Below are positions 1-9,143 of a DNA stretch of 9,143 nt, piece after piece. The translations under genes and the position numbers were made by a program. Below the pieces are notes generated by a model. The model saw only the letters and a list, made by a program, of their open reading frames with translations. It was not told where the DNA came from and did not search any database. Every line of letters starts with the position of its first letter. Positions within the stretch are counted from its first letter, which is position 1. This DNA is from a virus (Duplodnaviria; Heunggongvirae; Uroviricota; Caudoviricetes), in the IMG/VR virus record IMGVR_UViG_2681813261_000008; one strand, written 5' to 3'.

Positions 1-936
1 ATAATCCGGCGCAAGATGGGCATAAATCATCGTTGTCTGAATCTTTGCGTGCCCCAGAATTTTCTGGAGCGTCAGAATATTGCCGCCGTTCATCATGAAA
101 TGACTGGCGAAGGTGTGGCGCAGCGCATGAACAGCCTGGCCGTCAGGAACATCAGGTGCGACCGTTTTGATGACATCGCGAACCAATGAATAATCCAGCG
201 TCGGAAACACCAGTTTCCCGCCCCGTTTTTTGATCTTTTCAAACAGGCTTTCAGAAATAGGAACGGTACGGTTTTTGCTGTTCTTCGTTTTTGAAAAAGT
301 GATTCGACAATGAAGAACACGGCGCTGCTCCAGTGCCGCTACCTCGCCCCATCGCGCCCCGGTCGACAGAAGGATTTCGACGGCCAGCCGTTCATCGGGA
401 TTTTCAGCCAGTGCATCCAGCAACTGAACACATTCAGACTTACTCAGATATCCCATTTCACGCTCGTTAACCTTCATTCCTTTAAGGCCTTGAACGGGGT
501 TATCGTTAAGAAAATGGCCGGATGAGATGAGTGCGGTAAACATCGCGCTTAACGCCCCAATCTCTCGATTTATGGTGCTGGGCTGTATCCCCTGCTCTAT
601 CCTGGACACACGTAGCTCGGTGAGCATCGTTGTATTAAGTTTATGCACGCACGGGTCATCCATTGCCTCACTCAAGCGCAGCAATTTAAGGCGCGTGTTA
701 TGCCCTGACTTCATTAGCTGGCCGTGGTATTTCCACCACAAGTCAATAAGCACTGACAGCGGACGGCGATCAATGGAGTTTCCTTTCCACTCATTGTTAT
801 GCTGTTGCGCCAGCACCCACCGCTCATATAAAACTGCATCCGATTTCGTTTTAAATTTTTTGCGAATGCGTTTGCCTTTACGCCCCTCAGGACGCATGTC
901 AAGAAGATACCCTCCCGGAATTGATTTTATGCTCAT
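1..936 (-). CDS. int: Tyrosine site-specific integrase (phage integrase family), C-terminus runs off the window start
   Basis: Reverse-complement translation in the frame ending at nt 1 is open for 312 codons from ATG at 936-934: MSIKSIPGGYLLDMRPEGRKGKRIRKKF ... LLSTGARWGEVAALEQ ... AVHALRHTFASHFMMNGGNILTLQKILGHAKIQTTMIYAHLAPDY. It contains the ARWGE box and the HxLRHT ... LGH ... Y catalytic region typical of P2/186-type integrases. The ORF-track entries here (93..320 minus, 310..525 plus, 527..985 plus) are in other frames. The reading frame stays open upstream of 936, so the start is chosen by the family-typical MSIK N-terminus. Confidence 0.9.
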   Translation of the reverse strand, partial: MSIKSIPGGYLLDMRPEGRKGKRIRKKFKTKSDAVLYERWVLAQQHNNEWKGNSIDRRPLSVLIDLWWKYHGQLMKSGHNTRLKLLRLSEAMDDPCVHKLNTTMLTELRVSRIEQGIQPSTINREIGALSAMFTALISSGHFLNDNPVQGLKGMKVNEREMGYLSKSECVQLLDALAENPDERLAVEILLSTGARWGEVAALEQRRVLHCRITFSKTKNSKNRTVPISESLFEKIKKRGGKLVFPTLDYSLVRDVIKTVAPDVPDGQAVHALRHTFASHFMMNGGNILTLQKILGHAKIQTTMIYAHLAPDY

Positions 937-985
937 TCGTGAAGCCCCAGCGTTACAAGACCACCATGCCCCCAGCGTTCCATGA

Positions 986-1297
986 TTAGCCGGGCTGTGT
1001 GCCAGTCTTGCGGGATTTTTGAGAAGACGATGTGTTTTCTGGCCCATCAGGGGAGAGAGAAGGACTGATCTGCCCAGCAGCCTCATTTGTTTCGTTACTC
1101 ATCAACCACGTAGTGTATTTTTTAAATTCCGGGTGCATTGTGATTTTCAGTAAAACCTCCGTTCCCACACCTCGAATACCAGTCTCGTATTGCTTAACCG
1201 TACCAACCGCAATACCTATTGAATCCGCGAACTTTGCCTGACTAAGCCCCTCAGATTCTCGAATTGCTTTTAGCTTCTTTGATATCTCTATTGACAT
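986..1297 (-). CDS. CI-like repressor, XRE-family helix-turn-helix DNA-binding protein (about 103 aa)
   Basis: Minus-strand ORF 986..1399. Chosen start is the internal ATG at 1297-1295 (MSIEISKKLKAIRESEGLSQAKFADSIGIAVGTVKQYETG...), preceded by AGGTG. LSQAKFADSIGIAVGTVKQYE is a canonical XRE/Cro-CI HTH. It sits immediately upstream of int in the same orientation. Starting at 1399 would overlap the divergent gene at 1393. Confidence 0.75.
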   Translation of the reverse strand: MSIEISKKLKAIRESEGLSQAKFADSIGIAVGTVKQYETGIRGVGTEVLLKITMHPEFKKYTTWLMSNETNEAAGQISPSLSPDGPENTSSSQKSRKTGTQPG

Positions 1298-1320
1298 GGT
1301 GTGCACCTGAATACTATATT
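1291..1320 (+). promoter_or_regulatory. Candidate rightward early promoter: TTGACA (1291-1296), 18-bp spacer, TATATT (1315-1320), overlapping the repressor start codon
   Basis: Consensus -35 hexamer and a 5/6 -10 hexamer read directly on the plus strand. Position fits a face-to-face lysis/lysogeny switch as in P2/186. Not experimentally supported. Confidence 0.4.
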
Positions 1321-1388
1321 GGTTATCAGTTGAGTACCACTTGACGCTACAAAGAGCCACAAATAGCACCAGATTGAATAGGTTATCA
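1321..1388. repeat. Two exact copies of GGTTATCA (1321-1328 and 1381-1388) 60 bp apart in the repressor/early-operon switch region; candidate operator half-sites
   Basis: Exact 8-mer direct repeat inside a 95-bp intergenic region. The first copy lies just downstream of the candidate -10, the second just upstream of the ATG at 1393. Confidence 0.35.
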
Positions 1389-1392
1389 CACC

Positions 1393-1671
1393 ATGGCAAA
1401 AGTCCTTAACACATACGAACAAGCGGATTTTGAGCGTTTGGCGGCGTTCTACCCATACCGTAATGAACATGGGCTACCGGTACTTGAAGAAAGCCTAGAG
1501 GATTATGCGAAACGCACAAATCAAAGCATTCTCGCTGTAAGAAGGCAGGCTGATAGATCGGTAATTCCCGTTACTCAAGAAGGAAGAAACACAAAACGCA
1601 AAGTAAATCTCTTCGCAATTTTCCTGAAAACCATCAGAAACGCAGAGAAATACGTGCAGATGACAAAATAA
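1393..1671 (+). CDS. Hypothetical small protein (92 aa), first gene of the rightward operon; possible Cox/Xis/Cro-like DNA-binding protein
   Basis: ORF divergent from the repressor. The segment SLEDYAKRTNQSILAVRRQADRSVIPV loosely resembles excisionase/Cro-like HTH segments. No strong SD upstream of the ATG. Function is inferred from position only. Confidence 0.5.
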   Translation: MAKVLNTYEQADFERLAAFYPYRNEHGLPVLEESLEDYAKRTNQSILAVRRQADRSVIPVTQEGRNTKRKVNLFAIFLKTIRNAEKYVQMTK

Positions 1672-1685
1672 CGAGGTGTCATTTT

Positions 1686-2024
1686 ATGCTGAAGCAACGC
1701 CGTAATTTTTGTACCGGAACAGAACGCCACGCTAACCGTTTCACTACCAGTGCATCACGCAGCAACATCCGCTACAGCCTGAGTGATACACACGCAACGC
1801 CGGATGGCTACCCAGTAAAACAAATCGGCGAGCACGCCTGGCTGATTGAGAAAGCTGGAATCGTGATCCACAAATGCCCACGCAATCCGTTTACCGGAAA
1901 CCGCATTTTTGCACTGAGCTGTGGCGACAATCAGTTCGGGCAGGATTTCACATTATACGAAGCACTTCGCACGGTTGATCGTCTGCTTCGCGGGCAAAGT
2001 TTTATTAAACAGGCTGATTTATAA
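1686..2024 (+). CDS. Hypothetical protein (112 aa)
   Basis: ORF with SD GAGGTG (1673-1678) 7 nt upstream of ATG 1686. No recognisable motif. Confidence 0.55.
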   Translation: MLKQRRNFCTGTERHANRFTTSASRSNIRYSLSDTHATPDGYPVKQIGEHAWLIEKAGIVIHKCPRNPFTGNRIFALSCGDNQFGQDFTLYEALRTVDRLLRGQSFIKQADL

Positions 2025-2034
2025 CAGGTGCTTT

Positions 2035-2322
2035 ATGACCAAAGACAATGCACAAGGTGTATTTATCCGTTTTATTGATTTTCGCGGTGAACTGTTATTA
2101 CGTGCATCCGCTATTGACGGAGTGACTCCGGCGGGTAAAAACGGAGCCGACGAAGCCACTTACGTTTATCTGAACGGCACGCGACTGCTTGTGGAACTTC
2201 CGTACCAGACCGTACGAGAAATCATCAGCGAAGATGAAAAGGCACGCCAGGTTAATGGCGATGAACCCTATATCGAAATTATTTGTATGGATTCAGAAGC
2301 TGAAATACAGAAAGCAGATTAA
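2035..2322 (+). CDS. Hypothetical protein (95 aa)
   Basis: Internal ATG at 2035 of track ORF 1921..2322, chosen because it follows the stop of the upstream gene (2022-2024) and AGGTG at 2026-2030. The longer form would overlap the upstream gene by about 100 nt. Confidence 0.5.
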   Translation: MTKDNAQGVFIRFIDFRGELLLRASAIDGVTPAGKNGADEATYVYLNGTRLLVELPYQTVREIISEDEKARQVNGDEPYIEIICMDSEAEIQKAD

Positions 2323-2333
2323 AGGGCGTTGTG

Positions 2334-2645
2334 ATGGGCAAAGAATATAAAACTCTCATTAACAAAGCACTTGAGCGTTTTTATTTTCGCTTAAGTGCAT
2401 CAGGCGCTCATGCTGAACGTGCGGCCCGTGACTCATTGACCAGAGCAATCCGAAGTCTGTATGACGTGGCTTTTTACGCTGATGATCTGGATGCACTTAA
2501 CGAACTTTCCGAGCTGATCTGTGCCGCAGAATGCGGGGAACATATTGAACCGTATAAGCGGGAAATATCGCATGAGTATATTTATTTCATGGCTTGTTCT
2601 GATTATTTCGGTGGTCTGCGCCATTGGGATTATGCGAATTATTAA
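2334..2645 (+). CDS. Hypothetical protein (103 aa)
   Basis: ATG at 2334 preceded by AAAGGG (2321-2326). The track ORF starts at GTG 2331. No recognisable motif. Confidence 0.55.
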   Translation: MGKEYKTLINKALERFYFRLSASGAHAERAARDSLTRAIRSLYDVAFYADDLDALNELSELICAAECGEHIEPYKREISHEYIYFMACSDYFGGLRHWDYANY

Positions 2646-2679
2646 TTCAGTAAAAAAGATTGAACGCTTTTTCACTGAA
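2646..2679 (+). other. Inverted repeat / hairpin: TTCAGTAAAAAAG (2646-2658), 8-nt loop, CTTTTTCACTGAA (2667-2679), one mismatch
   Basis: Read directly. Lies immediately after the stop codon at 2643-2645. No downstream T-run, so not a canonical intrinsic terminator. Confidence 0.35.
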
Positions 2680-2771
2680 GAATAACCGCGCAAATAAGAC
2701 CCCAGGTTAAATAAGAAAATGTGAAAACAATCCGCATTCGCGGAGGTATTCGCACACGCCAAGGAGGCGTA

Positions 2772-2975
2772 ATGGCAATTAAGCATTTTCCTGTCGTTCG
2801 TTTCACCTCCAGAGGACGTGAATACGAAGTTGACGAACGCCTGATTACCACAATCGACAAACACCGTTCAGAAAAGGATGCACATCATATCTATCTCACT
2901 GACGGCACTTACTTCTGCGCCACCAACGTGGTGCAGGTGAATCTTATCAGACAGGTACAGGAGTCACGCAGATGA
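2772..2975 (+). CDS. Hypothetical small protein (67 aa)
   Basis: ATG at 2772 preceded by a strong SD AAGGAGG (2761-2767). The track ORF begins at GTG 2721 with no convincing SD. Stop overlaps the next start (ATGA at 2972-2975). Confidence 0.5.
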   Translation: MAIKHFPVVRFTSRGREYEVDERLITTIDKHRSEKDAHHIYLTDGTYFCATNVVQVNLIRQVQESRR

Positions 2976-3217
2976 CCATTCTGGACTACATCGCTGCCAA
3001 TCCGGGTTGTAGCAGTGGAGAAATCGCCGCAGCACTGAATACACCAACCACAACCATTAATGCGGAGCTACGCCGTCTCTGGCGCAGCGGTTTAGTCACA
3101 AGAAAAGAGCGCAAAACAGGCGGTCGCTTTTCTTATCAGGTAAACCTGATGCCGTTTGGGTGTAGCAACCCACTAACCCAGATGTTCAACCAGCTACTGA
3201 GGGAAATCAGAGCATGA
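2972..3217 (+). CDS. Putative winged-helix DNA-binding protein (81 aa)
   Basis: ORF with SD CAGGAG 8 nt upstream. The sequence DYIAANPGCSSGEIAAALNTPTTTINAELRRLWRSGLVTRKERKTGGRFSY has the helix-turn-helix plus beta-hairpin pattern of MarR/ArsR-like wHTH proteins (pattern recognition only). Confidence 0.5.
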   Translation: MTILDYIAANPGCSSGEIAAALNTPTTTINAELRRLWRSGLVTRKERKTGGRFSYQVNLMPFGCSNPLTQMFNQLLREIRA

Positions 3218-3358
3218 GCACCTCCAACTGCCGGAAACCACGTCGGGCTTCAGCAGCTCATCCGGCAGCAAAACAAACTCCATTAATTCCTGTTCCGGGC
3301 CTTTCCTGCACCTTGCGGCGGGAGGCCTTCGCACATCTGTAACAAGAGGATTGCCGCA

Positions 3359-3724
3359 ATGATTCTCGCCAACGACTTTCTTGAATACCTGCTCAACACA
3401 GAGCGTGATCTTGCCGCTCGCGTGCGTGATCGTTATGACATGTACCTGAAATCCCTGCCTGTACCGCAGCTCGCTGACGGAAAGATTGTTATTGATGGTC
3501 GCTACATGATTGACAGCCACGAGGGAAATTACAGGCTTTACCGCATTGAAGGTGGCACCCCGTCCGTTATTGGCATTTACCAGCGCCCATCCTCTGCAAT
3601 CGTCGATGTGATTGCCGACAGCATCCGCATCACACATCGCCATGCCGACACAGAAGACACCGTGCTGGAAATTCAGCGGCTGGCTACAGTCTGCCGCGAC
3701 ACCCTGAATGGCATGACGAAGTAA
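3359..3724 (+). CDS. Hypothetical protein (121 aa)
   Basis: ORF with SD AAGAGGA (3344-3350) 8 nt upstream of ATG 3359. Stop at 3722-3724 lies 6 nt before the gpA start. Confidence 0.55.
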   Translation: MILANDFLEYLLNTERDLAARVRDRYDMYLKSLPVPQLADGKIVIDGRYMIDSHEGNYRLYRIEGGTPSVIGIYQRPSSAIVDVIADSIRITHRHADTEDTVLEIQRLATVCRDTLNGMTK

Positions 3725-3730
3725 ATCACT

Positions 3731-6553
3731 ATGACGGCAGAGTACATCAGGGACTGGCAACAACCGCGCCACGCAGTGGGGCGTGAAGGAACGGGGATCC
3801 CCGCTCCTGAATCCGCGCTTTCCTCCTGGCTGGATGCCCACCGGGCAGAGAACGAGCGCCGCCAGGAAATGGCTGATGCGGCGTTCTCCGCCACGCCACT
3901 GGGCAACCTGATTAATAAAAGCCTGGACGCACAGGAAAAACAGGACAAAACCATCACACTGGCAGGAGACGCCAGAAAACAGGCACGCGGCGCGGTGGAT
4001 GAAGCCATGGCCTCGCTGCGCCTGCTGCCGTCCTATCTGCGCGATCCGCTTATTCGCCACCTCTCCTTCCTGCGCAAAAAACAGGAAGCCGATCGCCGGA
4101 AAGGCAAAAAGAGCTGGCAGGCGGAACGCTATGCACGCGGAACCCTGCGCAAAATATTCGAACGTCTGGATCGCACTGACGGACACTGGCTGACACCGGG
4201 TTATCGCTCCCTTGCCGGACGTGAACGCCTGGACGATTTGCTTTACCTGCCGCAACTCAACAAACACCAGATACAGACGCTGGCCACCATGACGGCGGCG
4301 ATGTTCAGCAGCACCTTCGAAAAACTCTGCGATGGTTTTGGCGCGACTGATGGCGAGCTGACCATGGATGTAACGCTGAAGGCGTATCAGATGCTGGCCC
4401 GCATGGCGTTACACTTACACGCCATGCCTCCGCATTATGACGCACTGACAACAGACAAAGACCGGAGGCACGAACCGGACACAGAACTGCTGCCGGGCGC
4501 AATCCTTCGCCTGACCTGTGCGGAATGGTGGAAACGCAAACTGTGGCTGTTACGTTGCGAGTGGAGAGAAGAACAACTTCGCGCCGCCTGTCTGGTTTCC
4601 AGAAAAACATCGCCCTATCTGAGCCAGGACGCGTTAAGCGAGTTTCGCGCACAGCGCGAGAAAACACGCGATTTCCTGAAAAGTTTCATGCTGGAAAATG
4701 AAGACGGGTTCACGATTGATCTCGAGACGGTGTATTACGCGGGAGTAAGTAACCCGGTTCACCGTAAGGCAGAAATGATGGCCACCATGAAGGGGCTGGA
4801 ACTTCTGGCCGAAGCCCGTGGCGACAAAGCGGTGTTTCTGACTGTCACCTGCCCGTCAAAATACCACGCCACAACGGAGAACGGTCATCCGAATCCCAAA
4901 TGGAACGGGGCCACAATGCGCGACTCCAGCGATTACCTGGTTAACACGTTTTTTGCGACGGTCCGCAAAAAACTGAACCGCGACGGCCTGCGCTGGTATG
5001 GCATCCGCACGGCGGAGCCTCACCATGACGGCACCGTGCACTGGCATATGATGGTCTTTGCTCATCCGGAAGAAATCGACACCATTGTGTCCCACACCCG
5101 CGATATTGCCATTCAGGAAGATCGTCACGAGCTGGGCGATGACATAACTCCGCGCTTTAAGGCGGAGTATGTAGACGGCTCAAAAGGCACGCCAACCAGC
5201 TACATCGCCACCTACATCGGGAAAAACCTGGACAGCCGCGCCGTGGATGGCATCGACCCGAAAACGGGCAAGCCACGCGTTGACCACGAAACCGGAAAAT
5301 CAATGGCCGAGAGCGTGGAACGCGCCATCGGCTGGGCGCGCCTTCACCGGGTCCGCCAGTTCCAGTTCTTTGGCATCCCCTCCCGCCAGGTATGGCGTGA
5401 ACTGCGCCGCCTTGCCAGCCAGATGGCACGCAACCCGGAAGGCCCGCAACGGCTGAAGGATGACGCAATGGATGCGGTTCTTGCCGCCGCTGATGCCGGA
5501 TGTTTTGCCACCTACATAGAGAAACAGGGCGGCGTACTTGTTCCACGCAAAGACTACCTGATTCGCACCGCCTACGACCTCGCCGATGAGCTGAACGATT
5601 ACGGCGAACAGAGCGTACAGATTTACGGGATCTGGTCACCACTCATCGGGGAATCCTCCCGTGTGTGCACGCATCCGGATAACTGGAAGCTGGTAAGACG
5701 CAAACCGGAAGCGGAAGACAGCGCCCGCGAAAATGGTTTTGACCTTCAGGGCGGCCCTGCCGCCCCTTGGACTCGTGGCAATAACTGTCCCCGTGTACAG
5801 GAAACGGACAACAACGGGACAGAACAGCCGGAAGAACGGCCAGCACCGTGGCCGCAGCTCCCTGACGGCGTTGATGTGGATGAATGGATGCGCTCACTGA
5901 AACGGCACGAACGCCGGGCGCTGATGCGTTCGCTTCGTGACAAACAGGCAAAAAACAGCAGTGATGAAATGCAGAGCTGGACACAGAGCCGCAAACAGCA
6001 GCGGCCTTTGCCTGATAACCACGAATTACTCGCTAAAGAATGGCGGGAGTCTGCTGAATCTCTCGGCCTGCATATCGGTGAACAACAGATGCAGCACCTG
6101 TTACGGGGCGGCAGTCTGTACGTTGACGGCAGCATCATTGCACCGCAGGGATTTGAAATTGTACGCAAACCGGATACCCGCCCGGACAGCCGAATCACGC
6201 AGCTCTGGCAGCGCCTGAGCCGTAATCATGGCGTAAGCAGCACGGAGATCCGCCATAACCCGGTCGCCAGCTATCTGACACAGCTGGGGGCATCAGACCC
6301 TGAAGCCGCCGCACGCCTGGCATCCACACTTCAGCAGGACCAGAACACCATGAAAACACCCGTTACCGTGCTTTCTGACATGCTGCGCGCCATCCGCGAC
6401 GCAGAGCACGCACAGAGAATCAGTGAAACCACTGAACGCGCCCGCCGCAAAGCAGACCTGCTGCGGGGTGGCCTGACCAGTGGAAACAAAAAACAGACAG
6501 AAACGGGACTCACGAATCCCGTAAATGAGCAAAAAACGCGCAGCGATATATGA
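3731..6553 (+). CDS. Rolling-circle replication initiator, P2 gpA-type replication endonuclease (HUH superfamily), 940 aa with a long C-terminal extension
   Basis: Long ORF containing an HUH motif (VHWHMMVF, codons 436-443) followed about 50 residues later by the paired-tyrosine motif SYIATYIGKNL (Y491 and Y495), as in phiX174/P2 gene A proteins. Sits at the end of the early operon as gene A does in P2. Weak SD, probably translationally coupled to the upstream gene. Confidence 0.85.
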   Translation: MTAEYIRDWQQPRHAVGREGTGIPAPESALSSWLDAHRAENERRQEMADAAFSATPLGNLINKSLDAQEKQDKTITLAGDARKQARGAVDEAMASLRLLPSYLRDPLIRHLSFLRKKQEADRRKGKKSWQAERYARGTLRKIFERLDRTDGHWLTPGYRSLAGRERLDDLLYLPQLNKHQIQTLATMTAAMFSSTFEKLCDGFGATDGELTMDVTLKAYQMLARMALHLHAMPPHYDALTTDKDRRHEPDTELLPGAILRLTCAEWWKRKLWLLRCEWREEQLRAACLVSRKTSPYLSQDALSEFRAQREKTRDFLKSFMLENEDGFTIDLETVYYAGVSNPVHRKAEMMATMKGLELLAEARGDKAVFLTVTCPSKYHATTENGHPNPKWNGATMRDSSDYLVNTFFATVRKKLNRDGLRWYGIRTAEPHHDGTVHWHMMVFAHPEEIDTIVSHTRDIAIQEDRHELGDDITPRFKAEYVDGSKGTPTSYIATYIGKNLDSRAVDGIDPKTGKPRVDHETGKSMAESVERAIGWARLHRVRQFQFFGIPSRQVWRELRRLASQMARNPEGPQRLKDDAMDAVLAAADAGCFATYIEKQGGVLVPRKDYLIRTAYDLADELNDYGEQSVQIYGIWSPLIGESSRVCTHPDNWKLVRRKPEAEDSARENGFDLQGGPAAPWTRGNNCPRVQETDNNGTEQPEERPAPWPQLPDGVDVDEWMRSLKRHERRALMRSLRDKQAKNSSDEMQSWTQSRKQQRPLPDNHELLAKEWRESAESLGLHIGEQQMQHLLRGGSLYVDGSIIAPQGFEIVRKPDTRPDSRITQLWQRLSRNHGVSSTEIRHNPVASYLTQLGASDPEAAARLASTLQQDQNTMKTPVTVLSDMLRAIRDAEHAQRISETTERARRKADLLRGGLTSGNKKQTETGLTNPVNEQKTRSDI

Positions 6554-6598
6554 AGCGCGCACAAAACAGGCAAAAACGGGATTTCAGAATCCCGTAAA
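6501..6598. repeat. Two copies of a 25-bp palindromic element, AAACGGGA-N9-TCCCGTAAA (6501-6525 and 6574-6598); candidate parC-like centromere or ParR operator, alternatively an origin element
   Basis: Copy 1 AAACGGGACTCACGAATCCCGTAAA lies in the last codons of gpA. Copy 2 AAACGGGATTTCAGAATCCCGTAAA lies in the gpA-parM intergenic region, overlapping a possible -35 (TTTCAG 6582-6587, 17-bp spacer, ATTAAT 6605-6610). Arms are identical; the spacers differ at 4 positions. Confidence 0.45.
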
Positions 6599-6629
6599 CG
6601 ATTAATTAATCAACATAAGGAAAAGCGAC

Positions 6630-7589
6630 ATGAAAATTTGTATCGACGACGGCTCCACCAACATCAAGCTGGCATGGACTGAGAACGGCGAACGCCGCAA
6701 CGCCATCAGCCCGAACAGCTTCAAGTCGGAATGGTCTGCGCCGTTCGGTGGCATGCAGCCCGCGAACTACATGCTTGATGGCGTGCGCTATGGTTTTGAT
6801 CCGGTCAGCGATCGCTTTGTCCAGACAACCGACACGCAATACCAGTACAGCGATGTAAATGTCATTGCCATTCATCACGCGCTGGTCAAATCAGGCATCA
6901 CGCCACAGGAGGTGGATGTGGTTGTCACCCTGCCACTGAGCGAGTATTTCGACACAAACGCACAGCCGGACATGGCCAACATCAACCGCAAAAAAGCGAA
7001 CGTTATGCGCCCGGTGGAGTACCAGAACGGCGAAGCATTCACTATCCGTAACGTGCGGGTTATGCCTGAATCCATTCCGGCTGGCTTTAAGGCACTGGCT
7101 GACATGAGTCCGTTTGAATCCCTGCTGATTGTGGATTTGGGCGGAACCACGCTGGATGTGGCAAAGGTTCAGGGGCAACTGGCAGGTATCAGCCAGGTGT
7201 TTTGCGATCCACACGTAGGCGTTTCTCTGATGGCCGATGCCGTACTGTCGGTGATGGCCACTAACGGTATGCGCACCAGTCACCACATCGCCAATACCAT
7301 TATCGAACATCGCCATGATGAAGCCTGGCTGCGCCAGCACATCCACAATGACGCGCATTACGCCAGCCTGATGGCGGTTATTCGTGAAAAGGAAGAAACA
7401 CTGAAACAACGCGTGATCCGCGCGCTGGCGGGTTTTTCGGGTTACGGGCGGGTGATGGTTGTCGGTGGAGGGGCGGAGATTGTGGCACCCGCTATCCGCG
7501 AAGCCTGCGGAGTTAATGCGACTTTCATCGCGGACGGGGTGCCACAGTTTGCTCTGGTTAATGGGCTGTACGCAATGGACAAGGAGTAA
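6630..7589 (+). CDS. parM: ParM/StbA-family actin-like segregation ATPase (type II partition), 319 aa
   Basis: N-terminus [31 protein letters not shown] is near-identical in pattern to plasmid R1 ParM as recalled from memory ([21 protein letters not shown]...HISPNSF). DDGSTNIK phosphate-1 motif, [11 protein letters not shown] phosphate-2-like motif and VVGGGAEI adenosine motif are present. SD AAGGA 8 nt upstream. Confidence 0.88.
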   Translation: [319 protein letters not shown]

Positions 7590-7593
7590 ACCA

Positions 7594-7905
7594 ATGACGA
7601 CACCAACCAGACGGATAAGTTTCTATCTGAAGCCTGCGGCCGTCAAGAACGAAAGCGAAGCATGCGCCTGGCTGGGCAGCCTTACACCAGAAGCCCGCAA
7701 AAGCGGCCAACGCGTGGCTTTTCTGGCCGGGCTGGCACTTCTGAAAATGAATCCAGCAGAGGCTTACCGACTGGCTGCATGGGCTGACGATGAGGCGTTA
7801 TCGGTGACACAAACCAGGACAGAACGCCCCGTGCCACAGCCAGTACCAACCGCACAGATAACCAGTCAGATAGCAGGGAATATCCGGGCATTATTTCCTG
7901 AATGA
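7594..7905 (+). CDS. parR: ParR/StbB-like centromere-binding adaptor (about 103 aa)
   Basis: Starts 5 nt after the parM stop with SD AAGGAG (7581-7585). RISFYLKPAAVKNESEACAWLGSLTPEARKSGQRVAFLAGLALL parallels the R1 ParR N-terminal ribbon-helix-helix region as recalled (TIAFKLNPDV...LDSIPQGERSRLNRAALTAGLALY). C-terminal IRALFPE resembles ILRSLFPKE. Track ORF 7459..7905 is an N-terminally over-extended version. Confidence 0.75.
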   Translation: MTTPTRRISFYLKPAAVKNESEACAWLGSLTPEARKSGQRVAFLAGLALLKMNPAEAYRLAAWADDEALSVTQTRTERPVPQPVPTAQITSQIAGNIRALFPE

Positions 7906-7965
7906 CGAATTTGACGGCTTTTAATTTTATCGGGGTGCACTGTCGCCCCGCACGAGGAAAACACG

Positions 7966-8490
7966 ATGAAAAAATACGAATACATGCTAATGAAAGAAGC
8001 ACTGCGGGCTGGTCTGGCTCCCTGTCCTGTATCCGTAGAAGCTGTTGTTGGGAACACGATTTTCCGAACGCTGCGAAATCGCGTATCCGTGAAGATGGTT
8101 CACCAACCACCCAAATCTACCAGCATGATCTATCTGCCGCTGCCCGAGGCTATCAAACTTATGCGTTCGCTGAAATTTGCGATTTGGATGCAGACACAAA
8201 TCAACAAAGCGGTGCAAAACACCTTCGTTAAGAGACTAATACCGGAGCTTGCTGCCAGATGTGCAAAATGTACCAGACCCGCACTTCAATTTGATCTGTC
8301 ATTGATTCAACAAGCTACGGAGGCAGAACTGTACCGCCTGTCACCTATCCGTGATGCTCACACGGAAGCATCAGAAATGTTCCGGCTCATGTTTCAATTT
8401 AATTTTGCCGTTCGACGCACACGCGTTCAGGTCAATCGCATGATGCAGGAGCAGGAAGAGTTAACACAGTACAAAGGGGGCAGCCAGTGA
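7966..8490 (+). CDS. Hypothetical protein (174 aa), first gene of a three-gene cluster
   Basis: ORF with SD GAGGA (7954-7958) 7 nt upstream. No family recognised. Stop overlaps the next start (GTGA at 8487-8490). Confidence 0.55.
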   Translation: MKKYEYMLMKEALRAGLAPCPVSVEAVVGNTIFRTLRNRVSVKMVHQPPKSTSMIYLPLPEAIKLMRSLKFAIWMQTQINKAVQNTFVKRLIPELAARCAKCTRPALQFDLSLIQQATEAELYRLSPIRDAHTEASEMFRLMFQFNFAVRRTRVQVNRMMQEQEELTQYKGGSQ

Positions 8491-8726
8491 GTAATTCAGC
8501 ACGACTACAGCTTGGTTTTTCACCGCTATCAAAAACCATCGTATTGGCAAAAATGCGTGACTTAGGAGACGGAACAAAACGCCGCGTAGGAAATGATCGC
8601 GGTCGCGATGTAACCAACGAGGCCGCTCAACTCGTTTGGCATCTAGTCATGGCAGAAGGCGGTGAAATTAATTGGGAGCTGGATGATGGTTCTCGTATGA
8701 TTTTGAGGGCCGAGAAGAGTAAATAG
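8487..8726 (+). CDS. Hypothetical protein (79 aa), GTG start coupled to the upstream gene
   Basis: GTG at 8487 overlapping the upstream stop, preceded by SD AAGGGGG (8474-8480). No recognisable motif. Confidence 0.45.
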   Translation: MSNSARLQLGFSPLSKTIVLAKMRDLGDGTKRRVGNDRGRDVTNEAAQLVWHLVMAEGGEINWELDDGSRMILRAEKSK

Positions 8727-8740
8727 CTCAAGGGGGATTA

Positions 8741-8926
8741 ATGCTAAATGATGATGAAGAAGAGCTGCTTATGCAGGAATGGTCGCTCGGTGATTATGAT
8801 AATGGTGAAAATGGGTGCCCGCATTGTGGCCGTTATCGTTTATGTATCTGCCAGAATGGAAAACACAGATGTGAAAAGTGCAATTGGTCTCCGGAACTTA
8901 ATGACTACGTGCCGATCGAGTGGTAG
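8741..8926 (+). CDS. Small acidic cysteine-rich protein (61 aa), putative zinc-ribbon
   Basis: ATG at 8741 preceded by AGGGGG (8731-8736). Six cysteines as CPHC-x5-CIC-x6-CEKC, with acidic N- and C-termini. Preferred over the overlapping 8748..8942 frame, whose product looks less protein-like. Confidence 0.45.
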   Translation: MLNDDEEELLMQEWSLGDYDNGENGCPHCGRYRLCICQNGKHRCEKCNWSPELNDYVPIEW

Positions 8927-8966
8927 AGGTAAGTCACACTAGGTGTTTTTTAGTTGATTTTATAAA

Positions 8967-8993
8967 TGCACAATAGTGCACAAATTTGCACAA
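8967..8993. repeat. Three TGCACAA repeats at exact 10-bp phasing (8967-8973, 8977-8983, 8987-8993) in an AT-rich tract; iteron-like
   Basis: Read directly: TGCACAATAG TGCACAAATT TGCACAATTT. One helical turn apart, as expected for a protein-binding iteron array. Confidence 0.5.
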
Positions 8994-9036
8994 TTTTTTT
9001 GAACGACTTTTTGCCCTTCCGGCCCGCGTGGCGGCT

Positions 9037-9090
9037 GGATCCGTCAAGGATCCGTGCATGCACAAAAAAACGCGTTTTTTCTGCGCGCAG
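9037..9090. repeat. Palindrome cluster: tandem GGATCCGT x2 (9037-9044, 9048-9055), GTGCATGCAC (9054-9063), AAAAAACGCGTTTTTT (9065-9080), CTGCGCGCAG (9081-9090)
   Basis: All are perfect palindromes or exact direct repeats read from the sequence, packed into about 55 bp immediately left of the IS1 end. Confidence 0.5.
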
Positions 9091-9095
9091 GTGAC

Positions 9096-9143
9096 GGTGA
9101 TGCTGCCAACTTACTGATTTAGTGTATGATGGTGTTTTTGAGG
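9096..9143 (+). mobile_element. IS1 left terminal inverted repeat and first 48 bp of the element; IS1 continues beyond the window
   Basis: GGTGATGCTGCCAACTTACTGATTTAGTGTATGATGGTGTTTTTGAGG matches the IS1 IRL (GGTGATGCTGCCAACTTACTGAT) and the sequence that follows it, as recalled from memory. insA would begin just beyond the window edge. Confidence 0.8.

What the first reader, a model, noticed from the sequence alone, without database searches (positions are those of the whole stretch)
1..7905. Phage-type lysogeny/replication module joined to a plasmid parMR partition cassette
The gene order (int, CI-like repressor, divergent early operon ending in a gpA-type rolling-circle initiator) is that of P2/186-family temperate phages. 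A ParM plus ParR cassette follows directly downstream of gpA; that is a low-copy plasmid feature, not one I know from P2-like prophages. No capsid, tail or lysis genes appear in 9 kb. This suggests an integrative element that can also persist as a partitioned episome, or a minimal satellite-like element; the left portion of such an element beyond the window is unseen.
Basis: partly seen in the sequence, partly recalled or inferred. Interest (0 to 1): 0.75.

Follow-up and report, generated by a model that had tools for sequence, protein, structure and literature searches.

The report
Ordinary P88-like prophage carrying parMR
The window is the left arm of a common, complete P2-type (P88-like) prophage of E. 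coli/Shigella. Its plasmid-style ParM/ParR cassette is a standard, already-noted feature of this phage group whose function has not been tested, so this is not a new hybrid or satellite element.

Summary
The gene calls are correct: integrase, C-type repressor, a divergent early operon ending in a 940-aa gpA initiator, then ParM and ParR. A public contig 99.98% identical to window 2-9097 runs straight on into P2-type portal, terminase, capsid, lysis and tail genes. A 99.3% relative is a 35-kb prophage between btuC and ihfA, flanked by a 25-bp direct repeat.

The same gpA-parM-parR order is present in phage P88 and in every other P88-like (Xuanwuvirus) record that matched. It is also found in 1308 of 5426 complete E. 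coli genomes, at 1454 chromosomal places against 2 on plasmids. More distant P2-type prophages of Plesiomonas, Hafnia, Serratia and Enterobacter carry it too. Rousset et al. 2022 already remarked that about a quarter of P2-like phages carry a putative partition system, perhaps for maintenance as plasmids.

The window ends in an IS1 terminus. New details from this work are strong purifying selection on parM, a candidate two-palindrome parC upstream of parM, and shuffling of parMR between unrelated gpA lineages. The most likely role, inferred only, is positioning or segregating the circular phage genomes present after infection or induction.

The parts
1..936 (-). Tyrosine integrase (int). The C-terminal ~14 aa are cut off by the window start.
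   Evidence: Pfam Int_N 1.4e-28 and Phage_integrase 9e-20. It corresponds to a 325-aa integrase annotated in NZ_CP074982 and in L016.
986..1297 (-). C/CI-type immunity repressor (103 aa, HTH_3), transcribed divergently from the early operon.
   Evidence: Pfam HTH_3 2.1e-09. RefSeq annotates the same 103-aa CDS in relatives.
1291..1320 (+). Candidate early promoter (Pe-like): TTGACA, 18-nt spacer, TATATT.
   Evidence: The best sigma-70-like match in the window, 11 of 12 positions. It sits in the divergent repressor/early-operon gap. A consensus match only.
1393..1671 (+). First early gene (92 aa), at the position of Cox/Apl. Function not assigned.
   Evidence: PHROG 11533, 4e-53, over the full length. 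No Pfam hit, so it is not Phage_Cox by profile.
1686..3724 (+). Small early-operon genes: DUF4761 (1686-2024), 95 aa (2035-2322), DUF4754 (2331-2645), 67 aa (2772-2975), MarR-like winged HTH (2972-3217), 121 aa (3359-3724).
   Evidence: Pfam DUF4761 9.6e-68, DUF4754 3.9e-50, MarR_2 8.8e-09. Every one matches a PHROG phage family. The order is the same as in P88.
3731..6553 (+). gpA-type HUH rolling-circle replication initiator (940 aa).
   Evidence: Pfam Phage_GPA 6.6e-131. HWH and YIATY motifs are visible in the translation. dN/dS is about 0.10 against relatives.
6487..6601 (.). Candidate parC: two copies of a 42-nt repeat, 73 bp apart. Each holds the palindrome AAACGGGA-N7-ATCCCGTAAA (6501-6525 and 6574-6598). 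The first copy lies inside the gpA 3' end.
   Evidence: 2 matches against 0.01 expected. The core YGGG-N10-CCCR occurs only here in the window. It lies at the same offsets from the parM ATG in Plesiomonas and Hafnia prophages. It is absent from the parMR-less phage RE-2010. Binding was not tested.
6630..7589 (+). ParM, the actin-like ATPase of a type II partition system (319 aa).
   Evidence: Pfam StbA_N 2.7e-82 and ParM C-terminal domain 1.3e-68. R1 ParM PDB 1mwk E 8.5e-93, with phosphate and adenosine motifs conserved. dN/dS 0.03-0.15.
7594..7905 (+). ParR, the centromere-binding adaptor (103 aa).
   Evidence: Pfam Plasmid_stab_B 5e-23. Orthologues share the N-terminal RRISFYLKP strand and following helix, and a C-terminal N-x3-LFP tail. 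dN/dS 0.22-0.39.
7966..8926 (+). Variable cargo in the gpA-gpQ hotspot: an orphan 174-aa ORF (7966-8490), a DUF7446/ead-like ORF (8487-8726), and a 61-aa zinc-ribbon ORF (8741-8926).
   Evidence: Pfam, PHROG and PADLOC searches. The orphan has only 8 homologue clusters in 5.8 billion proteins. The hotspot is defined in PMC9122126.
9096..9143 (+). Terminal inverted repeat of an IS1 element inserted in the cargo region. The window ends inside it.
   Evidence: Identity with the IS-free sibling contig L016 stops at 9097. The 48-nt end matches more than 5000 plasmid records. In a matching record it is followed by InsA (HTH_Tnp_IS1 1.5e-29).

Best explanation
The window is the left arm of a complete, integrated P88-like (genus Xuanwuvirus, family Peduoviridae) P2-type temperate prophage of E. 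coli/Shigella. The window start cuts it inside int, and an IS1 insertion cuts it at 9096. I put this identity at 0.95 or higher.

parM-parR is an intact type II (R1-like, actin-type) partition cassette. It sits at the left edge of the known gpA-gpQ variable hotspot and is kept by purifying selection. I put a functional ParMRC machine at about 0.75.

The proposed mechanism is inferred, not shown. ParR dimers bind the two palindromes upstream of parM (the candidate parC). ATP-ParM filaments capture the ParR-parC complexes and push circular phage genomes apart. No plus-strand terminator or strong promoter was found between gpA and parM, so the cassette is probably read through from the early operon. 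It would then be made after infection or induction, when gpA produces monomeric circles. In that case it spaces or segregates the transient extrachromosomal circles, helping replication, packaging or lysogenisation in dividing cells. It would not be supporting a stable plasmid lifestyle. I put this at about 0.5. The precedents are AlpAC of prophage CGP3 and SrpMRC of ICE R391.
For: Identity:
- Window 2-9097 is 99.978% identical to contig L016, which continues into portal, terminase, capsid, lysis and tail genes.
- It is 99.3% identical to a 35-kb prophage between btuC and ihfA with 25-bp att repeats.
- It is 96% identical to phage P88 over 1722-9097, with the same gene order.

Prevalence:
- 1308 of 5426 E. 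coli genomes carry the cassette, at 1454 chromosomal places against 2 on plasmids.
- Rousset et al. made the same remark in 2022.

An intact partition machine:
- Pfam and PDB matches.
- ParR keeps the conserved N-terminal strand and helix and the C-terminal tail.
- dN/dS for parM is 0.03-0.15 and for parR 0.22-0.39.

Candidate parC:
-, with the negative control.
- Lineage-specific repeats lie at the same place in Serratia and Enterobacter prophages and in phage-plasmid D6.

The same slot in diverged P2-type prophages.

No plus-strand terminator or strong promoter between gpA and parM.

Precedents: PMC4446434 and PMC4489591.
Against: - Nothing here shows that parMR is expressed, that ParR binds the palindromes, or that ParM acts on phage DNA.
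- Two palindromes 73 bp apart are unlike the ten 11-bp iterons I recall for R1 parC (from memory). The ~13-bp half-site spacing is not obviously that of a ribbon-helix-helix protein.
- The hairpins also score as minus-strand terminator-like sites.
- P2, 186 and most of the 382 phage records with a gpA homologue manage without parMR, so the cassette is not essential to the P2 lifestyle.
- One 34.5-kb circular 'plasmid' record is a whole P88-like genome. That leaves room for a real plasmid state.
Confidence: 0.85

Rival explanations
1. Dual lifestyle. P88-like phages can lysogenise either by integration or as a stably partitioned low-copy plasmid prophage, and parMR serves the plasmid state.
For: - The canonical role of ParMRC is low-copy plasmid segregation, and the cassette is intact and under selection.
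- pZ1323PEC0009-2 (NZ_CP148288.1) is a 34,461-bp circular record holding a whole P88-like genome.
- A 10.5-kb stretch of it (int to parR) is 100% identical to a copy integrated in the chromosome of another strain from the same series.
- PMC9122126 proposes this reading.
Against: - The count is 1454 chromosomal places against 2 on plasmids in complete E. coli genomes.
- The other 'plasmid' or 'phage' records I inspected are not episomes. One is a linear contig of an IS1-ridden prophage, and one is a linear prophage excerpt carrying the host gene yecA. The four plasmid-labelled records of 228 kb to 1.4 Mb are far larger than a phage genome, so the element would be integrated in them; I did not open them.
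- The integrase and att repeats are intact.
- The only replication initiator seen is gpA. By established P2 biology it lies in the repressor-controlled early operon. No plasmid-type Rep gene is annotated in P88.
- The circular record could equally be an excised replicative form captured by long-read assembly.
Confidence: 0.15
2. A minimal satellite-like or defective integrative element that has a replication and partition module but no virion genes.
For: No structural gene lies in the 9.1-kb window. The window ends in an IS1, so the DNA beyond it in this genome is unseen.
Against: - The IS-free sibling contig (99.978% identical) runs on into a full P2-type morphogenesis and lysis module about 320 bp past the IS1 site.
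- All relatives do the same.
- No satellite hallmark genes were found.
- P88 and phiSM are inducible, plaque-forming phages (PMC5285337, PMC6456863).
Confidence: 0.02
3. parMR is hotspot cargo used as a weapon. It would destabilise plasmids or rival P2-like phages that use a related parC (incompatibility or exclusion), rather than serving the phage's own DNA.
For: - It lies in the gpA-gpQ hotspot that holds anti-phage systems. Neighbouring cargo in relatives includes a KAP NTPase and HicAB.
- parMR has been exchanged between unrelated gpA lineages. Serratia and Enterobacter ParM are 74% identical while their gpA proteins are 31% identical.
- parR occurs as alternative alleles.
Against: - No PADLOC defence model matches.
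- The full ParM ATPase, the ParR tail and cis repeats in the phage's own DNA are all retained, which fits self-directed partition.
- parMR is always the first unit after the gpA region, whereas true cargo varies.
- The phage ParMs cluster apart from plasmid and ICE ParMs in a rough NJ tree.
Confidence: 0.08
4. A decaying relic of a past phage-plasmid recombination, with no present function.
For: P2, 186 and most phages with a gpA homologue lack it.
Against: - The reading frames are intact in every relative examined.
- parM dN/dS of 0.03-0.15 is as low as that of gpA.
- The cassette is retained down to 54% amino-acid identity across five genera.
Confidence: 0.03

Closest known systems
Escherichia phage P88 and other Xuanwuvirus (Peduoviridae) phages, e.g. 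Citrobacter phage phiSM
   Same: Same order: early operon, gpA, ParM, ParR, cargo, portal. Identity is 96% over window 1722-9097 and ParM is 99.7% identical. These are inducible, plaque-forming P2-like phages.
   Different: - The int, repressor and first early gene (window 1-1721) are a different module from P88's; there is no megablast match.
- The window lacks the ~2-kb accessory block that P88 has between the MarR-like gene and the 121-aa ORF.
- The hotspot cargo differs.
- This copy carries an IS1 insertion and a 1-bp indel in the DUF4754 gene.
ParMRC of plasmid R1 (type II partition)
   Same: ParM aligns over its full length with solved R1 ParM (E 8.5e-93), with the nucleotide-binding motifs conserved. 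ParR belongs to the same Pfam family (StbB) and is encoded directly downstream. Repeats lie upstream of parM.
   Different: - It resides in an integrating tailed phage, downstream of a rolling-circle initiator.
- The candidate centromere is two 18-bp-core palindromes 73 bp apart, not two blocks of five 11-bp iterons (R1 architecture recalled from memory).
- It probably has no strong promoter of its own.
AlpAC/alpS of Corynebacterium glutamicum prophage CGP3 (PMC4446434)
   Same: An actin-like ATPase and a DNA-binding adaptor are encoded by an integrated prophage. They are induced early after excision. The adaptor binds upstream of its own operon and ties circular phage DNA to the filaments. 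The system is needed for efficient phage replication.
   Different: AlpC is only a distant actin-like protein, in a Gram-positive host and an unrelated prophage. The gene order there is adaptor first. Homology with the window's genes was not tested here.
SrpMRC of SXT/R391 integrative conjugative elements (PMC4489591)
   Same: An integrative element whose excised circle replicates by a rolling-circle (relaxase) mechanism and is stabilised by a ParMRC-like system.
   Different: That is a conjugative element, not a phage. SrpM and SrpR are only distantly related to R1 ParM and ParR, whereas the window's ParM is close to R1.
Phage-plasmid D6 (P1-like) StbA/ParM
   Same: It is the only other phage record with a ParM homologue (47.8% identity). 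Its annotation notes similarity to P88 StbA. Iterated repeats lie upstream of its parM.
   Different: D6 is a true plasmid prophage of 91 kb. The window's phage is integrative.

Membership tests
P2-like temperate phages (Peduoviridae; P88-like/Xuanwuvirus) | A lysogeny and early module of int, C-type repressor and a divergent early operon ending in gpA | tested here: met
   Pfam hits and gene order. Same order as P88.
P2-like temperate phages (Peduoviridae; P88-like/Xuanwuvirus) | A contiguous P2-type morphogenesis and lysis module (Q, P, O, N, M, L, X, holin, tail genes, ogr) | tested here: met
   Not in the window itself. It is present in the 99.978% identical contig L016 and in NZ_CP074982. 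The DNA beyond the IS1 in the source genome is unseen.
P2-like temperate phages (Peduoviridae; P88-like/Xuanwuvirus) | Genus-level nucleotide similarity to P88 over the whole genome | tested here: inconclusive
   Identity is 96.3% over 69% of the window. The whole genome of this copy is not available, and the int/immunity module differs.
P2-like temperate phages (Peduoviridae; P88-like/Xuanwuvirus) | Integrated state bounded by att direct repeats | tested here: met
   The 25-bp repeat AAAGAAAAAAGGCCGCAGAGCGGCC flanks the 35.1-kb prophage between btuC and ihfA in the 99.3% relative. attL lies outside the window.
Type II ParMRC partition system | Actin-fold ATPase ParM with intact nucleotide-binding motifs | tested here: met
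   StbA_N 2.7e-82 and ParM C-terminal domain 1.3e-68. 1mwk E 8.5e-93, with [14 protein letters not shown] and GGGAE conserved.
Type II ParMRC partition system | ParR adaptor encoded immediately downstream, with an N-terminal DNA-binding region and a C-terminal ParM-binding tail | tested here: met
   Plasmid_stab_B 5e-23. The N-terminus and the N-x3-LFP tail are conserved across five lineages and an alternative allele. The fold and the ParM contact were not tested. No PDB sequence match.
Type II ParMRC partition system | A parC centromere of repeated ParR sites next to the operon | tested here: inconclusive
   Two palindromic repeats lie at -126 and -53 from the parM start. They are conserved in position in three lineages and absent from a parMR-less control. 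The architecture differs from R1, and binding cannot be tested here.
Type II ParMRC partition system | Stabilises a replicon in vivo | not testable with these tools
   Needs a plasmid-stability assay.
gpA/HUH rolling-circle initiators | Phage_GPA domain with an HUH metal-binding motif and paired catalytic tyrosines | tested here: met
   Phage_GPA 6.6e-131. VHWHMMV and SYIATYIGK can be read in the translation. The roles of the motifs come from knowledge of P2 A protein, recalled from memory.
Phage-plasmids | The lysogen keeps the phage as an extrachromosomal replicon | tested here: not met
   1454 chromosomal places against 2 on plasmids. One circular 34.5-kb record exists. The two other candidate records I opened are not episomes.
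Phage-plasmids | A plasmid-type replication initiator or origin besides the lytic replicon | tested here: not met
   None in the window and none in the P88 annotation.
Phage satellites (P4-like, PICI-like) | Lacks virion structural genes and carries helper-hijacking genes | tested here: not met
   The full structural module lies directly downstream in the sibling contig. No satellite-type gene was found by Pfam or PHROGs.

The most novel reading that the evidence does not exclude
The ParMRC of P88-like phages is a phage-cycle DNA-positioning machine with a minimal two-palindrome centromere. It would act on the monomeric circles made by gpA, improving replication, packaging or lysogenisation, or sustaining a carrier state. 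That would make it the first functional type II partition system shown in an integrating tailed phage of Gram-negative bacteria, and it is present in about a quarter of E. coli genomes.
Probability: 0.45. Interest if true: 0.5.

Novelty: already known. Interest (0 to 1): 0.2.

Why it matters
As a discovery it matters little. The element is a common, sequenced and annotated phage type, and its partition cassette has been noted in print.

What remains open is function. An intact, selected ParMRC sits in the chromosomes of about 24% of complete E. coli genomes, including O157:H7, O104:H4 and ST131 strains. Nobody appears to have tested what it does for an integrating phage. The candidate parC and the available inducible phages (P88, phiSM) make that directly testable.

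Tried and rejected
- **Satellite or defective-element reading.** Rejected after I recovered the IS-free sibling contig and the relatives.
- **Extra episomal records.** Phage 520873 (a CP accession) is a linear prophage excerpt with the host gene yecA. The Shigella boydii 26.7-kb 'plasmid' is a linear, IS1-ridden prophage fragment. Only pZ1323PEC0009-2 remains as a candidate episome. I could not check whether that strain's chromosome also holds the phage; the search found an identical copy only in another strain's chromosome.
- **parMR as a strictly vertical core trait co-diverging with gpA.** Rejected, because gpA and ParM identities are incongruent.
- **The palindromes as a gpA or ori feature.** Disfavoured, because the parMR-less relative RE-2010 has none at its gpA 3' end. 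As plus-strand terminators they lack a T-run; on the minus strand they look terminator-like. However, the arms are conserved in sequence rather than covarying, and in Plesiomonas they would pair over only 4 bp.
- **Defence-system reading of parMR and the cargo.** No PADLOC hits.
- **ParR against PDB sequences.** No match.
- **Rfam.** No RNA family in the window.
- **Genome-collection scan with ParM alone.** It returned only near-identical loci. Distant contexts came instead from protein search plus contig look-ups.
- **tRNA scan.** None found.

Full report
**1. What is in the window**

- On the minus strand, a tyrosine integrase runs from 936 off the left end (Int_N 1.4e-28, Phage_integrase 9e-20). 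A 103-aa HTH_3 repressor lies at 986-1297.
- A strong sigma-70-like site (TTGACA, 18 nt, TATATT, at 1291-1320) faces a plus-strand operon.
- That operon holds a 92-aa gene at the Cox/Apl position, then DUF4761, a 95-aa gene, DUF4754, a 67-aa gene, a MarR-like winged-helix gene and a 121-aa gene. Every one matches a phage PHROG family.
- The operon ends in a 940-aa gpA (Phage_GPA 6.6e-131). Its HUH motif (HWHMMV) and paired tyrosines (YIATY) are readable in the translation.
- After a 76-bp gap come ParM at 6630-7589 (StbA_N 2.7e-82, ParM C-terminal domain 1.3e-68) and ParR at 7594-7905 (Plasmid_stab_B 5e-23).
- ParM aligns end to end with solved R1 ParM (1mwk, E 8.5e-93), with the phosphate-binding and adenosine-binding motifs conserved.

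**2. What the element is**

The window is not an unusual hybrid.

- Megablast against phage records gives Escherichia phage P88 and the other P88-like phages (genus Xuanwuvirus, family Peduoviridae). Identity is 92-97% over window 1722-9097.
- The P88 annotation shows the same run of gpA, ParM, partition protein, a few small genes, then portal, terminase and the full P2-type virion, lysis and tail modules.
- The best E. coli chromosome (NZ_CP074982, 99.3%) carries the same int, repressor, early operon, gpA, ParM and ParR. P2-type structural genes begin 1.6 kb after ParR.
- In that genome the prophage is 35.1 kb and lies between btuC and ihfA. It is flanked by the 25-bp direct repeat AAAGAAAAAAGGCCGCAGAGCGGCC.
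- The orphan gene at 7966-8490 led to a public contig, L016, whose protein a source names Shigella sonnei. It matches window 2-9097 with one mismatch and one 1-bp gap (99.978%). It then continues into portal, terminase, scaffold, capsid, small terminase, head completion, lysis and tail genes.

The window diverges from L016 at 9097 because it ends in the terminal repeat of an IS1. That 48-nt end occurs in more than 5000 plasmid records, and in a matching record it is followed by InsA. So structural genes lie just outside the window, and the satellite or minimal-element reading is refuted.

**3. How common parMR is at this position**

- The stretch 6480-7905 occurs at 90% identity or more in 1308 of 5426 complete E. 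coli genomes. That is 1454 chromosomal places against 2 on plasmids.
- Among 50,697 phage records, ParM homologues occur only in the 14 P88-like records and in phage-plasmid D6 (47.8% identity). By contrast 382 records hold a gpA homologue. The cassette is therefore specific to one clade of sequenced P2-like phages, though it is very common in E. coli chromosomes.
- A protein search shows a gap between the P88-like ParMs (92% identity or more) and the next relatives (63% or less). The next relatives come from Plesiomonas (63%), Hafnia (62%), Serratia (58%) and Enterobacter (54%). All lie in the same slot of P2-type prophages: gpA, zero to two small ORFs, ParM, ParR, variable cargo, portal.
- At about 50% identity the contexts change. 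One is a locus with conjugative-transfer genes (TraG, TraU) and an integrase in a Dickeya chromosome. Another is a plasmid-type backbone (Rep3, ParA/ParB) in a Mangrovibacter chromosome.
- A rough neighbour-joining tree without bootstraps groups the phage ParMs apart from the plasmid and ICE ones.

The literature already records this. Rousset et al. 2022 analysed the gpA-gpQ hotspot of E. coli P2-like prophages. [quoted passage not shown] The P88 paper and the Citrobacter rodentium phiSM paper describe these phages (phiSM's partition gene is listed) without studying partition. I found no functional study.

**4. Is the cassette functional?**

Against close relatives, parM has dN/dS of 0.03-0.15. 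That compares with about 0.10-0.12 for gpA and 0.22-0.39 for parR, and no relative has a stop codon in these genes.

ParR orthologues from five lineages, and a divergent allele in E. albertii, share three features:

- an N-terminal RRISFYLKP strand followed by a helix;
- a variable linker;
- a C-terminal N-x3-LFP tail.

This layout matches what I recall for R1 ParR, a ribbon-helix-helix N-terminus with a ParM-binding C-terminal peptide. The comparison is from memory and is not tested here.

Upstream of parM a 42-nt repeat occurs twice, 73 bp apart. Each copy holds AAACGGGA-N7-ATCCCGTAAA, at 6501-6525 (inside the gpA 3' end) and at 6574-6598. That is 2 matches where 0.01 are expected, and there are only two in the whole P88 genome.

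- The core YGGG-N10-CCCR occurs nowhere else in the window.
- It lies at -126/-53, -132/-60 and -129/-56 from the parM start in the P88-like, Plesiomonas and Hafnia lineages respectively. Its background density is about 0.1 per kb.
- The arms are conserved in sequence while the centres vary. This is the pattern of a protein-binding site rather than of a hairpin.
- A parMR-less relative, Salmonella phage RE-2010, has no such motif near its gpA 3' end.
- Serratia and Enterobacter prophages and phage-plasmid D6 have their own repeats at the same place.

I therefore call 6487-6601 a candidate parC. Binding is untested, and the architecture differs from my recollection of R1 parC.

**5. Likely mechanism**

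No plus-strand terminator and no strong promoter were found between gpA and parM. The cassette is therefore probably transcribed with the early operon. By established P2 biology that operon is repressed in lysogens and active after infection or induction.

At that stage gpA-driven replication yields circular monomers, which are plasmid-like molecules. This is P2 knowledge recalled from memory.

The best-supported model is that ParR-parC complexes on these circles are pushed apart by ParM filaments. This would space or segregate the transient extrachromosomal genomes. Two documented precedents exist:

- AlpAC of prophage CGP3, an actin-like filament plus adaptor needed for efficient replication of the excised circle (PMC4446434);
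- SrpMRC of ICE R391, a ParMRC-like system that stabilises the excised, rolling-circle-replicating form (PMC4489591).

All of this is inference.

**6. Rivals**

- **Stable plasmid-prophage state.** It cannot be excluded. pZ1323PEC0009-2 is a 34,461-bp circular record that holds a whole P88-like genome. A 10.5-kb stretch of it (int to parR) is 100% identical to a copy integrated in another strain's chromosome. Against this, chromosomal copies outnumber plasmid copies 1454 to 2. The two other candidate episome records I opened turned out to be linear prophage fragments. The integrase and att sites are intact, and no plasmid-type replicon is present.
- **Weapon or incompatibility role.** This is suggested by the hotspot location and by horizontal shuffling: Serratia and Enterobacter ParMs are 74% identical while their gpA proteins are 31% identical. 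However, no defence model matches, and the self-directed cis sites argue against it.
- **Relic.** This is contradicted by the selection data.

**7. Verdict**

The element and the presence of parMR in it are already known. Only the function of parMR in these phages is open.

Noticed in passing
window 9096-9143: The window ends in the terminal inverted repeat of an IS1 element, inserted in the cargo region about 320 bp before the portal gene's stop codon. The otherwise identical contig L016 has no insertion there.
   Followed up: yes
window 7966-8490: An orphan 174-aa ORF sits in the gpA-gpQ hotspot. It has no Pfam, PHROG or PADLOC match, and only 8 homologue clusters among 5.8 billion proteins (one source names it Shigella sonnei). 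Its central part (about 8048-8470) had no megablast match in the complete E. coli genomes listed. Its position suggests an accessory or defence gene.
   Followed up: partly
window about 2335-2972 (DUF4754 gene, 2331-2645): There is a 1-bp indel relative to L016 and to the other relatives. It extends the DUF4754 ORF from 80 to 104 aa and removes the 37-aa ORF that follows it in relatives. This is either a real frameshift or a sequencing error.
   Followed up: partly
window 1-1721 and 3218-3358: The element is a mosaic. The int, repressor and first early gene have no megablast match to P88, whose module carries a Phage_Cox gene. The window also lacks the ~2-kb accessory block that P88 has between the MarR-like gene and the 121-aa ORF. 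Relatives annotate a pseudogene remnant at about 3243-3362.
   Followed up: partly
window 7594-7905 (break near 7648): parR exists as alternative alleles. In many E. coli, including O157:H7, O104:H4 and ST131 strains, DNA identity stops about 55 nt into parR. The E. albertii allele keeps the N-terminus and the C-terminal tail but has a different linker.
   Followed up: partly
L007, L008, L010, L011 compared with window 3731-7589: gpA and ParM similarities are incongruent. Serratia and Enterobacter ParM are 74% identical but their gpA proteins 31%. Window and Hafnia ParM are 62% identical but gpA 33%. The parMR module has therefore been exchanged between deeply different gpA lineages while keeping the same slot.
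   Followed up: partly
L003 (NZ_CP148288.1, whole record): A 34,461-bp circular 'plasmid' of an E. coli isolate from a cat is a complete P88-like phage genome with int at the junction. It is either an excised replicative form or a plasmid state. The host chromosome could not be checked.
   Followed up: partly
L005 (NZ_JBQPOM010000071.1): A 226-kb contig labelled Vagococcus sp. carries a ParM 98% identical to the window's and an 89-94% identical gpA-parM-parR stretch. This is probably contamination or a mislabelled assembly.
   Followed up: no
window 3731-6553: gpA is 940 aa, against 785-907 aa in the four other parMR-bearing prophages compared here. The Pfam domain covers only residues 179-503. 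The long, charged C-terminal region is unassigned, and its last codons overlap the first parC-like palindrome.
   Followed up: no
L013 793-1831 (outside the window, left of int): Relatives carry two extra genes between attL and int: a DUF1640 protein and a 166-aa hypothetical protein. They are probably cargo at the prophage's left end.
   Followed up: no

What the first reader, a model, noticed from the sequence alone, without database searches (positions are those of the whole stretch)
6501..6610. Paired 25-bp palindromic sites straddling the gpA stop and the parM promoter region
Two near-identical palindromic elements (AAACGGGA-N9-TCCCGTAAA) sit 73 bp apart; one is embedded in gpA coding sequence, the other overlaps a plausible -35 for parM. 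This fits a ParR-bound centromere/operator that autoregulates parMR. They differ from the short direct iterons of R1 parC, so the site architecture may be distinct. Alternatively they could relate to the gpA origin, since P2-type origins lie within gene A.
Basis: seen in the sequence. Interest (0 to 1): 0.6.

Follow-up and report, generated by a model that had tools for sequence, protein, structure and literature searches.

The report
Putative ParR-binding centromere of P2-like prophage
Two matching 20-bp palindromes just upstream of an actin-like partition gene pair (parM-parR) in a very common P2-like E. coli prophage are most likely the docking sites for the adaptor protein ParR: a compact variant of a plasmid centromere with no recognisable promoter, inferred from comparison and not yet tested by experiment.

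Summary
ACGGGAyT-N4-AATCCCGT occurs at 6503-6522 and 6576-6595, 73 bp apart, inside a 42-nt direct repeat (2 matches against 0.01 expected by chance). The window is the early region of a P88-like (Xuanwuvirus, P2-like) prophage: gpA, then ParM, then a ribbon-helix-helix ParR.

The main evidence is comparative. Hafnia and Plesiomonas P2-like prophages (ParM 62-63% identical, ParR 32-37%) carry the same layout. Each has two GGG-N10-CCC sites 72-73 bp apart, at about -130 and -55 from the first ATG of the par unit. The ParR beta-strand TRR[IV]SFYL is kept in all of them.

A P88-like prophage that has gpA but lacks parMR lacks both palindromes. The P2-type ori nick motif lies elsewhere, at 5756-5788. 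Hairpin and terminator potential is not conserved in the distant lineages.

Plasmid relatives instead have R1-style 11-bp iteron arrays around a near-consensus promoter. The phage loci have no convincing promoter.

Best reading (confidence about 0.6): a minimal parC-like ParR-binding site with four half-sites on one DNA face. I rate it a new variant of a known kind, of moderate interest.

The parts
6503..6522 (.). Site 1: palindrome ACGGGACTCACGAATCCCGT (half-sites GGGAy / ATCCC about 11 bp centre to centre). It lies inside the last 17 codons of gpA.
   Evidence: The commonest form in relatives is ACGGGATTCACAAATCCCGT, with perfect 8-bp arms.
6576..6595 (.). Site 2: palindrome ACGGGATTTCAGAATCCCGT with perfect 8-bp arms and a 4-nt centre. 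Intergenic, at -54 to -35 from the parM ATG.
   Evidence: In relatives the centre varies (TCAG or TAAA) and the outer arm positions vary (A to G, CCC to CCT).
6487..6528 (+). Extended direct-repeat unit 1 (42 nt): A-rich left flank, site 1, then right flank GTAAATGA.
   Evidence: family D1, reference copy. A right-flank pattern CCC-R-N-A-A-W-N-G is shared with the Hafnia and Plesiomonas sites.
6560..6601 (+). Extended direct-repeat unit 2 (42 nt, 81% identical to unit 1).
   Evidence: Recombination between the two units deletes 73 bp in one natural variant, L200.
6523..6575 (.). 53-bp spacer between the palindromes. It contains the gpA stop (6551-6553) and A-tracts at 6531, 6563 and 6572. Its sequence is not conserved between lineages, but its length is: the sites are 72-73 bp apart, about 7 helical turns.
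6605..6613 (+). Conserved box ATTAATCAA just upstream of the parM Shine-Dalgarno. Function unknown: it could be part of the translation-initiation region or a weak -10.
   Evidence: Shared by window, Hafnia and Plesiomonas. A closely similar form is duplicated in front of both the inserted orf93 and parM in L131.
6630..7589 (+). parM: actin-like partition ATPase, 319 aa. Shine-Dalgarno AAGGA at 6617-6621.
   Evidence: Pfam StbA_N 2.7e-82 and ParM C-terminal domain 1.3e-68. R1 ParM structure 1MWK, E = 8.5e-93 over residues 2-316.
7594..7905 (+). parR: 103-aa ribbon-helix-helix adaptor, the presumed binder of sites 1 and 2. N-terminal strand TRRISFYL; C-terminal helix ending NIRALFPE.
   Evidence: Pfam PF10784 2e-23. 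The family profile hits pB171 ParR (2JD3), E = 1.1e-12. The AlphaFold model has helices at 14-29, 32-52, 54-62 and 86-100, with mean pLDDT 65.
3731..6553 (+). gpA replication endonuclease (context). Its 3' end overlaps site 1.
   Evidence: Pfam Phage_GPA 6.6e-131; 30% identical to P2 gpA.

Best explanation
The two palindromes are the cis-acting ParR-binding sites (a parC-like centromere or operator) of a type II ParMRC partition cassette carried by a P88-like, P2-family temperate phage.

Proposed mechanism:
- Each 20-bp site offers two inverted half-sites (GGGAy and ATCCC) about 11 bp centre to centre, that is, in adjacent major grooves on one DNA face.
- A dimer-of-dimers of the ribbon-helix-helix ParR inserts its N-terminal beta-ribbon (TRRISFYL) at these half-sites.
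- The two sites are 73 bp apart (about 7 helical turns), so all four half-sites face the same side. The A-tract-containing spacer could bend or wrap to give one compact complex.
- The C-terminal helices of ParR then capture growing ParM filament ends.
- No promoter is recognisable, so the cassette is probably transcribed by read-through from the early (Pe to gpA) operon. It would then act when the phage genome is extrachromosomal, after infection or induction.
- Site 2, 35-54 nt before the parM ATG, could additionally let ParR damp parM-parR expression.

What is shown: the sequence anatomy, the homology of the proteins, the conservation of the layout, and linkage of the sites to parMR. What is inferred: ParR binding, stoichiometry, filament capture, the timing of expression and any repression.
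For: 1. Real and non-random: 2 matches against 0.01 expected.

2. Position: immediately upstream of an intact R1-type ParM and a ParR homologous to pB171 ParR. This is where type II centromeres lie (review PMC5016525).

3. Deep conservation of layout but not of surrounding sequence:
- E. coli P88-likes have GGG-N10-CCC at -125 and -52.
- Hafnia L083 has them at -128 and -55, 73 bp apart.
- Plesiomonas L086 has them at -131 and -59, 72 bp apart.
- ParM is only 62-63% identical and ParR 32-37% identical in those lineages.
- In 935 kb of fetched loci, every GGG-N10-CCC pair 60-90 bp apart is 72-74 bp apart. All but one lie at this position; that one is L089 5511/5584, whose second member lies in coding sequence.

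4. The ParR beta-strand TRR[IV]SFYL is invariant in these three lineages. Relatives with other strands have other repeats:
- NRKISFYL goes with a 21-bp inverted repeat.
- RRKITFYL goes with 11-bp WTCTC iterons.

5. Two ParR alleles, only about 52% identical after residue 19, sit behind identical sites and share residues 1-19.

6. Natural module swap: prophage L206 has the same gpA up to window position 6437, but no parMR and no palindromes.

7. In Hafnia L131 an extra ORF is inserted between the sites and parM. The site pair stays at the head of the orf93-parM-parR unit.

8. There is no other repeat array in 6200-8700.

9. Precedent for a centromere of four direct and inverted repeats bound pairwise in an integrating element: srpC of SXT/R391 (PMC4489591).
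Against: - There are no binding or stabilisation data.
- Only two sites (four half-sites) exist. Known ParR segrosomes use 8-10 or more contiguous iterons and about 12 dimers per turn (PMC2241845, PMC5016525).
- Within the P88-like lineage the GGGA/TCCC cores are not significantly more conserved than their surroundings (permutation p = 0.27). CCC to CCT in site 2 is a common polymorphism. Single-site variants exist (L138, L170, L200).
- No promoter is detectable, so the operator role has nothing obvious to regulate.
- The element is almost always chromosomal (1445 chromosomal places against 2 on plasmids), where a centromere has no obvious use.
- The comparison rests on only three independent lineages.
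Confidence: 0.6

Rival explanations
1. The palindromes are operators for some other DNA-binding protein: another phage early protein (for example the 81-aa winged-helix protein at 2972-3217) or a host factor. That protein would control read-through or a non-canonical promoter for parMR, and ParR would bind elsewhere or non-specifically.
For: - Palindromes are typical of helix-turn-helix or winged-helix dimers.
- There is no direct evidence for ParR binding.
- A MarR-like winged-helix ORF exists in the same operon.
- No consensus promoter is present, so an activator-dependent promoter is conceivable.
Against: - Apart from gpA, which is excluded by the L206 swap, the only gene neighbours recorded in all three lineages that carry the sites are parM and parR. 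The other early genes differ between window, Hafnia and Plesiomonas.
- The sites are lost exactly with parMR.
- The site type tracks the ParR beta-strand type.
- No other repeat in the cassette could serve as parC.
Confidence: 0.14
2. The elements act as nucleic-acid hairpins. Either they are rho-independent terminators for minus-strand transcription entering from the late or accessory region, or they are plus-strand mRNA stem-loops that stabilise the gpA message or modulate parM translation.
For: - Both score as minus-strand intrinsic terminators: 8-bp stems followed by T-rich tails.
- The RNA hairpins fold at -9 to -10.7 kcal/mol, z = -2.2 to -3.0.
- The common arm polymorphisms (A to G, C to T) would keep G-U pairs in plus-strand RNA.
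Against: - At the homologous Hafnia and Plesiomonas sites only a 3-4-bp GGG/CCC clamp with a 10-nt loop remains. Plus-strand folds have z-scores from +0.3 to -1.8, and no terminator is called.
- What is conserved is the GGG/CCC register and the 72-73-bp spacing, which a hairpin does not need.
- There is no minus-strand promoter in 6300-6800.
- In P88 the nearest annotated minus-strand gene on the parR side is more than 2.5 kb away.
- There is no Rfam match.
Confidence: 0.08
3. The repeats are a functionally neutral leftover of a local 73-bp duplication, or a recombination scar at the gpA/parMR module junction.
For: - The two units are direct repeats and recombine: L200 has a 73-bp deletion.
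- The module breakpoint lies about 66 bp upstream, at 6437.
- Within-lineage conservation is not above background.
Against: - Independent retention of two sites at the same 72-73-bp spacing and the same distance from the ATG in lineages with 62% ParM identity, while the flanks have diverged (left flanks 2-4 of 12 identical), is not expected for a neutral scar.
- Among 55 distinct P88-like upstream sequences nearly all keep both sites.
Confidence: 0.07
4. The sites belong to the gpA replication system: the origin, or an auxiliary gpA-binding or termination site.
For: Site 1 lies in the gpA coding sequence, and P2-type origins lie inside gene A (P2 record annotation).
Against: - The P2 nick region (P2 position 29892) has a clear homologue at window 5756-5788 (25 of 33 identical, ending TGGCAATAACTGT). 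It is conserved inside gpA in all seven P2-like loci examined, at 335-797 bp before the gpA stop.
- In Hafnia a 167-aa ORF separates gpA from the sites.
- L206 keeps gpA and loses the sites.
Confidence: 0.03

Closest known systems
parC of plasmid R1 (type II ParMRC; also the pB171 par1 and NR1 stb loci)
   Same: - Homologous motor: ParM matches R1 ParM at E = 8.5e-93.
- Homologous ribbon-helix-helix adaptor: PF10784, and the family profile hits pB171 ParR 2JD3.
- The cis site is repeated DNA directly upstream of parM.
- The repeats are split into two blocks about 7 helical turns apart.
   Different: R1 parC is 159 bp. It has two sets of five 11-bp direct iterons flanking a 39-bp core that holds the par promoter, with one ParR dimer per iteron (PMC2241845). 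Here there are only two 20-bp palindromes, that is, four inverted half-sites. There is no iteron array and no recognisable promoter, and one site lies inside the upstream gene. The host is an integrating phage. Plasmid relatives of this ParM (about 50% identity) do show the R1 layout.
srpMRC / srpC of SXT/R391 integrative conjugative elements
   Same: It is a type II-like partition cassette in an element that normally sits in the chromosome. Its centromere, in the 5' UTR of the motor gene, is made of four short direct and inverted repeats. These are bound as pairs, and single half-sites are not stably bound (PMC4489591).
   Different: SrpR has no detectable homology to ParR (stated in that paper), whereas the adaptor here is a clear PF10784 ParR. 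The repeats there are 13 bp and of different sequence. The host is an ICE, not a phage. The function of srpMRC was shown experimentally; the function here was not.
AlpAC/alpS of Corynebacterium glutamicum prophage CGP3
   Same: It is a prophage-encoded actin-like filament plus a DNA adaptor that binds repeats upstream of its own operon. It is expressed early after induction and links circular phage DNA to filaments (PMC4446434). This is a functional model for what a ParMRC could do in a prophage.
   Different: - The gene order is the opposite: adaptor first.
- There are 24 short TTAAnnG repeats.
- No homology with AlpA or AlpC was tested here.
- The host phylum and the phage type are different.
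pSK41 parC
   Same: ParR binds as a dimer-of-dimers to 20-bp units, each made of two 10-bp half-repeats (review PMC5016525). This is the same unit size as the 20-bp sites here.
   Different: pSK41 has contiguous tandem repeats that form a continuous superhelix. Here two isolated units are separated by 53 bp, and each has inverted internal symmetry.

Membership tests
Type II (ParMRC) partition locus: parC centromere | Cognate actin-like ParM and ribbon-helix-helix ParR encoded immediately downstream | tested here: met
   Pfam StbA_N/ParM and PF10784; R1 ParM structure E = 8.5e-93; ParR profile against pB171 ParR 2JD3, E = 1.1e-12; model with extended N-terminus, two helices and a C-terminal helix.
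Type II (ParMRC) partition locus: parC centromere | Repeated DNA elements directly upstream of parM | tested here: met
   Two 20-bp palindromes within 42-nt direct repeats at -127 to -35 from the ATG. It is the only repeat family in 6200-8700 apart from two short two-copy matches.
Type II (ParMRC) partition locus: parC centromere | Array of tandem direct iterons (8-10 or more units of 10-11 bp), one ParR dimer each | tested here: not met
   There are only four half-sites, arranged as two inverted pairs. Plasmid relatives do have such arrays.
Type II (ParMRC) partition locus: parC centromere | Contains the par promoter, which ParR represses | tested here: inconclusive
   No sigma-70-like site in the window, Hafnia or Plesiomonas. 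The best match in the window is 8 of 12, against 10-11 of 12 in most plasmid relatives. A consensus scan cannot exclude a weak or activator-dependent promoter.
Type II (ParMRC) partition locus: parC centromere | Specific binding by the cognate ParR | not testable with these tools
   There is only indirect support: the site type co-varies with the ParR beta-strand, and the sites are co-lost with parMR.
Type II (ParMRC) partition locus: parC centromere | Cis-acting stabilisation of an unstable replicon, and incompatibility | not testable with these tools
   Needs a plasmid-loss assay.
Rho-independent (intrinsic) terminator | GC-rich stem-loop followed by a U-run, at the end of a transcription unit, conserved in homologues | tested here: not met
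   The stem plus T-run is present on the minus strand in the window. It is absent at the homologous Hafnia and Plesiomonas sites, and no minus-strand unit ends here.
P2-type rolling-circle origin (gpA nick site) | Homology to the P2 nick region ...CCTCGGAGTCCTGTCAATAACTGT inside gene A | tested here: not met
   The palindromes show no such motif. The motif is at 5756-5788 (25 of 33 identical) and is conserved in seven loci.
SXT/R391 srpC-type centromere | Bound by SrpR; 13-bp srpC repeat consensus | not tested
   This is an architectural resemblance only (PMC4489591). The adaptor here is a PF10784 ParR, not SrpR.

The most novel reading that the evidence does not exclude
The cassette may not be a plasmid-style inheritance device. 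It may be a minimal, promoter-less ParMRC wired into the P2-type early operon. Two operator-like ParR sites would mark the phage genome only while it is extrachromosomal. ParM filaments would then position or separate replicating phage circles (as AlpAC does for CGP3), or would sustain a transient plasmid-like carrier state before integration. Because the cassette is present in about a quarter of complete E. coli genomes, this would be a widespread and unstudied cytoskeletal function of P2-like phages. It would also be a natural example of how few ParR sites suffice to engage ParM.
Probability: 0.25. Interest if true: 0.65.

Novelty: new variant of a known kind. Interest (0 to 1): 0.42.

Why it matters
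ParMRC is the textbook actin-like DNA segregation machine, but it has been studied almost only on plasmids. Here a clear R1-family ParM/ParR pair sits in an integrating P2-like prophage found in 1308 of 5426 complete E. coli genomes, including O157:H7 and O104:H4 strains.

Its presumed centromere is reduced to two palindromic sites with no promoter of its own. If ParR binds them, three things follow:
- It defines the minimal cis requirement for a ParR-ParM complex.
- It gives a sequence handle (GGG-N10-CCC twice, 72-73 bp apart) for annotating such loci.
- It makes the question 'what does a partition system do for an integrating phage?' directly testable with site mutants.

It also shows that site 1 constrains the C-terminal codons of the replication protein.

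Tried and rejected
- **Origin hypothesis:** rejected. The P2 nick-site homologue is at 5756-5788, and gpA occurs without the palindromes.
- **Terminator or hairpin hypothesis:** the signal in the window is not conserved in Hafnia or Plesiomonas.
- **Known RNA families:** none matched.
- **parM promoter overlapping site 2:** only 8 of 12 consensus matches and not conserved.
- **Extra purifying selection on the GGGA/TCCC cores within 55 P88-like haplotypes:** not significant, p = 0.27. The lineage is too shallow.
- **Search for more independent lineages:**
  - Viral-contig scans with Hafnia and Plesiomonas ParM gave nothing, or only a group-2 locus.
  - The genome scan gave mostly plasmid-type loci.
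  - The metagenome scan with a group-1 ParR profile returned only E. coli P88-likes.
- **Single-sequence PDB search with ParR:** nothing found; the family profile was needed.
- **Literature:** searches for P88/Xuanwuvirus/P2-like ParM found no study of this cassette.
- **Co-variation between the two ParR alleles and site variants:** none seen. Both alleles occur with both loop variants, as expected if the shared residues 1-19 make the base contacts.
Full report
**What the window is.** The 9.1-kb window is 95-99% identical over 6300-7900 to Escherichia phage P88 and other Xuanwuvirus (Peduoviridae, P2-like) phages and prophages. P88 is annotated with int, C, cox, an early operon ending in the replication endonuclease, then 'ParM' and 'partition protein', then the portal and terminase genes on the other strand.

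In the window:
- gpA is 3731-6553 (Pfam Phage_GPA, 6.6e-131).
- ParM is 6630-7589 (StbA_N 2.7e-82, ParM C-terminal domain 1.3e-68).
- The 103-aa product of 7594-7905 is a PF10784 'plasmid stability' protein (2e-23).

ParM aligns end to end with the crystallised R1 ParM (E = 8.5e-93). ParR alone finds nothing in the PDB. A profile of ten phage and plasmid relatives hits pB171 ParR (2JD3), the ribbon-helix-helix centromere binder, at E = 1.1e-12. An AlphaFold model (mean pLDDT 65) shows an extended N-terminus (residues 1-13), helices at 14-29, 32-52 and 54-62, a disordered linker and a C-terminal helix at 86-100. I read that as a ribbon-helix-helix core plus a ParM-binding tail.

**The observation.** It is confirmed with small corrections.
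- ACGGGACTCACGAATCCCGT lies at 6503-6522 and ACGGGATTTCAGAATCCCGT at 6576-6595, 73 bp apart.
- Both lie inside a 42-nt direct repeat (6487-6528 and 6560-6601, 81% identical).
- The pattern ACGGGA-N8-TCCCGT with up to 1 mismatch occurs twice, against 0.01 expected.
- Site 1 occupies codons for TG(L/F)TNPV near the gpA C-terminus.
- The gpA stop (6551-6553) lies between the sites.
- Site 2 ends 35 nt before the parM ATG.

**Comparative evidence (the main result).** ParM homologues at 54-63% identity sit in other P2-like prophages with the same gpA ... parM-parR ... portal/terminase synteny. These are Hafnia (L083), Plesiomonas (L086), Serratia (L087, L100) and Enterobacter (L092, L129).

Positions of the sites relative to the ATG:

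| Lineage | Site 1 | Site 2 | Spacing |
|---|---|---|---|
| Window (E. coli P88-like) | -125 | -52 | 73 bp |
| Hafnia | -128 (GGGATTGAGGAAACCC) | -55 (GGGTTCATTAAATCCC) | 73 bp |
| Plesiomonas | -131 (GGGACAACAAAAACCC) | -59 (GGGACAACACTAACCC) | 72 bp |

 More divergent P88-likes (ParM 94-95% identical; L133, L134, L136) keep the sites at -124/-51 or -125/-52.

Anchored on the sites, the 16-nt cores are 10-12 of 16 identical between the window and the distant lineages. The 12-nt left flanks are only 2-4 of 12 identical. A right-flank pattern CCC-R-N-A-A-W-N-G is also shared.

In 935 kb of fetched sequence, every pair of GGG-N10-CCC sites 60-90 bp apart is 72-74 bp apart. All but one such pair are at this position. 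The exception (L089 5511/5584) pairs a GC hairpin with a coding-sequence match. The conserved features are therefore the GGG/CCC register and the phasing of the two sites. Taking the half-sites as the 5-mers GGGAy and ATCCC, they are 11 bp centre to centre, and the sites are about 7 helical turns apart.

**Link to ParR rather than to gpA.**
1. In Hafnia a 167-aa ORF separates gpA from the sites.
2. In the Hafnia variant L131/L132 a 93-aa ORF is inserted between the site pair and parM. The pair stays at the head of the orf93-parM-parR unit, and the RBS-proximal box (TATTAAyCA) is duplicated.
3. E. coli prophage L206 has the same gpA up to window position 6437, then a different C-terminus and three unrelated genes. 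It has no parMR and no GGG-N10-CCC anywhere in 7 kb.
4. The ParR N-terminal strand is TRR[IV]SFYL in all three lineages with this site type, although the proteins are otherwise 32-37% identical.
   - Serratia and Enterobacter ParRs (NRKISFYL) go with a different layout: a 21-bp inverted repeat, CGGGAACGAAATAGAAAAATG and its complement.
   - Plasmid ParRs (RRKITFYL and others) go with 11-bp direct iterons with core WTCTC.
5. Two ParR alleles, about 52% identical beyond residue 19, occur behind the same ParM and the same sites. They share residues 1-19 exactly.

These points make ParR the most economical binder. None of them is a binding assay.

**How it differs from known parC.**
- R1 parC has two sets of five 11-bp direct iterons around a 39-bp promoter core (PMC2241845).
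- Type II centromeres are described as tandem repeats, continuous or split, with one ParR dimer per iteron and about 12 dimers per superhelical turn (PMC5016525).
- The plasmid relatives of this ParM (about 50% identity, L101-L128, and phage-plasmid D6) show that layout. Most of them also carry a 10-11 of 12 sigma-70 promoter match upstream, which lies between the iteron blocks where I looked (for example L103: TTGCCA-16-TATAAT).
- The phage loci have no iteron array, and the consensus scan calls no promoter in the window, Hafnia or Plesiomonas.
- The best match in the window is TTCAGA-16-ATTAAT at 8 of 12.
- No plus-strand terminator separates gpA from parM.

I therefore infer co-transcription with the early operon.

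[quoted passage not shown] The closest functional precedent in a prophage is AlpAC/alpS of CGP3 (PMC4446434).

**Rivals.**
- *Origin.* The P2 record places the nick at 29892 inside gene A. The homologous DNA in the window is 5756-5788 (CCTGCCGCCCCTTGGACTCGTGGCAATAACTGT, 25 of 33 identical to P2). The motif is conserved inside gpA in all seven loci tested, 335-797 bp before the gpA stop. Together with L206, this rejects the origin reading.
- *Hairpins or terminators.* In the window both sites score as minus-strand terminators and fold at -9 to -10.7 kcal/mol. At the homologous Hafnia and Plesiomonas sites only a GGG/CCC clamp remains (plus-strand z from +0.3 to -1.8) and no terminators are called. 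There is no minus-strand promoter or Rfam family here.
- *Another regulator.* This cannot be excluded, but apart from gpA (itself excluded by the L206 swap) no other neighbouring gene is recorded in all three lineages.
- *Neutral scar.* This is unlikely given retention across lineages. However, within-lineage conservation of the cores is not above background (p = 0.27). Rare natural variants have one site mutated (L138, L170) or the 73-bp unit deleted (L200).

**Distribution.** The segment 6400-7000 occurs in 1308 of 5426 complete E. coli genomes. There are 1445 places on chromosomes and 2 on plasmids. The element is thus normally an integrated prophage. This argues that the cassette serves the extrachromosomal phase, not long-term plasmid maintenance. 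That last step is inference.

**Verdict.** The feature is real and conserved. It is best explained as a compact, palindromic, promoter-less variant of a type II partition centromere or ParR operator (confidence about 0.6). It is not filed as a canonical parC, because the iteron-array feature is not met and the promoter feature is unresolved. I found no study of this cassette in the searchable literature. Novelty: new variant of a known kind. Interest: moderate.

Noticed in passing
window 5756-5788: This segment is a homologue of the P2 origin nick region: CCTGCCGCCCCTTGGACTCGTGGCAATAACTGT, 25 of 33 identical to P2 around position 29892. It lies inside gpA, in the codons for PAAPWTRGNNC. The motif ...TGkCAATAACTGT is conserved in all seven P2-like loci checked, so this is the likely ori of the phage.
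   Followed up: yes
window 7931-7950: A GC-rich hairpin, CGGGGTGCACTGTCGCCCCG, lies 26 nt after the parR stop and is preceded by TTTTAATTTTATC. The same element precedes the homologue of ORF 7966-8490 at a different position in L089 (5510-5529). It therefore travels with that ORF and marks a module junction. Homology of most P88-likes to the window ends at about 7903.
   Followed up: partly
window 7594-7905 (and L095 2501-2815): There are two ParR alleles in P88-like prophages. They are identical over residues 1-19 and in the C-terminal LFPE tail, but only about 52% identical in between. Both sit behind 99%-identical ParM and the same palindromes. This suggests mosaic exchange inside parR.
   Followed up: partly
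window 6400-7000: The gpA-end/parM segment is present in 1308 of 5426 complete E. coli genomes, including O157:H7 and O104:H4 strains. There are 1445 places on chromosomes and only 2 on plasmids.
   Followed up: yes
P88 genome NC_026014 position 30280 (L130 about 16280; outside the window): A third CGGGA-N8-TCCCG (CGGGACATCTCTTTCCCG) lies inside the tape-measure gene. A 10-base pattern is expected about 0.03 times in 35.8 kb by my own estimate. It could be chance or an extra ParR site.
   Followed up: no
window 6605-6613; L083 about 4973-4981; L086 about 4964-4972; L131 about 3170 and about 3515: The box ATTAATCAA, just upstream of the parM Shine-Dalgarno, is conserved in the three site-bearing lineages. 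In Hafnia L131 a closely similar form is duplicated in front of both the inserted orf93 and parM. Its role is unknown: it could be a translation-initiation context or a weak -10.
   Followed up: partly
L087 4871-4950, L092 3878-3950, L129, L100: A second group of P2-like prophage parMR cassettes (Serratia, Enterobacter; ParR strand NRKISFYL) has a different upstream layout. It is a 21-bp inverted repeat, CGGGAACGAAATAGAAAAATG and its complement, about 27 bp apart, followed by a GCCGTTTAAACGGC palindrome. It shares the 15-mer CAGGCAAAAACGGGA with the left flank of site 2 in the window.
   Followed up: partly
L200 (metagenome contig) upstream of parM: This natural variant has the 73-bp unit between the two direct repeats deleted. 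One hybrid site remains, and gpA ends at a new in-frame TAA.
   Followed up: partly
L206 3579-3625: In the P88-like prophage that lacks parMR, gpA ends in a different tail. It is followed by a hairpin (AAGGCCTCC-N10-GGAGGCCTT) and three unrelated minus-strand genes. The breakpoint corresponds to window position 6437.
   Followed up: partly

What the first reader, a model, noticed from the sequence alone, without database searches (positions are those of the whole stretch)
8950..9095. Iteron-like and palindrome-dense non-coding region at the right end
Within about 150 bp there are three 10-bp-phased TGCACAA repeats, a tandem GGATCCGT repeat with 11-bp period, and three adjacent perfect palindromes. 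This density is not explained by any coding feature and resembles iteron-type origins, centromeres or recombination sites. It directly abuts the IS1 end, so the native context to the right is lost.
Basis: seen in the sequence. Interest (0 to 1): 0.55.

Follow-up and report, generated by a model that had tools for sequence, protein, structure and literature searches.

The report
IS1-cut phage DNA-packaging (cos) site
The repeat-dense stretch is one arm of the cos site, the signal a P2-family prophage uses to cut and package its DNA; an IS1 element has inserted into the cut site itself, so this is an ordinary, known kind of element, not a replication origin or centromere.

Summary
There are three TGCACAA repeats at 10-bp spacing (8967-8993), a fourth copy at 9059, a GGATCCGT tandem (9037-9055) and three small palindromes. 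IS1 begins at 9096.

The interpretation as an origin or centromere is not supported. The window is the early region of a P88-like (Xuanwuvirus) P2-family prophage. In an IS1-free homologue the stretch runs on into about 330 bp of non-coding DNA and then the portal gene, which is where P2-family phages keep cos.

I anchored eleven sequences on the 19-nt cohesive-end sequence: P2, P4, 186, Klebsiella and Enterobacter P2-like phages, a P4-like satellite and P88-like phages. All share one layout:
- three phased TGCA-type repeats near -123, -113 and -103;
- a fourth repeat near -30;
- a GCGCGCA-type flank just before the cut.

The rest of the arm has diverged to background identity.

The window keeps only GGTGAC(GG) of the predicted 19-mer GGTGACGGGGGAACAGCCC, so IS1 sits inside the cleavage site and probably disables packaging.

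The GGATCCGT tandem is lineage-specific. Two of the three palindromes are perfect only because of SNPs private to this window.

I infer, without direct evidence, that the repeats are recognition sites for the terminase small subunit. Verdict: a new member of a known kind, of low to moderate interest.

The parts
8967..8993 (+). Distal array of three TGCACAA repeats at 10-bp phasing, at -123, -113 and -103 from the predicted top-strand cut. It forms the left boundary of the conserved cos block.
   Evidence: Searches show the repeats and that they exceed chance. In the anchored comparison, P88-like phages, phiT5282H and the KD602 satellite have them at the same positions. P2, P4 and 186 have TGCA repeats at -123/-124, -111 and -101. 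In one search, 0 of 200,000 shuffles matched all four sites. In one search, homology in most of the listed rows (a spread of 60 from 1148 E. coli genomes) starts at the first repeat.
8994..9000 (+). T7 tract immediately after the distal repeats.
   Evidence: It is conserved as a T-rich run in the P88-like, Enterobacter and Klebsiella variants and in the satellite, but not in P2.
9001..9054 (+). Variable, G+C-rich spacer of the cos arm. It includes the GGATCCGT tandem (9037-9044 and 9048-9055), which carries two Dam GATC sites.
   Evidence: Its length is conserved: the distance from the triple to the 19-mer is 121-124 nt in 95 of 104 unique segments. Its sequence is not conserved, and the tandem is missing in phiT5282H, the Klebsiella phages and the KD602 satellite.
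9059..9065 (+). Proximal fourth TGCACAA repeat at -31, followed by an A7 run. It is the counterpart of TGCATTAAAACC at -29 in P2, P4 and 186.
   Evidence: Among the 95 unique IMG/VR segments that have a recognisable 19-mer, the proximal TGCAC lies at -31 in 81; it is 72 bp from the third distal repeat in both the P88 type and the P2 type.
9065..9080 (+). AAAAAACG/CGTTTTTT palindrome. The A and T tracts are conserved; the perfect dyad is not.
   Evidence: inverted repeat I9. Homologues read AAAAAACGCGCTTTTT or non-palindromic sequence.
9082..9089 (+). TGCGCGCA, the conserved GCGCGCA flank directly before the predicted top-strand nick.
   Evidence: It is near-invariant in P88-type, Klebsiella-type and satellite variants. 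In the Klebsiella phages a GCGCGC element flanks both ends of the 19-mer.
9090..9097 (+). GGTGAC(GG), the first 6-8 nt of the predicted 19-nt cohesive-end sequence GGTGACGGGGGAACAGCCC (cosN). The rest is cut off by IS1.
   Evidence: IS1-free homologues continue GGTGACGGGGGAACAGCCC (L001 12604-12622; phiT5282H; satellite). This is 13/19 identical to the P2 cohesive end GGCGAGGCGGGGAAAGCAC annotated in NC_001895. Native homology ends at 9097.
9096..9143 (+). Terminal inverted repeat and first bases of an IS1 element, inserted inside cosN.
   Evidence: 100% identity to at least 5000 plasmid records, and adjacent to an IS1B-family transposase gene in R100.
3731..6553 (+). Context: the gpA replication initiator (Phage_GPA) of the P2-like prophage.
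   Evidence: Pfam E = 6.6e-131; annotated as replication endonuclease in the homologue.
6630..7905 (+). Context: a ParM gene (6630-7589) and a ParR-like gene (7594-7905). These are cargo lying between gpA and cos.
   Evidence: StbA_N/ParM E = 2.7e-82; Plasmid_stab_B E = 2e-23. The cassette has its own 28-nt repeats at 6501-6528 and 6574-6601.

Best explanation
Window 8967-9097 is the gpA-side (right-end) arm of the cos site of a P88-like (Xuanwuvirus), P2-family prophage, together with the first 6-8 bases of its cleavage sequence. cos is the cis-acting signal at which the phage terminase (gpM small subunit, gpP large subunit) recognises the genome and makes two nicks 19 nt apart before packaging.

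Proposed mechanism:
1. The small terminase subunit recognises four TGCACAA elements. Three are helically phased at -123, -113 and -103. One is at -31, that is 72 bp or about 7 helical turns further on. A/T tracts flank each element.
2. The length-conserved but sequence-variable spacer lets the DNA wrap or loop, so the complex is positioned over the GCGCGCA | GGTGACGGGGGAACAGCCC junction.
3. The large subunit nicks there.

In this window an IS1 element has inserted 6-8 bp into the 19-mer. That separates the recognition arm from most of the cleavage site and from the portal-side DNA. This copy is therefore predicted to be packaging-defective.

Shown here: identity as the cos arm by position, synteny and conserved architecture; the IS1 junction.
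Inferred: the exact nick positions, that gpM is the binding protein, and the loss of packaging.
For: **Position and synteny**
- The IS1-free homologue in E. coli FDAARGOS_943 is 98.7% identical over 610 bp. There the region is followed by about 330 bp of non-coding DNA, then the portal gene, terminase large subunit, scaffold, capsid and gpM.
- P2-family phages keep cos between the gpA-side cargo hotspot and gpQ (PMC9122126).
- Of 141 IMG/VR loci carrying the module, 131 have a portal gene within 2.5 kb downstream.

**Conserved architecture**
- In an ungapped comparison anchored on the annotated cohesive ends of P2 and 186, the start of the P4 record and the matching 19-mer elsewhere, all eleven sequences have at least two of the three phased TGCA repeats near -123, -112 and -102 (nine have all three) and a further TGCA between -38 and -29.
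- P2, P4 and 186 each match all four P88-type positions within 2 bp; 0 of 200,000 shuffles did so.
- Outside the motifs, identity between the P2 group and the P88 group is 24-38%, which is background. gpM is only 36% identical and the portal protein 47%.

**Cleavage sequence**
- The predicted 19-mer GGTGACGGGGGAACAGCCC is 13/19 identical to the P2 cohesive end.
- The Klebsiella variant GGCGAGGCGGGGGAGCAAG is 14/19 identical to P2 and sits at the same distance from the repeats.
- phiRSA1, whose ends were determined experimentally, begins GGTGAGG (PMC5694545).

**Boundary of conservation**
- The module is in 1148 of 5426 complete E. coli genomes. In most of the listed rows homology begins at the first TGCACAA, and the cargo to its left varies.

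**Satellites**
- A 12.5-kb P4-like satellite in E. coli KD602 has an Icd-like gene, a toprim primase and an ogr/delta-like gene, but no annotated terminase or portal gene. It carries the same module at 78% identity. The repeats, flank and 19-mer are kept; the spacer is changed.
- Two more such satellites are in IMG/VR. This is what is expected of a helper-specific packaging signal. P2 and P4 share only cos (PMC9122126; PMC9594776).
Against: - No experiment or read-end data here shows where P88-like virion DNA ends. The nick positions are inferred by homology.
- The one phage record that is split inside this region (LR595891, P88_4B11) is linearised at the equivalent of window 9011/9012, not at the predicted cut. 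That break has no terminal repeat and may be arbitrary, but I could not explain it.
- Sequence identity to the 55-bp P2 core is low apart from the motifs.
- No tool here can show that gpM binds the repeats. A host protein or another phage protein could be the binder.
- Ziermann and Calendar 1990, the defining paper on P2/P4 cos, is not in the library. I could not check whether the distal repeats lie inside their functional minimum.
- The far side of the IS1 is unknown, so a deletion rather than a simple insertion cannot be excluded.
Confidence: 0.88

Rival explanations
1. It is cos, but the cleavage site lies elsewhere in the region. For example it could lie in the G+C-rich spacer near 9012-9036 (TGCCCTTCCGGCCCGCGTG...), where the P88_4B11 record is linearised. 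In that case IS1 would lie outside cosN.
For: LR595891 ends ...GAACGAATTTT and starts TGCCCTTCCAGCCCGCGTGG, which is the equivalent of window 9011/9012. The spacer contains GCGTGGCGG, which resembles GGCGTGGCGG of the 186 cohesive end.
Against: The spacer sequence is not conserved in phiT5282H, the Klebsiella phages or the satellite. The 19-mer at 0 to +18 and its GCGCGCA flank are conserved and lie at the same distance from the TGCA repeats as in P2, P4 and 186. The LR595891 ends carry no terminal duplication. No other record or IMG/VR contig ends there.
Confidence: 0.06
2. It is an iteron-type replication origin or incompatibility site bound by gpA.
For: The repeats are short, direct and helically phased, in non-coding DNA downstream of the gpA operon.
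Against: The module is conserved together with the portal side, not the gpA side. Homology starts at the first repeat, and everything to its left varies. Satellites that replicate with a toprim primase and have no annotated gpA gene carry it. gpA belongs to the Phage_GPA/rolling-circle initiator family. From established knowledge of P2 and 186, not tested here, the origin of that family is a nick site inside gene A, not an iteron array.
Confidence: 0.02
3. It is the parC-type centromere of the ParM/ParR cassette encoded 1-2.5 kb upstream.
For: ParM and a ParR-like protein are encoded at 6630-7905. parC centromeres are arrays of roughly 10-11-bp phased repeats (established knowledge of plasmid R1).
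Against: In phiT5282H the repeats directly follow the gene that occupies the gpA position and its terminator, with no ParM/ParR. The Klebsiella CP052639 element and AMSCJX04 also have them with no par gene annotated between gpA and cos. The homologous TGCA repeats are present in P2, P4 and 186, where no par gene is annotated in the stretches next to cos. The par cassette has its own 28-nt palindrome-bearing repeats directly upstream of parM, at 6501-6528 and 6574-6601, which is the usual place for parC.
Confidence: 0.02
4. It is simply the 3' UTR and intrinsic terminator of the upstream cargo operon.
For: The scan reports one terminator-like hairpin, GTGCACAAATTTGCAC followed by a T-run, formed by repeats 2 and 3.
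Against: The stem has 5 pairs and arises because TGCA is self-complementary. The region's fold is no better than shuffles (z = -1.0). phiT5282H and 186 have separate, stronger terminators upstream of the repeats (t95b). P2 lacks the T-run. Conservation of repeat positions relative to the cut site is not explained by termination. A minor, additional terminator role is not excluded.
Confidence: 0.02

Closest known systems
cos site of phages P2 and 186 and satellite P4 (19-nt 5' cohesive ends; 55-bp conserved core of Ziermann and Calendar 1990)
   Same: It occupies the same genomic position, between the gpA-side cargo and the portal gene. It has a G-rich 19-mer that is 13/19 identical to P2's. 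It has TGCA-type repeats at the same distances from the cut: about -123, -112 and -102, and about -30. It is shared with satellites.
   Different: The repeat unit is TGCACAA at exactly 10-bp spacing, rather than TGCAT at 12/13- and 10-bp spacing. The GC hairpin just left of the P2 cut (CCGCCCCGTGAAGCGGGCGG) is replaced by an A7-CGCG-T6 run and GCGCGCA. The 19-mer differs at 6 positions. The cognate gpM is only 36% identical. This copy is interrupted by IS1. The ends of P88-type phages have not been determined in anything I could read.
Phage lambda cos (cosQ-cosN-cosB, with three R sites for gpNu1 and an IHF bend)
   Same: Both follow the same logic: a nicking site with partial symmetry, flanked by an array of short repeats for the small terminase subunit, spaced so that DNA bending assembles the complex (established knowledge; reviews PMC9611059 and PMC7617512).
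   Different: There is no sequence relationship. The overhang is 19 nt rather than 12 nt. Binding of the repeats by the small subunit is not demonstrated for the P2 family. From memory, not checked here, P2 packages from monomeric circles.
Phage P1 pac site (hexamer repeats containing Dam GATC sites)
   Same: Both are packaging sites with repeated short elements. The P88-type spacer carries two GATC sites 11 bp apart, and 10 of 15 diverse variants have at least one GATC there.
   Different: The GATC sites are not conserved across the family and P2 has none. There is no evidence of methylation control. P1 is a headful packager.
Plasmid R1 parC centromere and iteron origins
   Same: They also have short direct repeats phased with the DNA helix.
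   Different: This module is not linked to ParMR or to a Rep gene. It occurs without them.

Membership tests
P2-family cos (DNA packaging) site | Lies between the last early or cargo genes on the gpA side and the portal gene Q, which reads toward it. | tested here: met
   In IS1-free homologue L001 the order is cargo, module, about 330 bp, portal on the minus strand, then terminase. The arrangement is the same in phiT5282H, 3LV2017, CP052639 and AMSCJX04. 131 of 141 IMG/VR loci have a portal gene within 2.5 kb. The position of cos is stated in PMC9122126.
P2-family cos (DNA packaging) site | Has a G+C-rich 19-nt cohesive-end sequence related to GGCGAGGCGGGGAAAGCAC. | tested here: met
   Homologues carry GGTGACGGGGGAACAGCCC, 13/19 identical to P2. 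The Klebsiella variant is 14/19 identical. The window itself keeps only GGTGAC(GG) before IS1.
P2-family cos (DNA packaging) site | Has conserved flanking recognition sequence on the right-end side (the 55-bp core and beyond). | tested here: inconclusive
   The architecture is conserved: TGCA repeats at about -123, -112, -102 and -30, with 0 of 200,000 shuffles matching. Base-by-base identity to the P2 core is near background, 0.29-0.32. The defining paper could not be read.
P2-family cos (DNA packaging) site | Virion DNA ends at this site with 5' overhangs, and the site is cut by the gpM/gpP terminase. | not testable with these tools
   Terminase genes are present in the homologue, but no end-sequence or biochemical data are available. 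The LR595891 linearisation point does not coincide with the predicted cut.
P2-family cos (DNA packaging) site | Is shared with satellites that depend on the helper's terminase. | tested here: met
   The KD602 P4-like satellite and IMG/VR loci L116 and L131 carry the module. KD602 has no annotated portal or terminase gene, and L116 and L131 gave no tblastn match to either.
Iteron-type replication origin | The repeats co-occur and co-vary with the cognate initiator gene. | tested here: not met
   Conservation starts at the first repeat and extends toward the portal. The gpA-side flank varies. The module is present in satellites with a toprim primase replicon.
Iteron-type replication origin | The initiator is an iteron-binding Rep protein, and the site supports replication. 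| tested here: not met
   The 940-aa initiator matches Phage_GPA, a rolling-circle endonuclease family. Replication activity itself is not testable here.
parMRC partition centromere (parC) | The repeats occur only together with ParM/ParR and lie upstream of parM. | tested here: not met
   phiT5282H has the repeats with no par genes, and no par gene is annotated between gpA and cos in the Klebsiella CP052639 element or AMSCJX04. The P2, P4 and 186 counterparts also lack an annotated par gene next to cos. The site lies about 1 kb downstream of the ParR-like gene. A separate repeat pair sits upstream of parM.
IS1 insertion sequence (the abutting element) | The terminal inverted repeat GGTGATGCTGCCAACTTACTGAT... 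lies adjacent to IS1 transposase genes. | tested here: met
   The 48 nt are 100% identical to at least 5000 plasmid records. In R100 they lie 8 nt before an IS1B-family transposase CDS. The 9-bp target duplication cannot be checked because the other end is outside the window.

The most novel reading that the evidence does not exclude
The four TGCA-type elements form the recognition array for the terminase small subunit (gpM), a cosB equivalent that would then be defined for the whole P2 family and its satellites. Three of the elements are helically phased about 100-125 bp from the cut, and the fourth lies 72 bp further in. On this reading the repeat sequence (TGCACAA versus TGCAT) sets helper-satellite packaging specificity. 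I found no paper in the held library that describes such an array, but I could not read the 1990 paper that defined the P2/P4 cos site. A further, less likely addition is that the GATC pair in the spacer puts cos cleavage under Dam-methylation control, as at P1 pac.
Probability: 0.4. Interest if true: 0.4.

Novelty: new member of a known kind. Interest (0 to 1): 0.25.

Why it matters
As a finding it is ordinary. It explains a striking repeat cluster as a known kind of phage element, and it removes the origin and centromere readings.

It has three modest uses:
- It predicts the cohesive-end sequence and recognition arm of the P88-like (Xuanwuvirus) cos variant, which is present in about a fifth of complete E. 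coli genomes. That helps in drawing prophage and cargo-hotspot boundaries and in designing cosmids or transducing particles for these helpers.
- The position-conserved TGCA array across phages whose terminase small subunits are only 36% identical gives a concrete, testable candidate for how P2-family terminases recognise DNA, and for how satellites match their helpers.
- An IS1 inside the cleavage site is a clean natural example of a prophage disabled at the packaging step while its other genes stay intact.

Tried and rejected
- **Search for the source genome and the far IS1 junction.** An exact 38-nt junction pattern found nothing in the GTDB species representatives. No complete E. coli genome has the junction. 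Whether the insertion is simple, and its target duplication, remain unknown.
- **Physical-end evidence.** No phage record or IMG/VR contig starts or ends at the predicted cut. The single contig that seemed to end just after a triple repeat (L026) is an unrelated chance match. The break point in LR595891 is unexplained.
- **Literature.** Ziermann and Calendar 1990 is not held. Papers that cite it give only the 55-bp core and the 19-nt ends. Nothing I found describes gpM binding sites. A search for the direction of P2 packaging was not informative.
- **RNA readings.** There is no Rfam match above noise and no unusual fold.
- **Terminator reading.** Only a weak 5-bp hairpin, which follows from TGCA being self-complementary.
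- **parC reading.** Rejected because the repeats occur without par genes, and parM has its own upstream repeats.
- **Origin reading.** Rejected because of the pattern of conservation and because satellites carry the module.
- **Early false lead.** I first thought the G+C-rich spacer (GCGTGGCGG) was the cohesive end, because it resembles the 186 end. I dropped this once distant homologues showed the spacer is not conserved while the downstream 19-mer is.
- I briefly placed IS1 at 9097; the correct start is 9096 (corrected).

Full report
**1. The observation**

- TGCACAA is at 8967, 8977 and 8987, exactly 10 bp apart.
- GGATCCGT is at 9037 and 9048.
- Three adjacent palindromes follow: GCATGC at 9056-9061, AAAAAACG/CGTTTTTT at 9065-9080, and TGCGCGCA at 9082-9089.

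The triple-repeat pattern never appeared in 200 dinucleotide-preserving shuffles, even with two mismatches allowed. Four of the window's five TGCACAA copies lie within 100 bp. No ORF of 50 aa or more covers the stretch.

From 9096 the sequence is the end of IS1. It is 100% identical to at least 5000 plasmid records and, in R100, lies 8 nt upstream of an IS1B-family transposase gene.

**2. The surrounding element**

The window encodes:
- a 940-aa Phage_GPA replication initiator (3731-6553);
- ParM (6630-7589);
- a ParR-like stability protein (7594-7905);
- a DUF7446 protein (8487-8726);
- a small zinc-ribbon-like ORF (8741-8926).

One complete E. coli genome, FDAARGOS_943, holds the region without IS1 at 98.7% identity. 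Its annotation shows a complete P2-like prophage: integrase, Cox, gpA, ParM, then the region, then the portal gene, terminase large subunit, scaffold, capsid, terminase small subunit (gpM), lysis and tail genes.

What natively follows the repeats is about 330 bp of non-coding DNA and then the portal gene on the opposite strand.

P2-family phages keep their cos packaging site exactly there, between the gpA-side cargo hotspot and gpQ (PMC9122126).

**3. Related phages**

Phage records of the P88 group (Xuanwuvirus) share the block from the first TGCACAA repeat through to the portal gene at 91-97% identity. The genes to the left of the block differ.

Three more distant P2-like elements keep the repeat block in the same place, about 350-400 bp beyond the portal stop codon:
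- Enterobacter phage phiT5282H (Novemvirus);
- Klebsiella phage 3LV2017 (Reginaelenavirus);
- a 32-kb Klebsiella element.

In the Klebsiella phages the block is followed by GCGCGCA GGCGAGGCGGGGGAGCAAG CGCGCGC. That 19-mer is 14/19 identical to the P2 cohesive end GGCGAGGCGGGGAAAGCAC. The P2 end is annotated in the P2 record.

At the same position the P88-like phages, phiT5282H and another E. coli prophage have GCGCGCA GGTGACGGGGGAACAGCCC or a close variant, 13/19 identical to P2.

The window reads ...TGCGCGCA GGTGAC GG|TGATGCTGCC.... IS1 therefore lies 6-8 bp inside this 19-mer. Homology to IS1-free genomes ends at 9097.

**4. The anchored comparison**

I joined the right and left ends of P2, P4 and 186. 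I then lined up eleven sequences without gaps on the first base of the 19-mer.

| Group | TGCA-repeat starts |
|---|---|
| P2 | -123, -111, -101, -29 |
| P4 and 186 | -124, -111, -101, -35, -29 |
| P88-like phages, phiT5282H, satellite | -123, -113, -103, -31 |
| Klebsiella phages | about -121, -111, -101 (middle copy degenerate in CP052639), then -38, or -38 and -29 |
| AMSCJX04 prophage | -123, (middle copy degenerate), -103, then -37 and -31 |

The third distal repeat and the proximal repeat are 72 bp apart in both the P2 type and the P88 type.

- Each of P2, P4 and 186 matches all four P88-type positions within 2 bp. None of 200,000 shuffles of their arms did so.
- Outside the motifs, ungapped identity between the two groups is 24-38%, which is background.
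- Their gpM proteins are 36% identical and their portal proteins 47%.
- In IMG/VR, among 104 unique segments with an exact triple, 95 have a recognisable 19-mer starting 121-124 nt after the first repeat (84 of them at exactly 123). The proximal TGCAC is at -31 in 81 of those 95.

**5. Which features matter**

Across diverse variants the conserved elements are:
- the three distal TGCACAA-like repeats;
- the T-run after them;
- the length, but not the sequence, of the G+C-rich spacer;
- the proximal TGCACAA with its A-run;
- GCGCGCA;
- the 19-mer.

The GGATCCGT tandem exists only in the close P88 lineage. It is replaced by unrelated sequence in phiT5282H, the Klebsiella phages and the satellite.

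Two of the three "perfect palindromes" are perfect only here. Homologues read GCGTGC and AAAAAACGCGCTTTTT.

Only TGCGCGCA is conserved, and it directly abuts the predicted nick. In the Klebsiella variant a GCGCGC element flanks both ends of the 19-mer. This suggests a symmetric recognition element for the two nicks, but that is inference.

**6. Evidence that it is a packaging signal rather than a replication or partition site**

- The module is in 1148 of 5426 complete E. coli genomes. In most of the listed rows homology starts at the first TGCACAA, so it is conserved together with the portal side, not the gpA side.
- In E. coli KD602 the module (78% identity) sits in a 12.5-kb P4-like satellite between hpt and gcd. 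The satellite has an integrase, an Icd-like protein, a toprim primase and an ogr/delta-like protein, but no annotated portal or terminase gene. Two more such satellites are in IMG/VR. P2 and P4 are known to share only cos (PMC9122126; PMC9594776).
- phiT5282H has the repeats directly after its gpA-position gene and a separate terminator, with no ParM/ParR. This excludes a parC role.
- The par cassette in the window has its own pair of 28-nt palindrome-bearing repeats just upstream of parM.
- gpA is a rolling-circle-type initiator. From established knowledge of P2 and 186, not tested here, its origin is a nick site inside gene A, not an iteron array.
- There is no RNA family match and no unusual fold. 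The one terminator-like hit is a 5-bp hairpin, which arises because TGCA is self-complementary. In 186 the annotated operon terminator lies upstream of the repeats.

**7. Mechanism (inferred)**

The terminase small subunit gpM most likely recognises the four TGCACAA elements. Three lie on one face of the helix, and one lies about seven turns away. The length-conserved spacer and the flanking A/T tracts would allow wrapping or looping. That would place the large subunit over GCGCGCA | GGTGAC...CCC | GCG for two nicks 19 nt apart.

This parallels the R-site and IHF-bend organisation of lambda cosB (established knowledge). Which genome end enters the capsid first I could not establish.

In this window IS1 separates the arm from 11-13 nt of the 19-mer and from all the portal-side DNA. 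Even if the usual roughly 9-bp target duplication (established knowledge of IS1) restores a full 19-mer on the far side, that copy would lie about 0.8 kb from the recognition arm. The prophage is therefore predicted to be unable to cut and package its DNA. Deleting cos from P2 is known to stop packaging of the helper genome (PMC9942202).

**8. What remains open**

- The nick positions are by homology only.
- The P88_4B11 record (LR595891) is linearised inside the arm, at the equivalent of 9011/9012. It has no terminal repeat there. I regard this as arbitrary but could not prove it.
- The source genome, and therefore the other IS1 junction, was not found.
- The 1990 paper that defined the P2/P4 cos site was not readable. 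I cannot say whether the distal repeats have already been described or shown to be required.

**9. Verdict**

This is the right arm and truncated cleavage site of a P2-family cos site, in a P88-type variant that has not been characterised experimentally in anything I could read. It is a new member of a known kind, of low to moderate interest.

The most useful by-product is the position-conserved TGCA array, a testable candidate for terminase recognition across P2-like phages and their satellites.

Noticed in passing
window 6501-6528 and 6574-6601 (with parM 6630-7589 and the ParR-like gene 7594-7905): Two copies of a 28-nt repeat, each holding an ACGGGA..TCCCGT palindrome, straddle the end of gpA and the short gap before parM. 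They are a likely parC/operator for a ParM/ParR partition cassette. It is odd to find such a cassette inside an integrating P2-like prophage. P88_4B11 carries the same cassette.
   Followed up: partly
L185 (E. coli KD602, NZ_CM145715.1 3803098-3815610); cos module at L013 4001-4166: A roughly 12.5-kb P4-like satellite lies between hpt and gcd. It has two integrases, an Icd-like protein, a toprim primase, an ogr/delta-like protein and MazEF, and it encodes its own homologue of the P2-family major capsid protein. It carries the P88-type cos module. Two relatives are in IMG/VR (L116, L131).
   Followed up: partly
L162 3250-3306 (IMG/VR contig 2648501669_000002): A cos variant in which about 92 bp are missing, between the second distal TGCACAA and the proximal TGCACAA. 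This looks like a deletion mediated by the repeats and is probably a defective cos.
   Followed up: no
L005 end / L004 start (LR595891, P88_4B11); equivalent to window 9011/9012: This phage record is linearised inside the cos arm, within a T5 run, and not at the predicted cleavage site. It has no terminal repeat. I could not explain this.
   Followed up: partly
window 9037-9055 and the equivalent spacer in other cos variants: The spacer of the cos arm often contains Dam GATC sites. There are two here, 11 bp apart, and one to three in 10 of 15 diverse variants, but none in P2. This recalls the methylation-controlled P1 pac site, though the sites are not conserved across the family.
   Followed up: partly
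IMG/VR loci L111, L018, L054, L056, L057, L103, L126, L080, L124: The same exact TGCACAA triple is combined with different 19-mers: GGCGAGGCGGGGGAGCAAG, GGTGCCGGGGGAACAGCCC and GGCGACGAGGGAAGGGCGC. This suggests the recognition arm and the cleavage sequence are exchanged as separate modules.
   Followed up: partly
L001 12595-12603 (FDAARGOS_943): The only IS1-free full-length homologue among complete E. coli genomes has CTACGAGCA where nearly all others have CTGCGCGCA, directly before the predicted nick. This may be a weakened cleavage flank.
   Followed up: no
L127 (IMG/VR), cos module at about 7265 of the oriented locus: This locus carries the module but has no portal gene within 2.5 kb downstream, and it does not have the KD602-type satellite genes nearby. 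It may hold cargo between cos and the portal gene, or be a different kind of satellite.
   Followed up: no
L003 2425-2481 (P2 right end): In P2 the annotated start sites of the old-tin mRNA lie about 25-55 bp from the distal TGCAT repeats. The cargo promoter and the cos arm therefore overlap there.
   Followed up: no
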